A stretch of DNA of 64,000 nt. It comes from Chloroflexota bacterium (GTDB lineage: Bacteria > Chloroflexota > Dehalococcoidia > Lucifugimonadales > UBA3495). Made by a program: the position numbers and the translations under genes. The notes beneath the pieces were generated by a model. The model ran no database searches. It was not told where the DNA came from and was given only the letters and a program-made list of their open reading frames with translations. Positions within the stretch are counted from its first letter, which is position 1. Each line of letters begins with the position of its first letter. Below, in pieces: positions 1 through 64,000 of this stretch. Where the stretch lies: assembly GCA_027623675.1 (NCBI GenBank), contig JAQBVF010000002.1:103195-167194 (forward strand), read 5' to 3'.

Positions 1-1204
1 AGGCTCGCTGGACCTGGCGCTGCAACGGCGGCCCGGCACCAGGGTCCTTCTGGACATTGCCCGGACCGAGGTCAAAGACCCGTACACCGTGCTCATCACC
101 ACCAACTCGCCCAACCCGACCCTGCCCGGCCTGTTGACCAACCAGAACACGAGCATCGCCGACCCCGGCACGGTGCCGGCATCGCCGGAAGATTCGGCGG
201 AAAGCGCTGCGATGACCGGTCCCTACAAGCTGGTGTCCTTCAAAGCCGATCGGGAGATGATTGTCGAAGCGCACACCGGTTATTGGCAGGGCCGACCGGC
301 GTTGGACCGGATCGAATACGTTGCCTTTAACCAGAGCGACACCCGCCTCATCGCCCTCCAAAGCGGCGACGTCGACATATCGGTCAACCTCTCCCCACAG
401 GGAGCGGTGACCGCCGAGAAAGATTCGTCACTGGAAGTTTTGATTGCTCCACCGTCGGGCATGCTGTTCATGTTTGTGAACCATGAAAGTCCGGCGATGC
501 GGGACCCGCTGGTGCGCCGGGCCGTCGCCATGGCGGTGGACCGGAATGCCATGGCAACCGGCGTGGCGGACGGGCGCGCCGTCCCTGCGGAAAGCATGTT
601 CCCGCCCGGGTTCATCTCCTGCCAGAATCCGGCTGGGTTTTCCTACAACCCGGAAGCGGCCCGTCAACTGCTTGCCGATGCCGGCTATCAGGATGAAAAC
701 GGCGACGGCATCGTGGAAAAAGACGGGAAAGCCTTGGAGTTGGTCCTACAGACCTATCCCGAGCAGCCACTCTTGCCGCCGATGCTCGAAGCATACCAAT
801 CGATGTTGAAGGACATCGGCGTTGGCGCCAAGGTCCAAATCGTGGAATGGACCCTGGCCAGCCAGGGCGGTTACGACCTGTTCGGCTACAGCAACGGCAC
901 CATCACCACGGGCGACCCCGGGTGGGCGCTCAACCGCCAGTTCCTGACCGGCGGCGACGAGAACCGGGGCAATTTCAGCAACGCCACGGTGGACGAACTC
1001 ATCGGTAAGTTGTCCGGCGCGGCCGGTCCGGCCCAGCGGGAGCAGATCGCCTGCGAAGCCCTGAAAGCAGGGAATGATGAAGTTGCCCTGATACCGGTGA
1101 TGTTCCCCAACCGGCTCTACGGGATATCGGACTCCGTCGATTGGCCGTCGGGTCCGCACGCCGTCCAACTCTACTTCATAGACTACAGAATCGGACTGAA
1201 ATAG
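1..1204 (+). CDS. ABC transporter substrate-binding protein, family 5 (Ni/peptide, NikA/DppA-like); 5' end lies outside the window
   Basis: Frame is open from position 2. Contains TGPYKL, 'VRRAVAMAVDR' and 'YNPEAARQLLADAGY.D.NGDG' motifs, and is followed by two permeases. Confidence 0.9.
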   Translation, partial: GSLDLALQRRPGTRVLLDIARTEVKDPYTVLITTNSPNPTLPGLLTNQNTSIADPGTVPASPEDSAESAAMTGPYKLVSFKADREMIVEAHTGYWQGRPALDRIEYVAFNQSDTRLIALQSGDVDISVNLSPQGAVTAEKDSSLEVLIAPPSGMLFMFVNHESPAMRDPLVRRAVAMAVDRNAMATGVADGRAVPAESMFPPGFISCQNPAGFSYNPEAARQLLADAGYQDENGDGIVEKDGKALELVLQTYPEQPLLPPMLEAYQSMLKDIGVGAKVQIVEWTLASQGGYDLFGYSNGTITTGDPGWALNRQFLTGGDENRGNFSNATVDELIGKLSGAAGPAQREQIACEALKAGNDEVALIPVMFPNRLYGISDSVDWPSGPHAVQLYFIDYRIGLK

Positions 1205-1205
1205 C

Positions 1206-2153
1206 TTGGGCAATCACCTAACGCGACGCCTGATAACACTTCCATTTCTCTTGGTGGGCATCTCAATCATCAGCTTTTTGCTGTTGAATTTCGCCCCCGG
1301 CGACGCCGCGGAGATCAGGCTGCTCCGTCAGAACGGGGGCGTAGCGCCTTCCGAGGAAGCGGTGATGGAATTGCGGCAAGAATTGGGTTTAAACGACGCC
1401 CTGCCGATCCGCTATGCCAGATGGGTATCTTCCGCGGTGCGCGGCGACCTGGGTGAGTCCTACCGCACCGGTGCTTCGATCGCCTCCGAATTGACCCGGC
1501 GATTGCCAGCGACCCTCCTGCTTGCAGCCACCGCTTTAGCCTTGGCGGTGGCTGCAAGCATCCCCCTCGGCGTATTGGCGGCGGTGAGGCGGGGCTCTTG
1601 GGTGGATACCATATGCCGCATACTCGCCCTCGTAGGGGCGGCAGTGCCCAGCTACGTGATGGCGCCGGCCTTGATGCTGCTATTCGCCGTGAAGTTGGAC
1701 TGGCTGCCGGCCATCGGCTACGGGTCCTTCAGCGCCCTTGTGCTGCCGGCCCTGGCGCTGTCCTTCGGAACCATGGCCCAGTTGATGCGCCTGACGCGGG
1801 CCAGCGTGCTAGAGGTGCTGGACCAAGACTATATGCGGACGGCCCGCGCGAAAGGCCTGACCGAGACGGTGGTGGTTTGGCGTCACGGCTTGAAGAACGC
1901 CCTGCTGCCGGTGGTCACGGTCCTGGGGACCAATACGGGGTATCTTCTGGGCGGCGCCGTGATCATCGAGACCATCTTCGGCTGGCCGGGTGTCGGTCAG
2001 TTCGTCGTCACCGGAATCTCCCAACGGGACTACCCCGTGGTACAAGGGTTCGTGCTGTACATGGCTGTGATCTTCCTGCTGGTCAACCTGGCGGTAGATA
2101 TCTCATACCGCTGGCTGGACCCGAGGCTTCATTTTGGCCGGCGGCATCACTAA
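1206..2153 (+). CDS. ABC transporter permease (NikB/DppB-like)
   Basis: 'GDLGESY', EAA loop 'DYMRTARAKGL', 'ETIFGWPGVG', 'RDYPVVQG'. Confidence 0.92.
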   Translation: MGNHLTRRLITLPFLLVGISIISFLLLNFAPGDAAEIRLLRQNGGVAPSEEAVMELRQELGLNDALPIRYARWVSSAVRGDLGESYRTGASIASELTRRLPATLLLAATALALAVAASIPLGVLAAVRRGSWVDTICRILALVGAAVPSYVMAPALMLLFAVKLDWLPAIGYGSFSALVLPALALSFGTMAQLMRLTRASVLEVLDQDYMRTARAKGLTETVVVWRHGLKNALLPVVTVLGTNTGYLLGGAVIIETIFGWPGVGQFVVTGISQRDYPVVQGFVLYMAVIFLLVNLAVDISYRWLDPRLHFGRRHH

Positions 2154-2154
2154 C

Positions 2155-3123
2155 ATGAAGACTGACGCTAAGCCTGTAAGAACGCCTCTTCGCCTTCGAG
2201 AACCGGCTCTTGCCCCAAGATTGCCCCGACCTGGAGACGTCACCATACAGAACACGATCCAACAACCGGTTTCCCAGCGACGGGCTTCACGAAAGACGGT
2301 GTTCCATCACTTGCGCCACGACCCCGGAGCCGTTGCTGGTTTCGTGATCGTGGCCGCAGCTATCCTGGCGGCGCTGTTTGCCCCGTTGCTCCCCCTGCCA
2401 AGCCCGGTGGAAGTGGACCTGCAGAACCGGTTGCTTTCTCCCTCCGGCGCTTTCCCGTTGGGCACCGACCACCTGGGCCGGGATGAGTTGAGCCGCCTGG
2501 TCTTTGGCGCACGGACCACGTTGATGATGTCCGGCGCATCGTTGGCCATCATCATGGTCATCGCAACCGTGGTCGGTTCCCTGGCCGGCTACTACGGCGG
2601 CTGGCTCGACACCGGCTTGATGATGCTGGTGGACCTGCTGCTGGCATTTCCGGCGCTGATCCTGGGGGTGGCCGTGGCCGGTATCTTGGGGCCAAGCCTG
2701 GTCAACGTGATGATTGCCGTCTCAGTGGTCTGGTGGGCCAGCCACGCCCGAGTCATCCGCGCCATGGTCTTGTCGGCAAGGCACCGGGAATATGTTGTGG
2801 CCGCCAGGGCTATCGGGGCTAGCGACGGCCGAATCATCGTCTTCCACATCGCCCGTAACATCATGGGGCCGTTCGTCGTATTGGCGACGCTGGACATCGG
2901 CTGGATAATCTTGGGGATAGCCGGTTTGAGTTTCCTGGGACTGGGCGCCCAGCCGCCCACGCCCGAATGGGGGGCCATGCTCAACGACTCGCGCTCGTAC
3001 ATGCAGACCGCGCCATCGTTGTTGCTCGCCCCCGGAATCGCGATCTTTCTATTGGTGCTGGGCTTCAATCTTTTGGGCGACGGGCTGCGCGACATGCTTG
3101 ACCCGACGACCTACCGGCTTTAG
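2155..3123 (+). CDS. ABC transporter permease (NikC/DppC-like)
   Basis: 'LGTDHLGRD', 'EYVVAARAIGAS', 'LSFLGLGAQPPTPEWGAML'. ATG at 2155 follows the upstream stop directly. Confidence 0.92.
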   Translation: MKTDAKPVRTPLRLREPALAPRLPRPGDVTIQNTIQQPVSQRRASRKTVFHHLRHDPGAVAGFVIVAAAILAALFAPLLPLPSPVEVDLQNRLLSPSGAFPLGTDHLGRDELSRLVFGARTTLMMSGASLAIIMVIATVVGSLAGYYGGWLDTGLMMLVDLLLAFPALILGVAVAGILGPSLVNVMIAVSVVWWASHARVIRAMVLSARHREYVVAARAIGASDGRIIVFHIARNIMGPFVVLATLDIGWIILGIAGLSFLGLGAQPPTPEWGAMLNDSRSYMQTAPSLLLAPGIAIFLLVLGFNLLGDGLRDMLDPTTYRL

Positions 3124-3181
3124 AGGACATAGCCGCGCCGGAGGGACGATAGATTCGGCCTGGCGTGCCGGGAATCACCTA

Positions 3182-3210
3182 TTGACCCTATCGGTCAAAA
3201 AGGCTATTAT
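3182..3210 (+). promoter_or_regulatory. Sigma70-type promoter for the riboswitch transcript
   Basis: TTGACC-17 bp-TATTAT, about 50 nt upstream of the riboswitch. Confidence 0.65.
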
Positions 3211-3261
3211 TCTGCTCGAAGAGCAACCGAAAGATTGTCTCTTCGTTTAACAACTTAGACG

Positions 3262-3445
3262 AGCTGCTTGGTGGTCCCGTTCATTCGGGACTGAAAAGGG
3301 AAGCCGGTGCGAGTCCGGCGCGGTCCCGCCACTGTAACTGGTAACCCCCTCTCCCACCGGGAGTGGAGTCACTGTTCCGAGTAATTGGAACGGGAAGGCG
3401 AAGGGGGGGGTAGAAAAGCCAGGAGCCAGGAGACCTGCCACCAGC
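3262..3445 (+). ncRNA. Cobalamin (B12) riboswitch
   Basis: Conserved blocks AAAAGGGAAGCCGGTGCGAGTCCGGCGCGGTCCCGCCACTGTAA, CACTG...GGGAAGGC and B12-box GAGCCAGGAGACCTGCC, upstream of cobalt transport genes. Confidence 0.96.
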
Positions 3446-3496
3446 TTGACTTGGAAGCCTTCGTGGATTGGGGGTATGAGTCAGTATGACGATTCC

Positions 3497-3526
3497 GCCC
3501 GACTCCGCCAGTCGGGCATTTTTTAT
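3497..3526 (+). terminator. Intrinsic terminator of the riboswitch expression platform
   Basis: GCCCGAC-7 nt loop-GTCGGGC followed by ATTTTTTAT. Confidence 0.75.
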
Positions 3527-3709
3527 GCCCTGACCGGATGGTGGTTGGGCAAAGAACAGAAAATTGAATAGCTAGGTTGTTCGTGGCTTTAGCCTGCTCG
3601 GCTATAATCCTGGTGGAAAACTGAGTTGACCGGAGCGGCGGGTCCTTTATCCAGCCGCGGAAAAAGTCAGACATAAATTCGAGACATAGAGAAATCTGAG
3701 GGGGAAATC

Positions 3710-3907
3710 ATGGTACAGGTGTTTCGGCAGTCCATAGCAAACAGAGAGTCTTCCCGATGGCTTCCCGCGGTGTTGGCGGCAACCGTCGCCTTGTATTTCA
3801 TCGGCTACGTCGACGGCACGGCCCAGGGAGCGTTCTTGGGCGGCAACATGGCGGTTGTCCATGAGGTCTTCCACCACGCCCGCCACGTTGCCTTCATGTG
3901 CCACTAG
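3710..3907 (+). CDS. cbtB: Cobalt transporter subunit CbtB-like small membrane protein
   Basis: One hydrophobic helix plus a His-rich tail 'HEVFHHARHVAFMCH'. Lies downstream of the B12 riboswitch and upstream of cbtA. Confidence 0.85.
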   Translation: MVQVFRQSIANRESSRWLPAVLAATVALYFIGYVDGTAQGAFLGGNMAVVHEVFHHARHVAFMCH

Positions 3908-3960
3908 GCTAGGAGCCCGCTCCTAGCAGGCAACTCTAAGACCCGGCTTAAGAGAAAAAT

Positions 3961-3989
3961 ACCGCAGTCTCCGCTACGGAGACTGCGGT
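3961..3989. terminator. Strong hairpin in the cbtB-cbtA spacer
   Basis: Perfect 13-bp stem ACCGCAGTCTCCG/CGGAGACTGCGGT with a 3-nt loop and a weak U-tail. Confidence 0.5.
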
Positions 3990-4199
3990 TCTAATCAACC
4001 CGCCTCCTCCCCAGCCCCGCGCTTCAACTTAGCCGTTTCTCACCCGGCGCTGTATGGCCTCGCACTGCAGTTTCGCGTATCTCATCGCCCCCAAAACGAT
4101 GTCCCGCCGCGGCTTCGCGATCCACGGACAGGGCTTCTAAACAGATTTTCTCCAAACGGACTTTCATGGACTTTCAACGCATGTCAGGGAGGGGCAATC

Positions 4200-4970
4200 A
4201 TGCCTAGAATATTGATCATTGGGCTGGTGGCGGGCCTATTCGCCGGCCTGCTGGTGGGCGGGTTTCACAACCTGTTCACCGTGCCCGTCATCGAACGGGC
4301 CATAGATTTCGAAGAAGCACAGTCTGCATCGGCGAATCCCAATGCCCCGGAAGAAGACCCGCTGGTCTCCCTGGGGGCGCAACGGTGGGGAATGGCGGCC
4401 GGGACCGGCATCTACGGCGCCATCCTTGGCGTGGTCTTCGCCGCCGCCGTCACCGTACTCCGCAAGGTAGTCCCAGATTGGAAGCCCTTGGCCATCGCCG
4501 TCACCGCGGCCGCCTTGGGATTCTGGGCCTTGTCTTTGTTCCCGTTCATCCGGTACCCGCTGAATCCGCCCGGTGTGGGCGAGTCCGACACCCTCACCTA
4601 CCGGCAGGGTCTGCAGACCATGTTCATGATTCTGTCGGTACTAGGCGTCGGGGTATTGCTGTTTGGCCTGCGTGAGATCAACGGTCGGTTCCAAGAAACT
4701 AGCAAGCGGGTCAAAATGTACGGCGCTGCCGGGCTGGCCTACGTTGTCTTCGCGGTAATCATGTACTTCGCCCACCCGGCCAATCCAGACCCGGTGGAGA
4801 TGCCCATCGACCTCCTGGAACTGTTCCGCACGCTGACGATGGTCGGGCAATTCCTGACCTGGGCCATGATGGCCGGACTGGCAACCGCCGGCATGTATTG
4901 GTATCAACGCCGCGATGCGAAGGCGGGCAACCGCTTCGATCCGGTGACCGGAGCGCCCGTAAGCCTGTGA
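4200..4970 (+). CDS. cbtA: Cobalt transporter subunit CbtA
   Basis: 'GLVAGLFAG...PVIERAIDFEE', 'RYPLNPPGVG..DTLTYRQ', 'LELFR', with about five TM helices. Confidence 0.9.
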   Translation: MPRILIIGLVAGLFAGLLVGGFHNLFTVPVIERAIDFEEAQSASANPNAPEEDPLVSLGAQRWGMAAGTGIYGAILGVVFAAAVTVLRKVVPDWKPLAIAVTAAALGFWALSLFPFIRYPLNPPGVGESDTLTYRQGLQTMFMILSVLGVGVLLFGLREINGRFQETSKRVKMYGAAGLAYVVFAVIMYFAHPANPDPVEMPIDLLELFRTLTMVGQFLTWAMMAGLATAGMYWYQRRDAKAGNRFDPVTGAPVSL

Positions 4971-7141
4971 CCAGATCAAGCACGACAACCACCAGTGAGA
5001 ACCCCGGAAATAAAAATCCCGGCAATAAAAACCCCGGCAATAAAAACCCCGGCGGAAACGCCGGCAGAATCCCAGAGTCCCGGTTTCCGTTCACGGCCAT
5101 CGTAGGTCAAACGGCCATGAAACGAGCGCTGCTCCTGAACGCCGTCAACCCGAAGATCGGCGGCGTTCTGGTGCGCGGCAAGAAGGGCACCGCCAAGTCC
5201 ACGGCGGTCCGTTCTCTGGCTGCGCTATTGCCCGAGGTAACCGTGGTCCAGGGCTGCCCCTACAACTGCAGTCCGGAAGAACGCCAGGGGCTGTGCAACC
5301 GCTGTGAGCCGATCGACACCGACGCCGCAACCGTCGTTCGCCAGATCCCGATCGTGGACCTGCCGGTTGGCGCGACGGAGGACAGGCTGGTGGGGTCTCT
5401 GGACATCGAGGAGGCCATCAAAACGGGAAACCGGGTCTTTGAGCCGGGCCTCATCGCAGCGACGCACCGGGGCATTCTCTACATCGACGAAGTTAACCTG
5501 CTCAACGACCACCTGGTGGACATTCTGCTGGACGCCGCCGCCATGGGCCGCAACTATGTGGAGCGGGAGGGTATCTCGGTGACCCATCGTTCGGAGTTTA
5601 TCCTGGTGGGCACGATGAACCCGGAAGAAGGCGACCTCCGGCCCCAACTGCTGGACCGCTTCGGACTGGCGGTTGAAGTCGACGGGCGGTTCTCCCCCGA
5701 GGAACGCCAAGAGGTGGTGAAGCGCCGCATCGCCTACGAGGCCGACCCCCAGGCGTTCATGGCCCGGTGGCAGCAGCCGGAGCAGGAGGAACGGCAGCGG
5801 GTGCTGCGGAGCCAGCAGTTGCTGCCCCAGGTGGTTGTCAGCGATGACATCTTGTCCCTGATCACATCCATCTGCGCCGAATACGATATCGACGGCATGC
5901 GCGGCGATATCGTCATGTACAAGACAGCCAGCACCATCGCCGCCTACGAGCAGCGGACGGAAGTCAACGCCGAGGACGTGCGCGAGGCCGCCAACCTGGC
6001 CCTGCTTCACCGCCAGCGCCGGCAGCCCTTCCAGCAGCCCAATCTGGAGACCAGCCAGCTCGACTCAATGGTGGACGACTTTCAGAGTCAGGACCGCCAA
6101 CGCGAATCGCAAGACCAGGCCGGGGATAACGATCAAGGAGAGGGCGATTCCGAGCCCTCGGATTTAAGACCGGAAGATTTAGAGTCACCGGACCCCGAAT
6201 CACCTGAGCCCCAGGACCCCGACGCCGAACCGGACAATCCGGGATTCGGGCTGCCCCAGAATGAGCAGTTCGAAGTGGGCGACCCCTATGCGGTGCGGTC
6301 TCTCGACCTGAAGCCTCCAGACCAACGCTCCCGCCGCGCCTCGGGCCGCCGTAACGTCACCATCAGCGACTCCTCCGCCGGGCGGTACGTCCGCTCCCGC
6401 CAACCGGAGGGCAAGGCGACCGGGCTGGCCTTGGACGCCACCCTGCGCGCCGCCGCACCGCACCAACTGGGCCGCCGGTCATCGTCCCAATCAGCCAACG
6501 CCGTGCTGGTCGAGCCCCAGGATATCCGCGATAAGGTCAGGGAGAACAAGGCGGGCAGCCTGGTGCTGTTCGTGGTTGATGCCAGCGGCTCCATGGGCGC
6601 TCAGCGGCGCATGGTGGCGGTCAAGGGGGCGATCATGTCCCTCTTGCTGGACGCCTACCAGCGGCGCGACCGGGTGGGACTGATCTCATTTCGCGGGACA
6701 CAGTCCAGTCTGCTGCTGCCGCCCACCAACAGCGTCGACCTGGCCCAGGTCCACCTGAAAGACATGCCCACGGGAGGCCGAACTCCGCTCAGCGCCGGTC
6801 TGTTCAAAGCGTTGGAGATCGTCGAGACGGAACGCATCAAGGACCGGGACGTCATGCCCCTGCTGGTGCTGCTGTCCGATGGCCGGGGCAACGTGGCCCA
6901 AGGCCAAGACTCGCCCTTGGACGAAGCGTCGGTGGCGGCTGGGATCATCGGCGAGGGCAAGATCCCGTCGGTGGTGGTGGACACCGAGTCCGGGTTCATC
7001 AAGCTGGGCATGATACAGCCGATAGCCACGGCCATGGGCGCCCAATACCTGAAGCTGGAAGACCTGAGGGCCGACAACCTGGCGGAGGCGGTGCGGCTCA
7101 ACATGCCCATTATCGGCGAGGCCCCGCCCCACGTTAACTAG
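4967..7141 (+). CDS. Class I chelatase ChlI/ChlD-like subunit (AAA+ - acidic/Pro linker - VWA), probably cobaltochelatase-associated
   Basis: 'FPFTAIVGQ', Walker A 'GKKGTAKST', 'LYIDEVNLL', 'GTMNPEEG.LRPQLLDRFG' and MIDAS 'DASGSM'. The GTG start overlaps the cbtA TGA. Confidence 0.9.
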   Translation: MTRSSTTTTSENPGNKNPGNKNPGNKNPGGNAGRIPESRFPFTAIVGQTAMKRALLLNAVNPKIGGVLVRGKKGTAKSTAVRSLAALLPEVTVVQGCPYNCSPEERQGLCNRCEPIDTDAATVVRQIPIVDLPVGATEDRLVGSLDIEEAIKTGNRVFEPGLIAATHRGILYIDEVNLLNDHLVDILLDAAAMGRNYVEREGISVTHRSEFILVGTMNPEEGDLRPQLLDRFGLAVEVDGRFSPEERQEVVKRRIAYEADPQAFMARWQQPEQEERQRVLRSQQLLPQVVVSDDILSLITSICAEYDIDGMRGDIVMYKTASTIAAYEQRTEVNAEDVREAANLALLHRQRRQPFQQPNLETSQLDSMVDDFQSQDRQRESQDQAGDNDQGEGDSEPSDLRPEDLESPDPESPEPQDPDAEPDNPGFGLPQNEQFEVGDPYAVRSLDLKPPDQRSRRASGRRNVTISDSSAGRYVRSRQPEGKATGLALDATLRAAAPHQLGRRSSSQSANAVLVEPQDIRDKVRENKAGSLVLFVVDASGSMGAQRRMVAVKGAIMSLLLDAYQRRDRVGLISFRGTQSSLLLPPTNSVDLAQVHLKDMPTGGRTPLSAGLFKALEIVETERIKDRDVMPLLVLLSDGRGNVAQGQDSPLDEASVAAGIIGEGKIPSVVVDTESGFIKLGMIQPIATAMGAQYLKLEDLRADNLAEAVRLNMPIIGEAPPHVN
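5000..5053 (+). repeat. 15-bp tandem repeat (about 3.6 copies) encoding (NPGNK)n in the chelatase N-terminus
   Basis: AACCCCGGAAATAAA / AATCCCGGCAATAAA / AACCCCGGCAATAAA / AACCCCGGC. Confidence 0.9.
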
Positions 7142-7345
7142 CGGTCAGGACTGTGCGGTCGGGATCCAGCCTGGTTCGAGTTGGCAGGCGGCCCTTCGAG
7201 GGCTTGCTCCCAGTTGATGCGGCATTGCCGTCCCGTTTACATCGCCCACCGGACTTGGTAATCTCGACTGTGGCCCGATTACCGGCCACTATCCCTTTTT
7301 TACTTAATGCGGCTGCGCCGCCCCGCCACCCCAGGAGGTACCCGT

Positions 7346-8872
7346 TTGGCCCGCAACATGCTCTATGCCGACATGGACAAGATGCTTTCTCTGTCCAAGC
7401 GCCGGGGATTCATCTTTCAAAGCTCGGAGATCTATGGGGGCCTGGGTTCCACCTGGGACTACGGCCCCTTGGGCGTGGAGCTGAAACGCAATGTCAAAGA
7501 GGCCTGGTGGCAGGCCGTGATCGCCCAGCGCGACGACATGGTGGGCCTGGACGCCGCCATCCTGATGCATCCCAAGACCTGGGTCGCCAGCGGCCACGTG
7601 GAGAACTTCTCCGACCCCTTGGTTGAATGCGGAAATTGTCGGCATCGGTTCCGACTTGACCATCTAACTTATGGCCACGCCTGGCTCGAGAACGGCGCCT
7701 CTGTAGAATTGAGTTTAGACGGAGCGTCAAATGACGACGTTGAGAAAGCGTTAAGAGAAAGAGCCGGGAGGATTGGTTCACCGATCTCAATCTCCAGGGA
7801 ACTTGTAATATTGCCAGTGGTAGGTGGTTCACGAGCTGATCCAGTCACTAGCGTTCCGTGCCCGATATGCGAACAACGCGAACTGACCCCGCCGCGCCGG
7901 TTCAACCTGATGTTCAAGACCTTCATGGGGCCGGTGGAAGACACGGCCAACGAGGTGTTCCTGCGACCGGAGACGGCCCAGGGCATCTTCGTCAATTTCA
8001 AGAACGTTTTGGACTCGACCCGCAAGAAGCTGCCCTTCGGCATCGGCCAGATCGGCAAGTCATTCCGGAACGAGATCACCCCCGGCAACTTCACTTTTAG
8101 AACCAGAGAGTTCGAGCAGATGGAAGCCGAGTTCTTCGTTAAGCCGGGCGAAGACGTGGAATGGCTGGACCGGTGGGTCCAACACCGCTTCCAGTGGTAC
8201 ATCGGCCTGGGCATTCGGAAGGAAAACCTGCGTCTGCGCGAGCATGGTCCCGATGAACTGGCCCACTACGCCAAGGCCTGTTACGACATCGAATACCGCT
8301 TTCCCTGGGGCTGGGCCGAACTGGAGGGCATCGCCAACCGCGCCGACTTCGACCTGCGGCAACACCAAGACGCCAGCGGGCAGGACATGACCTACTTCGA
8401 CGATGCGGCGGCCGAGGGCGAGGAGCCTCGCTACCTCCCCTACGTCATCGAGCCGTCGGGCGGCGTTGACCGGGCCACCTTGGCCTTCTGGCTGGACGCC
8501 TATGACGAAGAACCCGACGGCCCGATTGAAAAGGGAGCCGTGAGGGTGGTCTCCCACATCCACCGGGACCTGGCGCCCATCACCGTGGCGGCGCTGCCCC
8601 TGAGCCGTAACGAGAAGCTGCTGCCCACCGCCCGCCGGGTCTACGACACGCTCCGCAAGCACTTCCGGACGCAGTACGACGACGCCCAGAGCATCGGCCG
8701 CCGCTACCGGCGCCAGGACGAGATCGGCACGCCCTACTGCGTGACCATCGATTTCGACACCATCGACGACGGCCAGGTGACCATCCGGGACCGGGACTCG
8801 ATGCACCAGGCCAGGGTCCCCATCTCCCAGTTGGTGGACATCCTGAAAGACAAGATCGAACACGCCTGGTAG
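7346..8872 (+). CDS. glyQS: Glycine--tRNA ligase, homodimeric type
   Basis: 'KRRGFIFQSSEIYGG', 'LRPETAQGIF', 'GKSFRNEITPGNF.FRTREFEQME', 'IGRRYRRQDEIGTP'. AGGAGGT precedes the TTG at 7346. Confidence 0.96.
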   Translation: MARNMLYADMDKMLSLSKRRGFIFQSSEIYGGLGSTWDYGPLGVELKRNVKEAWWQAVIAQRDDMVGLDAAILMHPKTWVASGHVENFSDPLVECGNCRHRFRLDHLTYGHAWLENGASVELSLDGASNDDVEKALRERAGRIGSPISISRELVILPVVGGSRADPVTSVPCPICEQRELTPPRRFNLMFKTFMGPVEDTANEVFLRPETAQGIFVNFKNVLDSTRKKLPFGIGQIGKSFRNEITPGNFTFRTREFEQMEAEFFVKPGEDVEWLDRWVQHRFQWYIGLGIRKENLRLREHGPDELAHYAKACYDIEYRFPWGWAELEGIANRADFDLRQHQDASGQDMTYFDDAAAEGEEPRYLPYVIEPSGGVDRATLAFWLDAYDEEPDGPIEKGAVRVVSHIHRDLAPITVAALPLSRNEKLLPTARRVYDTLRKHFRTQYDDAQSIGRRYRRQDEIGTPYCVTIDFDTIDDGQVTIRDRDSMHQARVPISQLVDILKDKIEHAW

Positions 8873-8916
8873 GCGGCGAAATGGCGTTTCTTTGAACCGG
8901 CTGAAGATAATCTCTT

Positions 8917-9696
8917 ATGCCTCCTAATCTTGTCGCCGCTACCGTCCGGCAGGGGTTGTTCACCCGCATCGTGGGCCGGCGGCTGCTGTATTACCCGGAG
9001 CTTGCTTCCACCATGGATGAGGCCGCCAAGCTGGGCGAGGGCGACGCCGATGAGGGCGCGGTGGTGGTGGCCGAGGTGCAGACCGCCGGCCGGGGTCGCC
9101 GTGGGCGCAGTTGGGTATCCCAACCCGGCAATTTGCTCGTGTCGGTCCTGTTCCGTCCCTCTTTGGAAGTCCTGCCGTTCATCAGTATTATCGGCGGGGT
9201 CGCCGCCGCCAGGGCTGTGCGCAAAGTGACCGGACTGGAACCCAAGATCAAATGGCCCAACGACCTGCTGATCAGCGGACGCAAGGCCGCCGGCATACTG
9301 GCCGAGAGCGCGGTCGCCGGGGATACCGTATGGTATGCTGTGCTCGGTCTAGGCATGAATGTGAGCCTGGACACCAGCCAGACGGCGGAGATTTCGTCCT
9401 TCGCGGTCAGCGTCAACGCGGCTGCCGGAAGGGAGGTCCCACGGGAAGATTTGCTTCGGCAGTTCCTGATGGACCTGGACGCCCTTTACCTGGCGCTCGG
9501 CCAAGGAGATTCACCCATCGCTGAGTGGCAGGACCTGTTGGAAACCACCGGGCAGCGGGTGACTGCAACCTGGGCCGACGACTCGTACACCGGCTTGGCC
9601 GAAGGCACTGACGAGTTGGGTAATCTGCTGCTGCGCCAGGACGATGGCGTTCTGCTGACCCTGACCGCCGGGGACGTAACGCTGAGCGGGCGATAA
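8917..9696 (+). CDS. birA: Biotin--[acetyl-CoA carboxylase] ligase (no HTH domain)
   Basis: 'QTAGRGRRGRSW', 'KWPNDL', 'RKAAGILAE', 'GLGMNV'. Confidence 0.93.
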   Translation: MPPNLVAATVRQGLFTRIVGRRLLYYPELASTMDEAAKLGEGDADEGAVVVAEVQTAGRGRRGRSWVSQPGNLLVSVLFRPSLEVLPFISIIGGVAAARAVRKVTGLEPKIKWPNDLLISGRKAAGILAESAVAGDTVWYAVLGLGMNVSLDTSQTAEISSFAVSVNAAAGREVPREDLLRQFLMDLDALYLALGQGDSPIAEWQDLLETTGQRVTATWADDSYTGLAEGTDELGNLLLRQDDGVLLTLTAGDVTLSGR

Positions 9697-9764
9697 TCGC
9701 CTTGGTTCCTGGCCCGGTTTTGCCGCAATCAAATCGCCGCCACAATTAGCTATCAGAGGAACAG

Positions 9765-10571
9765 ATGCTGGAATCACTTAGCCTGGATGGAACATCGGTT
9801 GTCATAACCGGCGGGGGCACCGGACTGGGCCGGGCCATGGTCCGGGACATGGCCCGCGCCGGCGCCAACCTGGTCATCGCCGGCCGCCGCACGGGTCCCA
9901 TCGAAGAGGCCGCCGCCGAGGCCATCAGCCTGGGCGTGGATGCAACTTCGGTGGCAACGGATGTGACCGACTCCGCACAGGTGGCAAACCTGATGCAGAC
10001 CTGCCTGGACCGCTTCGGCAAGATCGACGTCCTGCTGAATAACGCCGGGGCAGTGTCGGACAACGTCCGGAAGCCCATCTGGGAGCATACCGACGAGGAA
10101 TGGGACCGCATCATGCGGGTAAACCTCACCGGCGCTTTCTACTGCGCCCGCGAGGTGTCCCAGACCATGGTGACCCAGGAACACGGCAAGATCATCAACG
10201 TGGCTTCCGGGTTCGGCCTGCGGGGCGGCCGCGAGATCTATATGTACTGCTGCAGCAAGGGCGGCATGATCCAGCTCAGCCGGGTCCTGTCATTCAATCT
10301 GGCCCGGTACGGTATCACGGCCAACACCATAGTACCCGGCTTCGTGCCCACCGGCGCCACCGACACCATGGCCGCCAGCCTGCCGAGGGGCGGCGAATTC
10401 CTGCCCAACGGCAAGCTGGGCAAGCCCGCCGACTTTGGCCCCTTGGCCGTCTACCTGGCTTCGGCGGCGTCGGACTACATGACCGGGGAGATGTTCATCG
10501 CCGACGGCGGCGGCTTGGCTGCCGGCATCACGCCCACCGGCCACGCTCCGGTCATCGCTCTGGAAGCCTAA
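9765..10571 (+). CDS. Short-chain dehydrogenase/reductase
   Basis: TGGGTGLG, NNAG and YCCSK motifs. Confidence 0.9.
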   Translation: MLESLSLDGTSVVITGGGTGLGRAMVRDMARAGANLVIAGRRTGPIEEAAAEAISLGVDATSVATDVTDSAQVANLMQTCLDRFGKIDVLLNNAGAVSDNVRKPIWEHTDEEWDRIMRVNLTGAFYCAREVSQTMVTQEHGKIINVASGFGLRGGREIYMYCCSKGGMIQLSRVLSFNLARYGITANTIVPGFVPTGATDTMAASLPRGGEFLPNGKLGKPADFGPLAVYLASAASDYMTGEMFIADGGGLAAGITPTGHAPVIALEA

Positions 10572-10632
10572 CCAGCAACTTTTAGACCAAGTCTGGGGCC
10601 CAAACAACGGCCCCGGTTTCAGGAGAGAATCA

Positions 10633-11400
10633 ATGCCGGTCCTACCCGAGTACGACCTATCCGGCAAGACGGCCATCTTGGCGACCTCAGGCGGGGGTGA
10701 GGCTCCCTTCCTGGCCCAGGCCCTGGTTGAGGGCGGCGCCAGCGTGTTCGCCGTGGCCCGCACTCAGGCGCTTCTCGACGCCGTGCTTGGCTCACTGCCG
10801 GCTGGTTCCAGCGGCGCGGTGATGGACGCCAACGACCCCGGCAGCGCCAAGCAGGTCATGGAGCGGTTCGACCGGGCGTACGGCGGCCAGTCCTCCGGCA
10901 AGATTGACATACTGGTTAACGACGCCCGCAGCATGTACGCCCAGGCACTGGAGCAGATCAGCGTTGACGAGTGGGACTCCGTCCAGACCCGGAACGCCAA
11001 GGCGCCATTCCTGCTTTCCCAGCAGGTGCTGCCGCGCATGGCCAAGGCCGAGTACGGCCGGGTGGTAAACATGATCTCCGAACTGGCCGAACGGGGCATG
11101 ATCAACGGCTCGGCATTTGCCGCCAGCCAGGCCTCGGTGTTGGCCCTGACCCGTTCTTTGGCGGTTGAATGGAGCCGGTTCAACATCCGGATCAACGCCA
11201 TCGGCACCGGCTGGATCGACACCCAGGGGCAGACCCTGGAGGAGCAGCGGGAAGAATTGCTGGTCCGCTACATCCCCCTCCGGCGCAAGGGCAGCCCCGG
11301 CGACATCGGCCCCCTCCTCGTCTACCTGTGCTCCGAGTCCTGCGATTACTCCACCGGACAGCCGGTGTATGTCGATGGCGGCCTGAACGCCCACCCTTAG
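10633..11400 (+). CDS. Atypical SDR (degenerate Gly motif, YxxxK replaced by FAASQ)
   Basis: SDR fold signatures 'IRINAIGTGWIDT' and 'TGQPVYVDGG'. The catalytic Tyr and Lys are absent. Confidence 0.8.
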   Translation: MPVLPEYDLSGKTAILATSGGGEAPFLAQALVEGGASVFAVARTQALLDAVLGSLPAGSSGAVMDANDPGSAKQVMERFDRAYGGQSSGKIDILVNDARSMYAQALEQISVDEWDSVQTRNAKAPFLLSQQVLPRMAKAEYGRVVNMISELAERGMINGSAFAASQASVLALTRSLAVEWSRFNIRINAIGTGWIDTQGQTLEEQREELLVRYIPLRRKGSPGDIGPLLVYLCSESCDYSTGQPVYVDGGLNAHP

Positions 11401-11557
11401 CCCGGTCCGGGCCTGAACCAGCCTTTCGGGCGTCCGTTCGAATCTTGGATGTAACGCCTGGGCTGATGTACAATGATTCCAGCCCAAAGGCGTCTCCAAT
11501 CTTTCGAGCCGCCCTTATCATTTTGACCAAGTTTTCTACCTTTCCCTGCGTAAAACA

Positions 11558-12784
11558 ATGTTCCGCCAACCTACCCAATCCACCAAACCCGTCTCCCGGC
11601 TGCAGGGCATGAACGACCTGTCTGAAGACGCTTGGCGCGGCCGGCTGGGGCTTCAAGACCGGCTCGGCCAGCTTCTCGGCAGCTACGGTTACAGCCTGTT
11701 GGAGACCCCGGTCTTGGAATCCACCGAGCTGTTTCTACGGAAGTCTGGCGGTGAGTTGGCCTCCCAGCTGTACAGTTTCATCGACGCCGGCAGCAACCAC
11801 GTAAGTCTGCGTCCCGAGTTCACCTCGCCCATCATGCGGCACTATCTGGAGAACGCGGCCGGCATCGGCCTGCCAGCCCGGTGGCGGTACTGCGGCCCGG
11901 TGTTCCGGTTCGACGAGTCTCACCCCGAGGCCAGCGGACAGTTCACCCAGGTGGGCGGCGAATTGATCGGCTCATCGGACATCTCAGCCGACATTGAGCT
12001 ACTGAACCTGGCCATTTCCGTGCCCGCCAAATTGGCACTGGACGGCTGGAGTCTGCGGCTGGCCGACCTGGATATCTTGGACAGTTTGCTGGACCCGTTG
12101 GGTGTTTCCGAACGGGCCAGGTCGTTCATCATCCAGAGCATGCCCCGCCTGCGGGAAGGGCACGGCGCCGTATCCAAGCTGGTGGAGGAAGGCCGCCGTC
12201 TGCATCTGGCCGGCGGCGACGGTTCCGGAGACGGTGAAGAAGCCGCTCTGCACCAGGCGGTCCAGGGATTGAACGACGACCAGGCCCGGTCCGTATTGCT
12301 GGGCCTGTTGCGATGGAACTCGGCCGACCACCTGGGGCAGCGGACCCCGGAGGACGTGGTGGAGCGTCTGCTCCGCAAGATACGGGGCGCCGACAGCGAG
12401 GACAAGCTTCGGCAGGGCTTGGAGTTGGCCAGCGACCTAGCGGTTATCAAGGGCGAACCCCAAGCGGCGCTGGAATCGGTCAACGCTGTTCTGGCATCGG
12501 CCGGCGCCAACCGGAACGCAGCCAGTCGCTTGACGGAGATAATCGGCCTGATGGCAGACGGGCAAGATGCCAAGGGCAGGGTTGTGTTGGACTTCAGCCT
12601 GGTCCGCGGCCTGGCCTACTACAACGGCGTGATATTCGAGGTCAGCCATCCCGGTTGGCCAGGACCTTTGGGCGGCGGCGGCCGGTACGACAACCTATCT
12701 CGGGCGCTGGGCGGCAGCGACGCGGTCCCGGCCCTTGGCTTTGCCTATAACCTGGACGCCCTCATCGCCCTGGGCGCAGGCTAG
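11558..12784 (+). CDS. hisZ: ATP phosphoribosyltransferase regulatory subunit HisZ
   Basis: HisRS-like motifs 'LRPEFTSPIMR', 'GPVFR', 'QVGGELIG', 'RGLAYYNG', 'GGGGRYD'. No anticodon domain, and it directly precedes hisG. Confidence 0.88.
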   Translation: MFRQPTQSTKPVSRLQGMNDLSEDAWRGRLGLQDRLGQLLGSYGYSLLETPVLESTELFLRKSGGELASQLYSFIDAGSNHVSLRPEFTSPIMRHYLENAAGIGLPARWRYCGPVFRFDESHPEASGQFTQVGGELIGSSDISADIELLNLAISVPAKLALDGWSLRLADLDILDSLLDPLGVSERARSFIIQSMPRLREGHGAVSKLVEEGRRLHLAGGDGSGDGEEAALHQAVQGLNDDQARSVLLGLLRWNSADHLGQRTPEDVVERLLRKIRGADSEDKLRQGLELASDLAVIKGEPQAALESVNAVLASAGANRNAASRLTEIIGLMADGQDAKGRVVLDFSLVRGLAYYNGVIFEVSHPGWPGPLGGGGRYDNLSRALGGSDAVPALGFAYNLDALIALGAG

Positions 12785-12793
12785 GCCAGGACC

Positions 12794-13837
12794 ATGACCA
12801 TTCAAGACGAGAATAAGAACCGGAGCGATGGCCCCCTGCGCATCGTCCTGCCCAGCGACGGCGAACTGTACGACTCGACCACCGCCTTCATGCGCGCCTG
12901 CGGCCTGGCGGTATCCCGGCCCAACGCCCGGCGCTATACCGGCTCGGTCCCGGCGATACCCGGCGTTGAGGTCCTTTTCCAACGATCGGGGGACGTCACC
13001 CAAAAAGTGGAAGAAGGCAGTGCCGAACTGGGCGTAACGGGCCTGGACAGGGTGCTGGAATACCGCAACGACGAGGCACGGGCGGCGGTGTTGATTGACG
13101 ACCTGCGCTACGGCCGCTGCGAGTTTGTCATGGCCGTGCCCAACTCCTGGATGGACGTGACTTCATTGTCTGACCTGGCCGACCTGGCTCTGGAATTCAG
13201 GCAGGAGGGCAAGCAACTCCGCATCGCCACCAAGTATCCCCGGCTGCTTCGCAGCTACCTCTACGAACGGGGCATCAATTTCTTCACTCTGGTGCCGGCC
13301 AGCGGCGCCATGGAAGCAGCCCCGGCAGCGGGTTACGCCGACCTGATAGCCGACCTTACGGCCACCGGCGCCACCCTGAGAGAGAACCAGCTCAAGATGC
13401 TGGAAGAGGGCACGATCCTCACCTCCCAGGCCTGCCTGATCGCCAATCCGGTGCTGCTGTCGGCCTCGAGAGAGATTCGAGGCATGGCCCGGTCGATCGT
13501 CGAATTGATGGAGGGTCACCTGAGGGCAGAACCCTACTACCGCGTCACCGCCAATGTGCGGGCAGGTTCGGCTGAGGAAGCCAGCGCCACGGTCCTGACC
13601 CGCCCCGACCTGGCCGGCCTGCGCGGCCCCACCGTCGCCAGGGTCTACAACGTGGAAGAACAGGACTGGTTCAACGTGAGCCTGCTGATCAAGAAGGGCA
13701 AGCTATTGGAAGCGGTTGACCACCTGAGAGGCTGCGGCGCCATCGACGTGGCCGCGTCCCAACTCAGCTACCTGTTCGACGGCCATTCCGAGGCCTACAG
13801 GTCGTTGTTCGGTGAGGAATCCGCCACCCGGAACTAA
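12794..13837 (+). CDS. hisG: ATP phosphoribosyltransferase, long form with C-terminal regulatory domain
   Basis: 'ELGVTGLD', 'RIATKYP', 'GAMEAAP..GYADLIADLTATGATLRENQL', and C-terminal 'GLRGPTV'. Confidence 0.93.
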   Translation: MTIQDENKNRSDGPLRIVLPSDGELYDSTTAFMRACGLAVSRPNARRYTGSVPAIPGVEVLFQRSGDVTQKVEEGSAELGVTGLDRVLEYRNDEARAAVLIDDLRYGRCEFVMAVPNSWMDVTSLSDLADLALEFRQEGKQLRIATKYPRLLRSYLYERGINFFTLVPASGAMEAAPAAGYADLIADLTATGATLRENQLKMLEEGTILTSQACLIANPVLLSASREIRGMARSIVELMEGHLRAEPYYRVTANVRAGSAEEASATVLTRPDLAGLRGPTVARVYNVEEQDWFNVSLLIKKGKLLEAVDHLRGCGAIDVAASQLSYLFDGHSEAYRSLFGEESATRN

Positions 13838-13856
13838 CCCGCAGGGTCTAGAAGAA

Positions 13857-14615
13857 ATGCCAAACCTGCCGATGCACATATACCTGGCCAATCTGGCTGC
13901 AGAGGAGCTGGACCGTGGTTACTTACACGACCACCGGGGCAGCTTTTATCTGGGTTCGACTGCTCCGGACATCCGCGCCATGACCAGGAAACCCAGGGAG
14001 CTGACCCACTTCGCGCCCCTGTCGGTGGAGGAAGTCGGCACCGGGACCAGGACCATGTTCCAGATGCATCCCGAGTTGAGCGACGCGTTGACGCCGGCCT
14101 CTCAGGCGTTCTTGGCTGGCTACATCTGCCATCTGGCGGCGGACGAGATCTGGATCACCAGCGTGTTCCGGCACAATTTCGACACGTCTTTGGAAGACAG
14201 CCGCTTGACCGACGACGAGGTGCAAGCCAACATCTGGGACCGCGCGATGCAACTGGACCTGGACCGTCAGACCCTCAGCCAGTTCGACGGGGACAATCAC
14301 CCGAAACGGCTGTTAGCCTGCTCCGATCAGGACGTGTCCATGCCTTTCTTTGAAGACGGCCTTCTGGCAGAGTGGAAGGACCGGGTTGGGCGGTTCGCTG
14401 TCTGGGAGTTCAACTGGGACCGATTGAAAAGCGCCCTCAACCGGCTGTACCGTGATGACGAACAGGTGCAACAGGCCGTGGAGAAGTTCCTGGATGGGAT
14501 GCCACGCAGTCTGGAACAGGTCTACAAGAAAGTCCCCGAGGGCGAGATCTCGGCCTACCAGCAACGGGCCGTGTCCGCCACCATCGACCAAGTCCGGGAG
14601 TTTATGCCGGAGTAG
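13857..14615 (+). CDS. Zinc-dependent phospholipase C-family protein
   Basis: N-terminal 'MPNLPMH', 'GSTAPDI', 'THF' and 'GYICHLAADEIW' metal-ligand pattern. Confidence 0.72.
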   Translation: MPNLPMHIYLANLAAEELDRGYLHDHRGSFYLGSTAPDIRAMTRKPRELTHFAPLSVEEVGTGTRTMFQMHPELSDALTPASQAFLAGYICHLAADEIWITSVFRHNFDTSLEDSRLTDDEVQANIWDRAMQLDLDRQTLSQFDGDNHPKRLLACSDQDVSMPFFEDGLLAEWKDRVGRFAVWEFNWDRLKSALNRLYRDDEQVQQAVEKFLDGMPRSLEQVYKKVPEGEISAYQQRAVSATIDQVREFMPE

Positions 14616-14644
14616 AATGGGCAACGGATATAGGGAGAATCAAC

Positions 14645-15976
14645 GTGGCGCTTAATGTGATACATGGAGTCAAGAACGCCGAGAACGTTCTGGTCCGCAT
14701 CGACCCTTTGGACCTGGACTCATTACCCGAGTCAGTGCTGGCTCGGACCGAGGCCGCCTTCGGCAAAGGCGTGACCCCGCTTCAGTCGATCAACCAGATG
14801 CTGGACGACGTGCGCCGGGAGGGCGACGCCGCGGTGTTACGCTACGCCAAACTCCTAGACGGCTCGGACCTGGAAGAGTTCCGGGTGACCGAAGCCCAGA
14901 TGGCCCAGGCCAGAGATTCGATCAGCAAGGAACTTCGGGAGGCGTTGGAGATGGCCGCTGACCGGGTGCGGAGCTTCCACGAATCCACCATGCCCAAAGA
15001 CTGGATCGACCGCGAACAGGGCCTTGGCGAATTGGTCCGCCCCCTGGACCGGGTCGGCCTCTACGCCCCCGGCGGCAGCGCCGCCTACCCTTCCACCGTG
15101 CTGATGACCGCCGTGCCGGCCAGGGTGGCCGGCGTCCGTGAGGTCATCCTCTGCACACCGCCCCTCCGTGGGGAATCGCTGAATCCAGCCGTGATTGCCG
15201 CCGCCGAGATCGCCGGGGTCGACGCCCTCTATCAGGTGGGCGGAGTGCCTGCCATCGCGGCCATGGCCTACGGCACCAAGTCGATCCCCAAGGTGGACAA
15301 GATATGCGGGCCCGGCAACGTCTTCGTGGCGATGGCCAAGAAACTAGTCCAGGGCCAGGTGGCCATCGACGGCGTATTCGGCCCAACCGAGACGATCGTG
15401 CTGGCCGATGACACCGCCAACGCCTATTTCTGCGCGGCCGACCTCATAGCCCAGGCCGAACACGACCCGCTGGCCACGGCCATCATGATCACAACCAGCC
15501 AGGACCTGATCAACCGCACCGAAGCGGAGGTCGACCGGATGCTGGCCTCCCAGCCCAGAGGCGACGTGGCCAAAGCAGCTTTGGACCGTCAGGGCAGGGT
15601 TGTCTTGGTGGACTCGCTGGACGAAGCCGTTGACCTGGTGAACCGGATAGCCCCAGAGCACCTGTGCCTGCTGGTGGCGGACCCCTGGTCCTGGGTCGGC
15701 AAGATCAAGCACGCCGGCGGCCTGTTCCTTGGCGAGTTCTCGCCGGAGGTCATGGGCGACTATATCGCCGGGCCCAGCCACGTCATGCCCACCGGGGGCA
15801 CCGCCAGGTTCGGTTCCGCCCTGAGCGTGCACCATTTCCTGCGCACCATGCCGGTGGTCGGTCTCAGCCCCACCGAGTTCAAAAAGCTGGGCCGGGCCGC
15901 CGTGCACATCGCCGACGCCGAAGGACTCTCCGGGCACGCCACCGCCATCCAGGTCAGACTGGACTCGCTGAACTAA
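14645..15976 (+). CDS. hisD: Histidinol dehydrogenase
   Basis: 'GLYAPGG.AAYPSTVLM', 'DKICGPGN', 'AQAEHD', 'APEHL', 'GDYIAGPSHVMPT'. Confidence 0.97.
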   Translation: MALNVIHGVKNAENVLVRIDPLDLDSLPESVLARTEAAFGKGVTPLQSINQMLDDVRREGDAAVLRYAKLLDGSDLEEFRVTEAQMAQARDSISKELREALEMAADRVRSFHESTMPKDWIDREQGLGELVRPLDRVGLYAPGGSAAYPSTVLMTAVPARVAGVREVILCTPPLRGESLNPAVIAAAEIAGVDALYQVGGVPAIAAMAYGTKSIPKVDKICGPGNVFVAMAKKLVQGQVAIDGVFGPTETIVLADDTANAYFCAADLIAQAEHDPLATAIMITTSQDLINRTEAEVDRMLASQPRGDVAKAALDRQGRVVLVDSLDEAVDLVNRIAPEHLCLLVADPWSWVGKIKHAGGLFLGEFSPEVMGDYIAGPSHVMPTGGTARFGSALSVHHFLRTMPVVGLSPTEFKKLGRAAVHIADAEGLSGHATAIQVRLDSLN

Positions 15977-16012
15977 GGCGCATGCGTGCCAGCATGATCC
16001 GGCAATCCACCA

Positions 16013-17131
16013 ATGGCCCAGAGCGCAATGAATCAGAATAAATCATCAAATAAACTGCCGCCCATGTTGCCCCACATCCAAGCCTTGGAAACATATCAGG
16101 GCGTGGACCCCATGGAAGTCATGGCCGAGCGGGCCGGTATCGCCCCCGACAAGATCATCCGCCTGAACGGCAATGAGAACCCGTATGGGCCTTCGCCCAA
16201 CGTTGCCGCGGCTTTGGGCGGGTATCCCAATTTCAACTACTACCCCGACCCCGACCAGCGCACCCTGCGCCGGGTGCTTTCAGGCTATATGAACGTTGAG
16301 CCGGAGCGGATCGTGGCCGGAAACGGCAGCGACGAGCTGATTGACCTGCTGCTGCGGATGTACGTGGGCATCGGCGACAACGTAATCGTTCCCTCGCCGA
16401 CCTTCGGCATGTACTCGTTCTCGGCGGGCATCTGCGGCGGCAAGGCCATCGCGGTGGAGCGCGACGATAACTTCGAGATTGACTTGGAGGCGATGAAGGC
16501 GGCCATCACCCCCCAGAGCAAGATCATCTTCCTGACCTCGCCCAACAACCCCACCGGCAACATCGTTCCAGAGGCCCAGACCAGGGCATTGCTGGACACC
16601 GGGCTGATCGTGGTGATGGACGAAGCCTACTTCGAGTTCTGCGGCGACACCGCCATCCCGCTGCTGGCCGATTACCCGAACCTGGTGGTGCTGCGTACCT
16701 TCAGCAAATGGGCCGGACTGGCCGGATTGCGCATCGGAGTCGGCGCCATGGACCCCGAACTGGCCGCAACCATGATGGCCATGAAGCCGCCCTACAACGT
16801 GAACCTGGCCGCCGAGGTCGCCCTGATCTCGTCCCTGGAAGACACGCCGGGGCTGCTGGTCCGGGTGAAGCAGATCGTGGATGAGCGCGACCGGATGATG
16901 CAGATGTTGCAGCAGGTCCCCAACCTGACCCCCTGGCCGTCACGAGCCAACTTCATACTCTGTCAGGTGCCCGAGGGCCGGGGCCAAGAGGTATTCGACG
17001 GCCTGTGCAGCCGGGGGATTTTCCTGCGGTATTGGAGCAGCGGCCGGTTGAAGGACTACATCCGCACCAGCGTCGGGCTGCCCCATGAGACCGACGCCGT
17101 GGTGGCGGCTTTCGCGGAATTATGCGCTTAG
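16013..17131 (+). CDS. hisC: Histidinol-phosphate aminotransferase
   Basis: 'LNGNENPYGP', 'GNGSDELI', 'SPNNPTG', 'DEAY', 'RTFSKWAGLAGLRIG'. Confidence 0.95.
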   Translation: MAQSAMNQNKSSNKLPPMLPHIQALETYQGVDPMEVMAERAGIAPDKIIRLNGNENPYGPSPNVAAALGGYPNFNYYPDPDQRTLRRVLSGYMNVEPERIVAGNGSDELIDLLLRMYVGIGDNVIVPSPTFGMYSFSAGICGGKAIAVERDDNFEIDLEAMKAAITPQSKIIFLTSPNNPTGNIVPEAQTRALLDTGLIVVMDEAYFEFCGDTAIPLLADYPNLVVLRTFSKWAGLAGLRIGVGAMDPELAATMMAMKPPYNVNLAAEVALISSLEDTPGLLVRVKQIVDERDRMMQMLQQVPNLTPWPSRANFILCQVPEGRGQEVFDGLCSRGIFLRYWSSGRLKDYIRTSVGLPHETDAVVAAFAELCA

Positions 17132-17162
17132 CCGGCTCGCCTGATCAGATTGCTCCAGCCAT

Positions 17163-17210
17163 GTGCCCTACCCAGTCCCTAAACGTGTGCCCAACCGTGT
17201 GCCTAACCAT
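17163..17210 (+). repeat. Degenerate 12-bp tandem repeat (4 copies) in the hisC-hisB spacer
   Basis: GTGCCCTACCCA GTCCCTAAACGT GTGCCCAACCGT GTGCCTAACCAT. Confidence 0.6.
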
Positions 17211-17222
17211 ATGGAGAAAGTG

Positions 17223-17840
17223 ATGGCGTCTACCCCTACCAACAATGGCCGGACAGCGGCTATTGAACGCAAGACCAGCGAGACCGAGATATCCCTGAGC
17301 CTGAACCTAGACGGGACCGGCGTCTACGACGTGGACACCGGCAACGGGTTCCTCGACCACATGGTCAGCCAGATATCCCGGCACGGATTGATCGACATAA
17401 CACTGAAAGCCAAAGGCGATCTTCACGTGGGTTGGCACCACCTGGTGGAGGACGTGGCGATCACGCTGGGGCGGGCGTTCAACGAGGCTTTGGGCGAGGC
17501 GCGGGGCATCCGCCGCATGGGCCACGCCATAGTTCCCCTGGATGAGACGCTGGCCATGGTGGCGCTGGACTGCAGCGGACGGGGTTACGCCGTGATCGAA
17601 ACAACCCTGGACGACACCATGGTGGAGACGCTGCCCGGCGCGTTGGTGAAACACTTCTTCGAGTCATTCGCGCTGGAAGGCAAGATAAACCTCCACGCTC
17701 AGATCATGACCGGCACCAGCCCCCACCACAAGGCCGAAGCGCTCTGCAAAGCCCTGGCCCGCTCCCTGCGCGACGCGTTGGAGCCGGACCCCCGCGCCCC
17801 GTCCCAGATACCCAGCACCAAGGGCACTCTGAGCGGCTAG
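17223..17840 (+). CDS. hisB: Imidazoleglycerol-phosphate dehydratase (monofunctional)
   Basis: 'RKTSET', 'GFLDHM', 'HHLVED', 'HHKAEA', 'PSTKG'. No phosphatase domain. Confidence 0.96.
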   Translation: MASTPTNNGRTAAIERKTSETEISLSLNLDGTGVYDVDTGNGFLDHMVSQISRHGLIDITLKAKGDLHVGWHHLVEDVAITLGRAFNEALGEARGIRRMGHAIVPLDETLAMVALDCSGRGYAVIETTLDDTMVETLPGALVKHFFESFALEGKINLHAQIMTGTSPHHKAEALCKALARSLRDALEPDPRAPSQIPSTKGTLSG

Positions 17841-18514
17841 GTGCGAGTGGCGACCCACAGGAAATAATATCCGCCGCCTTTACGTCCGCTGCGGGCGCGT
17901 GCCTTAACTTCCTCGACCTTGAATCCGGTCTTGATCAGCCTTCTGGTAAACGCTGGGTCAGGATCGGTTGACCAGATGGACAAAACGCCTTGCGGCCGCA
18001 GAGCGGCGAAAGACGCTTCCAGGCCGTTATTGCCATAGATCCAGTCATTGCCCTCCTGGGTCATTGCCTGCGGGCCATTGTCGACGTCGAGCATGATAGC
18101 GTTGTAATCACCCTTGCCGTCCTTTATCATCTGCGCGACATCGGTCACCCGGACCGTGACCCGGCCATCATCAAGTGGACTACGGGCGAGATGAGCAAGG
18201 AAGTCCCGGTTCCACTGCACCACTTCGGGCACTATCTCGGCGACTACAACTTGGGCGTCGGCTTTGAGTTCATCCAGGGCCGATCTCAGGGTGTAACCCA
18301 GCCCCAGACCGCCGATCAGGACCCTGACCTCCGGGAAGACGGCGATCTTTTCACAGGCGAGTTTGGCTAAAGCGTCTTCCGATCCATGGACCTGACTGTT
18401 CATGAGTTCCCGGTTGTCAGCTTTGATCGAGAACTCAGTGTCCCGCTGGTACAACCGGAGCTCAACCCCGTTCCGAGACGTCTTTGCAGTGCCGAGCAAC
18501 TTCCAGGGAATCAT
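17837..18514 (-). CDS. Spermidine-synthase-like SAM-dependent methyltransferase-fold protein
   Basis: 'LMNS..HGSE.ALA', 'VLIGGLGLGYTL', 'IMLDVDNGP'. Confidence 0.8.
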   Translation of the reverse strand: MIPWKLLGTAKTSRNGVELRLYQRDTEFSIKADNRELMNSQVHGSEDALAKLACEKIAVFPEVRVLIGGLGLGYTLRSALDELKADAQVVVAEIVPEVVQWNRDFLAHLARSPLDDGRVTVRVTDVAQMIKDGKGDYNAIMLDVDNGPQAMTQEGNDWIYGNNGLEASFAALRPQGVLSIWSTDPDPAFTRRLIKTGFKVEEVKARARSGRKGGGYYFLWVATRT

Positions 18515-18529
18515 GGGTTACTCTACACC

Positions 18530-18920
18530 CAACCCTTGCTGGCGATTAACCCGGGGGAGTCGTCCTCGACTCCGAAGTCTTTGATCACGTTTTGTCACGT
18601 TGGTGTGGTCCTTATAGATCTGCCACTTGTCGTGCAGGTCGGCGGTTGCCTATGGGCAGTATATGCTTGATGCCCTTCACCTGCCCTTGGTGGTTCTTGT
18701 GGTGGTTCTTGGCGATCAGGGTCAACGCCTCCTTGGTCTTGGCCCGCGATTCTCCCACCGGGACCACGTTGTTCAGCAAGCCGCCCTGGAGAACCCCTTG
18801 GCCTTGGGCCAGCCCGTCCCTCAAGCCGATAACCGGCTTGGGTGACGTCGAGCTATCATACATCCATTGGGAGTGCTGGACGTCCCGCTCCTCCTCGGGG
18901 CGGTCACGGGCGTCACGGCG
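18530..18920 (-). pseudogene. Decayed, internally deleted duplicate of the enoyl-CoA hydratase at 20470-21240
   Basis: Translated remnants 'EEERDV.HSQWMYD..SPKPVIG' and 'GLLN.VVP.GE.RAKT.E..TLIAKNH.QG.VKGIK' match the intact gene. Shows frameshifts, deletions and a 12-bp duplication. Confidence 0.88.
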
Positions 18921-19213
18921 ACAAAGCCAGATCATCTACCCGCGCTCATCCGGCGTATAGTTTTAGGTGCTGGCCCTTAGCGGGTTTGTAGTACACCCTC
19001 AAGAATCGCACCATATCTTCCGGTAGGCTGTCTCTAGGATGTCTCCCTAGATCGTTCCACCAGAGATTCAGGGGGGCGTTAACTTAGACGTTCCTTGAGA
19101 AGTTCCCAGGTGCGGTCCGAACATGGACCACAACTGGAACCGCCTGATCCGGGGCTCCAGGCCAGCGGCATCGCCGCCGGTCGCCCTCGAGATCGGCTTC
19201 ATCCGGGGGGTGA

Positions 19214-20422
19214 GTGGTGCGGAAATCTTCGGCAATCGCGTTGGTTATCGCGGGTATCTTTTTCTCTGTCTTTGCCGTCCTTGGAGCGGCCCCGTCCACG
19301 GTGTCCATATCTCCACCGGGCGCGGCGCCAAGTTTGACGGTAACCCCATCCAGCGGCCCCAGGGGAACTCAGGTCACCATCGACGGCGAAAACTTCACCA
19401 ACAGCGGCAATATAGCCGCCAATGGAATCACGCTGGACGGCATCCCAATGGTCCACCCACAGATCGCCGCGACCGGCGGTGGTGAATTGAGCGCCAGCTT
19501 CAGGGTGCCGGCAACCACCGGATTGGGCGCCAAGCCAGTATCGGTTATCGATTCTGGTTCTCTGGCCGGCGCGGCCACATTCACAGTTACCCAGCCAACA
19601 ATAGCGATCAGTCCCGCCACGGCGGTCATGGGCCAAGTTATCACTGTCACCGGGACCGGTTGGGTGCCGCTAACGTCCGCGGCCCTGACGTTAACTTCCG
19701 GTGGCGTGGTGGTGGGGATCCACTCCGCGGACGCCGATGCCAACGGGGGCTTTGTTGCCAAGATAGCGTTGCCCAACACGGTAGGCGTGGGACCCAAAGA
19801 GGTTTCGTTCACCGCCGCGGATGCCGGTTCGTTGGGTAACACCGCCTCCGGGCAGACCCTGACGGTTACCGCTCCCACTATGACATTGTCGGCGGCCGAG
19901 GCAACGGTGGGGTCCGAAGTTACGGTCACTGCCGCCGGCTTCATGCCCTACACCGCCCTAACGGCATTCTCCATCGGCGCCGCGGATGTCAGGCGGGGCG
20001 TGGCGATAACCGATTCCACGGGTAGCTTATCCGTCACGTCAATGGTGCCCGGATTCTCGGGAGCGCAATCGGTCTCTATCACCGTTGGGGGGGTTACATC
20101 CTCCAAATCAATAAAGGTGAAACCAGCGTCTACGCCTGAGCCCGAGCCAGCGGCGGCAACACCGGCCGAGCCTCTGCCACCCGCGCCCCTGGATGAAGTG
20201 TTCGCCAACCTCATCGCCAACGATGGCAACTTGGTCCGGATATTCCGGTTCGACAACTCCACTCAGACTTGGGCGTTCTTCGACCCGCGGCCCGCGTTCG
20301 TCAGCACCAACGACCTGACCGCCGCTGGGTCCGGCGACATCGTGTGGGTCAAGGTGAACACCCAGCAGGAGTTCCGGGGAAGGATTCTGCTCCCTGGCTG
20401 GAGCTTGTTCTCGCTGGAGTGA
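19214..20422 (+). CDS. Secreted/surface protein with Ig-like (IPT/TIG-like) repeats, a Pro-rich linker and a compact C-terminal domain
   Basis: Signal peptide, Thr/Val/Gly-rich beta repeats ('TVTPSSGPRGTQVTIDGENF', 'G.VITVTGTGW', 'GSEVTVTAAGF'), PEPEP linker, and C-terminal 'LVRIFRFDN.TQTWAFFDPRP...GWSL'. Confidence 0.75.
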   Translation: MVRKSSAIALVIAGIFFSVFAVLGAAPSTVSISPPGAAPSLTVTPSSGPRGTQVTIDGENFTNSGNIAANGITLDGIPMVHPQIAATGGGELSASFRVPATTGLGAKPVSVIDSGSLAGAATFTVTQPTIAISPATAVMGQVITVTGTGWVPLTSAALTLTSGGVVVGIHSADADANGGFVAKIALPNTVGVGPKEVSFTAADAGSLGNTASGQTLTVTAPTMTLSAAEATVGSEVTVTAAGFMPYTALTAFSIGAADVRRGVAITDSTGSLSVTSMVPGFSGAQSVSITVGGVTSSKSIKVKPASTPEPEPAAATPAEPLPPAPLDEVFANLIANDGNLVRIFRFDNSTQTWAFFDPRPAFVSTNDLTAAGSGDIVWVKVNTQQEFRGRILLPGWSLFSLE

Positions 20423-20469
20423 CGCTTCGAAGGCCACCGGGTTTCGGCGGAATGAACGGTCCGCCCGGT

Positions 20470-21240
20470 TTAGGCGCGGCCCTTTCTGGCGAGGAACTCG
20501 GGGAAGGCGTCTTCGACCCCGAACCCTTTCTGCACGGCGGTGAAATCCTTCTCGTTCTCCCACATGCCCCGCAGGTCGGCGGTCATGTCTTGCAGCAAGA
20601 GTTGCTTGATGCCCTTCACCGACCCCTGGTGGTTCTTGGCGATCAGCGTTGCCATCTCCATCGTCTTGGCCCGCAGTTCTCCCGCCGGGACCAGGTGATT
20701 CAGCAGGCCAACCTGAAGAGCTTCCTCGGCTTCCACCACTCTGGCGGTGAACAGGAACTCCTTGGCCTTGGGCCAGCCCACCTGGTTGGGGAGGGTCCAG
20801 GTGCAGTTGATGCGGCCATAGGCCACGGCCAGGAAGCGGAACTTGGTGTTTTCGCAGCCGACCCGGATGTCGAGACAGGACGCCAGCACCGCGCCGCCGC
20901 CGTAGGCCAGCCCGTTCATCATGCCGATGACCGGCTTGGGCGACGCAGAGATGTCGTACATCCATTGGGAGTGTTCCGCGGAACGGACGTCCCGCTCCTC
21001 CTCGGTGCGTTCACGGGCGTCGACCCGCTGCTCGTGGATGTCGCCGCCGGCGGAGAACGCCTTGTTGCCGGTCCCGGTGATCACGATGCAGCCGATGTTG
21101 TCGTCTTCGTTGGCCGCCTTCACGGCATCATGAAGCTCCGAATCCAGCTGGTGGTTCATGGCGTTCAGGACCTCAGGGCGGTTCATCGTAATGACCGCCA
21201 CGCCCTCTTCGTTCTCGACCAAGATATGTTCGTAAGTCAT
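20470..21240 (-). CDS. Enoyl-CoA hydratase/isomerase family protein
   Basis: 'ITMNRPEVLNAM', 'AFSAGGDI', 'KPVIGMMNGLAYGGG'. Confidence 0.92.
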   Translation of the reverse strand: MTYEHILVENEEGVAVITMNRPEVLNAMNHQLDSELHDAVKAANEDDNIGCIVITGTGNKAFSAGGDIHEQRVDARERTEEERDVRSAEHSQWMYDISASPKPVIGMMNGLAYGGGAVLASCLDIRVGCENTKFRFLAVAYGRINCTWTLPNQVGWPKAKEFLFTARVVEAEEALQVGLLNHLVPAGELRAKTMEMATLIAKNHQGSVKGIKQLLLQDMTADLRGMWENEKDFTAVQKGFGVEDAFPEFLARKGRA

Positions 21241-21641
21241 TTTTCCTCCATCTTATTTTCGGTTAATGTTCCCGGTCCTCGGTCGCGTAACCCATCCGTG
21301 AGACTTCGGGAAACTTGATTTCACGATCGGTAAATGTATTGCCTAAAGGGTATCAGCCGACCTAGTTTTCCGATACAAACGGCTGCACCAGTATGTCACC
21401 CTGCGTCCATCCGCCGTACGAGGAAAGGTCTGCCGGTCTGACGATCGTCCGAAACGGGGCCAGGATTCGCTGGAATATCGCAGGAATACCGAATCGCTCC
21501 CGATTTTACGGTGGGCGTGACAGACAGTCAATTTGGCCGGATGCCGATCCGGCATATGATAAACTTCCAGCGTCGCTCAGGCGTGACTTGAGATTCAATT
21601 GATGGCCAAACTTGATTTGGTGAGATCTGGAGGTATTTGGA

Positions 21642-23333
21642 TTGGTTAAGATGAATGCGGGCGTGGCTGTGATCGAGATGCTGCGGCAGGAAGGGGTATC
21701 TCACATATTCGGAATCGTTGGGTCGTCATTCCTGGACATCCTCGACCCCCTGTACGACCGGGACGACATCCGGTTCATTGGGGTACGCCACGAACAGGGA
21801 GCGGCCCTGATGGCCGACGGCTACAGCCGCATCTCCGGCGCGCCCAGCGTTTGCCTGGTGACCAACGGCCCCGGAGTCTTGAACCTGACCTACGGTATCG
21901 GTTCCGCCTACGTGGCCCACTCGCCGGTGGTCGTGCTGGCCCCATCCGCTTCCCGTAGCCACCAGAACCGGGACTCCACCCAGGAGTTCGACCAGGTGGC
22001 CCTCTTCAAGCCAATCACCAAAGCGGCCTTCGCCATCAACAAGATCGAGGTCCTGCCGGAGGCCCTGCGTCACGCGTTCCGGGTTGCCACATCAGGCAAG
22101 ATGGGTCCGGTGATGATCGACATCCCCCGGGACCTGCTGCCCGGCGCTGAGATTGACCTCGATCTCCTGAGCCCGGACGCCTACCGCCCGGGGCAGACCC
22201 GCTCCAGAGGCGACCAGGGGCTGATTGACAAGGGCGCCGCGGTGCTGGCCGCCGCCCAACGTCCGGTCATCTTGGCCGGCGGCGGAGTGCAATGGAGCGG
22301 CGCCGCCGACGAGGTCTGCCGCATGGCGGAACTGACCGGGGCGGCCATCGTGACCTCCTACGGCCGGGCGGATGCCGTGCCCAACGACCACCCCAATTAT
22401 CTGGGTCACCTAGGCCGGTTGGGGTCCGCCGAGGGTATCGAGGCGATGCGGAATGCCGACACCATCCTGGCCGTGGGCACCCGCCTCAGCCAGTCGACCA
22501 CCTTCTACGACAACCGGTTCATCCCCGCCGACGCCAAGATCGTCCAGATAGAGATCGACCCTCAAGAGATCGGCCGCAATTACCCCGTGGCGGTGGGCAT
22601 CGAAGGCGACGCCAAGGCGGTGATGGAGGGTCTGCTGGAGAAGGTCCGGGAGCGGGAGCCGCGTCCCAACGAGATGTGGGTCTCGGAGATCGCCGATTGG
22701 AACTCGCGCCGGGCGAACCGCCTGCAGGATGAGGAGAAACTATCCAGCTTACCCATCAAGCCCCAACGGGTCTACGCCGAACTCCGCAAGGTCATGCCCA
22801 GGGACGCCATCGTGGCCCTGGACGCCGGGTTGGCCCCCAACTACGGGCAGGACCGGCTAAATTACTACGAGCCCAAAAGCCTGATTACCTCGCTGGACCT
22901 GGGCGGTCTGGGGTTCAGCTTCCCGGCGGCCATCGGCGCGAAATTCGCCGCCCCCGACCGGCCGGTGATCAACTTCAACGGCGACGGCGGATTCCTGTTC
23001 AACGCCCAGGAGTTCTCGACGGCGGTCCATTACAACCTGCCGCTGGTCACCGTGATAATGAACAATGGCATCTGGGGTTCGGAGAAAGCCTACCAGCGCT
23101 ATGCATTCGACGAGCGTTACGTTGGCGCGGACACCACCAACCCCCGCTTCGACAAATATGCCGAGATCTTCGGCGGCGTGGGGTTCTACGTGGAGCGGCC
23201 TGAGGATATCGGAAACGCCCTGACCGAGGCCTTGAACTGCGGCAAACCCAGCATCATCGAGATACCAACCGACCCCGACGAGATGCCTCGCCCGGCCCGT
23301 TTGAACGAGGTGCAGGCTCCTCCTGGAGCATAG
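21642..23333 (+). CDS. ThDP-dependent enzyme, sulfoacetaldehyde acetyltransferase (Xsc)/acetolactate synthase-like
   Basis: 'FGIVGSSFLD', 'RHEQGAALMADGYSR', 'NGPG', and ThDP motif 'GDGG...NN..WGSEK'. Confidence 0.85.
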   Translation: MVKMNAGVAVIEMLRQEGVSHIFGIVGSSFLDILDPLYDRDDIRFIGVRHEQGAALMADGYSRISGAPSVCLVTNGPGVLNLTYGIGSAYVAHSPVVVLAPSASRSHQNRDSTQEFDQVALFKPITKAAFAINKIEVLPEALRHAFRVATSGKMGPVMIDIPRDLLPGAEIDLDLLSPDAYRPGQTRSRGDQGLIDKGAAVLAAAQRPVILAGGGVQWSGAADEVCRMAELTGAAIVTSYGRADAVPNDHPNYLGHLGRLGSAEGIEAMRNADTILAVGTRLSQSTTFYDNRFIPADAKIVQIEIDPQEIGRNYPVAVGIEGDAKAVMEGLLEKVREREPRPNEMWVSEIADWNSRRANRLQDEEKLSSLPIKPQRVYAELRKVMPRDAIVALDAGLAPNYGQDRLNYYEPKSLITSLDLGGLGFSFPAAIGAKFAAPDRPVINFNGDGGFLFNAQEFSTAVHYNLPLVTVIMNNGIWGSEKAYQRYAFDERYVGADTTNPRFDKYAEIFGGVGFYVERPEDIGNALTEALNCGKPSIIEIPTDPDEMPRPARLNEVQAPPGA

Positions 23334-23378
23334 ATAACACCAGGCGGCCAGGCCGCTTTCCCAGCCGTCTTAACGATA

Positions 23379-23741
23379 ATGGATGAAACAGTTATGCAAA
23401 ACGTAGTCATGCCCGATTCCATAAACCTGGAAGACGACGCGGTGGTGATCCTCTGGGAGGATGCCCATCGGAGTCCCTTCCCCCACCGCTACCTGCGGCT
23501 GCACTGTCCCTGCGCCAATTGCATCGACGAGATGACCGGCAAGGTCACCCTCGACCCCGACTCGGTGCCCCAAGACGTGAAGGCGGTTGACCAGATGCCC
23601 GTCGGCAAGTACGGAGTGCAGTTCCTTTGGAGCGACACCCATTACACCGGCATCTACACCTTCAACGTGCTGCGGGCGGCCTGCCCCTGCATCATCTGCG
23701 GAGAGGCCAGGGCCAGCAAGGCAGAGTCCGGGACCAGTTAG
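23379..23741 (+). CDS. DUF971 (GBBH-like N-terminal zinc-binding domain) protein
   Basis: 'W.D.H.S....LRLHCPCANC', 'VGKYGVQFLWSD.HYTGIY'. Confidence 0.85.
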   Translation: MDETVMQNVVMPDSINLEDDAVVILWEDAHRSPFPHRYLRLHCPCANCIDEMTGKVTLDPDSVPQDVKAVDQMPVGKYGVQFLWSDTHYTGIYTFNVLRAACPCIICGEARASKAESGTS

Positions 23742-23965
23742 GGGTCCGAAGCCGGGTTTCTATCGTGGGAGCGCATCGGCTTCTCGAGGGAAGCCTTGAA
23801 CTTGGGCGAGGTGAAAGTGTTGGACTTGAAGGCGAAGTTGGAGAGCTGACGCTCGCCTGGTTTGCCGCAGGTGGCGCAGTTGGCCGGCTCATCCGACTGT
23901 GAAACCGAGCGCATCACTTCAAAGTCCAAGCCGCAACCGGCGCAGTAATACTCGTAGATGGGCAT
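23738..23965 (-). CDS. FmdB-family zinc-ribbon protein
   Basis: 'MPIYEYYCAGCG..FE...CATCG'. Confidence 0.9.
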   Translation of the reverse strand: MPIYEYYCAGCGLDFEVMRSVSQSDEPANCATCGKPGERQLSNFAFKSNTFTSPKFKASLEKPMRSHDRNPASDP

Positions 23966-24141
23966 GAGAACCTCCTGAAACTAGGTATATTTTAGCTTCA
24001 TTGCCGAAAGGTTGCCACGGGAACACGAGCAAGAGCCTCTGCCCCCGTTCAGGGGGTTCCTCACTGGGAAGATTGGCTCGTGGCAAACCCTCCCCCATTA
24101 CCGGGGAAGGGAACTAACTAACCCAACAAAGGGGAGACATC

Positions 24142-25266
24142 ATGGCAGAAACGACGGATGTTGCGATCATCGGCGGAGGCGCGGCCGGTTGTGCCGTCGC
24201 CTACTACCTGGCCCAATCCGGTATCAAGTCCACCATCATCGAACGGGAGGGCTTGGGCAACCAGGCTTCCGGATACGCCGCCGGCGGGTTGAACCCACTC
24301 ACCGGGGTCGGAATACCCGGCCCGCTGGGCACCTTTGCCTGGGAGTGTTTCCAACTCCACATGGACCTTTACCCGAGCCTGAAAGACCAGTCGGGCATCG
24401 ACTACCAGACCAGGAAGGTTGGCAAGTTCGACCTGGCCTTGGAAGAGTCCGAGGTCGCGGGACTGCGTGAGACCGTGGAACTGTTTCAGGGCATCCCGGG
24501 ATTCGAGGGCCGCTGGCTGGAACCGGCGGAGATCGCCGAACTGGAGCCACGCGTCAGTCCGAACGTCCTGGGAGGCATGTACGACTTCGGGAACGCCGCT
24601 GTCGACAGCCACGGCTTCACCAATGCCATGGCCGCCGCCGCGGAGAAGATGGGCGCCAGTATCAGGGTGGGAAACGTCCGGACTCTGGAGAGCAAAGGCG
24701 GCAAGGTTGACCGGGTGGTCCTCGCCGACGGCGAGATATCCTGCGGTCAGGTTGTGATGGCCATGGGGCCTTGGTCGCGGCGGGCCGAGTCGTGGCTGGG
24801 CGTGTATATCCCGGTGGACCCACTCAAGGGCGAGATAATTCGCCTGGAGAAAAACGGTGAGCCGTTCAAGCATGACATCGCCGGCGGCGGCGGCACCATC
24901 TACCCCAAGCTGGACGGCCTGAACTGGTGCGGCACCACCGAGGACTGGAAGGGGTTCGACCGGGAACCGTCCGAGCAGGTGGCCCGTGAGATCAGAGAGC
25001 TGGTTGTCCGGCTGGTCCCCGACCTGGCCGACGCCAAGATCGCCAAGCACACCGCCTGCCTGCGTCCGGTGACGCCCGATTGGCTGCCGGTGCTCGGCCG
25101 CGCGCCGGGCTGGGACAACGTCTATCTGGCCACCGGCGCGGGGAAGAAGGGAATCTTGCTGGCGCCCGGAATCGGCCGTTCCGTGGCCGACCTGATAACC
25201 ACCGGCGAAACCGCCCTTGCCATACAGGGTTATTCTCCCGAGCGCTTCGCCACCGAACTGGACTAG
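24142..25266 (+). CDS. FAD-dependent oxidoreductase, glycine oxidase/DAO family
   Basis: GGGAAG, 'ASGYAAGGL', 'PLKGE', 'CLRPVTPDWLPVLG', 'GILLAP'. Confidence 0.88.
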   Translation: MAETTDVAIIGGGAAGCAVAYYLAQSGIKSTIIEREGLGNQASGYAAGGLNPLTGVGIPGPLGTFAWECFQLHMDLYPSLKDQSGIDYQTRKVGKFDLALEESEVAGLRETVELFQGIPGFEGRWLEPAEIAELEPRVSPNVLGGMYDFGNAAVDSHGFTNAMAAAAEKMGASIRVGNVRTLESKGGKVDRVVLADGEISCGQVVMAMGPWSRRAESWLGVYIPVDPLKGEIIRLEKNGEPFKHDIAGGGGTIYPKLDGLNWCGTTEDWKGFDREPSEQVAREIRELVVRLVPDLADAKIAKHTACLRPVTPDWLPVLGRAPGWDNVYLATGAGKKGILLAPGIGRSVADLITTGETALAIQGYSPERFATELD

Positions 25267-25275
25267 GATCAACCG

Positions 25276-25656
25276 ATGACTAATAAGATACGCATCACCG
25301 CCGGCAGCGTGATGGTGGAGGCCGAACTGAACGACACGGACACCGCCGCCGCCATCTGGGACATCCTGCCGGTCCAAGCCAATTGCAACACCTGGGGCGA
25401 GGAGATATATTTCAAGATTCCGGTGGAAGCCGAACTGGAAGGCGGCCAGGAAGTGGTGGAACTAGGCGACCTGGGCTACTGGCCGCCGGGCACCGCCTTC
25501 TGCCTGTTCTTCGGTCTCACTCCCGCCAGCCAGGGCGACGAGATCAGGCCGGCCAGCGAAGTGACGGTCATCGGCAAGATGTTGGGCGGTCAGGAGACCA
25601 TGGATGCCCTAAAGAGCGTGCCGTCGGGCGGTCCCGTTGTGATTGACCCGGCGTAA
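25276..25656 (+). CDS. Cyclophilin-like fold protein (TM1367/DUF369-type)
   Basis: 'WGEEIYF', 'GDLGYWPPG.AFCLFFG.TP.S', 'PAS.V.VIG'. Confidence 0.8.
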   Translation: MTNKIRITAGSVMVEAELNDTDTAAAIWDILPVQANCNTWGEEIYFKIPVEAELEGGQEVVELGDLGYWPPGTAFCLFFGLTPASQGDEIRPASEVTVIGKMLGGQETMDALKSVPSGGPVVIDPA

Positions 25657-25677
25657 CCGGCCCGGTCGCCTGCCGGT

Positions 25678-26508
25678 TCAGCGTCCGAATCGGGCTGCCA
25701 ACTCGGTGTTGCCCGACACGAATACCCGCTTGTTGGCCAGGGCCTCATCCATGCTGCCGCGCCCGTAGACCAGCAGCAGGAATGTTTGAGTGTCGCAGCC
25801 AAAGACCGCGTCGGGACGTTTATCGCTGGCCGACTCCATCAAGGCCTTCTGCCCGCCGCCGGCGACAATGTCATAGCTGCCAGGCGCCGCGCCGGTCAGT
25901 TCAAAGCGGAACCTGCCGGATGAATCCAGCCTGGTCCCTGGGTCGAATAGCCGTCCCACCACGAAAACAGGGAGCATCTCCATGATGGCCGGGAGGCTTG
26001 CCGCGGACAGGGCCGCATCCGCTTCCAATCTCGAACGGAAATCCCATTCGTGGACGATCAGTTCGGTGAGGCGCAGGTCCAGATAGGTCCCCACGGAGAT
26101 GGTGCCGGCGGGGTGGTAGCAGGGTTTGTCATTGTCGGCGTCGGTCAACCCGGACAGCGATTCATCGAAATTCACCTGGCTCTGATTAAAGGTGGACAGT
26201 AGATCGCCGCCCAAGCTAACGCGGTAGTCTATGGTCAATCGGGCATTCGCCCGCAACCTGGCCTCCATGTCGCCCACTCCCGCCGGCGGCATGCCATCGG
26301 GAGCGGAGGAGTCTCCGCCTGCTCCCCGTATGATGTTGGGTACGTACCGCTCAACCGCCCCGGCAAGGTGGGCCACCACGTCCTGGACCTCCCAGGCGTC
26401 GCAGGCGCTGGGAGTTGACCAGGCGGCGGGCGGCAGCGTTTTCAGGTATCTTCCGATCCGCTCCGTTTCGTCTTTGACCAACCGCACCTTCTCAAGTACC
26501 GAACCCAT
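25678..26508 (-). CDS. Maleylpyruvate isomerase-like (MDMPI/DinB superfamily) protein with an SCP2-like C-terminus
   Basis: 'WSTPSACDAWEVQDVVAHL' and 'ELIVHEWDFR' (H...HxxD metal site). Confidence 0.8.
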   Translation of the reverse strand: MGSVLEKVRLVKDETERIGRYLKTLPPAAWSTPSACDAWEVQDVVAHLAGAVERYVPNIIRGAGGDSSAPDGMPPAGVGDMEARLRANARLTIDYRVSLGGDLLSTFNQSQVNFDESLSGLTDADNDKPCYHPAGTISVGTYLDLRLTELIVHEWDFRSRLEADAALSAASLPAIMEMLPVFVVGRLFDPGTRLDSSGRFRFELTGAAPGSYDIVAGGGQKALMESASDKRPDAVFGCDTQTFLLLVYGRGSMDEALANKRVFVSGNTELAARFGR

Positions 26509-26552
26509 CTCGTCATCTCCCGAGCCACGCCTGGCATACCACTACAATCAAT

Positions 26553-26592
26553 TTTCCGTCAGCTTTCCGTCAGCTTTCCGTCAGCTTTCCGT
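26553..26592. repeat. Perfect 11-bp tandem repeat (3.6 copies) in a divergent promoter region
   Basis: (TTTCCGTCAGC)x3 plus TTTCCGT. Confidence 0.9.
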
Positions 26593-26663
26593 TGGCGGTA
26601 TTATAGTGACCCGCCGGTATTACACAATCCCGGCGTTATCCGGACAACCCTAAGGAGTCGCAA

Positions 26664-27704
26664 GTGGCATTAGGTTGGGCAATAATCGGCGCCGGCATGC
26701 ACCCGCAACAGAAAGTGGCCCCGGCCATCGGACTGACCCCGGACGCTGAACTGATCGGTGTGTTGAGCCGGGACCAGAGTAGGGCCGACGCCTTCGCCGA
26801 AGCGCATGGGGCCAAGGCCGGCTACTCCAACATCGACAACATGCTGGCCGACTCGCGCATCGACGCGGTCTTTGTGGCATCACCCAACGCCTCGCACGTG
26901 GGCCACACGGCGCGGGTGGCCAGGGCGGGCAAGCACGTCCTTTCCGAGAAACCCATGGCGACCTCGGTGGCAGACGCTGTCACCATGGTCCGCGACTGCC
27001 AGGCCAACGGCGTGAAGCTGGGCCTGGGCTTCGAGCTGCGGTTTCACCCGGCGCACCGCATCGCCAGGGACCTGGTGTCTCAAGGCAGATTGGGTCGGGT
27101 CCGCCTGCTGCAGGGGCATTGGGGCCGAGGCGAAAGGGGCGAACCGGAGCATCTGCCCCGGTCCGGACTCCGCGGCTGGTGGGAGGACCCAGCGGCCATG
27201 GGCGGCGGCTCGGTGATCATGGGGCTGGGTGTCCACGTGTTCGACCTGGCCCGGTTCGTGATGGGCCAGGAGGTCACCGAGGTTATCGCCATGACCGACG
27301 GCCAGACCGACGCCCAACCGCTGGAACACATCGCCAGCATGGCCTTGCGGTTGGAGGACGGGACCATCGCCAATATCAGTTGCGGCCGCATGCTGCCCGA
27401 CACGCTGAACAACTTCACCGTCTACGGCACCGACGGGCGTTTCACCGGCACCGCCACCGTCTGGGAGGCGCGCATGGGCGACGCCGAGGTGGTCAGCGAA
27501 ACAGTCAACCGCAAGGAGAGCTGGGAGTACGACTACCTGGCCAACTTCGTGGATGAGCTGGCAGACTTCCACAACGCCATCAAAGAGGACCGGGAGCCGG
27601 CGGCCACCGGCATCGACGGCCTGAGGTCAACGGAGATCAACTCGGCAGTGATCGAGTCTGCCAGGACCGGCAGGGCGGTCAAGATCGAACGGCAGACTCC
27701 TTAG
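26664..27704 (+). CDS. Gfo/Idh/MocA-family oxidoreductase
   Basis: 'IIGAG', 'DAVFVASPN..H', 'GKHVLSEKPMA', 'RFHP'. Confidence 0.9.
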   Translation: MALGWAIIGAGMHPQQKVAPAIGLTPDAELIGVLSRDQSRADAFAEAHGAKAGYSNIDNMLADSRIDAVFVASPNASHVGHTARVARAGKHVLSEKPMATSVADAVTMVRDCQANGVKLGLGFELRFHPAHRIARDLVSQGRLGRVRLLQGHWGRGERGEPEHLPRSGLRGWWEDPAAMGGGSVIMGLGVHVFDLARFVMGQEVTEVIAMTDGQTDAQPLEHIASMALRLEDGTIANISCGRMLPDTLNNFTVYGTDGRFTGTATVWEARMGDAEVVSETVNRKESWEYDYLANFVDELADFHNAIKEDREPAATGIDGLRSTEINSAVIESARTGRAVKIERQTP

Positions 27705-27790
27705 GAGTCCACGGCGGTTGACGCCGTATCCGACCGTTGCTACGATTCCCACGCCCAGGGCACCGACATAAACCGAAAACTTGAGGGCTT

Positions 27791-30103
27791 ATGACCATGA
27801 CTACCACCGAGCGGACCCAGGCGCAGGGCGCGATGCGCGGCGTGCAGGTCTTGGATTTCGGGCAATACATCCCCGGCCCGATGCTTGGGATGCTGCTCAG
27901 CGACCAGGGCGCCGATGTGATCAAGGTTGAACGCCCCGGCGGCGACCCCGCCCGCAGCGAACCGGCCTTCGCCACCTGGAACCGAGGCAAACGCTCGGTG
28001 GTGCTGGACCTGACAACCCCCGAAGGACAGGCCGCCGCCGTGGCCCTGGCCAAGAAGGCCGACATTGTGATTGAGAACTACCGGCCCGGCGTGGCCGACC
28101 GGCTGGGCATCGGCTACGAAGCCCTCGCCAAGGCCAACCCAGGGCTGCTCTACTGCTCCATCCCCGGTTTCGGCGAGGACAGCCCCCACCGCAACGAACG
28201 CGGCTGGGAGGGCATCGTGGCGGCGTCCACCGGCGTCTACCAGCCCATCGACGGGTCCGGCGAGCCGCTATTCCTGCCGCTGCCGGCGGCAAGTACCTTC
28301 GCGGCGTTGGTGGCCGCGGTGTCCGTGACCATGGCAATGGTGGCCCGCGACCGTACCGGCAAGGGACAACGCATCGAAGTGCCCATGCACAGCGCCATGT
28401 TCTCGGCCATCGGGCGGCACCTGGTCAAGCTCTACGACGTCAACCCGCCTGACCTGTTCAATCTGCCACGCAACGTCATGTCCCACCAATATATGTGCGC
28501 CGACGGCCGCTACTTCCAGTCCCACGGCATGTACCAGCGGTTCGTCAGCCAATTGATGGACGCCGCCGGCCGCCCGGAGTGGATCGAGGAGCTTCAAGAC
28601 CTCTACGGCACGGAGGTTGCCCCCGAGACCGTGGCCATGTGGAAGGACCGGTTCGAGAAGATGTACCTGGAGCGCCCCGCCAAGGAGTGGGAAGACGCCA
28701 TCGCCGCGTCCAAGGGCGTGGGCACCATCTGCAAGACCATCGACGAATGGCTGGTCCACGAGCATGCCATCGCCGGGAAGATTGTCGCCGAGGTGGACGA
28801 CGCCGAGCACGGGAACATGAAGCAGCCCGGAGTGCAGGTCCGGCTTCGGGGCACGCCCGGCGCCATCCAGGGCCGCGCGCCCAAGTTGGGTGAGCACACC
28901 GACGAGATATTGGCCGAGCTGGGAAACAGCTCCGCGCCGGCGGCAACGCCCAAGAACCGCAGCGAAAACATCATGAGCGCCCTGGAAGGGCTTCGAGTGC
29001 TGGACCTTTGTATCGTACTGGCCGGTCCCACCTGCGGGCGAACCCTGGGCGAATTCGGCGCCGATGTCATCAAGATCGACGACCCGGCGCGGCCCTACGA
29101 TGTGGCCGGCAACGCCGACGTGAACCGGGGCAAGCGCAGCATCCAGATCAATCTCAAGACCAAAGAGGGCTTGTCAGTCTTCTACAAGTTACTGGAGAAC
29201 GCGGACGTGGTGGTGGAGAACAACCGCAAGAGCAGCCTGGCCCGCCTGGGAATCAGCTACGAGGAGATGTCCAAGCGTAAACCCGACATCGTCCACGCTT
29301 CGTTGAACGCGTTTGGGTACGACGGACCGTGGAGCGAGCGGCCCGGTTGGGAGCAATTGGCCCAGGCCACCAGCGGGATCCAGGTCCGGCGGGGCGGCCG
29401 CGACGCGGCCCCCAAGCTGCTGCCCTATCCAATGAACGATTACGGCACCGGACTGATGGGCGCTTACGCCGTGGCCCTGGCTGTTCACGAGCGCAACCGC
29501 ACCGGCAAGGGTCAACAGGTGGACAGCGGCTTGGCATTGACCGCCGCCCTCCTCCAGTCGCCATATTTCTTGGATTACGATGGCTACAAGCGGGACGAAC
29601 CCGAGGGACTGGGAGTGCGGGGCTTCTCCGCCAAGTCCCGCCTCTACGCCGCCGCCGATGGCTGGCTGTACCTGCACTGCCCTGACGACGAGGCTTGGGG
29701 CCGATTGACGGGACTACCCGAGTTTACCGGTATGGACGCGGGCAGCGACGAGTCACTTACCCGGTCCATGGCGCAAGTGTTGGCTGGCAAGCCTCGGTCA
29801 GAGTGGGCGAAGGTCATCAACCCCACCGGCGTCAGCGTGATCGCCAACCGCATGGTTGAGGACTTCCGAGACGACGCCGACATCCGCAAGGCCGGACTGA
29901 TCGTGAAACGCTACCACCCCGGCTACGGCCAGGCCGACCACCTTGGCAGCGTGGCCAAGCTCTCGGAGACGCCCATGCGGATCGGCCGGCCCACCCCGCT
30001 CTTGGGCGCGGAGACCGACGATATCCTCAGCGAGGCCGGATACACCGGGGAGCAGATCGAATCCATGAAGCTGTCCGGGGCCGTCGTCCAGCACCCGGTT
30101 TAG
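27791..30103 (+). CDS. Family III CoA-transferase (CaiB/BaiF), tandem two-domain fusion
   Basis: Two repeats of 'VLD....GP.....L.D/E.GADVIK', 'NRGKRS' and 'EN.R', each ending in 'P.LG..TD.IL.E'. Confidence 0.92.
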   Translation: MTMTTTERTQAQGAMRGVQVLDFGQYIPGPMLGMLLSDQGADVIKVERPGGDPARSEPAFATWNRGKRSVVLDLTTPEGQAAAVALAKKADIVIENYRPGVADRLGIGYEALAKANPGLLYCSIPGFGEDSPHRNERGWEGIVAASTGVYQPIDGSGEPLFLPLPAASTFAALVAAVSVTMAMVARDRTGKGQRIEVPMHSAMFSAIGRHLVKLYDVNPPDLFNLPRNVMSHQYMCADGRYFQSHGMYQRFVSQLMDAAGRPEWIEELQDLYGTEVAPETVAMWKDRFEKMYLERPAKEWEDAIAASKGVGTICKTIDEWLVHEHAIAGKIVAEVDDAEHGNMKQPGVQVRLRGTPGAIQGRAPKLGEHTDEILAELGNSSAPAATPKNRSENIMSALEGLRVLDLCIVLAGPTCGRTLGEFGADVIKIDDPARPYDVAGNADVNRGKRSIQINLKTKEGLSVFYKLLENADVVVENNRKSSLARLGISYEEMSKRKPDIVHASLNAFGYDGPWSERPGWEQLAQATSGIQVRRGGRDAAPKLLPYPMNDYGTGLMGAYAVALAVHERNRTGKGQQVDSGLALTAALLQSPYFLDYDGYKRDEPEGLGVRGFSAKSRLYAAADGWLYLHCPDDEAWGRLTGLPEFTGMDAGSDESLTRSMAQVLAGKPRSEWAKVINPTGVSVIANRMVEDFRDDADIRKAGLIVKRYHPGYGQADHLGSVAKLSETPMRIGRPTPLLGAETDDILSEAGYTGEQIESMKLSGAVVQHPV

Positions 30104-30119
30104 CGGGCAACGCGATTCG

Positions 30120-30551
30120 ATGGAAGACATCTTCACTCTGACTCTTTCCGAGGAACTTGAGATCGCAGCCCGGTTGATAATGGCGGCAGTCTTCGGCGCC
30201 GCCGTCGGCTACGAACGCCGCAGCGCCGTTAAGCCGGCCGGGCTTCGCACTCTGTCTTTGGTGGCCGTCGGCTCGGCGCTATTCACCATAATATCCGCTT
30301 ACGGGTTTGAGACCTCCGACCAGTCGAGGATCGCCGCCCAGATCGTGACCGGTGTGGGGTTCCTGGGCGCCGGCACCATCATCCGCAGCAACACCGGCGT
30401 GTCGGGGCTGACCACCGCGGCCACCGTCTGGGCCACGGCTGCCATCGGGATGGCGGTTGGCTCCGGACTGTACATCGCAGCGGCGAGCGTCACCCTCCTG
30501 ATGCTGGTGATTCTCTACATATTCGCCCCCAACCGGCATCCGGAAGATTGA
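30120..30551 (+). CDS. MgtC/SapB-family membrane protein
   Basis: 'G.ER....KPAGLRT', 'RIAAQIVTGVGFLGAG', 'GLTTAATVW'. Confidence 0.92.
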   Translation: MEDIFTLTLSEELEIAARLIMAAVFGAAVGYERRSAVKPAGLRTLSLVAVGSALFTIISAYGFETSDQSRIAAQIVTGVGFLGAGTIIRSNTGVSGLTTAATVWATAAIGMAVGSGLYIAAASVTLLMLVILYIFAPNRHPED

Positions 30552-30609
30552 GGGCCGGTCCGGTATGGTAGAACCGGGGACCGGTCCGCCTGAGTAAATC
30601 AGTCCAGTT

Positions 30610-30833
30610 TCTGCAGTCGTCCTAGGGATAAGACGGGACTCGACGTGGATCTATTCGTCTCAACCGACACCATCGCTTTCCACAAGGTCTGGATGGGAAT
30701 GGCATCTTTCGCCGAATGCGCCGATGCCAAGCTGATCGAATTGGACGGGTTGACCGCCCACGTTGCCGCCTTCCCGGCGTGGTTCAAATTAAGTGGCTTC
30801 TCCGGGGTGGAACCGGCGCTCGGCTCCGCCTAG
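30610..30833 (+). pseudogene. Probable remnant: C-terminal domain of an HxlR-type winged-helix regulator
   Basis: 'GLDVDLFVSTDTIAFHKVWMG....LIELDG....AAFPAWFKLSGF' resembles the C-terminal domain of long HxlR regulators as I recall it. No HTH part or RBS is present. Confidence 0.45.
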
Positions 30834-31028
30834 GTCCGTCGGGTCCGACCGGCCCCTTGATTCTCAACGGGTACGATGGTGAGATTCCATACGTGTGGCA
30901 GGCGCAGTGGTAACGTGCTAAACTGGCGCATCACAAATATTCGCGTCTAGGCACATCCGTGTGCAAATCATGGGCGCGGCCTCGGGGCGCACCCTGAGCG
31001 TGCGCAACCTCAGGTAGAAGAGGTCTTT

Positions 31029-33233
31029 TTGCTCCGCATCTACAACACCTTGGCCAAACGCGTGGAAGAAATCCACCCCACCACCGCCGGACTCATCCAG
31101 ATGTACACCTGCGGCCCGACCGTGTACCGCGACGCCCACATCGGCAATATGCGGACCTATCTGATGGCCGACTGGGTGCGCCGCTCCCTGATCCACAGCG
31201 GCCTTGAAGTTACCCACATCAAGAACATCACCGACGTTGGCCACATGCGCCAAGAGTTGGTCGAGGCCGGCGGCGACAAGATGCTGATGGCAGCCCTGGC
31301 CGAGGGCAAGACCGTCCAAGAGATCGCCGATATGTACGCCGGCCGGTTCTTCCGTGACGAGGCCCGCCTCAACATCATGGAAGCCACAGTGTTCCCCTGG
31401 GCCAGCCACCACATCCCCGAGATGGTCTCCATAGTGGAGTCTCTAGTGGCCAAGGGCCACGCCTATGAGAAGGGCGGCAACCTGTATTTCGACGTCCCTT
31501 CCTTCCCCGGCTACGGCAAGCTCTCCAACAACACCGGCTCGGACCTGCTGGAAGGCGTCCGGTCCGAGGCCGACCCGCTGAAGAGCGACCCCCGGGACTT
31601 CACCCTGTGGAAGGCCGCGGAACCGGGCCGCGACCTGAAATGGGATAGCCCTTGGGGGCCCGGTTTTCCCGGCTGGCACATCGAATGTTCAGCCATGGCC
31701 TCCAAGTATCTGGGAGAAAGTTTCGACATCCACACGGGCGGCGTCGATAATATCTTCCCTCACCACGAAGACGAGATCGCCCAGAGCGAAGCTGCCTTCG
31801 GCAATCAACACGTTAATTACTGGATTCACGCCCAGCATCTGCTGGCCGACGGCGCCAAGATGGCCAAATCTGGCGGCAATGTCTTCCTCATCGAGGAGCT
31901 TATCGAGCGGGGTTTCTCTCCGCTGTCTTTCCGATACTTGTGTATGACGGTGCGGTACCGGCACCGAATGAACTTCACTTTCACATCGCTGAAAGCAGCG
32001 GAAAAAGCCCTGACCGGCCTTAGGCACCGGGTCTGGCTCTGGAGCCAGGAGCCGGAGGCAGGCGGCTACGAGGCCCAGATCGAAGAATACCGGCGGCGGT
32101 TCTGGGAGCATGTGGAGTCCGATCTGGACCTGCCCAGCGCTCTGGCCATGACCTGGGAAATGGTCCGCTCTGAGCTGCCGGGCCGCGCCAAGATGGCCCT
32201 GCTGCTGGAGTTTGACCAGATGTTTGGCCTAGACCTGGACAAGGCCCCCGATGAGAACTTGGTGGCGCCGGACGTCACCGCTACCCTGACCGCCCGTGGC
32301 GAACACCGGGAGAAGGCCGATTACTCCGCCGCGGACACCATTCGGGGTCAGCTGGCCACAGGCGGGTACGTGGTGCAGGACACGCCCAACGGAACGCTAG
32401 CCCGCCCCAAGACTCCCCTGGAGTTACGGCAGGACAAATGGGTGTCGGTATCGTCGTCGCGGGAGGTGGAGTCCTACCTGAATGAACCAGCCGACCTGGA
32501 TTTCACATTCATCTTGAACGCCTACGGATACCCCGGCGACGTCAAACGTTGTATCGAGAGCATGCTGACCCACGCCGGAGACCACTCGGTTGAGGCCATC
32601 GTCATCGACAATGGTTCCACCGACGGTACGGGCGAACTCCTTGAGGAGATGCAGGGTGAGCATTCCAATCTTCGAGTGGTCCACTGCGACCACGTGATCG
32701 GAGACGCGGCCAGCAAGAATATCGGACTGATGCAGAGCCGTGGCCGCAACATCGTGGTCATGGACGGCTCGGCAGAGATCACCGGAGATATCCTCAGCTC
32801 CATAGCCCAGAAGCTGGACGATCCTACCGTGGGCATCTTCGGCCCCTGGGGACTCAGTACCGGCGACATGCAGCATTTCCACGAAGAAGTCGAGGACGGC
32901 GACGCCGATGCCATGCAGGCCTATTGCATGGCCTTTCGCCGCGAATCCGTGAACACCGTTGGGCTGATGCGGGAGTGCTTCCGGTTCTACCGCAACTTGG
33001 ACATCGACTACTGCTTCCAGTTCAAGGACAAAGGCTACAGGGTGGTGGCCGATTCCTCGCTGCCCCTGGTGCGGCACGAACACCGCCAGTGGACCGAGTT
33101 GGACGACAACCAGCGCGACGAGCTAAGCCGGAAGAATTTTGGCCGATTCCTGAAGCGCTGGGGCAACCGGCCCGACCTGTTGATCGCCGCCGACGCCGTT
33201 GGGTTCGAGAACCAGCAAAGGTTCCATCACTAA
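31029..33233 (+). CDS. cysS: Cysteine--tRNA ligase fused to a C-terminal GT2 (GT-A fold) glycosyltransferase domain
   Basis: CysRS part: 'CGPTVY..AHIGN', 'GFPGWHIECSAM', 'FPHHEDE', 'KMAKS', and anticodon helix 'DYSAADTIR..L...G..VQD...GT'. GT2 part from about 32499: 'IVIDNGSTDGT', 'FRFYRNLDIDYCFQ....GYRV'. Confidence 0.9.
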   Translation: MLRIYNTLAKRVEEIHPTTAGLIQMYTCGPTVYRDAHIGNMRTYLMADWVRRSLIHSGLEVTHIKNITDVGHMRQELVEAGGDKMLMAALAEGKTVQEIADMYAGRFFRDEARLNIMEATVFPWASHHIPEMVSIVESLVAKGHAYEKGGNLYFDVPSFPGYGKLSNNTGSDLLEGVRSEADPLKSDPRDFTLWKAAEPGRDLKWDSPWGPGFPGWHIECSAMASKYLGESFDIHTGGVDNIFPHHEDEIAQSEAAFGNQHVNYWIHAQHLLADGAKMAKSGGNVFLIEELIERGFSPLSFRYLCMTVRYRHRMNFTFTSLKAAEKALTGLRHRVWLWSQEPEAGGYEAQIEEYRRRFWEHVESDLDLPSALAMTWEMVRSELPGRAKMALLLEFDQMFGLDLDKAPDENLVAPDVTATLTARGEHREKADYSAADTIRGQLATGGYVVQDTPNGTLARPKTPLELRQDKWVSVSSSREVESYLNEPADLDFTFILNAYGYPGDVKRCIESMLTHAGDHSVEAIVIDNGSTDGTGELLEEMQGEHSNLRVVHCDHVIGDAASKNIGLMQSRGRNIVVMDGSAEITGDILSSIAQKLDDPTVGIFGPWGLSTGDMQHFHEEVEDGDADAMQAYCMAFRRESVNTVGLMRECFRFYRNLDIDYCFQFKDKGYRVVADSSLPLVRHEHRQWTELDDNQRDELSRKNFGRFLKRWGNRPDLLIAADAVGFENQQRFHH

Positions 33234-33597
33234 ACCGGGGGAAAGAAGCGGTGGCCTGGCAACCGCCGATTTGGTACCGCTGATCGGACGTGCTCGCCCG
33301 GTTTTCAGAGATACTGGCGGTGCCCGCCAGGCCCTCCAACCCTCTCCCGCTCCCGGTGGCAGCGCGGCTTCAGCCGGATCCCTCCGCTCTTCTTGCACCA
33401 CCCCCTTTGATAGTCTCGTCCGGATACTATCGGCTTGAAAGGGTTTTTACATAACGAAAAAGATTTGCATCCGGCGAATAGGTTAGAATCCTATCGTTCA
33501 CGTGGCCGCCGATCGATTGGCCACAACACCTTCTTGGGAAGTTGATTGCCACTCTGACATGCGATATTCCGCTCGGTTCATTATCCAATTCTCATTC

Positions 33598-33626
33598 TTG
33601 ACGCCCTGCCTGGCCGATGCTAGATT
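33598..33626 (+). promoter_or_regulatory. Putative sigma70 promoter of meaB
   Basis: TTGACG-17 bp-TAGATT, with TGn upstream of the -10. Confidence 0.5.
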
Positions 33627-33699
33627 CCGTTGGGATTCGACACAGGATCTCCTGGTTCCTCGCACCGCCCGCCGCGCCGTCCATCGGGGCGATTAGCCG

Positions 33700-34665
33700 A
33701 TGTCTGAAATAGCAGAAAAACTACTGGCTGGCGAGCAACGGGCATTATCACGATTGATCACCATGTTGGAGCGGGGAGACCCAGCTGCCGCCGAGGCGAT
33801 GAAGGCGATCGACCAGCATACCGGAAGGGCTTACACGGTGGGAATCACCGGTCCTCCCGGAGCAGGAAAGAGCACCATCGTGGACCAACTGACTAAGTTG
33901 GTGCGCGAGACCGGCTCTAAGGTCAGCATCATCGCCGTTGACCCCACCAGCCCCTTTAGTGGCGGCGCCATATTGGGCGACCGCATCAGGATGCAGCGCC
34001 ACTATCTGGATCCCGGGGTGTTTATCCGCAGCGTGGCCACTCGTGGCCAAACGGGCGGGTTGCCTCGAATCGTAAAAAGTATGGTCCGGGCTTTGGATGC
34101 CGCCGGAAGCGACCTGATAATCGTCGAGACCGTGGGTGTCGGCCAGACCGAACTAGGCATAATCAGCGTGGCCGACACGGTGTTGGTGGCGCTGAATCCC
34201 GAATCGGGAGACGCGATTCAAACCTTGAAGGCGGGGGTAATGGAGATTGCCGACGTTTTCGTGGTTAATAAGGCGGACCGGGACGGAGCGAACCAGATGG
34301 CAGCCGCCATCACCGGCATGCTTCATCTAGCCGCCAGCAGGCCCGAGTGGAGCCCCCCTGTTGTGTTGACGACCGCTAATACCGGTCAGGGAATCGAGGA
34401 CCTCTGGGTGAATATACAAAGTCACCGTGAGTTTCAAATCGCAAACGGCAGTCTCGACGAGCGCCGTGGGAGGCAGCGCAAAGGGGAATTCTTGGAGGCC
34501 GTGGAAGAGGTGCTGGCGCAGCGCCTTCGCGAGAAGGTGAAAAGCGACCCTGACCTGAGCGCTACATTGGAAAAAGTGGCCGCCAAAACGACCGATCCCT
34601 ACTCCGCGGCATTGGAGTATCTGGGGTCCGGCTCGTTCTCGTCAGACTGGCTAAACGCACGATAG
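33700..34665 (+). CDS. meaB: Methylmalonyl-CoA mutase-associated GTPase MeaB
   Basis: 'GITGPPGAGKST', 'AVDPTSPFSGGAILGDRIRM', 'ETVGVGQ', 'KAG.MEIAD', 'NKAD'. Confidence 0.95.
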   Translation: MSEIAEKLLAGEQRALSRLITMLERGDPAAAEAMKAIDQHTGRAYTVGITGPPGAGKSTIVDQLTKLVRETGSKVSIIAVDPTSPFSGGAILGDRIRMQRHYLDPGVFIRSVATRGQTGGLPRIVKSMVRALDAAGSDLIIVETVGVGQTELGIISVADTVLVALNPESGDAIQTLKAGVMEIADVFVVNKADRDGANQMAAAITGMLHLAASRPEWSPPVVLTTANTGQGIEDLWVNIQSHREFQIANGSLDERRGRQRKGEFLEAVEEVLAQRLREKVKSDPDLSATLEKVAAKTTDPYSAALEYLGSGSFSSDWLNAR

Positions 34666-34790
34666 GCGGACGCGCCTACCGTTCGGCAGACCGACTCCAC
34701 AGGTGCTCTGGCAACCGCGAACATGGGGAAACACACGCCTTTGGGTGGGCGGGGAAATACATATCCGATTCACGGAAGTGGAGATTCTTA

Positions 34791-35429
34791 ATGTCAATTC
34801 TTGGTATTAATCTAAGGGCTTCTCAAAAGAAGCCCTCTTCGGCGGCGGTATTAGATTCCGACTCCCACCTGAGCGAACTTGGAAGTTTCTACGACGACGA
34901 AGAATTCACAGAGTTGGTAGACCGGGTCCAGCCGGTCCTCATCGCCATCGGAGCACCTCTGAATCTACCTTCGGGCTTCTGCTGCCTGGACCAGTCGTGT
35001 GATTGCCATTTCTCGGTGCCAAACCGGAAGGGGCGATTGCTCGAGTTGGAATTGGCCAAGATGGGAATCAGTTGCTTCTACACCAACAAAGGTTCCATCA
35101 TCAGAGACCTCATCTACCGCGGGATCCACCTTAGCAAAGACCTCAGGGCGGCGGGACACAACGTGATAGAGGTCTACCCTCATGCCACAAAGATGGTGCT
35201 CTTTGGCGATAAGGTACCACCGAAGAATAGCTCGGCAAGCATCAGTTACATGATTGACCATCTGGCCCCCTTAGTCTCGGGAATGGAACGTCACACCGAC
35301 GACCTGGACCGGAACACCTGCGACGCGATCATCAACGCCTACACCGGGCAACTACACGCCCAGTCCAACACCGATGTGCTGGGCGACCCGGAAGAGGGGA
35401 TACTGGTACTGCCCAAGCTCCCCACGTAA
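34791..35429 (+). CDS. DUF429-like (RNase H-fold) protein
   Basis: 'ILGINL', 'IAIGAPL', 'R..E.EL', 'VIEVYPHA', 'DAI..A'. The usual acidic residues (GIDL, IDAPL) appear substituted. Confidence 0.7.
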   Translation: MSILGINLRASQKKPSSAAVLDSDSHLSELGSFYDDEEFTELVDRVQPVLIAIGAPLNLPSGFCCLDQSCDCHFSVPNRKGRLLELELAKMGISCFYTNKGSIIRDLIYRGIHLSKDLRAAGHNVIEVYPHATKMVLFGDKVPPKNSSASISYMIDHLAPLVSGMERHTDDLDRNTCDAIINAYTGQLHAQSNTDVLGDPEEGILVLPKLPT

Positions 35430-35463
35430 CCGGGGGAACCGGACCCCTGAAATTGCCTGCCTA

Positions 35464-35510
35464 GAGGCCCATAACCGGATACACCCATCCGGTTATGGGC
35501 CTCATTTTAT
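35464..35510 (+). terminator. Strong intrinsic terminator
   Basis: Perfect 17-bp stem GAGGCCCATAACCGGAT/ATCCGGTTATGGGCCTC followed by ATTTTAT. Confidence 0.8.
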
Positions 35511-35661
35511 ATCCGGCTATATCCGGGCCAAGCGGGAAATGGGGCCGGATGGCCCTAAACATCAGGGCGCATTGAAGGTTGCCGCTGGATGTTGGTGATT
35601 CTATGCTGAGGTGAGAATAGGTTAGACAAACAAGGCTGAATCCAAAAACGGAGGTGTGGAT

Positions 35662-36264
35662 TTGGAGCTGCAGATATACGGACGCAACCTTGAGATTAAC
35701 GACCAGATCCGTGAGCATGTGGAGACCAAACTGGGCCAGATCGACCGTCATCTTCCAGGAATATCGACAGCAACGGTGGAATTGGCCCTCGAGCCCACCC
35801 GCTCGAGCAATGACCGGGTGGTGGCCCAAGTAAGCCTGCACGTCGGTGGGACCCTGCTCCGGGCCCAGCAGAGGGCCGCGAACACCAAAGCCGCCATAAA
35901 CTCCGTGGCCAAGGCTTTGGACCAGCAGATCAACCGCTACAAGAGCCATGCCTACCGCAGCGAGCGCAACCGGCGGCATAGCCGTGGCGCGGACGAGAGG
36001 CTCGAAGATTCTTATATCCCCGGCGGCGTGGCTGAGGACGGAGCCATAGCCGGCACGGCGTTGGCGGATGCCAAGAGCATTGACGGGGAGATCGTGCGGG
36101 TGAAGGAATTTGTGATGGACCCCACCAGCGTGGAGGAAGCCGCCGTTCAGATGCAGTTTCTAGGACACTCTTTCTATATGTTCCTAGACTCAGAATCAAA
36201 CAAACACTGTGTTCTGTACCTGCGGGGAGACGGGAATTACGGCCTGATACAACCGAAGTCCTAA
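35662..36264 (+). CDS. hpf: Ribosome hibernation promoting factor, long form (RaiA/HPF)
   Basis: 'I.GRNLEI...IREHVE.KL', and C-terminal 'IVRVKEF...P.SVEEA..QM.FLGH.F..F......VLY.R.DGNYGLI'. GGAGG precedes the TTG. Confidence 0.92.
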   Translation: MELQIYGRNLEINDQIREHVETKLGQIDRHLPGISTATVELALEPTRSSNDRVVAQVSLHVGGTLLRAQQRAANTKAAINSVAKALDQQINRYKSHAYRSERNRRHSRGADERLEDSYIPGGVAEDGAIAGTALADAKSIDGEIVRVKEFVMDPTSVEEAAVQMQFLGHSFYMFLDSESNKHCVLYLRGDGNYGLIQPKS

Positions 36265-36394
36265 ACGTTCCGGGAGCGACGGGCAAGCAAAGACAAGAAG
36301 GGCATTCTCACCCGGAGATACTCGCGGGAAGGATGCCCTTCTAAATCTCGTCAAGATGGGCCGGGCCATGACCCGGCCCATCAATAAGACTGGC

Positions 36395-37264
36395 CTAGTT
36401 GCTTTTGTCGTCTCCGTTGCCGCTGTGGCCGCTTCCCATGCCCAGGAAGTTGCCCAGCAGGGACGTGAATTCCATGGGGAATATCCACTTGGTTGAGGCA
36501 CTGTTTCCCATGGATTTCAGCGTCTCGAAGTATTGCAGGCTCATGGTGCGCCCGTCAGCGCTTGAAGCAACGGCGTTAATGCGCTCCAGCGCCTCGCTGA
36601 AACCCATGGCTCTAAGCACGGCCGCCTGCTGTTCGCCCTCGGCCTTGAGGATCTCTGCTTGCCGTTCGCCTTCCGCTGAGAGGATCGCCGCCTGTTTCTC
36701 GCCCTCCGCCACGTTGATCTGCGACTGTCGCGCACCCTCGGACTCGGTGATCTCGGCGGTCTTGATAGCCGCGGCCGACTTCTCCCGCTCCATGGCCGCC
36801 TTCACTCCGGGAGGCGGGTCGATCTCGTTGATCTCCACCTGGGAGATCTTGACGCCCCAACGCTCGGTGACCTCGTCCATGCGCACCTGGAGCGCGTCCC
36901 TGATCCGTTCCCGTTCGGCCAGGGCATCGGACAGCGTGGTGGAACCGATCACGGCCCTTAATGTGGCGAACGCCAGGTTTATCACGGCCAGTTCAAAGTT
37001 CTGGACCTCCAGCACGGCGCGCTCGGCGTACTCCTCCATCACCCGGTAGTAGATGACAAAGTCCATGTCCACCACCACGTTGTCGGCGGTGATGTATTTC
37101 TGGGTCGGCACCCTGGTGACCCTTTCCCTCAGGTCGACCTTGGTCCCGTGAAAGATCACTGGCAACAAGAAATGCAGTCCCGACCGCCGGGTCCCGACGA
37201 AGGTGCCGAACTTCTGCACGACCATTCGTTGGTATTGCTGTACCATAATCAGTCCGAATGCCAT
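36395..37264 (-). CDS. SPFH/band 7 (stomatin/QmcA-like) protein
   Basis: 'VDLRE', 'IT.DNV.V..D', 'TLRAVIG', 'WGVKI..VEI.EI.PP', and AEGEKQAAIL repeats. Confidence 0.92.
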   Translation of the reverse strand: MAFGLIMVQQYQRMVVQKFGTFVGTRRSGLHFLLPVIFHGTKVDLRERVTRVPTQKYITADNVVVDMDFVIYYRVMEEYAERAVLEVQNFELAVINLAFATLRAVIGSTTLSDALAERERIRDALQVRMDEVTERWGVKISQVEINEIDPPPGVKAAMEREKSAAAIKTAEITESEGARQSQINVAEGEKQAAILSAEGERQAEILKAEGEQQAAVLRAMGFSEALERINAVASSADGRTMSLQYFETLKSMGNSASTKWIFPMEFTSLLGNFLGMGSGHSGNGDDKSN

Positions 37265-37297
37265 TTGACCCTCCCGACTAACTGTTTCCCAGATATG

Positions 37298-38677
37298 TTA
37301 CGAGATGTTCTGATTTGTTGGATCTATCTGCCGGAAAACCGTCAATATCAGGCCATCGACACGCCTAACCTCGATCGGCTCTCCAATTGAAATCACACTA
37401 CCATCTTCACTGATAGCTGTCCATGTTTCGTTTCCCACCAGGACCACGCCCCTCGGGTCCAGGTCGCCGGTAACAATCCCCGATGCCCCGGTCAGGACCC
37501 GGTCCTTCTCAATGGGGCCTTGCTTCCGAGACTGGTATCCCTGCACCACCACATATACCAATGCCAGGCCGATCACGCCGCCCGTGCCCGCCAGCAGCCA
37601 CCGGTTGACTGAGATCGATGGCAGGGTTGGCGAAGCGTCACCAAACTGAGTAAATAGGAGCAGGCCGCCGACCACCAGACTGACGATCGCGCCGACCGCC
37701 AGGATTCCTATCCCGGCCACGGCGACTTCCAAGGCTGCCAGCGCCACGGCCAGCAGAACGAACACCACTCCGGCCCAGTTGACCGGCAGATTTCCCAGCG
37801 CCAAGAATGCCAGCAGCAGGCAGATGACCCCTACCACGCCCGGTGCCACCAGTCCGGGGTTGAACAATTCCACTACGATTCCCAGGCCGCCGACCGTAAG
37901 CAGGATGAAGGACACGTTGGGGTCGGAGATGAACTCTAAGAAGTGCTCCAAAACGCTCTTCCCGAAGGTCCTGACCTCCAGGCCATTCGTTTCGAGTACC
38001 ACCATGCCTTCGAAAGTTTCCGTTCGGCGGCCGTCCAGTTGGGCCAACAGGTCGTCTAGGTCGTCAGCGATGTAGTCCACCACGTTGTCCGCCAGCGCCT
38101 CCTGGGCCGTGAAAGAGGCCGCGGACCGCACCGTTTCCTCCAGTTTGTCTTGGTTTCGGCCCCGAGTTTGAGCGATGCTTCTGATGAGCGCGGCGGCATC
38201 ATTCTCAACCTTGCTGGCCAGGGTGTCGCCCAGGTCCTCTCCGGTGCTGGAGACGGGGGTCGCCGCTCCGATATTCGTCCCGGGCGCCATCACCGCGAAA
38301 TGACCCGCCGCCGTGATGAATGTGCCTGCCGAACCGGCCCTGGCGCCTTGTGGCGATACGAACACGGCCACGGGGACCGGCGACTCCAACAGCAATTCCA
38401 CGATCTCCCGGGTGGATTCGAGCAGTCCTCCCGGGGTGTCCAGTTGGATGACCAGCAGGGTTGCGCCGTCCTGATCAGCCTGTTCAATGGCCCTGGCGAT
38501 GAACCGTTCCTTGACCGGGTTGATGATGCCGTCAACCGTCATGACCAGTGCGTGGGGGCCGCGTGGGGTTTGGGCGTGGGCCAATAGCGGCCCCATTAAG
38601 CCGGTAAACACCAGGCTTAATGATAGAAGAGCGAAGAAGAGACGGACGACCCGGAGCCGTTGGTTCATACGGTCCAC
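37298..38677 (-). CDS. nfeD: NfeD long-form membrane-bound serine protease (ClpP-class)
   Basis: 'LDTPGGL', 'ARAGSAG', 'MAPGTNIGAATP', TM helices and a C-terminal OB fold ('G.V.V.NE.W.A'). Adjacent to the SPFH gene. Confidence 0.92.
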   Translation of the reverse strand: MDRMNQRLRVVRLFFALLSLSLVFTGLMGPLLAHAQTPRGPHALVMTVDGIINPVKERFIARAIEQADQDGATLLVIQLDTPGGLLESTREIVELLLESPVPVAVFVSPQGARAGSAGTFITAAGHFAVMAPGTNIGAATPVSSTGEDLGDTLASKVENDAAALIRSIAQTRGRNQDKLEETVRSAASFTAQEALADNVVDYIADDLDDLLAQLDGRRTETFEGMVVLETNGLEVRTFGKSVLEHFLEFISDPNVSFILLTVGGLGIVVELFNPGLVAPGVVGVICLLLAFLALGNLPVNWAGVVFVLLAVALAALEVAVAGIGILAVGAIVSLVVGGLLLFTQFGDASPTLPSISVNRWLLAGTGGVIGLALVYVVVQGYQSRKQGPIEKDRVLTGASGIVTGDLDPRGVVLVGNETWTAISEDGSVISIGEPIEVRRVDGLILTVFRQIDPTNQNIS

Positions 38678-38769
38678 CGCCTATATTTGGGGCACTGGGG
38701 CAGAAGAGTCCTGGTCTAGTCCGGCATCCAAGTGCAGACCAACCGGAAGGGTATCAGACCGGGAGGGTA

Positions 38770-39999
38770 TCAGACATGCGAGACCGGCTCGGCTACCGCC
38801 ACCTCAGCGGAGAACGCGTTGGCCGAAGCGGGCGTCCGGGCCATCCTAGCCAATAATGGGTTGACCAGCCGTAGCACCCCGCCCAGCGTCGGGTGGCCCA
38901 TGATCTTGCCAATCATCGAGCTGTGCCAGTCAAAGGATACATCAGGAGAATTGGCCAGTTCAGCGGGAAACCCATTCTTGCCAGCCTGGCTGACCAAGGA
39001 GCTGATATGGCTATCGCCCAAAAATTCGAAGGCGCGGCGGGCCGAATAGCCCACCTCCAATTCGTTGGAGAGCAGGTCTTTCCAATCCTTCTGGTATGAG
39101 CGCAGGCGATTGGCGGTGAGGTCGTCGTCGCGCAGGGCCTGGTCCAGCGCCCCAGATGCAATCTCACTGGCCATCAGCGAGTAGAAGATTCCGCCACCGG
39201 TGGTCGGCTTCACCTGGCCCGCCGCATCGCCCACCACCATCACGCGCTCAGCGTAGGTCTTGCGCAGCGGCCGAAGGGGGATACCCCAGCAGACCGGCTT
39301 GGACACCGTGCCCACGATCTTGCCATCCAAACGCCGGGCCGCAACAAACTCGGCGAACCGTTCCGGCGCGTTCTTGCGAACCAGAAGCCCGGCCAAGGCG
39401 AATCCGGGCTTGGTCGGCACCAGCCAGGCGAAGAACCCCGGCGCCACGTGCCGCCCCAGATAGACCTCCACCTCGTCAACGCCGTCCGTTTCCACCAGCG
39501 CCTGAACCCCAACCACATAGTCGGAGGCCTCACCGAGGCCCAATTGGCGGTTCAACTGGGAGCCGAAACCGGCGGCCAAAACCAACGCTCGGGCTTCGGA
39601 CACGCCATCATCGGTAACCACCGAGACCCGGTCCTTGCGTTGCTCCACCCGGGCCACCCGCCGGCCCAGCGTATACTCGGCGCCGGCATCACGGGCCCTG
39701 TCGGCGAAGGATGAGACGTAAGCCACGCGGTTGACCACGCGGGCCACCGGGTGGGGAGTCTCAAATCTGACAACGTCCGAAGAGGGAGCGAACACTTTGG
39801 CGGCGCTGATCTCGCCGTATACGTGAGCGGGGTCGATGGGATAACGGCGAAAACATTCTTCACCGACCAGACCGGTGCATAGTTTATCGCCGATATTTTC
39901 TCTGGAGTCGATGACGGTAACGCCGTAGCCTTGGGAAGCCAGGGAAAGAGCGGCGTTGTTTCCGGCTGGGCCGGCCCCCACCACGATCACATCTTGCAA
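38770..39999 (-). CDS. Geranylgeranyl reductase-family FAD oxidoreductase
   Basis: 'VVGAGPAG', 'CTGLV', 'PGFFAWLVP', 'VGDAAGQVKPTTGGGI'. Confidence 0.9.
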   Translation of the reverse strand: MQDVIVVGAGPAGNNAALSLASQGYGVTVIDSRENIGDKLCTGLVGEECFRRYPIDPAHVYGEISAAKVFAPSSDVVRFETPHPVARVVNRVAYVSSFADRARDAGAEYTLGRRVARVEQRKDRVSVVTDDGVSEARALVLAAGFGSQLNRQLGLGEASDYVVGVQALVETDGVDEVEVYLGRHVAPGFFAWLVPTKPGFALAGLLVRKNAPERFAEFVAARRLDGKIVGTVSKPVCWGIPLRPLRKTYAERVMVVGDAAGQVKPTTGGGIFYSLMASEIASGALDQALRDDDLTANRLRSYQKDWKDLLSNELEVGYSARRAFEFLGDSHISSLVSQAGKNGFPAELANSPDVSFDWHSSMIGKIMGHPTLGGVLRLVNPLLARMARTPASANAFSAEVAVAEPVSHV

Positions 40000-40245
40000 A
40001 ATCTAGCACACCTCAAAGAGCTGCAGGTAAAAGCCCCGTTTAACGGCCCGAAGCCCGGGGTTGGTTGCCACGGGGAGATTATACCCTAGCAGACTCACAC
40101 GGTCAGGCGATTATAGGGGCTGATTCGACTGTTATTGTTAACCAGTATCCCGTGCCGGCAGTCTTTGTACAGGGTGCGGATATCGCCAGAAACCGGTCGA
40201 TCAGAGACCGAAAACCGCCGCACAAAAGGCATGCCGCGCCACGCA

Positions 40246-40273
40246 TTGACAACGCTTGGCAGAAGTGTATAAT
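40246..40273 (+). promoter_or_regulatory. Consensus sigma70 promoter of the GntR-OFOR operon
   Basis: TTGACA-16 bp-TATAAT. Confidence 0.8.
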
Positions 40274-40286
40274 TCTGCCCAAACTT

Positions 40287-40305
40287 AAAGTGGTCAGACC
40301 ACTTT
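40287..40305. promoter_or_regulatory. FadR/GntR-type operator
   Basis: Perfect palindrome AAAGTGGTC-A-GACCACTTT containing TGGT-N3-ACCA, just downstream of the -10 and upstream of a FadR-family gene. Confidence 0.85.
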
Positions 40306-40320
40306 TTAAGGCGCTTTAGA

Positions 40321-41037
40321 TTGCCCGATTCCATGCAGGCTGAGTTACATAACCTGGACGGCCAGCGGCTCCATGAGTCCATCGTCCTGAGGTTCCATGC
40401 TTTGATACAGCAGGGTATCTTGAAGCACGGCGCCAAGTTGCCCGCCGAGCGTGTATTGGCCGAGCAGCTAAAGGTTGGCCGTGGCTCGGTGAGAGAAGCC
40501 ATCAGGACGCTGGAACTGCAGGGTTTGGTGGTCAGCAAACACGGGTCCGGGACCTTTATCAACACCCAGAGCCTGGATGCCATGACCACGCTTATGACGT
40601 CGGCCCTTGGTCCGGGCGGCAGCGAGACCCAACTGCGGGACATCTTCGAGGTACGGCATCTCCTTGAACCCCAACTGGCGGCCCTAGCGGCGCAGCGAGC
40701 CACGCCCGCCGATGTGGAGCGGCTGTCTTCCATATTAGTGGAACAACGCCGGCAGATCATGGAGGGAGAGACTGGGGTGGACGCCGACACCAAGTTTCAT
40801 TACGCCCTGGCGACCGCCACCCACAACGCCGCTTTGATCAAAGTGGTGAGCGCGGTGGAAGATGTGCTCCGGCAGTCACGGGACCAGTCGTTGCAGCAAC
40901 CGGGCCGCGCGGAGAGGTCTTTGGCCTCCCACCGCCAGATATTGGAGATGGTCAGCAACCGAGACCATCACGGCGCGCGCGAAGCGATGGAGCATCACCT
41001 GACGGCGGTGGAGCCGTCCTCGGTGTTTGTCGAATAA
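40321..41037 (+). CDS. GntR/FadR-family transcriptional regulator (FCD domain)
   Basis: 'KLPAER.LAEQL.VGR.SVREA...LE..GLV....GSGTFI', 'D.KFH..LA..THN', 'H..I......RD...A..AM..HL'. Confidence 0.95.
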   Translation: MPDSMQAELHNLDGQRLHESIVLRFHALIQQGILKHGAKLPAERVLAEQLKVGRGSVREAIRTLELQGLVVSKHGSGTFINTQSLDAMTTLMTSALGPGGSETQLRDIFEVRHLLEPQLAALAAQRATPADVERLSSILVEQRRQIMEGETGVDADTKFHYALATATHNAALIKVVSAVEDVLRQSRDQSLQQPGRAERSLASHRQILEMVSNRDHHGAREAMEHHLTAVEPSSVFVE

Positions 41038-41137
41038 GACATCGAAACGTTTGGACGCTGGAGTCCGTTTCCAAACGTCTGCGTTAAGCAGTAGTGGATA
41101 AAAACAACCGGAAACACTAGATCTGAGGAGGAGACCT

Positions 41138-42289
41138 ATGGCCACCAGAGCTGTTGAGGTGGTGTACCGGGGCATATTTCAGCGCACATTAGCCCGGAAC
41201 ATCGTCCGGCAAATAGTTTTCGCCGCACGGAAAGACGGCAAGATCGGCACGGCCTTTGGCCGGTACAGCGACTCACCCGAGCGGAACGGCATCCCGGCCA
41301 AGCAATTCGCCGTGGTAGCCGACACCGCGCTGGAGCTGGAAGAGAGCTTGGCTGTATATGAGGCCACCATGGTGGACGTCACCATCAACGTTGACGACAC
41401 CATGTGCAAAGGTCTGGAGTCTTGGGCCTGGTATGGCCTCCAACCCATCAACGAAGTCACCAAACCCGGCGGGACCCTGATCGTGACCTCCCGCCAAAGC
41501 GCCGACGCGCTGTTGGAGGACATCCACCAGAAGAAGGACCCTTACAACCTATCGATCATACCCAGCACCGTGAGCTTCTCCGGCCTCTGGGTATTCAAAG
41601 ACGACCACACCGACATGCGAGCCCTGGGCGCGATGTGCAAGGCCTGCCCAGAGCTTGTCAGCATCAAAGCGATGTTGGAATCCGTCCAAGAGCAGACGGG
41701 CAACGAAGCCAAGGTCGCATCGGTCCAGCGGGCCTTTGACCGGGGCACGAGCCGTCCGGTGGAACCCGGCGAGGGCAACACCGAAACTCCATTCAGTTTC
41801 GACATGCCTGGCTGGAAGACCATGGAAGAAGGTCTGGTCATCAGGGCACAGAAAGAGGGGACCGGTTTCAGGGGCGGAGAGGGCGGATACACCCCCGGCC
41901 GCAGCGAGACCTTCAAGAAGTGGAGCACCCGCTCCATGCGGCCGGTGATCAACTTCGACACCTGCATCAAATGCACGCTGTGCTGGCTGCAGTGTCCTGA
42001 CACCGTGTTCGACATCACGCCCGACGGCTTGTATGACGCCAACATGGAGGCGTGCTGCGGCTGCGGTGTGTGTGAGGCGGTTTGCCCCGTGCCGGACTGC
42101 ATAACAATGGTGGGCGAGCCTGAGTTCAACGATAACTCCAGTCAATACGACGCTTGGACAGCCGACAAAGATGGCTACAACAAGTGGATGACGGTACTAG
42201 TTGAGAAACAAAAATCGGAGACACGGACCCACGGATTCCACCACGTTGGCGGCTACGCGGAAGAGATTGCAGCGTCGGAGGAAGCCTAA
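41138..42289 (+). CDS. 2-oxoacid:ferredoxin oxidoreductase gamma+delta fusion subunit (oxalate oxidoreductase delta-like)
   Basis: Gamma domain 'RG.......', 'Y.DSPER.G.P'. Ferredoxin domain has CIKCTLCWLQCP and CCGCGVCEAVCP. Confidence 0.88.
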   Translation: MATRAVEVVYRGIFQRTLARNIVRQIVFAARKDGKIGTAFGRYSDSPERNGIPAKQFAVVADTALELEESLAVYEATMVDVTINVDDTMCKGLESWAWYGLQPINEVTKPGGTLIVTSRQSADALLEDIHQKKDPYNLSIIPSTVSFSGLWVFKDDHTDMRALGAMCKACPELVSIKAMLESVQEQTGNEAKVASVQRAFDRGTSRPVEPGEGNTETPFSFDMPGWKTMEEGLVIRAQKEGTGFRGGEGGYTPGRSETFKKWSTRSMRPVINFDTCIKCTLCWLQCPDTVFDITPDGLYDANMEACCGCGVCEAVCPVPDCITMVGEPEFNDNSSQYDAWTADKDGYNKWMTVLVEKQKSETRTHGFHHVGGYAEEIAASEEA

Positions 42290-43512
42290 TGGCGACAGTA
42301 AAACCAAGGCTCTATGAGGAGTCAAAAGAGGAACTTATCAGCGGCAGCGAGGCCGTGGGAATCGCCTGCGCTCTCGCCGACGTTGATGTCATCACTGCCT
42401 ATCCCATCCGGCCCTACGACACGGTGATGCAGTATGTGTCACGTCTCAAGGCCGACGGCGCTTTCGACTTTGATTTCATCATCGCCGAGAGCGAGCACTC
42501 CCAATTTGAGATCGTGAAGCATGCCTCCGCCGTAGGCGCCCGGACCTTTTCCGGTTCCAGCGGCGTGGGTTGGTTCTACGCCTTTGAGGCCATCACCGTT
42601 ACCGCCGGCCTCAGGATGCCCGTGGTGGCGATGGTCGGCAACCGGGCGTTGGACGACCCCGGCGCGTTCGGTGTGGAGCACAATGACGCCATGGCCGTCC
42701 GCGACCTGGGCTGGCACCTCTACTGGGTCGCCACCGCTCAGGAAGCGCTCGATATGGCCCTGATGGCCTGGAGGATCGCGGAAGACCCGACGGTGCTGCT
42801 GCCCTTCGCGCTTAGCTGCGACGGCTCATTCCTGACCCACTCGCAGGCGATCGTGCAGGTCCCATCCCAGGACCAGGTTGATAGATTCCTGCCGCCATAC
42901 AAGCGGGGCACGCTGCAATTACACCCAGACAACCCCATCACCATCGCCCCTCAGGTTAACGAGGACTGGCTGATGGAGATTCGCCGCCAGACCGATGAGG
43001 CCATGCGCCGGACGTCCGCCGTGATTCGCCAGGCCCATGAAGAGTTCCGGGAGATATTCGGGCGCGGCGATCCCAGCCCATTCATTGAAGAGTTCATGTG
43101 CGAAGATGCCGAAATCATCTTGGTGGGGATGGGCACGTTGGCCATGCCCACCAGGGTTGCGGTGCGCCGCCTGCGCGCCGCCGGCAAGAAGGTCGGGTTC
43201 CTGCGCATCAAGTTCTTCCGGCCCTTCGCCGCGGAAGAGGTCCAAGAGGCGCTGGGCGATGCCAAGGCGGTTGCGGTGATCGACCGCGACTACTCCTACG
43301 GCTCACCGTCCGGCGGCGGGGTCCTGTTCCACGAACTGCGTTCGACCCTCTATCCTCTGGACAAGCGGCCCCTGATGTTAAACTTCATCGCAGGGCTGGG
43401 CGGCCGGGAAGTTACGGTGGACGATATCAACATGATGACTGAAACGGCCCAGAAAGCCATCGACACTGGTAAAATCGAACAAGAAACCACCTGGGTATCG
43501 GTGAGGGAGTAA
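42289..43512 (+). CDS. 2-oxoacid:ferredoxin oxidoreductase alpha subunit (oxalate oxidoreductase-like, YPIRP motif)
   Basis: 'AYPIRPY', 'ESEH', 'GSSGVG', 'NRALDDPGAFGVEH.D', 'FRPF', 'GLGGRE'. Confidence 0.9.
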   Translation: MATVKPRLYEESKEELISGSEAVGIACALADVDVITAYPIRPYDTVMQYVSRLKADGAFDFDFIIAESEHSQFEIVKHASAVGARTFSGSSGVGWFYAFEAITVTAGLRMPVVAMVGNRALDDPGAFGVEHNDAMAVRDLGWHLYWVATAQEALDMALMAWRIAEDPTVLLPFALSCDGSFLTHSQAIVQVPSQDQVDRFLPPYKRGTLQLHPDNPITIAPQVNEDWLMEIRRQTDEAMRRTSAVIRQAHEEFREIFGRGDPSPFIEEFMCEDAEIILVGMGTLAMPTRVAVRRLRAAGKKVGFLRIKFFRPFAAEEVQEALGDAKAVAVIDRDYSYGSPSGGGVLFHELRSTLYPLDKRPLMLNFIAGLGGREVTVDDINMMTETAQKAIDTGKIEQETTWVSVRE

Positions 43513-43517
43513 TCGAT

Positions 43518-44510
43518 ATGGCAACTGTGCAAGATCTTCCCCAGATAACGGGAGTTAAGAATATACCGGTAGAGGAGTTTTATAACTCAGGTCACCGGAC
43601 CTGCCAGGGCTGCGAGTCGGCCTTGGTGATGCGGCTGATGATCAAGGCCGCCGGTCAAAGGACCATTGTACTGGGCAGCACCGGCTGCATGTACGTGGCC
43701 AACACCACCTACTACAGCACGCCTTGGGTAGTGCCGTGGATGCACACCCAGTTGGGTTCCGCGGGCTCGGCCGCCACCGGCACCGCCGCGGGCCTGGCCT
43801 CCATGATGCGCAAGGGCAAGATGACCCAGGAACCGATCAACGTCATCGCCTTCTGCGGCGATGGCGGCGGAGTGGACATGGGCCTATCGGCCATCTCCGC
43901 GGCTCTGCAGCACGACGAATACAACCTGTTGATCATCTGCTACGACAACGAGTCCTACGCCAACACCGACATTCAGGCTTCGGGTAGCACCCCTTGGGGG
44001 GCCAACACCACGTTCAGCCCCACGGGCAAAGACATCCGGATCATGAACACCAAGCAGAAGAAGAACATGGCACCCATGATCGCCACCGGCCACCCCAACA
44101 TGCGGTTCGTGGCCACGGCCTGCGCTTCTTATGGCCTGGACTTCAACAACAAGGTCCGCCGGGCCTTGACCATCGGCGGTCCCACGTTCATCCACTGCAT
44201 CGACCCCTGCCCCAAGGGCTGGGACTACGACCCCAAGTACTCTCACGAATTGGGGATGCTGGCCATCGAGACCGGCCTTTGGATCCAATATGAGATCACC
44301 GACGGCGAGTTGATCCTGAACGGGCCCAGCCGCGCCATCGCCAAGGGTATCCGCAAGCGCAAGCCTGTGGAAGAATACCTGATGCGCCAGGGCCGCTTCG
44401 CCCACTTCTTGCCGGAAGACATCAAGTTCTTCCAGGACAAGGTGGAGGAGACCTGGGAGAAATGGTGGATCCCCGGCCTGATCCCCATCACCCCCGGCCA
44501 AGACGACTAA
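43518..44510 (+). CDS. 2-oxoacid:ferredoxin oxidoreductase beta subunit (oxalate oxidoreductase-like)
   Basis: 'GHRTCQGC', 'TGCMYVANT', ThDP motif 'GDGG...YDNESYANT', 'PCPKGW'. Confidence 0.9.
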   Translation: MATVQDLPQITGVKNIPVEEFYNSGHRTCQGCESALVMRLMIKAAGQRTIVLGSTGCMYVANTTYYSTPWVVPWMHTQLGSAGSAATGTAAGLASMMRKGKMTQEPINVIAFCGDGGGVDMGLSAISAALQHDEYNLLIICYDNESYANTDIQASGSTPWGANTTFSPTGKDIRIMNTKQKKNMAPMIATGHPNMRFVATACASYGLDFNNKVRRALTIGGPTFIHCIDPCPKGWDYDPKYSHELGMLAIETGLWIQYEITDGELILNGPSRAIAKGIRKRKPVEEYLMRQGRFAHFLPEDIKFFQDKVEETWEKWWIPGLIPITPGQDD

Positions 44511-44557
44511 CGCTCACCGCTGGTACCTCCGGGCGCTAGCGGGCCTGAACAAGAAAG

Positions 44558-44587
44558 AGGGGGCGGACAATGTCCGCCCCCTTATTT
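44558..44587. terminator. Intrinsic (probably bidirectional) terminator
   Basis: AGGGGGCGGAC-AAT-GTCCGCCCCCT flanked by A-rich and T-rich tracts, between convergent genes. Confidence 0.8.
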
Positions 44588-44623
44588 GTGTCTCTGTTAG
44601 CCGGGATCAACCAAGAGCAACCC

Positions 44624-44929
44624 TTATTCTTGGCGCGCTAATACCTTCACTTCTTCATCCAGTCTATTCCCCAGCCGGTCCTTTTCGACTTCCAGGTCAT
44701 ACTGGTTTTGCAGATTTAACCAGAACCGTTCTGAAGTCCCGAAATAACGGGACAGGCGCAGTGCCGTATCGGCCGTCACAGCTCTTTGGCCGTGGACGAT
44801 CTGGTTTATCCGGCGGGGGTGCACCCCAATGTCCTTGGCCACCCGGTACTGGCTGATCCCCAGCGGAACCATGAATTCTTCCATCAATATCTCGCCGGGA
44901 TGGACCGGTGGTTCTTTCGTGGTTGTCAT
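44624..44929 (-). CDS. higA: HigA-family antitoxin (HTH)
   Basis: 'PPVHPGEILMEEF..PLGISQYR.AK.IGV..RRIN.IV.G.R.VTADTALRL.RYFGTS..FWLNLQ..YDL'. Confidence 0.92.
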   Translation of the reverse strand: MTTTKEPPVHPGEILMEEFMVPLGISQYRVAKDIGVHPRRINQIVHGQRAVTADTALRLSRYFGTSERFWLNLQNQYDLEVEKDRLGNRLDEEVKVLARQE

Positions 44930-44946
44930 TGGCTCCACCTCTTCTC

Positions 44947-45092
44947 CTAATGATATCGCAACGAGTCCAGGGTATTCGGCGTTACCGTGTCGTCTTATAC
45001 CTTCGAGATTCCCGTTCCCACTTGCCACCGCAGGCGGTTCGGGTTAGAGTAGGTTCGATTTTAGACCCGCATCGGTATCCCGATTTTTGATA
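44947..45092 (-). pseudogene. Possible decayed higB toxin remnant
   Basis: Sits at the toxin position upstream of higA. Fragments in different frames: 'IKNRDT', 'GN.NLEGIR' and terminal 'YH*', similar to HigB ends. No intact ORF. Confidence 0.4.
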
Positions 45093-45165
45093 TATAGTGA
45101 TCTGCCGGGGATTCCGAGCGGGTGTATCCACCCTCACATCCACTCAACCAAATCAGGAGGACCCG

Positions 45166-46263
45166 ATGGCGAACGACCCCATCAATCTTTACGACTACGA
45201 AGCCAGGGCCAAGCTCGCTCTGCCCCACGACAACTGGGACTTTATCGACGCCGGAGCCATGGACGAGATCACGACCAAGCGCAACCGGAGCGCCTTCGAC
45301 CAACTGTCGATTCGCCCCCGGTTCATGCGCAGCGTGGAGGAGCGGAAGATCTCGACCACCATGCTGGGCCAAGACATCAGCATGCCGGTGTTCGTCTGCC
45401 CAGCCGGCAGTCACGGCCTGGCCCACCCCGACGCCGAGGTTGCCACCGCCAGGGCTGCAGGACGGTCCAACACCCTGATGATGCTCAGCACGTCGTCCAA
45501 CTGCAGTTTGGAAGAAGTGGCCGCCGCCGCCACCGGTCCGCTCTGGTTCCAGCTTTACCACCGGGGCAAGGCCCTGACCGAGATGCTGGTACACCGGGCC
45601 GAGGAAGCGGGGTTCAAGGCGATCGTCCTGACCATCGACACGCCGGTTCCCAGTCCCAAAGAGCGGGACCTGCGCAACAAATTCGAGCGCAGCCTGGAAT
45701 TGGGCAACTTCCGCAACCTGAACCTCCCCCGCAATGAGATCAGCGGCACCGACGAAACTCCCGGCTGGGACGTTTCCCGGGCCGACCCCATCACCTGGAA
45801 GGACGTGGAATGGCTGCGGAGCCTGTCTTCTTTGCCGTTGGTTCTGAAGGGAGTCCGTGTCGGAGAGGACGCCAAGATCGCCGCTGAGATGGGTATCGAG
45901 GGCATACTGGTTTCGACCCACGGCGGCCGGCAGTTGGACCAGACTTTGAGCTCCATAGAGACGGTGCCCGAGATTGTAGATGCGGTTAAGGGCAACTGCG
46001 AGGTCTACCTCGATTCCGGTGTCCGACGCGGCAGCGACGTACTTAAGGCGCTGGCCCTGGGCGTCAAGGCCGTCGGCATCGGCCGGCCTCTGTACTGGGG
46101 CCTGGCCACCGAGGGCGAGGATGGGGTCCATAACGTCCTCGAACTGCTGCGTGAAGAAGTCGGCAGGGTCATGGATTTCTGCGGCCAGAGCGACGTGGGG
46201 GACTTGGAAAAGGCCCTGATCAACATCCCCAACAACTGGGGACCCGGGTCCACCGCGCCGTAA
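45166..46263 (+). CDS. FMN-dependent alpha-hydroxy acid oxidase/dehydrogenase
   Basis: 'WFQLY', 'LTIDTP', 'LKGV', 'STHGGRQLD', 'DSGVRRGSDVLKALALG', 'GRP'. GGAGG precedes the ATG at 45166. Confidence 0.93.
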   Translation: MANDPINLYDYEARAKLALPHDNWDFIDAGAMDEITTKRNRSAFDQLSIRPRFMRSVEERKISTTMLGQDISMPVFVCPAGSHGLAHPDAEVATARAAGRSNTLMMLSTSSNCSLEEVAAAATGPLWFQLYHRGKALTEMLVHRAEEAGFKAIVLTIDTPVPSPKERDLRNKFERSLELGNFRNLNLPRNEISGTDETPGWDVSRADPITWKDVEWLRSLSSLPLVLKGVRVGEDAKIAAEMGIEGILVSTHGGRQLDQTLSSIETVPEIVDAVKGNCEVYLDSGVRRGSDVLKALALGVKAVGIGRPLYWGLATEGEDGVHNVLELLREEVGRVMDFCGQSDVGDLEKALINIPNNWGPGSTAP

Positions 46264-46292
46264 GAACGGCTTCAATATCGCCTAAGCCTTAT

Positions 46293-46333
46293 AAGAAGGG
46301 GCCGGTCTCAGCAGATGAGAGCGGCCCTTTCTT
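46293..46333. terminator. Probable terminator hairpin
   Basis: AAGAAGGGGCC.GTCTCA-loop-TGAGA.GGCCCTTTCTT. Confidence 0.6.
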
Positions 46334-46559
46334 GGTTTGAGGTGGGTTATTCCTGGAGCAGGGCTGCCGGGATGTTGGACTGCTACAGGCGCAGCAGCGG
46401 CGGTCCGGGGTTATCCCGGCTTATATCTTTTGGAAGCCCGCACAGTGAGAAGCTCGAACAGCGACCATCAGACCGCTAGCACCGGCTCTGCGGGTGTCAT
46501 TTGCGGGTGTCATTATCGAGGCATCCGAACTTCTTTGGACCGCATGTAAGCGGCAGAGC

Positions 46560-47363
46560 TTAATCCGCCGCCGCCCCCGCGGCGCTTCCGGACCGCACTG
46601 CGGCGAACAACTCGGCCAGGTAGCCGTTGAAGATTGACGCCTGCTCGAAATGGGCCGAGTGGGCGGCGCCGGGGACCACTTCCATGCGGGAGCCGGGGAT
46701 GACCTTCTGGACCTCGGCGATAACCTCTGGCGGAAAGATGGCGTCTTCCTTGCCGACGATCAACATGGTGGGGATCTGCCAACCCGCGAAGTCCTTTTCT
46801 TGAGGGCCGTCCTTGAGGCGGAACCCGGAGATGACGCCGTCTTCACCACGGGCCGGATTGAGGCCGCCGATCTGCTGGTAGAGGAAGGTCAGCGCTGGGT
46901 TCTCTTTGATGAAGCTGGCCGAGAGAGAACGGGCGGGGCCGTCGGGCGGCGGGTTGGTGTTCTGCAGTGCCGCCAGCGTTCCTTCAGTGGCCACACCGCC
47001 GGTGGTGTCGCCCAAGACCAGGCCCAGCGTGCGCTCGGGGTGGGCCAGTGCGAATCCCAAACAACTGAACCCGCCCATGGACTGGGCGACAAGAAACACC
47101 TTTTCTAGCTTCAGGTGGTCGAGCAGAGCGGTTAGGTCGCCGATGAAGTTCTCCCGCAGGGGCGAACCATGTTCGGCAATGGAGGCCCCCCAGCCACGAT
47201 GGTCGAAGGTGATACAGCGGTACTCGCCGGAGAAGGCGGCCACCTGCTGCCACCAGCTCATGTGGTTGCCGCCACGCCCGTGGGCAAAGACGATGGCCGG
47301 GGCCGAATCGCTGCCATGAGACTCGTAGTAAAGTTCGGTTCCGTTTATCTGCGCTTTGGGCAC
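46560..47363 (-). CDS. Alpha/beta hydrolase
   Basis: 'HGRGGN', 'DHRGWG.S', nucleophile 'AQSMGG', 'GKED', 'AHSAHFE'. GTG start after GGAGG. Confidence 0.88.
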   Translation of the reverse strand: MPKAQINGTELYYESHGSDSAPAIVFAHGRGGNHMSWWQQVAAFSGEYRCITFDHRGWGASIAEHGSPLRENFIGDLTALLDHLKLEKVFLVAQSMGGFSCLGFALAHPERTLGLVLGDTTGGVATEGTLAALQNTNPPPDGPARSLSASFIKENPALTFLYQQIGGLNPARGEDGVISGFRLKDGPQEKDFAGWQIPTMLIVGKEDAIFPPEVIAEVQKVIPGSRMEVVPGAAHSAHFEQASIFNGYLAELFAAVRSGSAAGAAAD

Positions 47364-47612
47364 GGTGGCGCCTCCATTGACTTCAGATGACTTCAGAATA
47401 AGCCGGACTCGCCCCGGCTCGCTTGATCGCCGGGATGGAGGGAAGTATACATAAGTTGAGGACATTTGGCCCATGCCGCAGGGCCGGATGGCACTGCTGC
47501 TGTTTGCGATCTCCGAGGAAAATGATGATGAATCGGAATGTTCAGACGGCGGGCCGATCGGCGAACCGATTCAGCCCCGCCTAAACCGAAATGCCGAAAT
47601 GAAGGAGGCGGT

Positions 47613-47846
47613 ATGACGACCACATTGCCCAACATCAACCGGGAGCCAGCGACCGAGAACCGGGTTACGCAGATACGCGATGTCCCTGATTATCTCCTCG
47701 AGGAATTGGAGCAGATCGTCGAACAAGGGGAAGCTGAGCCCGAATTGGTCCACTGGTACCATTTCGTTCCCAACGCCGGTGTGCGCTACTACAGCTACCA
47801 CACCACCCCGTCGCCGGTGGAACCGCTGGTCAAACGCAAGCGGTAA
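47613..47846 (+). CDS. Small hypothetical protein (77 aa)
   Basis: GGAGG RBS, ATG, and GC-typical codon usage. No motif recognised. Confidence 0.55.
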   Translation: MTTTLPNINREPATENRVTQIRDVPDYLLEELEQIVEQGEAEPELVHWYHFVPNAGVRYYSYHTTPSPVEPLVKRKR

Positions 47847-48096
47847 ACTCGGGCGCGGCCTATCCGCCGGTGCGGTGGACGAGTGCAACTCCTAGGGGTC
47901 TTGCCATCGATTCTTTATGATGAGCTACGATTAGCGGCCCAGCTCTTGTCCACGTGCCGGGGGTATCTTGACCTGATGGAGATGAGATACCTGGAGACCA
48001 GCTCGCCCAGGGGCCGGATGGCGGCCTGAGGCCGGTCTGCTAACGGCCGGCCCCACCGAGCAGACCACCGGGGCGTGCAGTTTTAGCCCACAGGTG

Positions 48097-48750
48097 TCAC
48101 ACGGGCCACTGCTGGCGGTTGTAGGCAGCTTCCCAGAACATGAACTCGTACCGGCTGCTGGTCATGAACGCCTGGCGCATGGCTTCCAACTCCGCCGGGC
48201 TGGCGTCGGCCGCCATCTGGTCAACGAAACCCCGCCAGGCCGCCACGCTGCCCTCCAAGAACCCCTCCACGTAGAAGCGGGTCCATTGGCCGTAGAGCGG
48301 GTGCTCCGATTGCCCGACCTCGTCTTTCAGCAGGTGGTAGGTCCAGGGGCAGGGCAGCAGGGCGGCGGCGGCAGGGCCAAGGCCATGCAGCGACGCCGCT
48401 TGCAGCATGTGGTTGATGTAGGCGGTGTTGGTTGGCGAGCGGACCGCATTCTGGGCATCGTCTAAGGTGAGTCCGGCCTCCGCCAGCAGCTTGTGATGCA
48501 GGGGCCGCTCCACCGGGGTCATCACTCTGTGAGCCAGATCTTGCAGCGTCTGGGAGTCGGGCGCTTTAGCCAGGGCCATGGCCACCGTGCGGCCAAATCC
48601 CTCCAGGTACAAGTAGTCCTGGGCCAGGTAATACCGAAAGGTCTCCTCGGGCAGGGTACCGTCCTTGATCTCTTTGAGAAAGGGATGGTCAAAGATTCGC
48701 CGCCAGATGGGCTCGGCCTCGACCCTAAGTTGTTCGCTGAAGTTTTCCAT
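48097..48750 (-). CDS. tenA: Thiaminase II / TenA
   Basis: 'HPFL.EI..GTLP...FRYYL.QD..YL', 'LLPCPWTY' (catalytic Cys), 'Y..W...Y', 'SSRYE.MFW'. Confidence 0.92.
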   Translation of the reverse strand: MENFSEQLRVEAEPIWRRIFDHPFLKEIKDGTLPEETFRYYLAQDYLYLEGFGRTVAMALAKAPDSQTLQDLAHRVMTPVERPLHHKLLAEAGLTLDDAQNAVRSPTNTAYINHMLQAASLHGLGPAAAALLPCPWTYHLLKDEVGQSEHPLYGQWTRFYVEGFLEGSVAAWRGFVDQMAADASPAELEAMRQAFMTSSRYEFMFWEAAYNRQQWPV

Positions 48751-48821
48751 CGGATATCTCTTAGTCCTCTTCGCCTTGTTGGGGGAGGTTGGTATGGGGC
48801 GTAAGCGTGGAGGCGGTCTGG

Positions 48822-50471
48822 CTACCCCGACGCCTTATCTAGCTCCCTTTGCCTTAGCTCAACCCGGCGGATCTTACCGCTGACGGTCTTGGGAAGCTCG
48901 GTTACGAACTCGATCGCCCGCGGGTATTTGTAGGGCGCGGTTGTGCTGCGGACGTGGTCTTGAAGGCTGACCACCAGTTCGTCCGACGCCACGTAATCGG
49001 GCGCCAAGATCACGAACGCCTTGACGATGTCGCCACGGACAGGATCGGGGCTGGCGACCACGGCCGACTCGGCGACAGCAGGATGCTCGATGAGGGCGCT
49101 CTCCACCTCGAAGGGGCCGATGCGGTATCCGGCGGAGATAATCACGTCATCGGCACGGCCCACGAACCAGTAATAACCGTCCTCGTCCTTATATGCTTTG
49201 TCGCCGGTCAGGTACCAGTCGCCCAGGAATGACCGGGCCATGGCCTCTTCGTCGCGCCAGTATTCTTTGAACAGTCCTACCGGGCGCTCGGGTTTGATCT
49301 TCACCGCGATCTGGCCTTCTTCGCCCACCGGCGCCTCGTTGCCCTGCTCGTCGACCACGCCGATGGTGAAGCCGGGGGAGGGCTTGCCCATGGAGCCGGG
49401 CCGGACCTCGTTGCAGCGGAAGTTGCCCACCAGCAGCACGGTCTCGGTCTGACCGTAGCCGTCGTAGATCACCAACCCGGTGCCGTCCTCCCATTGCTTC
49501 ATGACCTCCGGGTTCAACGGCTCGCCGGCGCCGGTGCAGTGGCGCAGATTGTCCAGGTGATATTGGCTCAGGTCCTCCAGCACCAGCATGCGGTAGGCGG
49601 TGGGCGGGGCGCAGAACGAAGTCACGCCGTGCTTCTCCAGCAGCTTGAGGGTCAACTTGGCGTCGAACCGGCCACGGGCGTCGTGCTGCATCACCGCGGC
49701 GCCCAGGGTCCACTGGCCGAACAACTTGCCGTAGGCGGCCTTGGCCCACCCGGTGTCGGACAGGGTCCACATCAGGTCGGTGGCCTTCAAGTCGTGCCAG
49801 TATCTGGCGGAGATGACGTGCCCGATGGCGCAGGAAGCCTGGGTGTGGAGCACCATCTTGGGGTAACCCACGGTGCCCGAGGTGAAGTAGATCAGAAGCG
49901 GGTCGTCGCTCTTGGTGCGCTCCACATTCTCGAGGACCGGGGAGGCGCCGGCCATCTCCTGCTCGTAGGAGACCCAGCCGCGTTTCTCGCCGTTGGTTAC
50001 CAACAGGGTCTGAAGCGTGGGACAGCCGCCGGCCGCTTCGTCGATCTTGCCGGCGTTCTCCCCATCGGTGATGGCCATCACGGCTTCGGCGGTATTGATC
50101 CGGTACTCGATGTCCTTGGGCGTGAGCAAGGTTGTGCCGGGCATGGGCAGGGCGCCCAGCTTCATCAACCCGATCATCGCCACGTACCACTCCGGAACGC
50201 GGGGCATCATGATGAACACCCGGTCGCCCTTCTTGATGCCCCGGTCGCGCAGGACGTTGGCGAACTTGTTGGACAGTATCTTCAGGTCCCAGAACGTATG
50301 GTGCTGGACGTTCTCGCCGCTGGAGTCCACCGACAACAGGGCCAGTTTGGTGCGGTCATCGGCCCACTTATCAACCACGTCGAACCCAAAGTTGAAATAC
50401 TCGGGCACCTCCAAGCGGTCGTTCTTATAAGCCGTTTCGTAGTCCGGCATGTTGGGAGTAACGTCTCTCAT
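48822..50471 (-). CDS. Acyl-CoA synthetase (medium-chain/acetate-CoA ligase-like)
   Basis: 'YFTSGTVGYPK', 'AGEPLN', 'YGQTET', 'TGD', 'GRADD', 'LPKTVSGKIRR'. Confidence 0.93.
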   Translation of the reverse strand: MRDVTPNMPDYETAYKNDRLEVPEYFNFGFDVVDKWADDRTKLALLSVDSSGENVQHHTFWDLKILSNKFANVLRDRGIKKGDRVFIMMPRVPEWYVAMIGLMKLGALPMPGTTLLTPKDIEYRINTAEAVMAITDGENAGKIDEAAGGCPTLQTLLVTNGEKRGWVSYEQEMAGASPVLENVERTKSDDPLLIYFTSGTVGYPKMVLHTQASCAIGHVISARYWHDLKATDLMWTLSDTGWAKAAYGKLFGQWTLGAAVMQHDARGRFDAKLTLKLLEKHGVTSFCAPPTAYRMLVLEDLSQYHLDNLRHCTGAGEPLNPEVMKQWEDGTGLVIYDGYGQTETVLLVGNFRCNEVRPGSMGKPSPGFTIGVVDEQGNEAPVGEEGQIAVKIKPERPVGLFKEYWRDEEAMARSFLGDWYLTGDKAYKDEDGYYWFVGRADDVIISAGYRIGPFEVESALIEHPAVAESAVVASPDPVRGDIVKAFVILAPDYVASDELVVSLQDHVRSTTAPYKYPRAIEFVTELPKTVSGKIRRVELRQRELDKASG

Positions 50472-50656
50472 CTCGCCCTTCTCTTATTCGCGGCACGTAG
50501 CGTTCTTGGTCACGGCGGGGCCGTGTCTGATCCTGAGCTATTCTACACGCTGGGCTGGACAGCGGGAAGATTTCTTGCCGGTTGCCGATCTAGTTGTCAA
50601 TCCGGTGCGCGTGGGTATAATTCCGTCAAACCATTGACGGCGGGAGGAACAAAGAT

Positions 50657-51375
50657 ATGGCCGGTAATCTAACCCGTGATCTAGCGGGAAAAACGGCGCT
50701 GGTCACCGGCGGAGGGTCGGGGATCGGCCGGGCCGCGTCTCTGGCCTACGCCAGGGAGGGCGCGCGCGTGGTGGTCGCTGATGTGAACGTGGAGGGCGGC
50801 GAAGAGACGGTCCAACGGATCAAAGAGGCCGGCGGCGAGGCCATCTTGGTCCACGCCGATGTCTCTAGAGCGGAGGACACCCAGGCCATGGTGTCGCAAG
50901 CGGTCCAGGCCTTCGGCCGTTTGGACTGCGCTTTCAACAATGCCGGCATCTCCGGCGGGATGGACCGGCGTCTCACCGCCGACTACCAAGAAGAGGACTG
51001 GGACCGGGTGATCGGCATCAACCTGAAGGGCGTTTGGCTGTGCATGAAGGCCGAGATACCGCAGATGCTGAAACAGGGCGGCGGGGCCATCGTGAACACG
51101 GCGTCGCGGGGATCACCAAGGCGGCCGCGCTGGAGTACGCCCAGTCCGGCATACGAGTAAACGCTGTCTGTCCCGGATACATCGACACACCGTTGGTCCA
51201 GGGGCTGTTCGACGCGCATGAAGACTTCAAGAGCAGGGTCGAGGCTCGGCATCCCGTGGGACGGCTGGGTGATCCGTCCGAGATCGCCGAGGCTGTAATG
51301 TGGCTGTCCTCCGACGCCGCATCGTTCGTCACCGGACATAACATGCCGGTGGACGGCGGCTATACCGCCCAGTGA
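50657..51375 (+). pseudogene. SDR (glucose 1-dehydrogenase-like) with an internal deletion and frameshift removing the YxxxK motif
   Basis: The N-half (TGGGSGIG, NNAG, NTAS) and C-half (HGVAGITK, RVNAVCPG, VTG....VDGG) are in different frames and join at 51097-51106. Confidence 0.85.
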
Positions 51376-51561
51376 TCGAGTCGTCCGTTTCAAGCGCCCA
51401 ATAACGAGGTGAACCACCATGCCCGTTGACCAACAGACCCGCCGGCGCATGACCAAGACCGGCCTGACCGCGCTGGGCCGGGTATTCCGGGCGGCCCACC
51501 ACCTGCCAGGGGAGATCCCCGTGGCTCTAAAGCAGAATCCCATCAATAGGCGGTAATCCAT

Positions 51562-52065
51562 ATGTATCAAGCTGCCGTCGTGATTCACGTCATATCCGCC
51601 GTCACCTGGCTGGGCGGGATGCTGTTTCTGGTGATGGTCATGCTGCCTCTGGCTAGAAAGAGCATGACGCCCGGTCAGCCCGGTCCAGGGCTGGCGCTGC
51701 TCAGAGAGGCGGCCAAGAGGTTCATGGTCGTGGCCTGGGGTGCGATGATCCTCCTGGCGGTCACCGGAGCCTACCTGGCGTGGGAGCATTGGGGCATCCG
51801 GCCGGGCGTGTTCTTCACCGAAGACATCCGGTTCCTGCACATCCTGCGGGTCAAGAGCGGCCTCTTCATGTTGGTGGTGATGCTAAGCCTGCTCCACGAC
51901 TTCTGGCTCGGCCCCATGATGATGGACCGCCTGGACCAGGCCCGCGCCGCCGGCCTGCCGCCACCCCAAAACCTGGCCAGGAGGATCGTGCTCATGACCG
52001 CCAGGGTGAACCTGGTGGCCGTGATGACCATCGTGGTGTTGGCGGTGCTGCTCATCCGGCCTTAG
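51562..52065 (+). CDS. CopD-like/DUF4149-type four-helix membrane protein
   Basis: 'HVISAVTWLGGMLF', 'LAVTG', 'K..L', 'HDFWLGP'. Confidence 0.7.
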   Translation: MYQAAVVIHVISAVTWLGGMLFLVMVMLPLARKSMTPGQPGPGLALLREAAKRFMVVAWGAMILLAVTGAYLAWEHWGIRPGVFFTEDIRFLHILRVKSGLFMLVVMLSLLHDFWLGPMMMDRLDQARAAGLPPPQNLARRIVLMTARVNLVAVMTIVVLAVLLIRP

Positions 52066-52096
52066 GGCGGGGCGGGTAAGTGCGGGCTTACCGGCG

Positions 52097-52864
52097 TTAA
52101 CCGCGGCCGATGAACGGCATGTTGGTCGCCATTATCGTCATGAACTGCACGTTGGCGTTCAAGGGCAGATTGGCGATGTAGACGATGGCGTCCGCCACGT
52201 GTTCAACGTCGAACCTCGGCTCAACAACGACCGCGCCGTGGGGCTGCATGATCCCCGCTTCCATGGGGTCGGTCATCTCGGTGGCGGCGTTGCCAACGTC
52301 GATCTGGCTGCAAGCGATATTGTACTTGCGGCCGTCCAGAGAAGTGGATTTGGTCAGTCCGGTCACCCCGTGCTTGGTCGCGGTGTAGGGTGCGCTGTTT
52401 GGCCGGGGCGCATGGGCGGAGATCGAACCATTATTGATGATGCGCCCGCCCATGGGGTTTTGGGATTTCATGATCTGTATGGCTTGCTGAGTACAAAGAA
52501 ACGTGCCGGTGAGGTTGGCGTCGACGGAAGACTGCCATTGCTCGTAGGTCAGGTCTTCCATGAGCACCGGGGGCGCGTTGATGCCCGCGTTATTGAAAAG
52601 AACGTCCAGCCGCCCGAAGGATTCCACGGTCTTGGCGAATAGGTCCCGGACCGAGGCGGGCTCACCCACATCGGTGGGTATTGCGGTGGCCCGCGAGGCC
52701 GCGCTTCCAGCCTGCTCTAGGGTTTGCTGTAGAGGCTCCAGGCGCCGGCCGGCCAGCGCCACCGAATATCCGTCCCGCAGCAATGCAAGGGCCGACGCCC
52801 GGCCGATGCCGGTGCCCGCGCCCGTTACGATGGCTACTTTGGATGCCTGTTGTCCTGACGTCAC
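52097..52864 (-). CDS. Short-chain dehydrogenase/reductase
   Basis: [12 protein letters not shown], 'NGSISAH.PRP.S.PYTATKH', 'MPFIGRG'. Confidence 0.92.
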
Positions 52865-52899
52865 GTCGTAACTCCCTTAAACCTTAGCCGAAGCGAAAA

Positions 52900-54018
52900 C
52901 TAGAGCTCCATCAACCGGCTGGTGTCCATGAACTTGGTTATGATCTCGGGGCCGTGGTCGCGGATCACGACCAGGTCCTCAATGTGGAATCCCTGGACGC
53001 CGGGCCAGCGGACCCGGGTCTCTACGGCAAATACCATGTTGGGCGCCAGCGGCGTCCCATCGTAGCCGGCCAGCATGGGCATCTCGTGGATGTAAAGGCC
53101 CAAGCCGTGTCCGGCGAATGGCAGGTTGAACTCGATGCCAGCCTCTTTATAGAACTCTTTATTCAGCCTGAAAACCTCGTTGGCCGGCGTCCCCGGCAGC
53201 ATGGTGGCGATGGTCTTCTGGTGGACCTCCGACAGGCGGTTGTAGATGGAATGCTGTTCGCCGGTGGCCTTGCCCACAACCACAGTGCGCCCGATATCGG
53301 AGAAGTAGCCATTGAACCAGCCGCCGCAGTCTGACTTTAGAACATCGTTGGGCTGAAGCTCGATATCGGTGGGGTCGGGGTGGGCGTATCCGGTGTTGGG
53401 GCCAACCGTCAAGAACAGGAACGACGGCAGCTCGGCCCCCGCCTGCAGGATGTTTGCGCCCAACCGGGCGACCAGGTCCCGCTCCTTCTCGCCGGGACGG
53501 ACGGTGGAATAGGTCGCCATCAAAGCCCGCTCCGTCGACATGGCCGCATCGCTTAGGATGTCGATCTCTGCCTGGGTCTTGATCATCCGCACCTGCTGCA
53601 ACATGGGCTCGCAGGAGCCGAAGTCGGCCTCGGGCATGGTCTCCAAAAGCTCCAAGTAGTAATCAGCCGTCAGGTAGGCCGGTTCGATGCCGATGCGGCC
53701 CGCGCCCAGCCCCTTCTCTTGCAGCACATCTGAAAGCAACTTAATGGGCGAGTCCTGATGCTGGGAGTAGGCCCGCACATCGGTGATCCAGGACTTCTCG
53801 CGGACGTAGCCCTCTTCGTTGGTGGCCACGATCAAGGTCGGGTCGCCCTCCCTCGGCCAGACCACCAGGGCCAGCCGGTCTCGGATCACCTTTTGGGACC
53901 AGATTCCCACTCCAGAGGTGTAGGGCACGTTCTCGGGAGACATGGCGATGACAGCGTCAAAATCGCTGTTGTCCATCGCGGTGCGCAGGCTATCCAAATT
54001 TCCGAGAATCTCGTTCAT
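52900..54018 (-). CDS. M24 family (Xaa-Pro peptidase/creatinase-like) hydrolase
   Basis: 'R.IK...EI' and metal ligands 'SDCGG...Y.SDIGRT', 'GHGLGL.IHE.P', 'AVE', 'IED'. Confidence 0.88.
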   Translation of the reverse strand: MNEILGNLDSLRTAMDNSDFDAVIAMSPENVPYTSGVGIWSQKVIRDRLALVVWPREGDPTLIVATNEEGYVREKSWITDVRAYSQHQDSPIKLLSDVLQEKGLGAGRIGIEPAYLTADYYLELLETMPEADFGSCEPMLQQVRMIKTQAEIDILSDAAMSTERALMATYSTVRPGEKERDLVARLGANILQAGAELPSFLFLTVGPNTGYAHPDPTDIELQPNDVLKSDCGGWFNGYFSDIGRTVVVGKATGEQHSIYNRLSEVHQKTIATMLPGTPANEVFRLNKEFYKEAGIEFNLPFAGHGLGLYIHEMPMLAGYDGTPLAPNMVFAVETRVRWPGVQGFHIEDLVVIRDHGPEIITKFMDTSRLMEL

Positions 54019-54053
54019 GGTTTCAGGACCTCTCTTAGCCGGGGTTGGCCAGG

Positions 54054-55055
54054 CTACGCCGGTTGATTCACGAAGGTGGCCCAGGCTTGGGGCAGCCGGG
54101 CCAACGCCTCGGCCGGAAGCGGCCCCTTGGCGGCGTACCGGACGGACCTCTCCAGGTGGTCCATGTCCGAGTAGCCCACCAACACGGTGGAAACGCCCTT
54201 GTTGCTGAGGGCGAAGCGGATGGAGGCCTCGGGCATGTCGTCCGCGAACCCATCATCCACCAAGAATGAGAACTGCCGCCCTCTGGCCATGTCCTGATCG
54301 TAGTCGCGGCCCGAGCCGATGGGCGCCACGGTGGGCACGGCGACCGGATGCCGCTCGGTTGTTCCGGTGAGGGCGCCTGCCGCCAGCACTCGAATGACCA
54401 GCACGCCGACCTGTTTGTCCGCCGCCAGGTCGATCAGCCCGCCGTAGTCGGGCATGTCGAAGCCGGGTGGGGCCTCTGCGCCGGCGCTGGCGTTGACCAG
54501 GTTGTAGACGGTCTGCACGGTGTTTACCGTGCCCGAGGCGACGATCTCATGGATGCCCATGGGTTCGCCCACCCCGGTCAGGCCGCAGAACCGGACCTTT
54601 CCCTGGGATTTGAGCTCGCTGATGGCTTCATGCACCTCGCCCAGCACATCGGACACCGTGATGGAGCGGGACCGCACATCGGTCGTGGGGGCGATCCGGT
54701 CATGGAGTTGGATCAGGTCGACCTGCTCCCGGCCCATCCTTTTCAAGCTGGCATCGACCGAAGTGATGACGCCCGCTTTGAGGTCCGAGGGGTCGGCCTC
54801 GCCCAGGCTGTATTTGGTGCCGACAAACACATCGGCGGAGAGTTCTTTCAGCACCCGCCCCAGGTTGGTCTCGGACCGGCCGCCGCCGTAGCGGGAGGCG
54901 GTGTCGAAGTAGTTGATGCCCAATTCCATGGCCCTGGCGGCGGCGCGCACTTGGTCGGCAGGTTCGCCCCGGACCATGAGGCCGCCCACGTCGCCGCAGC
55001 CGAAACCAATCTCCGAAATGTCGATGCCGGTATCGCCAAACTTTCTGTAATTCAT
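54054..55055 (-). CDS. Aldo/keto reductase
   Basis: 'ISEIGFG', 'GINYFDTA..YG.G.SE..LG', 'TK', 'DLIQLH'. Confidence 0.92.
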   Translation of the reverse strand: MNYRKFGDTGIDISEIGFGCGDVGGLMVRGEPADQVRAAARAMELGINYFDTASRYGGGRSETNLGRVLKELSADVFVGTKYSLGEADPSDLKAGVITSVDASLKRMGREQVDLIQLHDRIAPTTDVRSRSITVSDVLGEVHEAISELKSQGKVRFCGLTGVGEPMGIHEIVASGTVNTVQTVYNLVNASAGAEAPPGFDMPDYGGLIDLAADKQVGVLVIRVLAAGALTGTTERHPVAVPTVAPIGSGRDYDQDMARGRQFSFLVDDGFADDMPEASIRFALSNKGVSTVLVGYSDMDHLERSVRYAAKGPLPAEALARLPQAWATFVNQPA

Positions 55056-55092
55056 GTCCCTCTAGTTCGCCCAAGGGTCGGCGGGCGTTCGC

Positions 55093-55899
55093 CTATTGGG
55101 CCGACGGAAACTTGGGGTCGCGGCGTTCTCTTACCGAATCGAGACCCTCTTGGACGTCTTCTCCCATGAAACCCAGCATCTCAAGGGCCAGCGAAAAGTC
55201 GAAGGCGGTGTGCTCGGCCTGCCGCAGCCACTGGTTCAGCGAGCGCTTGGTATAACGCAGGGCCTGCTGCGACCCGGCGGCCAGGCGGACCGCCACGCCC
55301 ATCGCCTTGTCCATCAACTCGTCATGGGGCACGACCTGACTGACCAAGCCGATCCGCTCGGCTTCCGTGCCGTCCAGGAACTCGCAGGTTAGCAGGTAGT
55401 ATTTGGCCTTGGCCATGCCGATAAGCAAGGGCCAGATCACCGCCGCATGGTCCCCGGCCGCCACTCCCAGCCGCACGTGGCCGTCGGTGAACCGGGCCTT
55501 GTCGGAAGCGATGGAGATGTCGGCCAGCAGGGCCACGGCCAGGCCCGCGCCCACTGCCACGCCGTTGATGGCCGAGATGATTGGCTTGTCCAAGTTGATC
55601 ATGTTGTGGACGATGTCCCGGGCCTCTTCCATGGTCCCGGCGATGACCTGGGCGTTGCCAATGGACTTCTCGATGAGGTCGAAGTCGCCGCCCGCCGAGA
55701 AAGCGGTGCCGGCCCCGGTGACGACAATCACCCTGACGGCGTCGTCCTGGCCCAGGTCCAGCCAGATCTTGCTGAGTTCGTTATGCAGCTTGAAGTCGGT
55801 GGCGTTGTAGACCTCGGGACGGTTGATGGTCACGAGTGCCACGCCGTCCTTGACCTCGATGATCAGTTTCTCGTATCTGCTGTAGTCGTAATCGGCCAT
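55093..55899 (-). CDS. Enoyl-CoA hydratase/isomerase family protein
   Basis: 'NRPE.YNA', 'AFSAGGD', '[14 protein letters not shown]', '[12 protein letters not shown]'. Confidence 0.92.
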
Positions 55900-55969
55900 G
55901 TTTCCTCACGGGGGATAGCGGTCAGCTATCGGCCCTAACTCCATCGGGACCCTCAGATTTCGGGTTGGT

Positions 55970-57199
55970 TCAGTAGAGAGATTGGTTCTCGGTCAACCGG
56001 GCCACTTCAGCGTCGGACATGCCCAGGAGTTCCTTGAAGACGTAGTCGTTATCTTCGCCGATGTTGCTGTAGTGCCCGAAATCCATGGGGGTCTCCGACA
56101 ACTTTGGCGGGCTGGCGGAGGCGATGCCCTGGCCGCCCTCCCACTCGTAAGCGGGCTTGGAGCGGTCGGCCAGGTAGAAGGGCGTGGGCCGGTAGAAGTC
56201 CCGCGCCTTCAGGTGGGCGCTCTCGTACAGGTCTTGGCCCTGGGAGACCACACTGGCGGGGACCCCTGCTTCCTGCAGCAACGTCATCGCGTCTTCGGCG
56301 GTCATAGTGGCGGTCCAGCCGCCGACCAACTCGTCCAGCCGGTCTTGGTTGGCCAGCCGGGATTCCATCGAGGAGAACTCCGCTTCGGCGCACCAAGCCG
56401 GATCGCCGATGGCCTGCCGGAAGGCGGCCCACTGCTCTTCGGTCTGCACCGCGATGGCGCACCAGCGGTCGTCGCCCTGGCACCGGTACACGCCGTGGGG
56501 CGCGGCAAAGGGGTCGCGGTTGCCGATGCGCCGAGGCATGCGGCCGTTCGACTGGTAGTCCAAGATGGCCGGACCGGCGGTGACCGCCCCCGACTTGAAG
56601 ATGGACGATTCCATGGTCGCGGGCTGGCCGGTCAGTCTGCGGCGCAGCAGGGCGCCCATGATGGCCACCGGCTGAAAGACGCCCGTGTGGTAGTCGGAAT
56701 AGGACGTGTTGATGGTGGCCGGCGGCTCGCCTTCTTCGCCGGACATCAGGGAGACGCCGCCCATGTGCTGCACCAGGATGCCGTAGGACTTGTAGGTGTA
56801 GTAGGGGCCGATGCCGCCCAGGCCGGTCTGCCACATGAGGATGATATCGGAGCGCAGACGGCGCAGTTCCGGGAAGTCGATCCCCCAGCGGTCCAGGATA
56901 TTACGCCGGAAGTTGGTCATGAATACATCACTTACCTTAACCAGTTCCTTGAACACCTCCAGTCCGCCGGGGGTGCGGACGTCGATGGTGATGCGTTTCT
57001 TGGCCCGCTGGAACTCGGGCTGGCCGCCGCCACGGGACCAGGCGGGGATGAAGTTCATCTCGTCTAGCACCTGGTTGGTCTCGACCTTGATGACCTCGGC
57101 CCCCAATGACGCCAGGATACGGCCGGTCAGCGGCAATGCGACGTATGGACCCAGCTCCAGGATGCGGACGCCGGATAATGGTTTCTTATGCGAGTCCAT
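55970..57199 (-). CDS. Family III CoA-transferase, subunit retaining the catalytic Asp
   Basis: 'LGAEVIKVE', 'SYSDYHTG', 'APHGVYRC.G.DRW.AIAV'. Confidence 0.9.
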   Translation of the reverse strand: MDSHKKPLSGVRILELGPYVALPLTGRILASLGAEVIKVETNQVLDEMNFIPAWSRGGGQPEFQRAKKRITIDVRTPGGLEVFKELVKVSDVFMTNFRRNILDRWGIDFPELRRLRSDIILMWQTGLGGIGPYYTYKSYGILVQHMGGVSLMSGEEGEPPATINTSYSDYHTGVFQPVAIMGALLRRRLTGQPATMESSIFKSGAVTAGPAILDYQSNGRMPRRIGNRDPFAAPHGVYRCQGDDRWCAIAVQTEEQWAAFRQAIGDPAWCAEAEFSSMESRLANQDRLDELVGGWTATMTAEDAMTLLQEAGVPASVVSQGQDLYESAHLKARDFYRPTPFYLADRSKPAYEWEGGQGIASASPPKLSETPMDFGHYSNIGEDNDYVFKELLGMSDAEVARLTENQSLY

Positions 57200-57201
57200 G
57201 C

Positions 57202-58437
57202 CTAGATAACCCCCTGGGTCCGCAGGGAAGCGATCTCGGCCTGACTCAGGCCCAGGTCTTGCCCGTAGACGGCGTCGTTGTCCTGGCCCAGATTGGGCGC
57301 GGCGTTCGTTGCCGGTGAGACCTCTTGGCTGTCAAAGACGCCCACCGGATACTTCAGGTTGCCGGCCTCCGGGTGTTCCATCTCGAACCAGAAGTTGCTG
57401 GCCTCTAGCTGTGGGTCGGCCAGCAGGTCTGACACAGTGTTGACCGGGATGAAAACCAGGTTCCGTTCCTGTCCCTGGTGGAACAGTTCCTCGGAGGTGA
57501 AGCGGGTGGTGAAGTCGATGACCATGGCCGTGATGATGTCGTTGTGCGGGGCGCGGTCCTGGTTGCCGCCCTTGTAATCGTTGTTCAGGATCTCCTCGTT
57601 GCCGGTGACTTCGAACATCCACTGGGACAGGTTCTCCCACTCCCGGGGGGTGATGATTCCGGCGGAGATCCAGCCGTCGCTGCTGGGGTAGGCGCCAAGG
57701 GGTATCACCAGGGTGGAGTTGGTGCCGACCCTGGTTACGTTCTCGCCGCGCTGCATCCAGGCCAGGGCCGGGTGGGCGTCGGTGTAATAGGTGATCATCG
57801 CTTCCTGCATGGAAACGTCGATGTACTGCCCTGTTCCGCCCTGCATGTCCCGGTAGAATAGCGCGCCCATGATCGCTGTCGCGGCGTGCTGGGCGCCGGG
57901 GAAGTGGGACTGTTCATTGCCCTGCCGCAGGGGTGGGCCGTCGGGGTCGCCGGTGATCTGCATGAAGCCGCTGGCGGCCAGCGAGATCAGGTCGGAAGAC
58001 CGGTAACCGCTCCAGGGTCCGGTCTGCCCGAAGGGGGTCACCGAGGCCATCACCAAGCCTGGGTTGGCGGCGCTGAGCGTGTCGTAATCCAGGCCCAGCG
58101 ATCTCATGTAACCGACCGGGAAACTCTCAATGACCACGTCGGCGGTGGCGGCCAAACGCTTGAAAAGGTCTTGGCCTTGGGGACTTGTCAGGTCCACGGT
58201 TACCGAACGTTTATTGGTGTTGTAGAACAGGAAATAGGCGCTGCGTTCCGGGCCGGGCTGGTCCCCGACGAATGGGGGCCGCTGCCGGGTGGCGTCGCCG
58301 GCGGGCGGTTCCACCTTGATCACGTCCGCGCCGTAGTCGGCCAGCAGCTTGCCGCAGAACACGCCTTCGGGACCGGTCAGGTCCAGGATACGGTAGGGTG
58401 GCAGCAGGACACCGTCGGCGGGCGCTTGGAATGGCAT
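57202..58437 (-). CDS. Family III CoA-transferase, subunit lacking the catalytic Asp
   Basis: 'LLADYGADVIKVEPP.GD..R', 'NTNKRS', 'TPFGQTGP'. Has 'QSHF' at the Asp position. Confidence 0.88.
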   Translation of the reverse strand: MPFQAPADGVLLPPYRILDLTGPEGVFCGKLLADYGADVIKVEPPAGDATRQRPPFVGDQPGPERSAYFLFYNTNKRSVTVDLTSPQGQDLFKRLAATADVVIESFPVGYMRSLGLDYDTLSAANPGLVMASVTPFGQTGPWSGYRSSDLISLAASGFMQITGDPDGPPLRQGNEQSHFPGAQHAATAIMGALFYRDMQGGTGQYIDVSMQEAMITYYTDAHPALAWMQRGENVTRVGTNSTLVIPLGAYPSSDGWISAGIITPREWENLSQWMFEVTGNEEILNNDYKGGNQDRAPHNDIITAMVIDFTTRFTSEELFHQGQERNLVFIPVNTVSDLLADPQLEASNFWFEMEHPEAGNLKYPVGVFDSQEVSPATNAAPNLGQDNDAVYGQDLGLSQAEIASLRTQGVI

Positions 58438-58607
58438 GTTGGTCCTTGGTGCGGGATGGTCTCGGCGGGACCGTATACGCCCCATGGGCGGCATTGGCGA
58501 TTGTAATTAGCCCCTAGGGGACAGTCAAGGCGGATGCGGGGAATGAGCCTTCGGCCGCCGGCAAGTCTGATTCATGCCAATCAAGAGACTTTCGATCGGG
58601 GCGGAGA

Positions 58608-58785
58608 CGATGGTTCGACTGGCTCACCATGAGCGGCACTCGGGTGGCGAGCATTGCAACTGGGTTGACCTGAATCGCGAGTAGGGTGGCCAGCATTGCG
58701 GCTGGGGTGGCCAGCATCGCGGGGAGGGTGGCTCGGATTGCATCGTGGTTCCGCTCATCCTGAGGCTCTCGAAGGACCGGACCAG
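58608..58785. repeat. REP/REPIN-like element, copy 1 (178 bp)
   Basis: Imperfect terminal inverted arms ATGGTTCGACTGGCTCACCATGAGCGG ... CCGCTCATCCTGAGGCTCTCGAAGGAC, with internal 21-bp sub-repeats. Confidence 0.8.
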
Positions 58786-58821
58786 TCAAATCATTGGTGA
58801 TGCAAGTTGGCTTACCCGGAG

Positions 58822-59000
58822 CGATGGTTCGACGGCCTCACCATGAGCGGAACTCGGGTGGCGAGCATTGCAACTGGGGTTGGCCCGAATCCCGAGTAGG
58901 GTGGCCAGCATTGCGGCTGGTGTGGCCAGCGTTGCGACGAGGGTGACTCGGATTGCCTCGTGGTTCCGCTCATCCTGAGGCTCTCGAAGGACCGGGCCAG
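58822..59000. repeat. REP/REPIN-like element, copy 2 (179 bp)
   Basis: Direct repeat of 58608-58785 with scattered substitutions, separated by a 36-bp spacer. Confidence 0.8.
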
Positions 59001-59099
59001 CGACGAGCCTGGACCGCCAAAGCCACGGCTTCGGAGGGTATCCAGCGGGCTTGAAGCTACTGCTATAATCATGCGGTCTGGACAAGAACAAGGAATCGC

Positions 59100-60374
59100 A
59101 TGAGAACCCTATTATCAACCACTCGTGACCGGTTTCTCCTGGCCCTGCAATACCGGGACTACCGAAACCTCTGGATCGCGACTACTTTCTCCGCTTCCGC
59201 CGCCTGGGCGCTGATCATTGCCCGAGGCTGGCTGGCCTTCGAACTTACCGACGGCTCCCTATGGGTGGGAGTCGTCACCTTCGCGGCCATCGCGCCCAGG
59301 GTGTTCTCCACTCCCATCGCTGGTTTCCTGGCCGACCGGTTCGACCGCCAGCAGTTATTACGCTGGATCTTCGCCCTGAACATGGGCAACAACATCCTGC
59401 TGGCCGTGCTGGTAATGAACGGACTGGCCGGACCATGGGTGCTGACGTTCCTGGCACTGGCCAACGGCACTCTGAGGGCCAGCCAGATGACCACCGCCAC
59501 GGCTCTGATTCCCAACCTGGTGGAGAAAGAGCACCTGTTGAACGCCATCGCTCTCAACCAGGCCACTCAGCAGGGCGCGCGCATGGTTGGGGCACTGGCC
59601 ATCGTGCCGCTTCTGGGCTTCTTGAATATCGAGGCCGCTTTCTGGCTCTGCAGCGGCTTCTATCTCCTCGGATTCGTGATGGTGTCCCGGGTCGAAACGC
59701 GGTCCACCGGGGTGATCAACAAGAGCCAGGGGTTCTTGGCCAACCTGTTCGAGGGGTTCGTCTACGTCTACAAGCGGCCCATCATCATGTCCATGGTGCT
59801 GCTGGTGCTGGCCCACTGCGCCCTGACCATGTCCTACGAGTCCATCCTGCCGGCGATCTCCGAAGACAAATTGGACGCCGGCTCCGTGGGGGTCAGCTAC
59901 CTGATCGCCGGCGTTGGCGGCGGGGCGCTGCTGGCGTCCATATTCCTGGCCGGAGTCAGAAGCGATTCGGTCCGGGGCAAGCTGTTCCTGTTCTTCGCCT
60001 TCACCAGCGGGCTGGGCCCGGTATTGCTGGCGTGGTCCGACAGCCCCATGCTGTCCATCGCCGCCACGATCACGATGGGCATCAACCAGGCCGGGTTCAT
60101 GACCATCAGCCACACCATCATCCAGACCCTCACCGAGGACCATGTCCGGGGCCGGGTGGCCGGCGTCTACTCGGTCCACGTGGGCGGCAGCATGGCCGTC
60201 ACCAACATGGCCAACGCCGCTCTCGCCGATGTGTTCAACGCCTCCGCGGTGCTGATCGTCGGCGGGCTGGCCTTCGCGGTGATCGTCCTAATCAGCATGG
60301 GGAGCGCTCCCCTGCGGCGGCTCTACTTCCCCGATTCCGCGCCGGCCCCCAAGATTGGGGCAGCGGCCGACTAG
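59100..60374 (+). CDS. MFS transporter
   Basis: About 12 TM helices, 'GFLADRFDR', 'RGRVAG'. Confidence 0.92.
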   Translation: MRTLLSTTRDRFLLALQYRDYRNLWIATTFSASAAWALIIARGWLAFELTDGSLWVGVVTFAAIAPRVFSTPIAGFLADRFDRQQLLRWIFALNMGNNILLAVLVMNGLAGPWVLTFLALANGTLRASQMTTATALIPNLVEKEHLLNAIALNQATQQGARMVGALAIVPLLGFLNIEAAFWLCSGFYLLGFVMVSRVETRSTGVINKSQGFLANLFEGFVYVYKRPIIMSMVLLVLAHCALTMSYESILPAISEDKLDAGSVGVSYLIAGVGGGALLASIFLAGVRSDSVRGKLFLFFAFTSGLGPVLLAWSDSPMLSIAATITMGINQAGFMTISHTIIQTLTEDHVRGRVAGVYSVHVGGSMAVTNMANAALADVFNASAVLIVGGLAFAVIVLISMGSAPLRRLYFPDSAPAPKIGAAAD

Positions 60375-60404
60375 ACCTTCAGCAAAACCTAGCAGGAGCC
60401 ACAC

Positions 60405-61745
60405 ATGGCCGATACCACCGGCGAACTCGAACGATATCTGCAGTCGACTCCCAGGTCGAAGGCCCTTTGGGAAGACGCCAAGAATTACCTGCCGGGCGGG
60501 GACAGCCGGAACTCCATCTTCTGGGCGCCCTACCCCATCTTCGTTGACCGCGCCTCCGGCTGCCACGTGGTCGACTCCGACGGCGTTGACCGCCTGGATT
60601 TCATCGGCACCATGACCACGCTGATCCTGGGGCACTCGCCCAAGCCGGTGGTGGAGGCGGTGCAGAGCCAACTGGGCAACGGCATGGTCTACAACGCCCC
60701 CAGCCCCCATCAGACCCGCCTGGCCAAGCTGCTGTGCGAACGCATCCCCAGCTTCGACCTGGTCCGCTTCACCAATTCGGGGACCGAGGCCACCCTGAAC
60801 ACCATCCGGGCGGCCCGGGCCGTCACCGGGAAGAGCAAGATCGCCAAGGTTGAGGGCGGCTATCACGGCAGCCACGACCAGGTGAGCGTGAGCGTGCGGG
60901 TCAACCCGGCCAAGGCCGGCGAACGCAGTCACCCCGACGCGATGCCGGCCACCGAGGGACTTGCCGAAGGGACGCTGGACCAGGTGGTCGTGGTGCCATT
61001 CAACGAAACGGAGACCGCCCGGGAGGTACTGGAGGCGCACAGAGACGAGCTGGCGGCGGTGATCATCGAGCCCATGCTCGGCTCCGTGGGCATGCTGCCG
61101 GCCACCACCGAGTTCCTGGCCATGCTGCGTGAGTTCACCAAGGCCAACGGCATCATCCTGATCTTCGACGAAGTGATCAGCTACCGGGCGTCTTTTGGCG
61201 GCGCCCAGGAGTATTACGGCATCACGCCCGACATGACGTCTTTGGGCAAGATCATCGGCGGCGGGTTCGCCATCGGGGCCTTCGGCGGCCGCCGGGAGAT
61301 CATGGACCTTTACGACCCGTCGGCGGCGGGCGGGCCCAGGGTCGCCCACGCCGGCACGTTCAACGCCAACCCCATCACCATGCTGGCCGGCGCCGCCACG
61401 CTGGATGAACTGACGCCCGAGGTCTACCGCAAGCTGGCCGAGAAGACCGACCGGCTGCGTGCTGGGATACTCCAGGTGGGCGCGGAGTTGGAGGTTCCCA
61501 TCCAGGTGACCGGCCTGGGGTCGTTATTCGGCATCCATTTCACCGGCGAGAAACTGGTGGGCTACCGGGACATCGCCGCCGAGGACGCGGCCTTCCGCCA
61601 CCGGGTGTTCTTGGGGCTGCTGAACGAGGGCATCTTGATGGCGTCCAACTTGGTGGGCGCGGTCTCGACGGAGATCGGCGACGCTGAGATCGACACCTTC
61701 ACCACCGCCCTGCGCCGGGTGTTGGAGCGGACACAATCCGGTTAG
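60405..61745 (+). CDS. Class III aminotransferase, glutamate-1-semialdehyde aminomutase-like
   Basis: 'LPGGDSR', 'RFTNSGTEA', 'GGYHG', 'LIFDEV', 'LGKIIGGG', 'HAGTFNANP'. Confidence 0.9.
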   Translation: MADTTGELERYLQSTPRSKALWEDAKNYLPGGDSRNSIFWAPYPIFVDRASGCHVVDSDGVDRLDFIGTMTTLILGHSPKPVVEAVQSQLGNGMVYNAPSPHQTRLAKLLCERIPSFDLVRFTNSGTEATLNTIRAARAVTGKSKIAKVEGGYHGSHDQVSVSVRVNPAKAGERSHPDAMPATEGLAEGTLDQVVVVPFNETETAREVLEAHRDELAAVIIEPMLGSVGMLPATTEFLAMLREFTKANGIILIFDEVISYRASFGGAQEYYGITPDMTSLGKIIGGGFAIGAFGGRREIMDLYDPSAAGGPRVAHAGTFNANPITMLAGAATLDELTPEVYRKLAEKTDRLRAGILQVGAELEVPIQVTGLGSLFGIHFTGEKLVGYRDIAAEDAAFRHRVFLGLLNEGILMASNLVGAVSTEIGDAEIDTFTTALRRVLERTQSG

Positions 61746-61834
61746 TTCGGCTCCGCCGGGGAACACCCCCGAATGACCTGGACCACCGGAGGTACCTATA
61801 TCGCCGGAAGTACATATATCGAAGGAAGGCGACC

Positions 61835-62707
61835 ATGTTTGAAGGATTTGAAGAGCTTCAAGTAGAGGCCAATGGCACCACCATCAACCTGGTGAAGGGC
61901 GGCAGCGGGCCGGGGCTGCTGATGCTGCACGGTTACCCCCAGACCCACGCCATGTGGAACAAGATCGCGCCCCGTCTGGCCGAGGATTTCACGGTGGTCT
62001 GCCCCGACCTGCGCGGCTACGGTGACAGCGCCAAGGTCCAGGGCGACCCGGAGCATCTGAACTACTCCAAGCGGACCATGGGCCAGGACCAGGTTGACGT
62101 GATGCAGTCGCTGGGGTTCGACCAGTTCTTCCTGGTGGGCCACGACCGGGGCGGCCGGGTGTCCCACCGCCTGACCAAGGACCACCCGGATGCCGTGTTG
62201 AAGCTGGTCACCCTGGACATCATCCCGACCCACAAGATGTTCCAGATCGTGGACAAAGCGTTCGCCACTAACACCTGGCACTGGTTCTTCCTGATCCAGC
62301 CCTTCGACTTTCCGGAGCAGGTGATCGGCGCCAACCCCGAGTTCTACGCCAAGCGCGGGTTCGACCGCACCAAGGATGCCGATAAGGTGTTCACGCCGGA
62401 AGCGCTGGCCGACTATCTGCGCTGCTTCAGCAACCCTGGCACGATCCATGCCGTCTGCGAAGACTACCGGGCCGGCGCCAGCATCGACCTGGTGCATGAC
62501 GAGGCCGATTTCGATCAGAAAGTGGATTGCCCCATGCTGGTCCTGTGGAGTTCCACCGGCCACGTTGGGCGCACCCAGGACCCGCTGGCGGTCTGGCGGG
62601 ACTACGCCACCAACGTGCGGGGGCATTCGCTGCCCTGCGGCCACTACATCGCGGAGGAGATGCCCGACGAGTCCTACACGGCCATCAGGGATTTCCTGCT
62701 GGAGTAG
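61835..62707 (+). CDS. Fluoroacetate/haloacetate dehalogenase-like alpha/beta hydrolase
   Basis: 'HGYPQTH', Asp nucleophile 'GHDRGGRV', 'DIIPT', 'WHWFF', 'CEDYRA', 'CGHY..EE'. Confidence 0.85.
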   Translation: MFEGFEELQVEANGTTINLVKGGSGPGLLMLHGYPQTHAMWNKIAPRLAEDFTVVCPDLRGYGDSAKVQGDPEHLNYSKRTMGQDQVDVMQSLGFDQFFLVGHDRGGRVSHRLTKDHPDAVLKLVTLDIIPTHKMFQIVDKAFATNTWHWFFLIQPFDFPEQVIGANPEFYAKRGFDRTKDADKVFTPEALADYLRCFSNPGTIHAVCEDYRAGASIDLVHDEADFDQKVDCPMLVLWSSTGHVGRTQDPLAVWRDYATNVRGHSLPCGHYIAEEMPDESYTAIRDFLLE

Positions 62708-62765
62708 ACTCCGCGCTATACTCGGGCCACCCGATCAAATATCAAGAATAACGGAGGCAACAACC

Positions 62766-63104
62766 ATGGGTTCCATCAGACTTTACACCGGCGACGACGG
62801 CAACAGTCACATCGAGGAGATCGACCCGTCGGAACACCCGTCCTGGACCACCCTGCACAACGCCAAGGGGATCGTGTTCCGGGCCCAGCAGCCCGGCTTC
62901 TTCAGCGACTGGCACATCGCGCCGCGCCGCCAGTACATCATCACTCTGTCGGGCGAGGCTGAGATCGGCCTGAAGGACGGCACCGTCCACCGCCTGGGCG
63001 CCGGCGACGTGAACCTGGCCGAAGACCTAACCGGCGCCGGCCACACGACCCGTGTGGTAGGGGACGTGCCAAGGGTGACGGCGACGGTGCATCTGGAGGG
63101 GTAG
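62766..63104 (+). CDS. Small cupin-fold protein
   Basis: 'YTG.DG.SH.EE', 'WH.APRRQY', 'DG......GDV.LAED.TG.GH'. GGAGG RBS. Confidence 0.8.
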   Translation: MGSIRLYTGDDGNSHIEEIDPSEHPSWTTLHNAKGIVFRAQQPGFFSDWHIAPRRQYIITLSGEAEIGLKDGTVHRLGAGDVNLAEDLTGAGHTTRVVGDVPRVTATVHLEG

Positions 63105-63136
63105 GCGCGAACTGGGCGTTTTCACGGCGGAGATTG

Positions 63137-63165
63137 GTAGGGGCGGGTTTGAAACCCGCCCCTCC
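63137..63165. repeat. GTAG-type REP palindrome, probably also acting as a terminator
   Basis: GTAGGGGCGGGTTT-G-AAACCCGCCCCTCC between convergent genes. Confidence 0.75.
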
Positions 63166-63181
63166 GTTTGTCTTGAACTGT

Positions 63182-64000
63182 TTAGTTTCGTTCCAAGTAC
63201 CTTTTCACCAGTTCATTCACCTCCTGTGGAAGGGCTGGCCTCGACATGCTTCCATGTCGGATATAAGGGACTCCGCTCTTCGTGTAATAAACGGCCTCTG
63301 GGCCTTTCGGAACTTCCACCACTGCTATATTTTTCTTCTTAATTTTGATTTTGCGAATTCGCACCAGAAGACTCGGATTAATACCGTTTGAGGATATTCC
63401 TTCAATACGCGTTTTCAATTTATCTAGCCCGTCGGCGGTAGCAATTCCATCCAAACCCACAATCGTTCCATCGTCGGCAACACCGAGCAGGATTACTCCG
63501 GGGTTTGTCGTCCCAAACGCAGCCAATTCTTTGCCTAAATCATCTGCCTGTGTCGGAAATCCTTCCTTAAATTCGATGGTTTGGCCTTCGCCCTGGGGTA
63601 TTAGCTCCGCGAAATCAAGATTCCTAGGGTAAGCAAGTCCAGATTTCCGTTCGCGCCTCGAGAGCACCTCTTCAAGCAATTCAGAATGCCCGTATTGCGA
63701 GTAAAACCCGTCAAAATCCTTATCAAGATTGGTTAATTCAGACTCAATTGGCAAACTCGCTTCGGGTGGCATCAGTAAATCTGATTTGATTGAACTTAAT
63801 CGGTTAGTTAAATCGTCTTTTTGCAACAGGAGCGAAGACGCTATTGTGCGTATATTATCGTCCCAAAGAGTTACCCCAAAATCCGATACATAGTCGGCTG
63901 TCGGAGAGCCCACAATCTGAGGTGGACCCGGAAATTCGGACAGGTAGCTAAGTGAGAGTTCCGCTCCTAAAATAGCCACAGCTGTTGCTGTGAGGAAGGA
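63182..64000 (-). CDS. Schlafen/AlbA_2-domain protein, low GC; 5' end lies outside the window
   Basis: 'EGQTIEFKE', 'AAF.T..PGVILLGVADDG.IVG', 'PY.R.GS.S'. The frame stays open to the window edge. Confidence 0.85.
   Translation of the reverse strand, partial: SFLTATAVAILGAELSLSYLSEFPGPPQIVGSPTADYVSDFGVTLWDDNIRTIASSLLLQKDDLTNRLSSIKSDLLMPPEASLPIESELTNLDKDFDGFYSQYGHSELLEEVLSRRERKSGLAYPRNLDFAELIPQGEGQTIEFKEGFPTQADDLGKELAAFGTTNPGVILLGVADDGTIVGLDGIATADGLDKLKTRIEGISSNGINPSLLVRIRKIKIKKKNIAVVEVPKGPEAVYYTKSGVPYIRHGSMSRPALPQEVNELVKRYLERN

Follow-up and report, generated by a model that had tools for sequence, protein, structure and literature searches.

The window, by which we mean the whole 64,000-nucleotide stretch of Chloroflexota DNA that was analyzed, carries at 31029..33233 on the + strand a single unbroken reading frame of 734 amino acids with an initiator TTG, in which a paralogue of cysteinyl-tRNA synthetase (CysRS) is followed by the small CysS_C domain and a family 2 glycosyltransferase (GT2) domain. 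The opposite strand is rich in stops over the same interval, and the TTG start is supported by the conservation of the N-terminal LRIYNTL motif in our alignment. The features of the locus are these:

31012..31023, + strand: purine-rich Shine-Dalgarno-like stretch aggtagaagagg, read from the sequence, just 5' of the TTG
31029..33233, + strand: whole gene, CysRS paralogue + CysS_C + GT2 domain; 734 aa, TTG start, stop counted
31074..32003, + strand: class-I CysRS catalytic domain, residues 16-325 (Pfam PF01406, tRNA-synt_1e, E 1e-96; motifs; CysRS alignment)
31230..31280, + strand: 'type-2' CysRS insertion TDVGHMRQELVEAGGDK, residues 68-84 (alignment; absent from canonical CysRS and from MshC-like proteins)
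32004..32264, + strand: CysRS helical region, residues 326-412 (TIGR00435 match over residues 2-457; alignment)
32265..32390, + strand: CysS_C anticodon-binding domain, residues 413-454 (Pfam PF23493; profile match to E. coli CysRS; conservation table)
32391..32498, + strand: ordered linker with a conserved SSS-x-E-V-x-S motif, residues 455-490 (alignment; AlphaFold block with pLDDT 82-96)
32499..33194, + strand: GT2/GT-A glycosyltransferase-like domain, residues ~491-722 (Pfam PF00535; A1 alignment; AlphaFold; Foldseek)

A preliminary description of this DNA had placed the CysRS motifs and the glycosyltransferase (GT) domain in one 734-aa frame, with MDGS at the DxD position and NLDID at the ED position, and every motif was indeed found at its place: CGPT at residues 28-31, HIGN at 37-40, WHIEC at 216-220, PHHE at 244-247 and KMAKS at 277-281 and, in the GT part, IDNGSTDGT at 526-534, MDGS at 578-581 and NLDID at 656-660. 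The neighbours are an MgtC gene and a CoA-transferase gene upstream and a MeaB gene downstream, with a GFO/IDH/MocA oxidoreductase gene also nearby, and neither a functional theme nor a conserved sugar operon was apparent among them. Rfam models at permissive thresholds gave 0 matches in 30000-34000, where a riboswitch or T-box was looked for.

Functionally, the CysRS part keeps all catalytic and tRNA-binding motifs, and from these aminoacylation of tRNA-Cys is predicted. It spans the NCBIfam cysS model over residues 2-457 (TIGR00435, 410.2 bits, cut-off 340) and has both class-I signatures, as HIGN (for HIGH) and KMAKS (for KMSKS), while CGPT, WHIEC and PHHE, which we take to be the zinc/cysteine-pocket motifs with their presumed ligand residues, align with other CysRS. 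It belongs to a 'type-2' lineage which, in some Chloroflexota, supplies the sole stand-alone CysRS of full length that was found, and the HxGN variant is common to the sole such enzymes found in three genomes (G111, G138 and G233). The window protein does not have the housekeeping role: the source genome has a separate 494-aa cysS adjoining ispF (contig C8) that scores better against PF01406 (407 versus 327 bits). This second, stand-alone gene, which the preliminary description had proposed to look for, rules out the window protein as the sole housekeeping CysRS. Separate full-length CysRS genes also occur in ten other genomes. For the housekeeping cysS of the genus, flags of in-frame TGA codons proved to be match-extension artefacts, all 4 of the checked reading frames being free of the stop. 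The source genome (91% complete) has one tRNA-Cys gene by aragorn, with a GCA anticodon, and thus no dedicated tRNA-Cys isoacceptor.

Evolutionarily, the fused CysRS parts cluster together (support 86/96) as the sister of the CysRS paralogues that adjoin separate GT genes (86/76), and a stand-alone type-2 CysRS branches outside this fused and neighbour clade (100/99). Dead CysRS forms were considered as a sign of a scaffold role and set aside; the sole degenerate case (P0127) is weak evidence, since it stands as a single cluster, from one contig, and its nearest relatives are normal.

The pairing of CysRS and GT is conserved across Chloroflexota. When the GTDB was scanned with a 12-sequence alignment as the query, the gene was fused in 68 of the best 80 species loci, some of them on complete chromosomes, so the fusion is not chimeric. 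Identical or related fusions also lie on many other contigs, some of several Mb, and this presence in relatives disposes of the assembly chimera that had earlier been named as a way the reading could fail. More than 120 protein clusters have at least 76% identity to the window protein. Within the window's genus the fusion is found in 18/19 genomes, the source genome among them; at the level of the order it was found in only 5 of 12 other families. Carriers include the SAR202 group, which is abundant in the sea, and the label that the protein bears in databases is simply 'cysteine--tRNA ligase'. In 3 loci of one family the fused gene directly follows a gene for YqeY, a protein to which a tRNA-binding role is ascribed. 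A literature search found no paper on a CysRS-GT fusion.

The domain between the two enzymes matches CysS_C at residues 413-454 (PF23493, 23.6 bits, cut-off 23), and the corresponding profile match in E. coli CysRS (1li5/1u0b) covers residues 412-459. Its five charged residues R423, R427, D436, R439 and D451 are invariant in 13/13 stand-alone CysRS and in 63/63 proteins that join a peptidase-S51-like domain to CysS_C, and in 25 short GT proteins four of them are invariant and R439 is kept in 22. Invariance in three contexts indicates a conserved ligand, beyond a mere scaffold. The GT family always stands directly after CysS_C, in three architectures: alone, behind the CysRS paralogue, or behind the S51-like domain (~49 clusters, 576-617 aa). 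Among the short CysS_C-GT proteins, 13/13 match PF23493 at E<=0.01, 9 of these above the cut-off, and further cases were found; at four loci (L020, L021, L043 and L117) the GT gene is separate and is adjoined by a CysRS paralogue from the clade of the fused ones. CysS_C plus GT is, in short, a conserved evolutionary unit. No S51-CysS_C protein was found in the source genome, and at 17 examined loci no PIG-L, GT4 or MshC-like gene lay within ~4.3 kb of the S51-CysS_C genes, which speaks against a thiol-cluster setting for them. The NCBI name for the small domain is 'CysS/YqeB C-terminal domain', which implies that it also occurs in YqeB, for which no tRNA binding is known.

Structurally, a GT-A fold is predicted with confidence for the GT part: residues 495-607 match Glycos_transf_2 (PF00535, 51.8 bits, cut-off 23.3), AlphaFold gave a model of pLDDT 93.3 and pTM 0.84 whose linker is free of low-confidence stretches, Foldseek matched GT-A enzymes at E ~1e-14, and a profile search against the PDB gave a GT-A match at E 6e-18. 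Besides this structure prediction, which had been proposed as a check, there is the conservation of the domain, and the earlier proviso that it might be unconserved fails, since R507, G558, G605, R638, D658, H683 and N703 are invariant in 43 GT sequences (alignment A1). The domain is therefore under selection. Its chemistry is less clear: the canonical DxD is missing, being D-G-S in the window protein and D-x-S or without Asp in relatives, with a conserved Glu two residues past that position, and the first nucleotide-binding Asp is variable in the alignment. This makes the donor chemistry uncertain and would also be compatible with a domain that binds its ligand but does not transfer it. Asp658 of NLDID, by its motif position the putative catalytic base, is present in 43/43. 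No membrane or processive features were seen in the GT domain.

The gene probably marks a hitherto unknown sugar-transfer step tied to cysteine tRNA. We tentatively posit that the protein is a glycosyltransferase targeted to tRNA-Cys that rides on a dedicated, non-housekeeping CysRS. Through CysS_C the protein would dock onto tRNA-Cys at its GCA anticodon loop, the docked tRNA would be charged by the CysRS core, and the GT domain, which going by pLDDT and pTM appears rigidly packed against CysS_C through the ordered linker, would be positioned at the anticodon end and there move a sugar from a nucleotide sugar to the tRNA. A preprint (bioRxiv 10.1101/2025.02.14.638259) puts the anticodon site of CysRS ~70 A away from the active site, so a GT packed on CysS_C would sit by the anticodon arm. 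The likeliest target would be a nucleoside of that arm, the cysteinyl ester being less likely, and the deacetylase gene that follows some of the fused genes suggests that an N-acetylhexosamine may be the sugar. The short CysS_C-GT proteins would act likewise on tRNA-Cys charged by the ordinary CysRS. Points against a tRNA target are the missing DxD, the PIG-L neighbour in 13/80 loci, the YqeB in the domain's name and the single tRNA-Cys gene.

A bolder version, which we hold to be rather doubtful, would treat CysS_C plus GT as a tRNA-Cys-specific RNA glycosyltransferase module, with the fused CysRS or S51-like hydrolase serving the 3' end of the very tRNA that is glycosylated and PIG-L, where it follows, perhaps allowing on-tRNA de-N-acetylation and even cysteinylation. 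These last steps are drawn by analogy with glutamyl-queuosine. We know of no bacterial tRNA glycosyltransferase, and if the proposal is true, CysS_C plus GT would to our knowledge be the first bacterial tRNA-glycosylating enzyme.

Small-molecule thiol chemistry accounts for the PIG-L neighbour in 13/80 loci no less well than tRNA glycosylation does. The protein may instead be, although we think it somewhat unlikely, a bifunctional enzyme of mycothiol or bacillithiol type, with a new low-molecular-weight thiol or another cysteinyl-aminosugar as its product: the GT would make a GlcNAc-acceptor conjugate, a PIG-L/LmbE deacetylase would free the amine, and the CysRS part would join cysteine to it, either from Cys-AMP, as in MshC, or via Cys-tRNA-Cys. 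The three chemistries of the known pathways would meet here. In those 13 loci the next gene downstream, with the same orientation, is a BshB-like PIG-L gene, mostly after a gap of 83-136 nt (261 nt in one locus, and in another an overlap of 31 nt), and its best NCBIfam match is BshB1 (~91-105 bits, under the 182.5 cut-off). The pair stays constant while the flanking genes differ, but only one clade shows the adjacency (its fused proteins are 64-97% identical), and the window does not; a PIG-L orthologue, 62% identical, lies elsewhere in the source genome (contig C45). That genome also has 5 PIG-L genes, an MshA-like GT4 (342 bits over its full length) and 8 MDMPI_N genes, and among 14 control genomes MDMPI_N occurs only in 4 organisms, presumably all bacillithiol or mycothiol producers. 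BshC, GCS2, GshA, GshB, EgtD and MshC-like genes were not found in it, absences that are provisional because the genome is 91% complete, and MshC is itself a CysRS paralogue. The CysRS part, however, keeps all its tRNA-binding domains, unlike MshC (TIGR03447, 211 bits against a cut-off of 485.1), and CysS_C remains joined to the GT in proteins without the CysRS part. The fused sugar-transfer domain is moreover a GT2 and not a GT4 of the MshA/BshA type, which is a separate gene in the source genome and in 31/31 relatives. In those 31, judged by open-frame length, MshC-like genes number 0, with or without the fusion, and many other genomes have the fusion or the short form plus a separate MshC-like ligase (G111, G138, G165, G233 and the f31 genomes, for example). 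The view of the fusion as filler for a missing MshC is likewise weakened: the gap is shared by 7/12 sister families without the fusion and so does not single the fusion out. A table of MshC-like genes against the fusion over 401 genomes does not tell MshC-like genes from canonical CysRS, since TIGR03447 at 1e-90 also catches the latter. The MDMPI/DinB gene to which the preliminary description had pointed is present ~4.5 kb upstream (25678-26508, - strand; MDMPI_N 56 bits; TIGR03083 60.8 bits, cut-off 50), its link to the fusion being one of genus-level synteny only. The broader idea of that description, a system linking cysteine or tRNA-Cys to a sugar, fits the evidence, and its thiol version has the PIG-L neighbour and the thiol-pathway genes not found in the source genome for it, and the anchoring to CysS_C and the 0/31 MshC-like genes against it.

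It is quite improbable, in our estimate, that we are dealing with a second but otherwise ordinary CysRS, with a GT-like domain that has lost sugar transfer and instead binds a nucleotide sugar or similar metabolite, or aids folding or oligomerisation, thereby tuning the supply of Cys-tRNA-Cys, for instance in certain nutrient or redox conditions. The degenerate DxD and first nucleotide-binding Asp, the lack of a conserved sugar operon around the window gene and a fully intact CysRS part above the cysS equivalog cut-off would all suit such a protein. Yet the seven residues invariant over 43 diverse sequences, among them the putative base Asp, a His and three Arg/Asn, resemble an active site, and the module is also found without the CysRS part or with the S51-like domain; because it exists without CysRS, its role is not solely the regulation of an attached CysRS.

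Fusions of aminoacyl-tRNA synthetases with other enzymes have repeatedly revealed new extra-translational uses of charged tRNA. For a mobile unit of anticodon binding and sugar transfer, the testable choice is between a sugar placed onto tRNA-Cys, the tentatively favoured reading, and cysteine placed onto a sugar with the aid of tRNA-Cys. The former would constitute a new class of bacterial tRNA modification, and the latter a new redox thiol pathway in Chloroflexota, whose thiol chemistry has not, as far as we know, been worked out.

Compared with known systems, the window protein resembles E. coli CysS (1LI5/1U0B; TIGR00435) in that the full CysRS model matches it over residues 2-457 with a score above the cut-off, and departs from CysS in having HIGN for HIGH, an 11-residue insertion (GHMRQE..G.DK), a C-terminal GT module of ~270 aa and a separate housekeeping cysS in the same genome. 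MshC (TIGR03447) is likewise a CysRS paralogue with a non-translational job, and MshC-like genes are common in Chloroflexota; the MshC-like proteins retain HLGH but, at ~400 aa, have neither the helical bundle tail nor CysS_C, both of which are present in the window protein. LysX (LysRS-MprF) and the fungal ErdS (AspRS-DUF2156), whose GNAT-like aminoacyl-tRNA transferase domains act on lipids, share with it the concept of a complete synthetase joined to an enzyme that diverts its product from the ribosome. The partner here is a GT-A domain rather than a GNAT-like transferase, and no DUF2156/GNAT-type domain was found among the Pfam matches of the window protein. Precedents exist for a synthetase paralogue that works on an anticodon nucleoside, in GluQRS/YadB, which has neither an anticodon-binding domain nor a GT, and for a glycosyltransferase that works on tRNA, in the eukaryotic queuosine enzymes QTGAL and QTMAN, whose substrates are GUN-anticodon tRNAs and not tRNA-Cys. 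Among GT2 enzymes, the chondroitin polymerase K4CP (2Z86), the fucosyltransferase WrtF (9OMM) and PcManGT (6YV7) share the fold and the N-terminal nucleotide-binding half, whereas the window GT has D-x-S and then a conserved Glu in place of DxD, and always has CysS_C ahead of it. The peptidase-S51-like + CysS_C proteins, themselves uncharacterised, have the same CysS_C with the same five invariant charged residues as the window protein, and in their fusions with the GT the N-terminal enzyme has a cyanophycinase/PepE-like hydrolase fold where the window protein has CysRS.

The fused gene occupies one open reading frame of 734 codons (31029-33233, plus strand) that begins with TTG, 3' of a purine-rich, Shine-Dalgarno-like stretch; the opposite strand is closed by stops over this interval. 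The fusion of a cysteinyl-tRNA synthetase (CysRS) to a glycosyltransferase (GT), claimed in the preliminary description, was confirmed by Pfam and NCBIfam domain matches, and every motif quoted there was found in its place in the protein, with the following Pfam domains:

residues 16-325, class-I CysRS catalytic domain (E 1e-96)
residues 413-454, CysS_C, the CysRS anticodon-binding domain
residues 495-607, Glycos_transf_2

The NCBIfam cysS equivalog scored 410 bits over residues 2-457 (cut-off 340), and the model of MshC, the CysRS paralogue that acts as mycothiol cysteine ligase, scored 211 bits, below its cut-off of 485. Neighbouring genes in the window (MgtC, CoA-transferase III, GFO/IDH/MocA oxidoreductase, MeaB, HPF) share no common theme, and the MDMPI/DinB gene noted earlier lies at 25678-26508 (minus strand). 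An Rfam scan of the flanks gave no match, including in the 477 bp (30552-31028) that separate the fused gene from MgtC.

More than 120 protein clusters (90% clustering) are at least 76% identical to the window protein over its full length, partly on contigs of several Mb; where source names are given, they read 'cysteine--tRNA ligase' of the SAR202 cluster or Chloroflexota. A GTDB scan with one genome per species returned at least 592 loci, the best 80 of which were all Chloroflexota (labelled Dehalococcoidia, SAR202, Anaerolineae, Chloroflexia or Limnocylindria) and comprised 68 full fusions, 5 cut or split genes and 7 without the CysRS part in the ORF. The clusters, the long contigs and these 68 fusions rule out a chimeric assembly, and the spread of the architecture, which the preliminary description had proposed to survey, proves wide among Chloroflexota. 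With the GT part alone as query, 118 of 401 sampled Chloroflexota genomes matched at E<=1e-10; taking open frames of at least 700 codons around the match as the fused form and of ~260-545 codons as the short form (CysS_C and GT, lacking the CysRS part), the former occurred in ~45 genomes, the latter solely in ~38, and both together in ~10. The fusion was present in 18 of 19 genomes of the window's genus, the source genome counted, and in 5 of the 12 other families of the order. These genome counts take in some genomes flagged as unpublished (e.g., G344), on which no conclusion rests.

That the fused protein might simply be the sole housekeeping CysRS is ruled out by a separate CysRS of 494 aa in the source genome (48 contigs, 91% complete), which adjoins ispF and outscores the fused copy on the CysRS domain model. 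In an alignment of 27 CysRS-type sequences, the fused proteins and some stand-alone CysRS had in common a "type-2" signature, namely HIGN, an 11-residue insertion after NITDV, GFPGWHIEC and GGVDNIFPHHEDE. Judged from sequence, this is a real CysRS lineage, since in three genomes (G111, G138 and G233) no full-length stand-alone CysRS other than a type-2 enzyme was found. Phylogenetically, the fused CysRS parts form one group (support 86/96), sister (86/76) to CysRS paralogues of one Chloroflexota family whose genes adjoin that of an unfused GT, with a stand-alone type-2 CysRS outside both (100/99); the other half of the tree consists of canonical CysRS and ~400-aa MshC-like ligases. Of 16 aligned fused sequences, 15 retain every catalytic motif. 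The exception, cluster P0127, whose representative has 745 aa and which lies on one 143,750-bp contig, reads DINQ for HIGN, PDIEC for WHIEC and KMATR for KMAKS but preserves the CysS_C and GT motifs; it stands alone as a lineage, and its nearest relatives (50% identical) are normal. Separately, a stand-alone canonical-type CysRS in genome G165 (L038:671-2254, minus strand) has KVAHS at the KMSKS position, in a genome that also holds the fusion and an MshC-like gene. Among tRNAs of the source genome, aragorn listed two tRNA-Asp anticodons, GTC as usual and also ATC, and a single tRNA-Sec (contig C23:60570-60666).

The conserved unit, as judged by domain architecture, is CysS_C plus GT. CysS_C opens all 13 short relatives examined (E<=0.01 in 13/13, above cut-off in 9/13), as it does further short forms from complete genomes. 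A third architecture (~49 clusters, 576-617 aa) joins a peptidase-S51-like domain to CysS_C and the same GT2 family, and JGI names, where given, include 'GT2 family glycosyltransferase/cyanophycinase-like exopeptidase'. Examples are:

L113:810-2537, plus strand, S51-CysS_C-GT
L049:2730-4625, plus strand, S51-CysS_C-GT
L141:5591-7570, plus strand, S51-CysS_C-GT
L142:5974-7773, plus strand, S51-CysS_C-GT

The S51-like domain with CysS_C and no GT is a much larger family (340-420 aa), found in 112 of the 401 sampled genomes, mostly of other families than those with the GT, and not found in the source genome. Five charged CysS_C residues (R423, R427, D436, R439 and D451) are invariant in 13/13 stand-alone CysRS, in 63/63 S51-CysS_C proteins and, R439 (22/25) excepted, in 25 short GT proteins; this invariance suggests that all three contexts have kept the CysS_C ligand, the tRNA-Cys anticodon loop. 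ESM Atlas holds clusters named after the CysS_C and GT pair, mostly from Chloroflexota; one is commonest in Actinomycetota, which is a lead only. A 778-codon ORF in a Candidatus Limnocylindria MAG (L108:2567-4900, plus strand) has CysS_C at 476-519 followed by GT, and its first ~475 residues matched neither Pfam nor the CysRS profile; this N-terminus is either a fourth kind of partner or the product of an ORF spuriously extended through GC-rich DNA.

Structurally, AlphaFold2 modelled residues 405-734 confidently from the GT-family alignment (pLDDT 93.3, pTM 0.84), with no low-confidence linker from CysS_C to the GT core. Foldseek and PDB profile searches returned only GT-A glycosyltransferases for the GT (WrtF, GalNAc-Ts, PcManGT, K4CP), which bears out the fold assigned in the preliminary description, and matched the first 50 residues to the C-terminus of E. 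coli CysRS. Across 43 diverse members, R507, G558, G605, R638, D658, H683 and N703 are invariant and N564, E583, G586, G608, F617, R655 and S700 at least 90% conserved. The first nucleotide-binding Asp is variable; the DxD position is D-x-S in most members and lacks Asp in some, and two residues further on there is a conserved Glu.

Gene neighbourhoods elsewhere offer several associations, though counts overstate their support because kin are not independent. Of the best 80 among at least 592 loci, 34 have a nearby gene for a CT398-like coiled-coil/zinc-ribbon protein, which in 26 of them is the next gene upstream and divergently oriented; in 13, a PIG-L deacetylase gene comes next downstream in the same orientation, mostly after 83-136 nt. 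The PIG-L neighbour best matches BshB1 (~91-105 bits, below cut-off), and the pair stays constant while flanks on both sides vary; all 13 loci fall in one clade, within which the fused proteins share 64-97% identity. A YqeY gene lies immediately upstream of the fused gene at 3 loci of one family, and in three genomes from a single family, as well as in one Chloroflexia genome, a short GT gene has an oppositely oriented CysRS paralogue beside it. DUF1684 is directly downstream of the S51-CysS_C-GT gene in 3/3 loci, and no thiol-pathway genes occurred within ~4.3 kb at the 17 S51-type loci examined.

The PIG-L neighbour is the main support for the chief rival reading, a cysteinyl-aminosugar or thiol pathway, which we consider rather unlikely. 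The preliminary description had named a new low-molecular-weight thiol as one possibility, and the source genome agrees insofar as BshC, GCS2, GshA, GshB, EgtD and an MshC-like gene gave no match, absences that are provisional because the genome is incomplete, while it holds 8 MDMPI_N genes, 5 PIG-L genes and, within the segment C17:70861-75969 (L163:4861-9966), a full-length MshA-like GT4 (342 bits, below the equivalog cut-off) whose start is overlapped by a GNAT (PF13480) gene and which has a BshB-like PIG-L gene 2 kb downstream. However, the MshC gap also occurs where the fusion is lacking: MshA-like genes occur in 31/31 relatives and MshC-like genes in 0/31, the fusion is absent from 7 of 12 sister families, and many genomes with the fusion or short form have a separate MshC-like ligase. 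The argument that the fusion supplies a missing ligase is therefore not specific to it and is weakened. Nor does MDMPI_N copy number track the fusion.

The likeliest mechanism, which we advance tentatively, is that CysS_C would target the GT domain to tRNA-Cys, with the fused CysRS as a dedicated enzyme charging the same tRNA molecule. The CysRS anticodon site lies ~70 A from the active site (bioRxiv 10.1101/2025.02.14.638259), and identity elements include the GCA anticodon and U73 (PMC8762117). As the GT appears fixed to CysS_C in the model, the cysteinyl ester would be a less likely target than a site in the anticodon arm. That the GT-like domain is regulatory and non-catalytic seems improbable, given the invariant active-site-like residues and the existence of the module without CysRS. 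In a hybrid scheme, Cys from Cys-tRNA-Cys may be handed to an aminosugar. Full-text searches brought up no paper about either a CysRS-GT fusion or a bacterial tRNA glycosyltransferase. The known systems with which the tRNA-directed and thiol readings compare are LysX/MprF, ErdS, GluQRS, QTGAL/QTMAN, the chemistry of MshC, and YqeY.
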